Below, piece after piece: positions 1 to 9,344 of a DNA stretch of 9,344 bases. Origin of the DNA: a virus. Taxonomy: Duplodnaviria; Heunggongvirae; Uroviricota; Caudoviricetes. Below the pieces are notes generated by a model. That model saw nothing but the letters and a program-made list of their open reading frames with translations, was not told the origin of the DNA and searched no databases. Where the stretch lies: the IMG/VR virus record IMGVR_UViG_2651869749_000001. The stretch is one strand, 5' to 3'. Positions within the stretch are counted from its first letter, which is position 1. Each line of letters starts with the position of its first letter. A program made the translations under genes and the position numbers.

Positions 1-143
1 CGCAGAGTCTCCGGCGTACAGCCAATCTTTGGAGCAATGGAACAAATTGTCGCCCATTGTGAGTCATATTCGCCCTGACTTTCCAGAACCATACGGGCTG
101 CCCGTTGACGGACTTCAGGGGAAAAACGAGTATTTTTAGTCAT
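1..143 (-). CDS. IS3-family transposase OrfA, N-terminal fragment (partial, runs off window)
   Basis: Minus-strand translation from ATG 143..141: [48 protein letters not shown], recalled as the N-terminus of IS629-group OrfA. Confidence 0.8.
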
Positions 144-197
144 CCTGTTTACCTCTTTCTCAGGGAGTTTAGTCTCCAGGATTCCCGGGGCGGTTCA
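1..197 (-). mobile_element. IS3-family insertion sequence, left terminal part (IS629/IS1203/IS3411-like); continues beyond window start
   Basis: Read on the minus strand, the element starts at 197 with terminus TGAACCGCCCCGGGAATCCTGGAGACT, followed by AGAGG RBS and an ATG at 143..141. Same sequence recurs in inverted orientation at 9250..9344. Family name is from memory of IS629-type ends, not a search. Confidence 0.85.
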
Positions 198-263
198 GTG
201 CAGTGTTTATTCTGTTATTTATGCCAAAAATAAAGGCCACTATCAGGCAGCTTTGTTGTTCTG

Positions 264-443
264 TTAACCAAGTTCTCTGGCAATCATTGCCGTCGTTCGT
301 ATTGCCCATTTATCGACATATTTCCCATCTTCTATTACAGGAAACATTTCTTCAGGCTTAACCATGCATTCCGATTGCAGCTTGCATCCATTGCATCGCT
401 TGAATTGTCCACACCATTGATTCTTATCAATAGTCGTAGTCAT
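264..443 (-). CDS. ral: Ral restriction-alleviation protein, apparently shortened by a premature TAA (59 codons vs recalled 66)
   Basis: Minus-strand translation from ATG 443..441: MTTTIDKNQWCGQFKRCNGCKLQSECMVKPEEMFPVIEDGKYVDKWAIRTTAMIARELG then TAA (plus 266..264). The next 18 nt stay in frame (QNNKAA) to a TGA at 245..243. Confidence 0.75.
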   Translation of the reverse strand: MTTTIDKNQWCGQFKRCNGCKLQSECMVKPEEMFPVIEDGKYVDKWAIRTTAMIARELG

Positions 444-513
444 ACGGATAGTCCTGGTACTGTTCCATTACATCCTGCGGATGCTCTTCGAACTCTTCAA
501 ATTCTTCTTCCAT
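427..513 (-). CDS. Small acidic 28-aa ORF overlapping the ral start (lambda orf28 position)
   Basis: Minus-strand ATG 513..511 encodes MEEEFEEFEEHPQDVMEQYQDYPYDYDY, stop at 429..427, overlapping ral by 17 nt. Short ORF; whether it is expressed cannot be judged from sequence. Confidence 0.4.
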   Translation of the reverse strand: MEEEFEEFEEHPQDVMEQYQDYPYDYDY

Positions 514-637
514 ATATCACCTTAAATAGTGGATTGCGGTAGTAAAGATTGTGCCTGTCTTTTAACCACATCAGGCTCGGTGGTTCTCGTGTACCCCTAC
601 AGCGAGAAATCGGATAAACTATTACAACCCCTACAGT

Positions 638-1192
638 TTGATGAGTATAGAAATGGATCCACTCGTTATTCTCGGACGAGTGTTCAGTAATGAACCTCTG
701 GAGAGAACCATGTATATGATCGTTATCTGGGTTGGACTTCTGCTTTTAAGCCCAGATAACTGGCCTGAATATGTTAATGAGAGAATCGGTATTCCTCATG
801 TGTGGCATGTTTTCGTCTTTGCTCTTGCATTTTCGCTAGCAATTAATGTGCATCGATTATCAGCTATTGCCAGCGCCAAATATAAGCGATTTAAGCTAAG
901 AAAACGCATTAAGATGCAAAACGATAAAGTGCGATCGGTAATTCAAAACCTTACAGAAGAGCAATCTATGGTTTTGTGCGCAGCCCTTAATGAAGGCAGG
1001 AAGTATGTGGTTACATCAAAACAATTCCCATACATTAGTGAGTTGATTGAGCTTGGTGTGTTGAACAAAACTTTTTCCCGATGGAACGGGAAGCATATAT
1101 TATTCCCTATTGAGGATATTTACTGGACTGAATTAGTTGCCAGCTATGATCCATATAATATTGAGATAAAGCCAAGGCCAATATCTAAGTAA
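638..1192 (+). CDS. sieB: Superinfection exclusion protein B-like membrane protein
   Basis: 184-codon ORF convergent with N, stop abutting the N stop. Two hydrophobic segments (MYMIVIWVGLLLLSP; VWHVFVFALAFSLAINV). Position between ral and N matches lambda sieB. First codon at 638 is TTG; in-frame ATGs at 641 and 656, so the true start is uncertain. Confidence 0.7.
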   Translation: MMSIEMDPLVILGRVFSNEPLERTMYMIVIWVGLLLLSPDNWPEYVNERIGIPHVWHVFVFALAFSLAINVHRLSAIASAKYKRFKLRKRIKMQNDKVRSVIQNLTEEQSMVLCAALNEGRKYVVTSKQFPYISELIELGVLNKTFSRWNGKHILFPIEDIYWTELVASYDPYNIEIKPRPISK

Positions 1193-1516
1193 CTAGGTAA
1201 GAGGAATCGATTTTCCCTTAATTTTCTGGCGTCCACTGCATGTTATGCCGCGTTCGCCAGGCTTGCTGTACCATGTGCGCTGATTCTTGCGCTCAATACG
1301 TTGCAGGTTGCTTTCAATCTGTTCGTGGTATTCAGCCAGCACTGTAAGGTCTATCGGATTCAGTGCGCTTTCTACTCGTGATTTCGGTTTGCGATTCAGC
1401 GAGAGAATAGGGCGGTTAACTGGTTTTGCGCTTACCCCAACCAACAGGGGATTTGCTACTTTCCATTGAGCCTGTTTCTCTGCGCGACGTTCGCGGCGGC
1501 GTGTTTGTGCATCCAT
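1193..1516 (-). CDS. N: Antitermination protein N
   Basis: Minus-strand translation from ATG 1516..1514: MDAQTRRRERRAEKQAQWKVANPLLVGVSAKPVNRP... with arginine-rich N-terminal motif, recognised as lambda N. The 133-aa track ORF is an upstream in-frame extension. nutL lies upstream. Confidence 0.95.
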   Translation of the reverse strand: MDAQTRRRERRAEKQAQWKVANPLLVGVSAKPVNRPILSLNRKPKSRVESALNPIDLTVLAEYHEQIESNLQRIERKNQRTWYSKPGERGITCSGRQKIKGKSIPLT

Positions 1517-1670
1517 CTGGATTCTCTTGTCAGTTAGCTTTGGTGGTGTGTGTGAGTCGTAGTCCTGAACGAAAACACCCCACGATTGGCTCATTTGCAG
1601 CTAATCCGGATTCGCACTTCCGGCCAATGCTTCGTTTCGTATCACACACCCCAAAGCCTTCTGCTTTGAA

Positions 1671-1705
1671 TGCTGCCCTTCTTCAGGGCTTAATTTTTAA
1701 GAGCA
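1671..1705 (-). promoter_or_regulatory. nutL site (boxA-like GCTCTTAA + boxB hairpin GCCCTGAAGAAGGGC)
   Basis: Minus strand reads TGCTCTTAAAAATTAAGCCCTGAAGAAGGGCAGCA; boxB is a perfect 5-bp stem with 5-nt loop, between pL/OL and N. Confidence 0.85.
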
Positions 1706-1750
1706 TCACCTTCAATGGTGGTCAGTGCGTCCTGCTGATGGCTTAAAATT

Positions 1751-1819
1751 ACAAGAAAGATTGTATGTTGTAAACAAGAAATATTGTAAAAAAGGGGCAT
1801 GAAAAACAAACTCCATTGT
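1751..1819 (-). promoter_or_regulatory. Left operator OL (three 434-type 14-bp sites) overlapping promoter pL
   Basis: Three 14-bp ACAA-N6-TTGT operators: ACAAGAAAGATTGT (1751..1764), ACAAGAAATATTGT (1774..1787), ACAAACTCCATTGT (1806..1819), same class as the OR sites. Exact -35/-10 of pL not assigned. Confidence 0.75.
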
Positions 1820-1869
1820 TTTTAAACGGAAAATAGTTTGTTTTTTGGTTATCGAGATTGAGGTGGGGA

Positions 1870-3225
<1,356 letters not shown>

Positions 3226-3233
3226 GATATTCC

Positions 3234-3265
3234 CGCTCTTACACATCCCAGCCCTGAAAAAGGGC
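3234..3265 (+). promoter_or_regulatory. nutR site (boxA CGCTCTTAC + boxB GCCCTGAAAAAGGGC)
   Basis: CGCTCTTAC at 3234..3242 and hairpin GCCCTGAAAAAGGGC at 3251..3265, immediately downstream of cro. Confidence 0.9.
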
Positions 3266-3319
3266 ATCAAATTAAACCACACCTATGGTGTATGCATTTA
3301 TTTGCATACATTCAATCAA

Positions 3320-3367
3320 TTGTTATCTAAGGAAATACTTACATATGGTTCGTGCAAACAAACGCAA
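3320..3367 (-). promoter_or_regulatory. pRE promoter region with cII-binding TTGC-N6-TTGC repeat (leftward)
   Basis: Minus strand across the cII start reads TTGCGTTTGTTTGC (plus 3354..3367), the direct TTGC repeats that cII binds at lambda pRE. Promoter boundaries approximate. Confidence 0.6.
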
Positions 3368-3638
3368 CGAGGCTCTACGAATCGAGAGTGCGTTGCTTAA
3401 CAAAATCGCAATGCTTGGAACTGAGAAGACAGCGGAAGCTGTGGGCGTTGATAAGTCGCAGATCAGCAGGTGGAAGAGGGACTGGATTCCAAAGTTCTCA
3501 ATGCTGCTTGCTGTTCTTGAATGGGGGGTCGTTGACGACGACATGGCTCGATTGGCGCGACAAGTTGCTGCGATTCTCACCAATAAAAAACGCCCGGCGG
3601 CAACCGAGCGTTCTGAACAAATCCAGATGGAGTTCTGA
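3345..3638 (+). CDS. cII: Transcriptional activator cII (97 aa)
   Basis: ATG at 3345; translation MVRANKRNEALRIESALLNKIAMLGTEKTAEAVGVDKSQISRWKRDWIPKF...IQMEF recognised as lambda cII. Confidence 0.95.
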   Translation: MVRANKRNEALRIESALLNKIAMLGTEKTAEAVGVDKSQISRWKRDWIPKFSMLLAVLEWGVVDDDMARLARQVAAILTNKKRPAATERSEQIQMEF

Positions 3639-3662
3639 GGTCATTACTGGATCTATCAACAG
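3586..3662 (-). ncRNA. oop: oop antisense RNA (approximate ends), overlapping the 3' end of cII
   Basis: Minus-strand intrinsic terminator: stem CGCTCGG/CCGGGCG (plus 3591..3610) followed by T6 (plus A-run 3585..3590), inside the cII 3' end. Position matches lambda oop; the 5' end is placed by recalled length only. Confidence 0.5.
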
Positions 3663-3670
3663 GAGTCATT

Positions 3671-4570
3671 ATGACAAATACAGCAAAAATACTCAACTTC
3701 GGCAGAGGTAACTTTGCCGGACAGGAGCGTAATGTGGCAGATCTCGATGATGGTTACGCCAGACTATCAAATATGCTGCTTGAGGCTTATTCGGGCGCAG
3801 ATCTGACCAAGCGACAGTTTAAAGTGCTGCTTGCCATTCTGCGTAAAACCTATGGGTGGAATAAACCAATGGACAGAGTCACCGATTCTCAACTTAGCGA
3901 GATTACAAAGTTACCCGTCAAACGGTGCAATGAAGCCAAGTTAGAACTCGTCAGAATGAATATTATCAAGCAGCAAGGCGGCATGTTTGGACCAAATAAA
4001 AACATCTCAGAATGGTGTATCCCTCAAAACGAGGGAAAATCCCCTAAAACGAGGGATAAAACATCCCTCAAATTGGGGGATTGCTATCCCTCAAAACAGA
4101 GGGACACAAAAGACACTATTACAAAAGAAAAAAGAAAAGATTATTCGTCAGAGAATTCTGGCGAATCCTCTGACCAGCCAGAAAACGATCTTTCTGTGGT
4201 GAAACCGGATGCTGCAATTCAGAGCGGCAGCAAGTGGGGGACAGCAGAAGACCTGACCGCCGCAGAGTGGATGTTTGACATGGTGAAGACCATCGCGCCA
4301 TCAGCCAGAAAACCGAATTTTGCAGGGTGGGCTAACGATATCCGCCTGATGCGTGAACGTGACGGACGTAACCACCGCGACATGTGCGTGCTGTTCCGCT
4401 GGGCATGCCAGGACAACTTCTGGTCCGGTAACGTGCTTAGTCCGGCCAAACTCCGCGACAAGTGGACCCAGCTCGAAATCAACCGTAACAAGCAACAGGC
4501 AGTCGTGACAGCCAGCAAACCAAAACTCGACCTGACAAACACAGACTGGATTTACGGGGTGGATCTATGA
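3671..4570 (+). CDS. O: Replication initiator protein O (299 aa), containing the origin
   Basis: AGGAG RBS then ATG at 3671; translation MTNTAKILNFGRGNFAGQERN... recognised as lambda O; iterons lie inside the ORF. Confidence 0.95.
   Translation: MTNTAKILNFGRGNFAGQERNVADLDDGYARLSNMLLEAYSGADLTKRQFKVLLAILRKTYGWNKPMDRVTDSQLSEITKLPVKRCNEAKLELVRMNIIKQQGGMFGPNKNISEWCIPQNEGKSPKTRDKTSLKLGDCYPSKQRDTKDTITKEKRKDYSSENSGESSDQPENDLSVVKPDAAIQSGSKWGTAEDLTAAEWMFDMVKTIAPSARKPNFAGWANDIRLMRERDGRNHRDMCVLFRWACQDNFWSGNVLSPAKLRDKWTQLEINRNKQQAVVTASKPKLDLTNTDWIYGVDL
4019..4145. repeat. ori-lambda: four ~19-bp O-binding iterons followed by an A/T-rich unwinding region
   Basis: Four tandem copies of ATCCCTCAAAACGAGGGA-like units (each an internal inverted repeat TCCCTC..GAGGGA) at about 4019..4105, then A-rich tract ACAAAAGAAAAAAGAAAAGATTATT (about 4117..4145). 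Confidence 0.9.
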
Positions 4571-5268
4571 AAAACATCGCCGCACAGATGGTTAACTTTG
4601 ACCGTGAGCAGATGCGTCGGATCGCCAACAACATGCCGGAACAGTACGACGAAAAGCCGCAGGTACAGCAGGTAGCGCAGATCATCAACGGTGTGTTCAG
4701 CCAGTTACTGGCAACTTTCCCGGCGAGCCTGGCTAACCGTGACCAGAACGAAGTGAACGAAATCCGTCGCCAGTGGGTTCTGGCTTTTCGGGAAAACGGG
4801 ATCACCACGATGGAACAGGTTAACGCAGGAATGCGCGTAGCCCGTCGGCAGAATCGACCATTTCTGCCATCACCCGGGCAGTTTGTTGCATGGTGCCGGG
4901 AAGAAGCATCCGTTATCGCCGGACTGCCAAACGTCAGCGAGCTGGTTGATATGGTTTACGAGTATTGCCGGAAGCGAGGCCTGTATCCGGATGCGGAGTC
5001 TTATCCGTGGAAATCAAACGCGCACTACTGGCTGGTTACCAACCTGTATCAGAACATGCGGGCCAATGCGCTTACTGATGCGGAATTACGGCGCAAGGCT
5101 GCCGATGAACTGACCTGTATGACAGCGCGAATTAACCGTGGTGAGACGATACCTGAACCAGTAAAACAACTTCCTGTTATGGGCGGTAGACCTCTAAATC
5201 GTGCACAGGCTCTGGCGAAGATCGCAGAAATTAAAGCTAAGTTCGGACTGAAAGGAGCAAGTGTATGA
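4567..5268 (+). CDS. P: Replication protein P (DnaB helicase loader, 233 aa)
   Basis: ATG at 4567 overlaps the O stop (ATGA); translation MKNIAAQMVNFDREQMRRIANNMPEQYDEKPQ... recognised as lambda P. Confidence 0.95.
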   Translation: MKNIAAQMVNFDREQMRRIANNMPEQYDEKPQVQQVAQIINGVFSQLLATFPASLANRDQNEVNEIRRQWVLAFRENGITTMEQVNAGMRVARRQNRPFLPSPGQFVAWCREEASVIAGLPNVSELVDMVYEYCRKRGLYPDAESYPWKSNAHYWLVTNLYQNMRANALTDAELRRKAADELTCMTARINRGETIPEPVKQLPVMGGRPLNRAQALAKIAEIKAKFGLKGASV

Positions 5269-5555
5269 CGGGCAAAGAGGCAATTATTCATTACCTGGGG
5301 ACGCATAATAGCTTCTGTGCGCCGGACGTTGCCGCGCTAACAGGCGCAACAGTAACCAGCATAAATCAGGCCGCGGCTAAAATGGCACGGGCAGGTCTTC
5401 TGGTTATCGAAGGTAAGGTCTGGCGAACGGTGTATTACCGGTTTGCTACCAGGGAAGAACGGGAAGGAAAGATGAGCACGAACCTGATTTTTAAGGAGTG
5501 TCGCCAGAGTGCCGCGATGAAACGGGTATTGGCGGTATATGGAGTTAAAAGATGA
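5265..5555 (+). CDS. ren: Ren protein (96 aa)
   Basis: ATG overlaps the P stop; translation MTGKEAIIHYLGTHNSFCAPDVAALTGATVTS... recognised as lambda Ren. Confidence 0.9.
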   Translation: MTGKEAIIHYLGTHNSFCAPDVAALTGATVTSINQAAAKMARAGLLVIEGKVWRTVYYRFATREEREGKMSTNLIFKECRQSAAMKRVLAVYGVKR

Positions 5556-5582
5556 CCATCTACATTACTGAGCTAATAACAG

Positions 5583-5609
5583 GCCTGCTGGTAATCGCAG
5601 GCCTTTTTA
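5583..5609 (+). terminator. Intrinsic terminator between ren and ninB (lambda tR2 position)
   Basis: Perfect hairpin GGCCTGC-TGGTAATC-GCAGGCC (5583..5604) followed by TTTTT. Confidence 0.75.
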
Positions 5610-5628
5610 TTTGGGGGAGAGGGAAGTC

Positions 5629-6069
5629 ATGAAAAAACTAACCTTTGAAATTCGATCTCCAGCACATCAGCAAAACGCTATTCACGCAGTACAGCAAATC
5701 CTTCCAGACCCAACCAAACCAATCGTAGTAACCATTCAGGAACGCAACCGCAGCTTAGACCAAAATAGGAAGCTATGGGCCTGCTTAGGTGACGTCTCTC
5801 GTCAGGTTGAATGGCATGGTCGCTGGCTGGATGCAGAAAGCTGGAAGTGTGTGTTTACCGCAGCATTAAAGCAGCAGGATGTTGTTCCTAACCTTGCCGG
5901 GAATGGCTTTGTGGTAATAGGCCAGTCAACCAGCAGGATGCGTGTAGGCGAATTTGCGGAGCTATTAGAGCTTATACAGGCATTCGGTACAGAGCGTGGC
6001 GTTAAGTGGTCAGACGAAGCGAGACTGGCTCTGGAGTGGAAAGCGAGATGGGGAGATCGGGCTGCATGA
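5629..6069 (+). CDS. ninB: NinB (Orf family recombination mediator, 146 aa)
   Basis: ATG at 5629 preceded by GGGAAG; translation MKKLTFEIRSPAHQQNAIHAVQQILPDPTKP... recognised as lambda NinB. The track ORF from 5611 is a short upstream extension. Confidence 0.9.
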   Translation: MKKLTFEIRSPAHQQNAIHAVQQILPDPTKPIVVTIQERNRSLDQNRKLWACLGDVSRQVEWHGRWLDAESWKCVFTAALKQQDVVPNLAGNGFVVIGQSTSRMRVGEFAELLELIQAFGTERGVKWSDEARLALEWKARWGDRAA

Positions 6070-6593
6070 CTATCAAATCAAATACGCCAGCACACGACAA
6101 GGACTGCTGGCAAACGCCGCTTTGGCTTTTTGATGCACTGGATATTGAGTTTGGATTCTGGCTGGATTCGGCAGCGAGCGACAAAAATGCTCTGTGCGCT
6201 CACTGGTTAACTGAGGCCGACGACGCGCTCAATTCTGAGTGGGTAAGCCACGGTGCAATCTGGAATAACCCACCGTACAGCAATATCAGGCCGTGGGTGG
6301 AAAAAGCCGCTGAGCAGTGCATACAACAGCGACAGACGGTAGTGATGCTTGTGCCAGAGGATATGTCTGTCGGATGGTTCAGCAAGGCTCTGGAGAGTGT
6401 TGACGAAGTTCGTATTATCACTGATGGACGGATTAATTTTATCGAACCATCGACAGGGCTGGAGAAGAAGGGAAACAGCAAAGGTTCCATGCTGCTGATT
6501 TGGCGACCGTTCATCAGTCCTCGACGGATGTTTACTACCGTATCCAAAGCGGCATTGATGGCGATCGGGCAGGGCGTCAGGAGGGCGGCATGA
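6066..6593 (+). CDS. Phage DNA N6-adenine methyltransferase (Dam-like), in the ninC position
   Basis: ATG at 6066 overlaps the ninB stop (ATGA). Translation [25 protein letters not shown]...[17 protein letters not shown]... contains the NPPY catalytic motif of N6-adenine methyltransferases. No adjacent restriction endonuclease gene. Confidence 0.8.
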
Positions 6594-6766
6594 GACGACA
6601 GCGACGAAGTATCACCGACATCATCTGCGAAAACTGCAAATACCTTCCAACGAAACGCTCCAGAAATAAACGCAAGCCAATCCCAAAAGAATCTGACGTA
6701 AAAACCTTCAATTACACGGCTCACCTGTGGGATATCCGGTGGCTAAGACATCGTGCGAGGAAATGA
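6590..6766 (+). CDS. ninE: NinE-like small basic protein (58 aa)
   Basis: ATG overlaps the methyltransferase stop; translation [58 protein letters not shown]; CxxC pair; assigned to NinE from memory. Confidence 0.7.
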
Positions 6767-7122
6767 CAATGGATTATTCACAGTTAAGTGATTTTGAAAT
6801 TAACAGAATGGTAGGAGACATAATTTTTAAAGGCCTTTGGGCATGTAAACCGGAAACATCAGGGAATAACACCAACAAATGGTATTACGGAAATGCTGAT
6901 ACAACTTTTGAGCCATTAAACCCTTTGCCTGACTACTGCAATGATCCTAGCGCCTCATGGCCGATTATTGAGAAGTACAGGATTAGCATCATCAATCTCG
7001 ATGAAGACGAGTGGGGTGCACGTGGTGTGGCCGACTGTAAATCTAAGCGAGCTATACATGAAAATTCCCTCCGCGCCGCCATGATTGTCTTTCTCATGAT
7101 GCAGGACGCCAATAATGCTTAG
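6763..7122 (+). CDS. Hypothetical nin-region protein (119 aa) between ninE and ninF (P22 ninX position)
   Basis: ATG at 6763 overlaps the ninE stop (ATGA); translation [34 protein letters not shown].... Absent from lambda's nin region as I recall it. No function inferable. Confidence 0.55.
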
Positions 7123-7291
7123 CCCATCCCAATCTCTTCAATACCAGAAAGAAAGCGTCGAGCGGGCTTTAACGTGCGCTAACTGCGGTCAGAAGCTGCA
7201 TGTGCTGGAAGTTCATGTGTGTGAGCACTGCTGCGCAGAACTGATGAGCGATCCGAATAGCTCAATGTACGAGGAAGAAGACGATGAGTGA
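7115..7291 (+). CDS. ninF: NinF-like small Cys-rich protein (58 aa)
   Basis: ORF below the track size cutoff, found by reading: ATG 7115, [58 protein letters not shown], stop 7289..7291. CxxC...CxxCC pattern with acidic tail; overlaps the upstream ORF by 8 nt. Confidence 0.65.
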   Translation: MLSPSQSLQYQKESVERALTCANCGQKLHVLEVHVCEHCCAELMSDPNSSMYEEEDDE

Positions 7292-7553
7292 TTTCTCTGA
7301 GCTTATTTCCTTCAAAAAAGACAGAGAAGAAATGCGGACTGAATCTGTCTATTACGTTCAACACCGGAATAAACGCTCGGTGCTTGATCAGGAGCTGGTT
7401 ATTACCGGAGACCTGGCATTCAGAACATATAAGGCCAGCATGGAAATGAAGGATTTCCCTAAATGTGGTTCTGAAAGAGAAGCCGCGTTAAAGCTGGCAG
7501 AGTGGATGCAGAGAATGGCTGCTGCAATTGAGAATTACTGGAGCGAACCATAA
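7284..7553 (+). CDS. Hypothetical protein (89 aa) between ninF and ninG
   Basis: ATG at 7284 overlaps the ninF 3' end; stop TAA overlaps the ninG ATG (TAATG). Translation [44 protein letters not shown].... No recognisable motif. Confidence 0.5.
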
Positions 7554-8164
7554 TGGCTAAACAAGCGCGAAGACGATGTAAAAACGAAGAATGTCGGGAA
7601 TGGTTTCACCCTGCATTCGCTAATCAGTGGTGGTGCTCTCCAGAGTGTGGAACAAAGATAGCACTGGAACGACGAAGCAAAGAACGCGAAAAAGCGGAAA
7701 AAGCAGCAGAGAAGAAACGACGACGAGAGGAGCAGAAACAGAAAGATAAACTGAAGATTCGAAAACTCGCCTTAAAGCCCCGCAGTTACTGGATTAAACA
7801 AGCCCAACAAGCTGTAAACGCCTTCATCAGAGAAAGAGACCGCGACTTACCATGTATCTCGTGCGGAACGCTCACGTCTGCTCAGTGGGATGCCGGACAT
7901 TACCGGACAACTGCTGCGGCACCTCAACTCCGATTTGATGAACGCAATATTCACAAGCAATGCGTGGTGTGCAACCAGCACAAAAGCGGAAATCTCGTTC
8001 CGTATCGCGTCGAACTGATTAACCGCATCGGGCAGGAAGCAGTAGACGAAATCGAATCAAACCATAGCCGCCATCGCTGGACTGTCGAAGAGTGCAAGGC
8101 GATCAAGGCAGAGTACCAACAGAAACTCAAAGACCTGCGAAATAGCAGAAGTGAGGCCGCATGA
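7553..8164 (+). CDS. ninG: NinG / Rap recombination-associated endonuclease (203 aa)
   Basis: Translation [61 protein letters not shown]... recognised as lambda NinG, with Cys clusters (CKNEEC, CSPEC, CISC, CVVC). Confidence 0.9.
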
Positions 8165-8367
8165 CGTTCTCAGTAAAAACCATTCCAGACATGCTCGTTG
8201 AAGCATACGGAAACCAGACAGAAGTAGCACGCAGACTGAAATGTAGTCGCGGTACGGTCAGAAAATACGTTGATGATAAAGACGGGAAAATGCACGCCAT
8301 CGTCAACGATGTTCTTATGGTTCATCGCGGATGGAGTGAAAGAGATGCGCTATTACGAAAAAATTGA
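8161..8367 (+). CDS. ninH: NinH (68 aa, small DNA-binding-like protein)
   Basis: ATG overlaps the ninG stop (ATGA); translation [43 protein letters not shown]... recognised as lambda NinH. Confidence 0.85.
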
Positions 8368-9010
8368 TGGCAGCAAATACCGAAATATTTGGGTAGTTGG
8401 CGATCTGCACGGATGCTACACGAACCTGATGAACAAACTGGATACGATTGGATTCGACAACAAAAAAGACCTGCTTATCTCGGTGGGCGATTTGGTTGAT
8501 CGTGGTGCAGAGAACGTAGAATGCCTGGAATTAATCACATTCCCCTGGTTCAGAGCTGTACGTGGAAACCATGAGCAAATGATGATTGATGGCTTATCAG
8601 AGCGTGGAAACGTTAATCACTGGCTGCTTAATGGCGGTGGATGGTTCTTTAATCTCGATTACGACAAAGAAATTCTGGCTAAAGCTCTTGCCCATAAAGC
8701 AGATGAACTTCCGTTAATCATCGAACTGGTGAGCAAAGATAAAAAATATGTCATCTGCCACGCCGATTATCCTTGTGACGAATACGAGTTTGGAAAACCA
8801 GTTGATCATCAGCAGGTAATCTGGAACCGCGAACGAATCAGCAACTCACAAGACGGGATCGTGAAAGAAATCAAAGGTGCGGACACGTTCATCTTTGGTC
8901 ATACGCCAGCAGTGAAACCACTCAAGTTTGCCAACCAGATGTATATCGATACCGGCGCAGTGTTCTGCGGAAACCTCACATTGATTCAGGTACAGGGAGA
9001 AGGCGCATGA
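8345..9010 (+). CDS. ninI: NinI serine/threonine protein phosphatase (221 aa)
   Basis: ATG at 8345 ([25 protein letters not shown]...); metallophosphatase motifs GDLHG, GDLVDRG, GNHE. The track ORF from 8270 is an upstream extension overlapping ninH. Confidence 0.9.

Positions 9011-9344: not shown

What the first reader, a model, noticed from the sequence alone, without database searches (positions are those of the whole stretch)
6066..6593. Orphan N6-adenine methyltransferase in the ninC slot
A 175-aa protein with the NPPY catalytic motif is start-stop coupled between ninB and ninE, and no restriction endonuclease gene is nearby. Phage-borne orphan adenine methyltransferases can protect progeny DNA from host restriction or alter host methylation. 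Its target specificity is unknown, and it would be expressed from pR after N antitermination or tR2 read-through.
Basis: partly seen in the sequence, partly recalled or inferred. Interest (0 to 1): 0.45.

Follow-up and report, generated by a model that had tools for sequence, protein, structure and literature searches.

The report
Known lambdoid-phage GATC adenine methyltransferase
The gene is real and intact, but it is ordinary: its protein is identical to the Dam-like DNA adenine methyltransferase of Shiga-toxin phage VT2-Sakai, which the literature reports to methylate GATC, and it occurs in about 29% of complete E. coli genomes.

Summary
Window 6066..6593 (+) encodes a 175-aa protein with NPPY at residues 68-71. 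It shares ATGA stop/start overlaps with ninB upstream and ninE downstream. No restriction endonuclease gene lies in the 9.3-kb window.

The protein matches Pfam PF05869 'Dam' (E 6e-65) and NCBIfam TIGR01712 'phage N-6-adenine-methyltransferase' (equivalog, E 1e-79). It is 175/175 identical to the dam product of phage VT2-Sakai (BAA94133.1), known as M.EcoVT2Dam. That enzyme was cloned in 2001, and two later papers report that it methylates GATC.

The gene replaces lambda ninC and ninD, with breaks at the gene boundaries. It lies downstream of a lambda-type tR2 terminator, so pR-driven, N-dependent delayed-early expression is plausible.

The same gene is found at 95% nucleotide identity or more in 1566 of 5426 complete E. 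coli genomes, and relatives occur in about 1900 phage records. An AlphaFold model shows a minimal N6-adenine methyltransferase core with no separate DNA-recognition domain. It is unrelated in sequence family to host Dam.

Verdict: already known, low interest. In passing, the segment is bracketed by inverted IS3-family ends, and one of them truncates Q.

The parts
6066..6593 (+). dam-like gene. It encodes a 175-aa phage N6-adenine DNA methyltransferase identical to M.EcoVT2Dam. NPPY is at aa 68-71 (nt 6267-6278).
   Evidence: Searches give the ORF and motif. Searches give the family matches: PF05869, TIGR01712, phrog_111 and PADLOC 'orphan methyltransferase'. Searches show 175/175 identity to VT2-Sakai dam BAA94133.1.
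5629..6069 (+). ninB (orf), a recombination mediator. Its TGA stop overlaps the dam ATG as ATGA.
   Evidence: PF05772, E 2e-54. (99.4% nt identity to lambda through the ninB stop). (junction sequence).
6590..6766 (+). ninE. Its ATG overlaps the dam TGA as ATGA.
   Evidence: PF05322, E 7e-44. (junction). (lambda homology resumes at 6597).
5581..5612 (+). tR2-type intrinsic terminator between ren and ninB. It has an 8-bp stem with 6 G-C pairs, followed by UUUUUAUUU.
   Evidence: terminator scan. (-16.1 kcal/mol, z -3.4, 0 of 200 shuffles fold as well). (it lies within the stretch 99.4% identical to lambda ren-ninB).
2954..2982 (+). pR-like promoter (TTGACA, 17 nt, GAAAAT) upstream of the 434-type cro. 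It is the inferred source of the transcript that reaches dam.
   Evidence: best promoter match in the window, 10 of 12. (the cro ORF begins at 3010). That it functions as the promoter is inferred.
1193..1516 (-). N antiterminator gene. N is needed to read through tR1 and tR2 into the nin region.
   Evidence: PF11438 N36, E 2e-25. (a 107-aa N is annotated in the related prophage).
2271..2903 (-). 434-type cI repressor (HTH plus S24 peptidase). It keeps pR, and therefore dam, off in a lysogen.
   Evidence: PF00717 and PF01381. Recognition of the sequence as 434-type cI rests on my own knowledge.

Best explanation
The gene encodes a small, stand-alone, S-adenosylmethionine-dependent DNA methyltransferase of the phage 'Dam-like' family (PF05869 / TIGR01712). 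It puts a methyl group on N6 of the adenine in GATC, which is the same site the host Dam enzyme marks. It belongs to a different sequence family from host Dam.

Shown here:
- The family assignment.
- An intact catalytic NPPY loop.
- 100% amino-acid identity to M.EcoVT2Dam.
- The absence of a partner endonuclease in the window.
- The position of the gene in the nin operon behind a tR2-type terminator.

Taken from the literature:
- GATC specificity of the identical VT2-Sakai enzyme.
- Induction-linked expression of the same-sized dam gene of phage Phi24B.
- Under-methylation of lambda and P22 virion DNA by host Dam.

Inferred:
- The gene is transcribed from pR as a delayed-early gene once N antiterminates at tR1 and tR2.
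- It is translated by coupling to ninB.
- It tops up GATC methylation on rapidly replicating phage DNA that the host Dam cannot keep pace with.
- That would keep phage DNA fully methylated, so it would escape MutH nicking and SeqA binding at hemimethylated sites.
- It would also protect phage DNA from enzymes that cut unmethylated GATC in hosts with little or no Dam.

The AlphaFold model suggests a pared-down Rossmann core whose motif order is TP, then LDxAA, then NPPY, with no separate target-recognition domain.
For: Family and identity:
- PF05869 E 6.4e-65 over 166 of 169 profile positions.
- TIGR01712 equivalog E 9.7e-80.
- phrog_111 'DNA methyltransferase' E 8.6e-88.
- PADLOC best match 'orphan methyltransferase'.
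- 175/175 identity to VT2-Sakai dam, with 8 nucleotide differences that are all synonymous.
- The VT2-Sakai record annotates that gene as dam, similar to 933W L0094, HP1 Orf13 and T1 M.T1, in the same ninB-dam-ninE arrangement.

Specificity and expression from the literature:
- GATC specificity of M.EcoVT2Dam is stated in PMC6602927 and PMC7139368.
- The Phi24B dam CDS (528 bp) changes expression significantly on prophage induction (PMC3342100).
- Lambda and P22 virion DNA is under-methylated by host Dam (PMC8022706).

Conservation and structure:
- N68, P69, P70, Y71, D34, T17 and P18 are invariant in 42 homologues down to 59% identity.
- AlphaFold model: pLDDT 78.8, pTM 0.81.

Transcription context:
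- Terminator at 5581-5612.
Against: - The primary paper on M.EcoVT2Dam (PMID 11720311) could not be read here, so GATC specificity rests on two secondary citations.
- No methylation data exist for this locus.
- The biological role (topping up methylation, or protection from restriction) is inferred. I found no test of it for this family in the papers I could read.
- This copy sits in a prophage whose Q gene is cut by an IS element, so the lytic-cycle role may no longer be exercised in this host.
- GATC is not clearly depleted or enriched in the window: 28 sites against 36-46 expected. That gives no independent support.
- Residues 37-51 of the model are low confidence, so the 'missing strands' reading is tentative.
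Confidence: 0.88

Rival explanations
1. The gene is an inert passenger in a decayed prophage. The segment is bracketed by IS elements and Q is truncated, so the methyltransferase is never usefully expressed and has no current function in this genome.
For: IS3-family ends lie at 1-197 and 9251-9344 in inverted orientation, and Q is cut after codon 81. The cI repressor is intact and would keep pR off.
Against: The ORF is full length. It differs from VT2-Sakai dam by 8 synonymous and 0 non-synonymous changes. N, pR, cI, O, P and the whole nin operon are intact, so SOS induction should still transcribe it. Being inert in this host would not change what the protein is.
Confidence: 0.25
2. The enzyme has a relaxed or different specificity: non-GATC, or near non-specific adenine methylation as in some prophage methyltransferases such as M.EcoGI/GII.
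For: The protein has no recognisable target-recognition domain. Prophage orphan methyltransferases with relaxed specificity do exist (PMC6602927 Table 3; PMC7556043).
Against: An identical protein is reported to be GATC-specific. M.EcoGI/GII are listed separately from M.EcoVT2Dam in the strain that carries both.
Confidence: 0.07
3. It is the modification half of a restriction-modification system whose endonuclease lies outside the window.
For: Only 9.3 kb is visible, and IS elements could have separated partners.
Against: In VT2-Sakai, lambda-like phages and E. coli prophages the gene always sits between ninB and ninE with no endonuclease alongside. PADLOC classes it as an orphan methyltransferase. 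The mosaic joints lie exactly at its own gene boundaries.
Confidence: 0.02
4. It methylates RNA rather than DNA, because the best structural neighbour is the mRNA cap m6Am methyltransferase PCIF1.
Against: The next neighbours are all DNA N6-adenine methyltransferases at similar scores. DNA GATC methylation is reported for the identical protein. The similarity is limited to the shared catalytic core at 13-18% identity.
Confidence: 0.02

Closest known systems
M.EcoVT2Dam (dam of Stx2 phage VT2-Sakai, BAA94133.1; also 933W L0094 and Phi24B dam)
   Same: 175/175 amino acids identical. Same length, same ninB-dam-ninE position and same ATGA overlaps. Reported specificity is GATC.
   Different: Eight synonymous nucleotide differences. 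The surrounding phage is different: here a lambda/434-type immunity and replication region with a lambda-type ninB, whereas VT2-Sakai has a different ninB allele and HK022-like O and P. This copy lies in an IS-bracketed prophage without a complete Q.
Phage Dam-like family PF05869 / TIGR01712 (HP1 Orf13/Dam, T1 methyltransferase, many Drexlerviridae, Vibrio and Klebsiella phages)
   Same: Full-length profile match, invariant NPPY, and about 170-180 aa in a single domain.
   Different: Only 30-50% identity to the non-lambdoid members. Their genomic contexts differ.
Host E. coli Dam and T4 Dam (alpha-class, GATC)
   Same: Same reported target site and the same chemistry (N6-adenine, AdoMet).
Gamma-class N6-adenine methyltransferases (M.TaqI, HsdM, MmeI, CamA)
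   Different: These enzymes are 320-1500 aa and have a large target-recognition domain or subunit, whereas this protein is 175 aa and has none. There is no significant sequence match to any PDB chain.
Lambda NinC/NinD
   Same: They occupy the same slot between ninB and ninE in the nin operon.
   Different: Unrelated proteins. Lambda NinC is a 290-aa PAPS-reductase-family protein.

Membership tests
Phage N-6-adenine-methyltransferase (Pfam PF05869 Dam; NCBIfam TIGR01712 equivalog) | Full-length profile match above the curated cutoff | tested here: met
   PF05869 scores 218.4 bits against a cutoff of 28.1, covering residues 4-169 on profile positions 1-167 of 169. TIGR01712 scores 265.9 bits against a cutoff of 97.05.
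Phage N-6-adenine-methyltransferase (Pfam PF05869 Dam; NCBIfam TIGR01712 equivalog) | Catalytic (D/N)PPY motif IV is present and conserved | tested here: met
   NPPY is at residues 68-71. N68, P69, P70 and Y71 are invariant in 42 homologues.
Phage N-6-adenine-methyltransferase (Pfam PF05869 Dam; NCBIfam TIGR01712 equivalog) | Small single-domain protein (about 165-185 aa) with no target-recognition domain | tested here: met
   The protein is 175 aa. Homologues are 169-185 aa. The model shows a single domain.
Phage N-6-adenine-methyltransferase (Pfam PF05869 Dam; NCBIfam TIGR01712 equivalog) | m6A methylation of GATC | not testable with these tools
   This rests on 100% identity to M.EcoVT2Dam and on literature statements. 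The primary paper is not held.
Phage N-6-adenine-methyltransferase (Pfam PF05869 Dam; NCBIfam TIGR01712 equivalog) | Orphan: no cognate endonuclease adjacent | tested here: met
   No endonuclease-like ORF lies in the window. The same ninB-dam-ninE context is seen in phages and prophages.
Cellular Dam / T4 Dam (alpha-class, Pfam MethyltransfD12) | Sequence-family match | tested here: not met
   PF05869 is the only Pfam family at E <= 0.01. phmmer and a profile search find no PDB Dam chains.
Cellular Dam / T4 Dam (alpha-class, Pfam MethyltransfD12) | Fold with an inserted DNA-binding domain between the AdoMet and catalytic regions | tested here: not met
Gamma-class N6-adenine DNA methyltransferases (M.TaqI-like) | Catalytic core fold and motif order (X, I, IV) | tested here: inconclusive
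Gamma-class N6-adenine DNA methyltransferases (M.TaqI-like) | C-terminal target-recognition domain | tested here: not met
   The protein ends about 100 residues after NPPY, and the model has one domain.

The most novel reading that the evidence does not exclude
Two readings are not excluded.

(a) In this IS-bracketed prophage remnant that lacks a complete Q, the early operon is still SOS-inducible. The enzyme would then act as a damage-induced extra GATC methylase for the host chromosome, altering mismatch-repair strand choice or Dam-dependent gene regulation, rather than serving phage DNA.

(b) This 175-aa enzyme reads GATC without any target-recognition domain by an unusual mechanism, for example as a dimer or through the conserved basic hairpin around residues 116-147. 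No structure of this family has been solved.
Probability: 0.1. Interest if true: 0.35.

Novelty: already known. Interest (0 to 1): 0.07.

Why it matters
It matters little as a discovery. The gene, its family, its position in the nin region and its reported target site are already in the literature and in routine genome annotation.

Its residual value is as context. Stx and lambda-like prophages add extra GATC methylases to E. coli, which is relevant to interpreting methylomes. No member of this minimal methyltransferase family has a solved structure, so how it recognises GATC remains an open but specialist question.

Tried and rejected
- Sequence searches of the PDB with the single protein and with a 42-sequence profile gave only chance-level hits, E > 0.2.
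- The primary M.EcoVT2Dam paper, Murphy et al. 2008 and Cheng et al. 1995 could not be read. Specificity therefore rests on secondary citations, and I could not place lambda tR3 and tR4 relative to the replaced ninC segment.
- A full-text search for PF05869 listed seven papers whose titles and abstracts concern other systems (fungal and oomycete 6mA, chloroviruses, Salmonella phage mining, a metagenome binning tool). I did not open them. A search for phage T1 Dam also returned nothing relevant.
- GATC frequency in the window (28 observed against 36-46 expected) is uninformative.
- Membership of the host Dam family, an RNA methyltransferase role (the PCIF1 top hit) and a split restriction-modification system were each considered and rejected on the evidence given under the rival explanations.
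- The search for homologous proteins listing reached only down to about 59% identity, so the alignment used for the model is shallow in diversity.

Full report
**Observation**

It runs from ATG 6066 to TGA 6591-6593, is 528 nt long and encodes 175 aa, with NPPY at residues 68-71. The upstream gene ends with a TGA at 6067-6069 that overlaps the start codon as ATGA. The downstream gene starts at an ATG at 6590-6592 that overlaps the stop codon in the same way.

Pfam identifies the neighbours as NinB (E 2e-54) and NinE (E 7e-44). A GGAG lies 10 nt upstream of the start codon. PMC8022706 describes tight ATGA packing as typical of lambdoid nin regions.

**What it is**

- The protein matches Pfam PF05869 'DNA N-6-adenine-methyltransferase (Dam)' end to end (E 6.4e-65).
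- It matches the NCBIfam equivalog TIGR01712 'phage N-6-adenine-methyltransferase' (E 9.7e-80).
- It matches PHROG 111 'DNA methyltransferase'.
- Its best PADLOC match is 'orphan methyltransferase'.
- A tblastn search of 50,697 phage records finds relatives in 1908 of them, 201 at 99% identity or more. One of these is phage VT2-Sakai, where the match falls on the gene annotated 'dam: DNA N-6-adenine-methyltransferase'.
- Direct comparison gives 175/175 identical residues. The eight nucleotide differences are all synonymous.
- The VT2-Sakai record places dam between a NinB homologue and ninE with the same 4-nt overlaps. It notes similarity to 933W L0094, HP1 Orf13 and the T1 methyltransferase.

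**Specificity**

The VT2-Sakai enzyme, M.EcoVT2Dam, was cloned by Radlinska & Bujnicki (Acta Microbiol Pol 2001, PMID 11720311). I could not read that paper. Two later papers cite it:
- PMC6602927 states 'M.EcoVT2Dam is known to target 5'-GATC-3''.

**Context and the 'ninC slot'**

The window is a lambdoid early region:

| Gene or feature | Evidence |
|---|---|
| ral (PF11058), sieB, N | |
| 158-aa ORF of unknown function | |
| 434-type cI and cro; cII | |
| O, P, ren | |
| ninB, dam, ninE, ninX | |
| ninF, 89-aa ORF, ninH | |
| ninG, ninI phosphatase | |
| first 81 codons of a lambda-type Q | |

None of these resembles a restriction endonuclease.

Against lambda, window 5185-6069 is 99.4% identical through P, ren and ninB. 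Similarity stops exactly at the ninB stop codon and resumes at 6597 inside ninE. Lambda carries NinC (a 290-aa PAPS-reductase family protein) and NinD in that interval. The methyltransferase is thus a mosaic cassette that replaces ninC and ninD, with joints at the gene boundaries. Against VT2-Sakai, only dam plus ninE are 98.7% identical while ninB differs. dam therefore travels independently of ninB.

**Expression**

This part is partly shown and partly inferred.
- Between ren and ninB there is an intrinsic terminator at 5581-5612. It has an 8-bp stem with 6 G-C pairs, followed by UUUUUAUUU. It folds at -16.1 kcal/mol, z = -3.4, and none of 200 shuffles folds as well. It lies in the stretch that is nearly identical to lambda. 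From my own knowledge this is the position of lambda tR2.
- The best sigma-70 match in the window is at 2954-2982, just upstream of cro, where pR is expected.
- N and cI are intact.
- It follows, by inference from lambda biology, that dam is a delayed-early gene. It would be silent under cI and transcribed from pR once N antiterminates.
- In phage Phi24B, the dam CDS of the same length (528 bp) was detected in lysogen cultures, and its expression changed significantly on induction (PMC3342100). This is consistent with the inference.

**Mechanism**

In 42 homologues down to 59% identity, several residues are invariant:
- T17 and P18.
- D34 and A36.
- N68 to S72.
- A set of C-terminal residues: D99, W104, D113, E114, R116, G121, R122, K139, G140, W146 to P148.

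The AlphaFold model has mean pLDDT 78.8 and pTM 0.81, with residues 37-51 unreliable. It is a single alpha/beta domain.

The enzyme therefore appears to work like a gamma-class N6-adenine methyltransferase core: AdoMet binding, base flipping into the NPPY pocket, and methyl transfer to N6. It lacks the separate target-recognition domain of those enzymes. How it reads GATC is not established. The conserved basic hairpin in the C-terminal half is a candidate, by inference only.

**Likely role**

This is inferred. [quoted passage not shown] A phage-borne GATC methylase made during early lytic growth would complete methylation of progeny DNA. That would avoid MutH and SeqA action at hemimethylated sites. 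It would also protect against endonucleases that cut unmethylated GATC in hosts with weak or absent Dam. I found no direct test of these roles for this family in the papers I could read.

**How common it is**

The gene is found at 95% nucleotide identity or more in 1566 of 5426 complete E. coli genomes, with up to five copies per genome. It is annotated 'phage N-6-adenine-methyltransferase' between ninB and ninE. The protein clusters found contain thousands of member sequences across Enterobacterales.

**Side observations**

The window begins and ends with IS3-family element ends in inverted orientation: 1-197 on the minus strand and 9251-9344 on the plus strand. They match elements annotated as IS3 family transposase. 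The right-hand copy truncates Q after codon 81. This prophage therefore cannot activate late genes, and the methyltransferase may now be expressed only as part of an abortive SOS response.

**Verdict**

The feature is an already known, routinely annotated gene. Interest is low.

Noticed in passing
window 1-197 (- strand) and 9251-9344 (+ strand): Both ends of the window are terminal parts of IS3-family insertion sequences (TGAACCGCCCCGGGAATCCTGGAGAC...) in inverted orientation, bracketing the 9-kb early region. The two copies differ at a few bases. Whether this is a composite unit or two independent insertions cannot be told from the window.
   Followed up: partly
window 9007-9250 (+): The lambda-type Q antiterminator gene is cut after codon 81 by the right-hand IS. 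The prophage should be unable to turn on late genes, so it is a defective remnant.
   Followed up: partly
window 264-443 (-): A ral gene is present (Pfam 'Antirestriction protein Ral', E 1.7e-43). The segment therefore carries a second function related to restriction-modification besides the methyltransferase. The left IS end lies 66 nt downstream of it.
   Followed up: partly
window 1870-2346 (-): An ORF of up to 158 aa lies immediately downstream of cI, in the slot where lambda has rex. It matches phrog_2651 (unknown function) and has a hydrophobic N-terminal stretch that resembles a signal peptide ([20 protein letters not shown]). It has no Pfam or PADLOC match. It is possibly a lysogeny-expressed moron.
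   Followed up: partly
window 6769-7122 (+) and 7284-7553 (+): Relative to lambda, ninX (PF10765) and an 89-aa ORF (phrog_1258, unknown function) are extra cassettes inserted between ninE and ninF and between ninF and ninG. Their mosaic joints lie at the gene boundaries.
   Followed up: partly
window 6055-6058: A GATC site lies 8 nt upstream of the dam start codon, overlapping the GGAG ribosome-binding sequence. This is probably coincidental.
   Followed up: no
protein residues 37-51 (window 6174-6218): Only about 30 residues separate the AdoMet-loop motif (LDSAAS) from NPPY, and the model is unreliable there. The usual second and third strands of the methyltransferase fold may be missing or replaced in this family.
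   Followed up: partly

Follow-up and report, generated by a model that had tools for sequence, protein, structure and literature searches.

Two small accessory genes in the nin region of a lambdoid prophage: ninX and a PHROG 1258 cassette between ninF and ninG

The two small open reading frames that lie among the nin genes of the DNA analyzed here (a stretch of 9,344 nucleotides, hereafter the window) are, in our reading, two genuine accessory genes of the early-right operon (pR, N-antiterminated), namely ninX (ORF1) and a gene cassette of the family PHROG 1258 (ORF2, or orf89), and we put the probability of this reading at roughly 85%. A first-pass annotation had described both as real genes inserted among the nin genes, outside the order ninC-ninD-ninE-ninF-ninG of phage lambda, and the ORF list and the sequence agree with the coordinates that it gave (6763..7122 and 7284..7553). 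Both frames indeed fall outside lambda's own order, and both are borne out as genes, ORF1 by its membership in PF10765 and PHROG 444, and ORF2 by its match to PHROG 1258 together with purifying selection. The description as insertions has to be divided: it fits ORF2, which is a presence/absence cassette, but not ORF1, which occupies the canonical P22-type slot of ninX.

Judged by the labels from Pfam and PHROG scans, the window is the early region of a lambdoid prophage, with the following layout.

264-443, minus strand: ral
638-1192, plus strand: sieB
within 1193-1594, minus strand: N
1870-2274, minus strand: 134-aa ORF with an apparent signal peptide, in the rex slot
2271-2903, minus strand: cI, LexA/S24-type
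3010-3225, plus strand: cro
3345-3638, plus strand: cII
3671-4570, plus strand: O, assigned by its position, by four ~20-bp repeats within it at 4019-4105 and by the "replication protein" annotation of matching genomes rather than by a Pfam or PHROG scan
4567-5268, plus strand: P, assigned by the "replication protein P" annotation in matching E. coli genomes, likewise not by a Pfam or PHROG scan
5265-5555, plus strand: ren
5629-6069, plus strand: ninB
6066-6593, plus strand: Dam-type methyltransferase gene, two genes upstream of ninX
6590-6766, plus strand: ninE (PF05322 NinE, E 7e-44, 1-58/58)
6763 or 6769..7122, plus strand: ninX (ORF1; PF10765, PHROG 444)
7115-7291, plus strand: ninF, zinc-ribbon-like, 58 aa (PF05810, E 1.8e-12; PHROG 672, E 1e-37)
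7284-7553, plus strand: ORF2 (orf89), 89 aa (PHROG 1258, E 4.7e-38)
7287..7555, plus strand: ORF2 cassette, 269 bp, absent from ninF-ninG prophages without ORF2
7553-8164, plus strand: ninG/rap (PF05766 NinG, E 3.4e-90; PHROG 171)
8161-8367, plus strand: ninH
8345-9010, plus strand: ninI-type phosphatase gene
9007-9252, plus strand: Q antiterminator gene, first 81 codons

Inverted copies of an IS3-family element (97% complementary) flank the early region at 1-199 and 9248-9344; one of them cuts Q, and the prophage is therefore a remnant. None of the complete E. coli genomes contains the entire window with its IS flanks. It may be that ninX and ORF2 are perhaps never usefully expressed in the host from such a Q-cut remnant. 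Both genes lie between a tR2-like terminator (5581-5604, upstream of ninB) and Q, and a scan of 6590-8164 returned no promoter-like or terminator-like site above background; therefore, they are placed in the early-right operon. An Rfam scan of the window found no RNA family, and no PHROG matched the ORFs that run antisense or in alternative frames within the interval that holds ORF1 and ORF2.

The nin genes are known for dense packing with ATGA overlaps (PMC8022706), and overlapping start and stop codons had also been the argument by which both ORFs were initially taken to be coupled to their neighbors. Such overlaps are present at every junction that we read. The ninE stop TGA (6764-6766) overlaps the ATG at 6763 of ORF1 in an ATGA (6763-6766); ninF begins at ATG 7115 inside the end of ORF1 (stop TAG 7120-7122) with an 8-nt overlap; ORF2 begins at ATG 7284 inside the end of ninF, again with an 8-nt overlap (GACGATGAGTGA); and the ORF2 stop TAA (7551-7553) and the ninG ATG (7553) form a TAATG with a 1-nt overlap. 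This arrangement is compatible with coupled translation of the string ninE-ninX-ninF-orf89-ninG. The first of these overlaps, however, is lost if ORF1 starts at the second of its two in-frame ATGs on the plus strand, which gives a protein of 117 aa (from ATG 6769) instead of 119 aa (from ATG 6763). A Shine-Dalgarno GAGG (6757-6760) lies 8 nt ahead of ATG 6769 but just 2 nt ahead of ATG 6763, most members of the NinX family begin with MDYS, and the biggest near-identical database cluster of ORF1 is 117 aa long. Taken together, the spacing, the MDYS starts and the cluster length indicate that ORF1 probably starts at 6769, which is 2 nt past the ninE stop and not in an ATGA overlap.

The identity of ORF1 is carried by family membership and by gene order. 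Residues 4-114 of ORF1 cover the PF10765 profile (Phage_P22_NinX, formerly DUF2591) from 1 to 114 of its 114 positions, with 55.1 bits against a gathering cut-off of 22.6, and the match to PHROG 444 has an E-value of 6e-46. Compared by tblastn with the annotated ninX of P22 (AF217253), ORF1 shows 46% identity over 100% of the query (E 2e-15). All sources that carry a name among 463 homologues say NinX or DUF2591, and near-identical E. coli proteins are labeled "phage protein NinX family protein" by PGAP. The nin order published for P22 is ninB-D-E-X-F-G-Y-H (PMC8022706, PMC11016777), and the window retains ninE-ninX-ninF-...-ninG-ninH; the run ninE-ninX-ninF also occurs in two E. coli prophages, in Salmonella phage SPN9CC and in one Cronobacter prophage. 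On these matches, ORF1 is ninX in its canonical P22-type slot, not an insertion.

The gene is common. Of 5426 complete E. coli genomes, 1104 (~20%) contain NinX DNA, and the protein appears in 620 phage records, including phages of Vibrio, Klebsiella, Yersinia and Pseudoalteromonas. The family has several interchangeable variants of the central segment (~residues 16-55 and 75-97), of which this allele carries one; the segment is hypervariable and undergoes reassortment within the gene. Since P22 deleted from ninB through ninH is viable (PMC11016777), ninX is non-essential.

ORF2 is much rarer (148 of 5426 complete E. coli genomes, 2.7%), and its position is nearly constant. Among the full-length E. 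coli matches listed, ninF precedes ORF2 in 39/39, while ninG or a DUF1364 gene follows in 36/39 and the remaining 3/39 rows name no gene. The order is also kept outside E. coli, with NinX-NinF-orf-NinG in Cronobacter (orthologue 66% identical) and orf-NinG in Rahnella (orthologue 73% identical). Thus conservation in related prophages, which had been put forward as a check on both frames, was found for both, each being kept at the same position.

A three-way DNA alignment of the window, an E. coli prophage without ORF2 (L016) and SPN9CC defines the two junctions of the cassette. The left junction falls directly after a shared GACGATG, and the right junction at the ninG ATG, followed by GCTAAAC. 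In the prophage without ORF2, the ATG in GACGATGGCTAA is the start of ninG; with the cassette in place, the same ATG starts ORF2, and a new TAATG 269 bp further on restores the start of ninG. ORF2 therefore usurps a start context that belongs to ninG in prophages without the cassette. Of the two ORFs, only ORF2 acts as a presence/absence cassette, and its exact junction at ninF/ninG accords with the earlier view of the nin region as a mosaic slot for accessory genes.

Residues 2-89 of ORF2 match positions 9-97 of the 97-position PHROG 1258 profile (E 4.7e-38), while searches of Pfam, NCBIfam and PADLOC returned no family for it; NCBIfam and PADLOC were likewise empty for ORF1. The protein has identical copies (100%) in phage mEp235, as gp51, and in ECP1 and phiv205-1, and is 97.8% identical to SPN9CC gp35 and to its counterparts in a number of P22-like Salmonella phages; this close family keeps 98-100% identity across E. 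coli and Salmonella. Distant relatives, at 35-44% identity, are N15 gp44, phiKO2 gp43, HK225 gp58, and RCS47 gp052 and its counterpart in SJ46 (both P1-like), with others in phages of Klebsiella, Proteus and Providencia; for the four proteins named by gp number, the tblastn alignments span more than 90% of the protein. An exhaustive HMMER search gave 67 clusters (50% identity) with E < 1e-3, and the profile run against 5.8 billion proteins found 105, all of them "hypothetical", none with a Pfam domain, and all those with a named source from Enterobacterales. Some records of the family are mislabeled "portal protein". Based on these searches, ORF2 belongs to an uncharacterized family confined to phages of Enterobacterales.

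Members share the motif EAALKLA[DE]W..R...AI in the C-terminal helix with a DFP loop before it, and K70, W74, R77 and Q36 are nearly invariant among 59 diverse members. A Pfam scan of these 59 relatives returned only fragments of neighboring genes (Ead/Ea22 and an Rv2179c-like exonuclease), apparently from fused gene calls. When ORF2 is compared with its Cronobacter and Rahnella orthologues, pS reaches saturation (0.77-0.82) while pN stays low (0.14-0.20), and therefore the ORF2 frame is under purifying selection.

Structure prediction and remote homology, also proposed as checks, were applied to both proteins. The AF2 model of NinX, built from an alignment of 57 sequences, reached a pLDDT of 93.5 and a pTM of 0.88, and has an N-terminal helix that is followed by the variable beta insert and an alpha-beta-beta-beta-alpha unit (H60-69, E73-78, E81-88, E91-97 and H100-116 in the C-terminal half). 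In a Foldseek search of the PDB its only significant match was 1R7L (E 6e-4, TM 0.61-0.65), an uncharacterized protein, while 4PUP was similar in TM (0.62-0.64) but non-significant alone (E 0.4). The model of ORF2 (pLDDT 79.3) predicts four antiparallel strands and, after them, a helix of 24 residues (E4-13, E18-28, E33-43, E48-55, H64-87). Foldseek found nothing for it in the PDB under E 0.18, hence no significant match, and in BFVD one homologue alone (A0A517YZT4), which was uninformative. Searching the PDB with single sequences and with family profiles of NinX and ORF2 yielded noise only. Both proteins are acidic: NinX has a pI of 4.6 in a family with a median pI of 4.56, a median net charge of -6 and 98% of sampled members below pI 7, and ORF2 has a pI of 5.4 in a family with a median of 5.5, of which 86% are acidic.

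What the two proteins do can be approached only through such features. The first-pass annotation had given neither gene a role, and family, structure and literature searches likewise give no function; no homologue of assigned function for NinX or ORF2 turned up among the searches made. Full-text literature searches for NinX, DUF2591, PF10765, the PHROG identifiers, 1R7L and nin anti-defence returned annotation mentions and the P22 nin deletion only. Against Pfam, NCBIfam and PADLOC, neither protein showed an enzyme family or a catalytic-domain signature, and both products are small, single-domain and acidic. NinX may nevertheless be a small enzyme, given its few invariant polar residues (D2, D8, E10, D55, C57 and R102).

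Gene neighborhoods offer some context. The nin region of the window also holds ninB, the Dam-type methyltransferase gene and ninG, and the distant ORF2 homologues are always found in early accessory clusters, with DNA methyltransferase, DnaQ-like exonuclease, NUDIX and ASCH genes as neighbors and Ead/Ea22 and NinX genes also adjoining. However, an all-versus-all BLAST of the flanking proteins from N15, phiKO2, RCS47, HK225, a Proteus phage and four metagenomic contigs revealed no protein common to different groups, and Pfam scans of the proteins flanking distant homologues were empty. ORF2 thus has no constant gene partner beyond its close relatives, and guilt by association is weak.

Taken together, we tentatively suggest that NinX and ORF2 might be non-catalytic proteins, made from the pR operon early in lytic growth, that bind stoichiometrically to a protein of the host or the phage and not to DNA itself; they would thereby tune recombination, repair or the defence against host nucleases and other host defences, while being dispensable for plaque formation in the laboratory. 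This proposal, that they modulate DNA transactions or help to evade nucleases and defences, is possible but more likely wrong than right. We think it quite unlikely that a bolder form of it applies, in which the orf89/N15 gp44-like family would represent an undescribed beta4-alpha fold serving as a mobile, single-gene nuclease inhibitor (acting on host repair or anti-phage nucleases) or as a regulator of the junction resolvase next to it, with NinX, through its reassorting variable insert, as a second, specificity-switching binder.

Other explanations may be considered for one or both genes. If they were counter-defence factors, i.e., small acidic inhibitors or decoys of a host nuclease or of an abortive-infection sensor, this would account for their patchy, cassette-like distribution, the ORF2 cassette being present in 2.7% of E. 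coli genomes and moving among lambdoid, N15-like and P1-like phages. It would also fit two families that are acidic, small and non-enzymatic, and the hypervariable, reassorting central segment of NinX counts in the same direction, as do the methyltransferase genes near ORF2 homologues and the Dam-type methyltransferase two genes upstream of ninX. However, the close ORF2 family is 98-100% conserved in E. coli and Salmonella, which is atypical of arms-race proteins, and full-text searches turned up neither a function nor an anti-defence role for NinX or DUF2591 and covered the ORF2 family by its PHROG identifier only; PADLOC comprises defence systems and not their inhibitors. We regard a counter-defence role as unlikely. 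A further reading, that ORF1 and ORF2 are chance open frames or non-coding spacer, draws on their small size and nothing else, and has practically no probability in view of the strong family HMM matches, the hundreds of homologues, the confident fold predictions, the lack of any Rfam family, the synteny conserved across genera, and, for ORF2, purifying selection; we consider it refuted on these grounds.

Binding of nucleic acids was weighed for each protein. ORF2 has a predicted topology of exactly four antiparallel strands and one long helix, which we take to resemble the PC4/Whirly/PUR ssDNA-binding motif, and as such a module, in the form of a helix-swapped dimer, it might aid NinB/Orf and NinG/Rap. 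Whirly (3r9y, 3n1h) and Pur-alpha (3k44) structures do appear in its Foldseek list, the gene in close relatives adjoins ninG or another nuclease-type gene, and the helix residues K70, W74 and R77 hardly vary across the wide family. But the Whirly and Pur-alpha matches are non-significant (E at least 1.0, probability 0.14-0.41, TM 0.24-0.37), hhalign of the family profile with human PC4 gave a probability of 0.2%, W74 appears by helical-wheel reading to lie on the sheet-packing face, and ORF2 and its family (pI 5.4, median 5.5) are acidic, unlike basic ssDNA binders, as far as net charge alone can tell. An ssDNA-binding ORF2 is accordingly very doubtful, and membership in the PC4-like fold was dropped on the hhalign and charge analyses. 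For NinX, the alpha-beta-beta-beta-alpha order in the C-terminal half of the confident model (pLDDT 93.5) recalls a dsRNA-binding domain, and such domains are numerous among its Foldseek matches (ILF3, ADAR2, Staufen, RNase III). These matches are all weak (E at least 0.075, TMq 0.26-0.34), whereas significance is limited to the whole-domain match to 1R7L; the family is strongly acidic (median pI 4.56), and the last helix is hydrophobic and has no basic KKxAK-type motif. It is highly improbable that NinX binds nucleic-acid duplexes in this manner.

Public annotation already includes both genes, with ninX as a named family and ORF2 as a recurrent hypothetical protein, so that the finding is ordinary as a discovery and its value modest. 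It allows the record to be tidied, in that ORF1 should be named ninX and probably starts at 6769, and it links ORF2 to a wider family of Enterobacterales phages (N15 gp44, phiKO2 gp43) that has no Pfam entry. Further, the start-codon-to-start-codon junction of ORF2 is a clean example of how the nin region is built as a mosaic. If one of the functional proposals were true (a counter-defence factor or a recombination modulator), the abundance of NinX would make its role worth knowing.

Among known systems, the NinX of P22 is the natural reference for ORF1, with which it has in common the slot between ninE and ninF, the tight packing and the non-essential status, but the allele in the window resembles the E. 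coli, ST104 and Oslo types (~80% identity) more closely than it does P22 NinX. Structurally, 1R7L (a phage protein from Bacillus cereus ATCC 14579) and 4PUP (from Burkholderia cenocepacia) share the overall alpha/beta sandwich of the NinX model at merely 12-14% identity, with no match at the level of sequence. Both are structural-genomics entries without assigned function, and neither provides a mechanism for NinX.

For ORF2, the homologues in N15 (gp44), phiKO2 (gp43), HK225 (gp58) and RCS47 (gp052) have the same C-terminal helix motif and likewise sit in an early accessory cluster after replication and regulatory genes. Unlike ORF2, however, they have neither ninF nor ninG as neighbors, their flanks are unrelated, and with 83-111 aa they carry an extra loop or tail. 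The closest counterparts are mEp235 gp51, SPN9CC gp35 and the hypothetical protein E2348C_2523, which are 98-100% identical to ORF2. In these counterparts the gene directly follows ninF with the same 8-nt overlap, and the difference lies in what comes after it, which is ninG in the window but, in mEp235 and SPN9CC, an HNH/DUF1364-type gene and then rusA.

The gene ninX (window 6769-7122, plus strand), a P22-type nin gene lying between ninE and ninF, is itself mosaic in the alignment of its family. Both ends of the protein are conserved there, as an N-terminal helix (MDYSxLSDFEIN) and a C-terminal helix, while the segments between them fall into several unrelated variants that reassort, and many E. 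coli hits match one half of ninX alone.

For ORF2, the 89-aa gene between ninF and ninG, several GenBank phage records label the homologues "portal protein". Proteins of this type are about 90 aa long, and the label almost certainly reflects an annotation mistake passed on from record to record. The entries carrying it are as follows.

Phage mEp235 (L009) and phiv205-1 (MN340231): ORF2 homologues labeled "portal protein"
Proteus phages MN840487 and KY742649: ORF2 homologues labeled "portal protein"

The mEp235 record also annotates a sigma-70-like promoter within the last 26 nt of its gene identical to ORF2, directly upstream of the following gene (L009 3745-3771, equivalent to about 7528-7554 in the window); a simple promoter scan did not pick up this window counterpart.

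Two further features precede ninE in the window.

4019-4105: four tandem repeats of about 20 bp, ATCCCTCAAAACGAGGGAAA and variants
6066-6593, plus strand: Dam-type N6-adenine methyltransferase (PF05869, E 6e-65)

The repeats lie within the gene read as O and represent the origin iterons expected there. The methyltransferase gene, whose start overlaps the ninB stop in an ATGA, is flanked by ninB and ninE, an interval that ninC and ninD occupy in lambda and P22.

Inverted copies of an IS3-family element stand on both sides of the prophage segment, and the right-hand copy interrupts the antiterminator gene Q after codon 81.

1-199, minus strand: left copy of the element, inverted relative to the right copy
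9248-9344, plus strand: right copy, inverted relative to the left copy
9007-9252, plus strand: antiterminator Q, partial (Pfam Antiterm, residues 23-80)

The arms are 97% complementary over 97 nt, a length set by the window edge. "IS3 family transposase" is the PGAP label on DNA identical to this element, and its end sequence, TGAACCGCCCCGGGAATCCTGGAG, resembles IS629/IS1203. The whole IS-flanked arrangement was found in none of the complete E. coli genomes searched. Because no lysis or late genes follow the cut Q in the window, the prophage is a defective remnant.

In the immunity region, the cI and cro proteins (2271-3225), assigned at the level of domain family only (HTH_3, Peptidase_S24), have the look of the phage 434 immunity pair. 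Adjoining them is one more reading frame.

1870-2274, minus strand: 134-aa ORF, match to PHROG 2651

It starts at the cI stop codon, its N-terminus is signal-peptide-like in sequence, its PHROG is one without known function, and a Pfam scan found no family for it. Possibly this ORF is a moron expressed during lysogeny; it occupies the slot held by rexAB in lambda.
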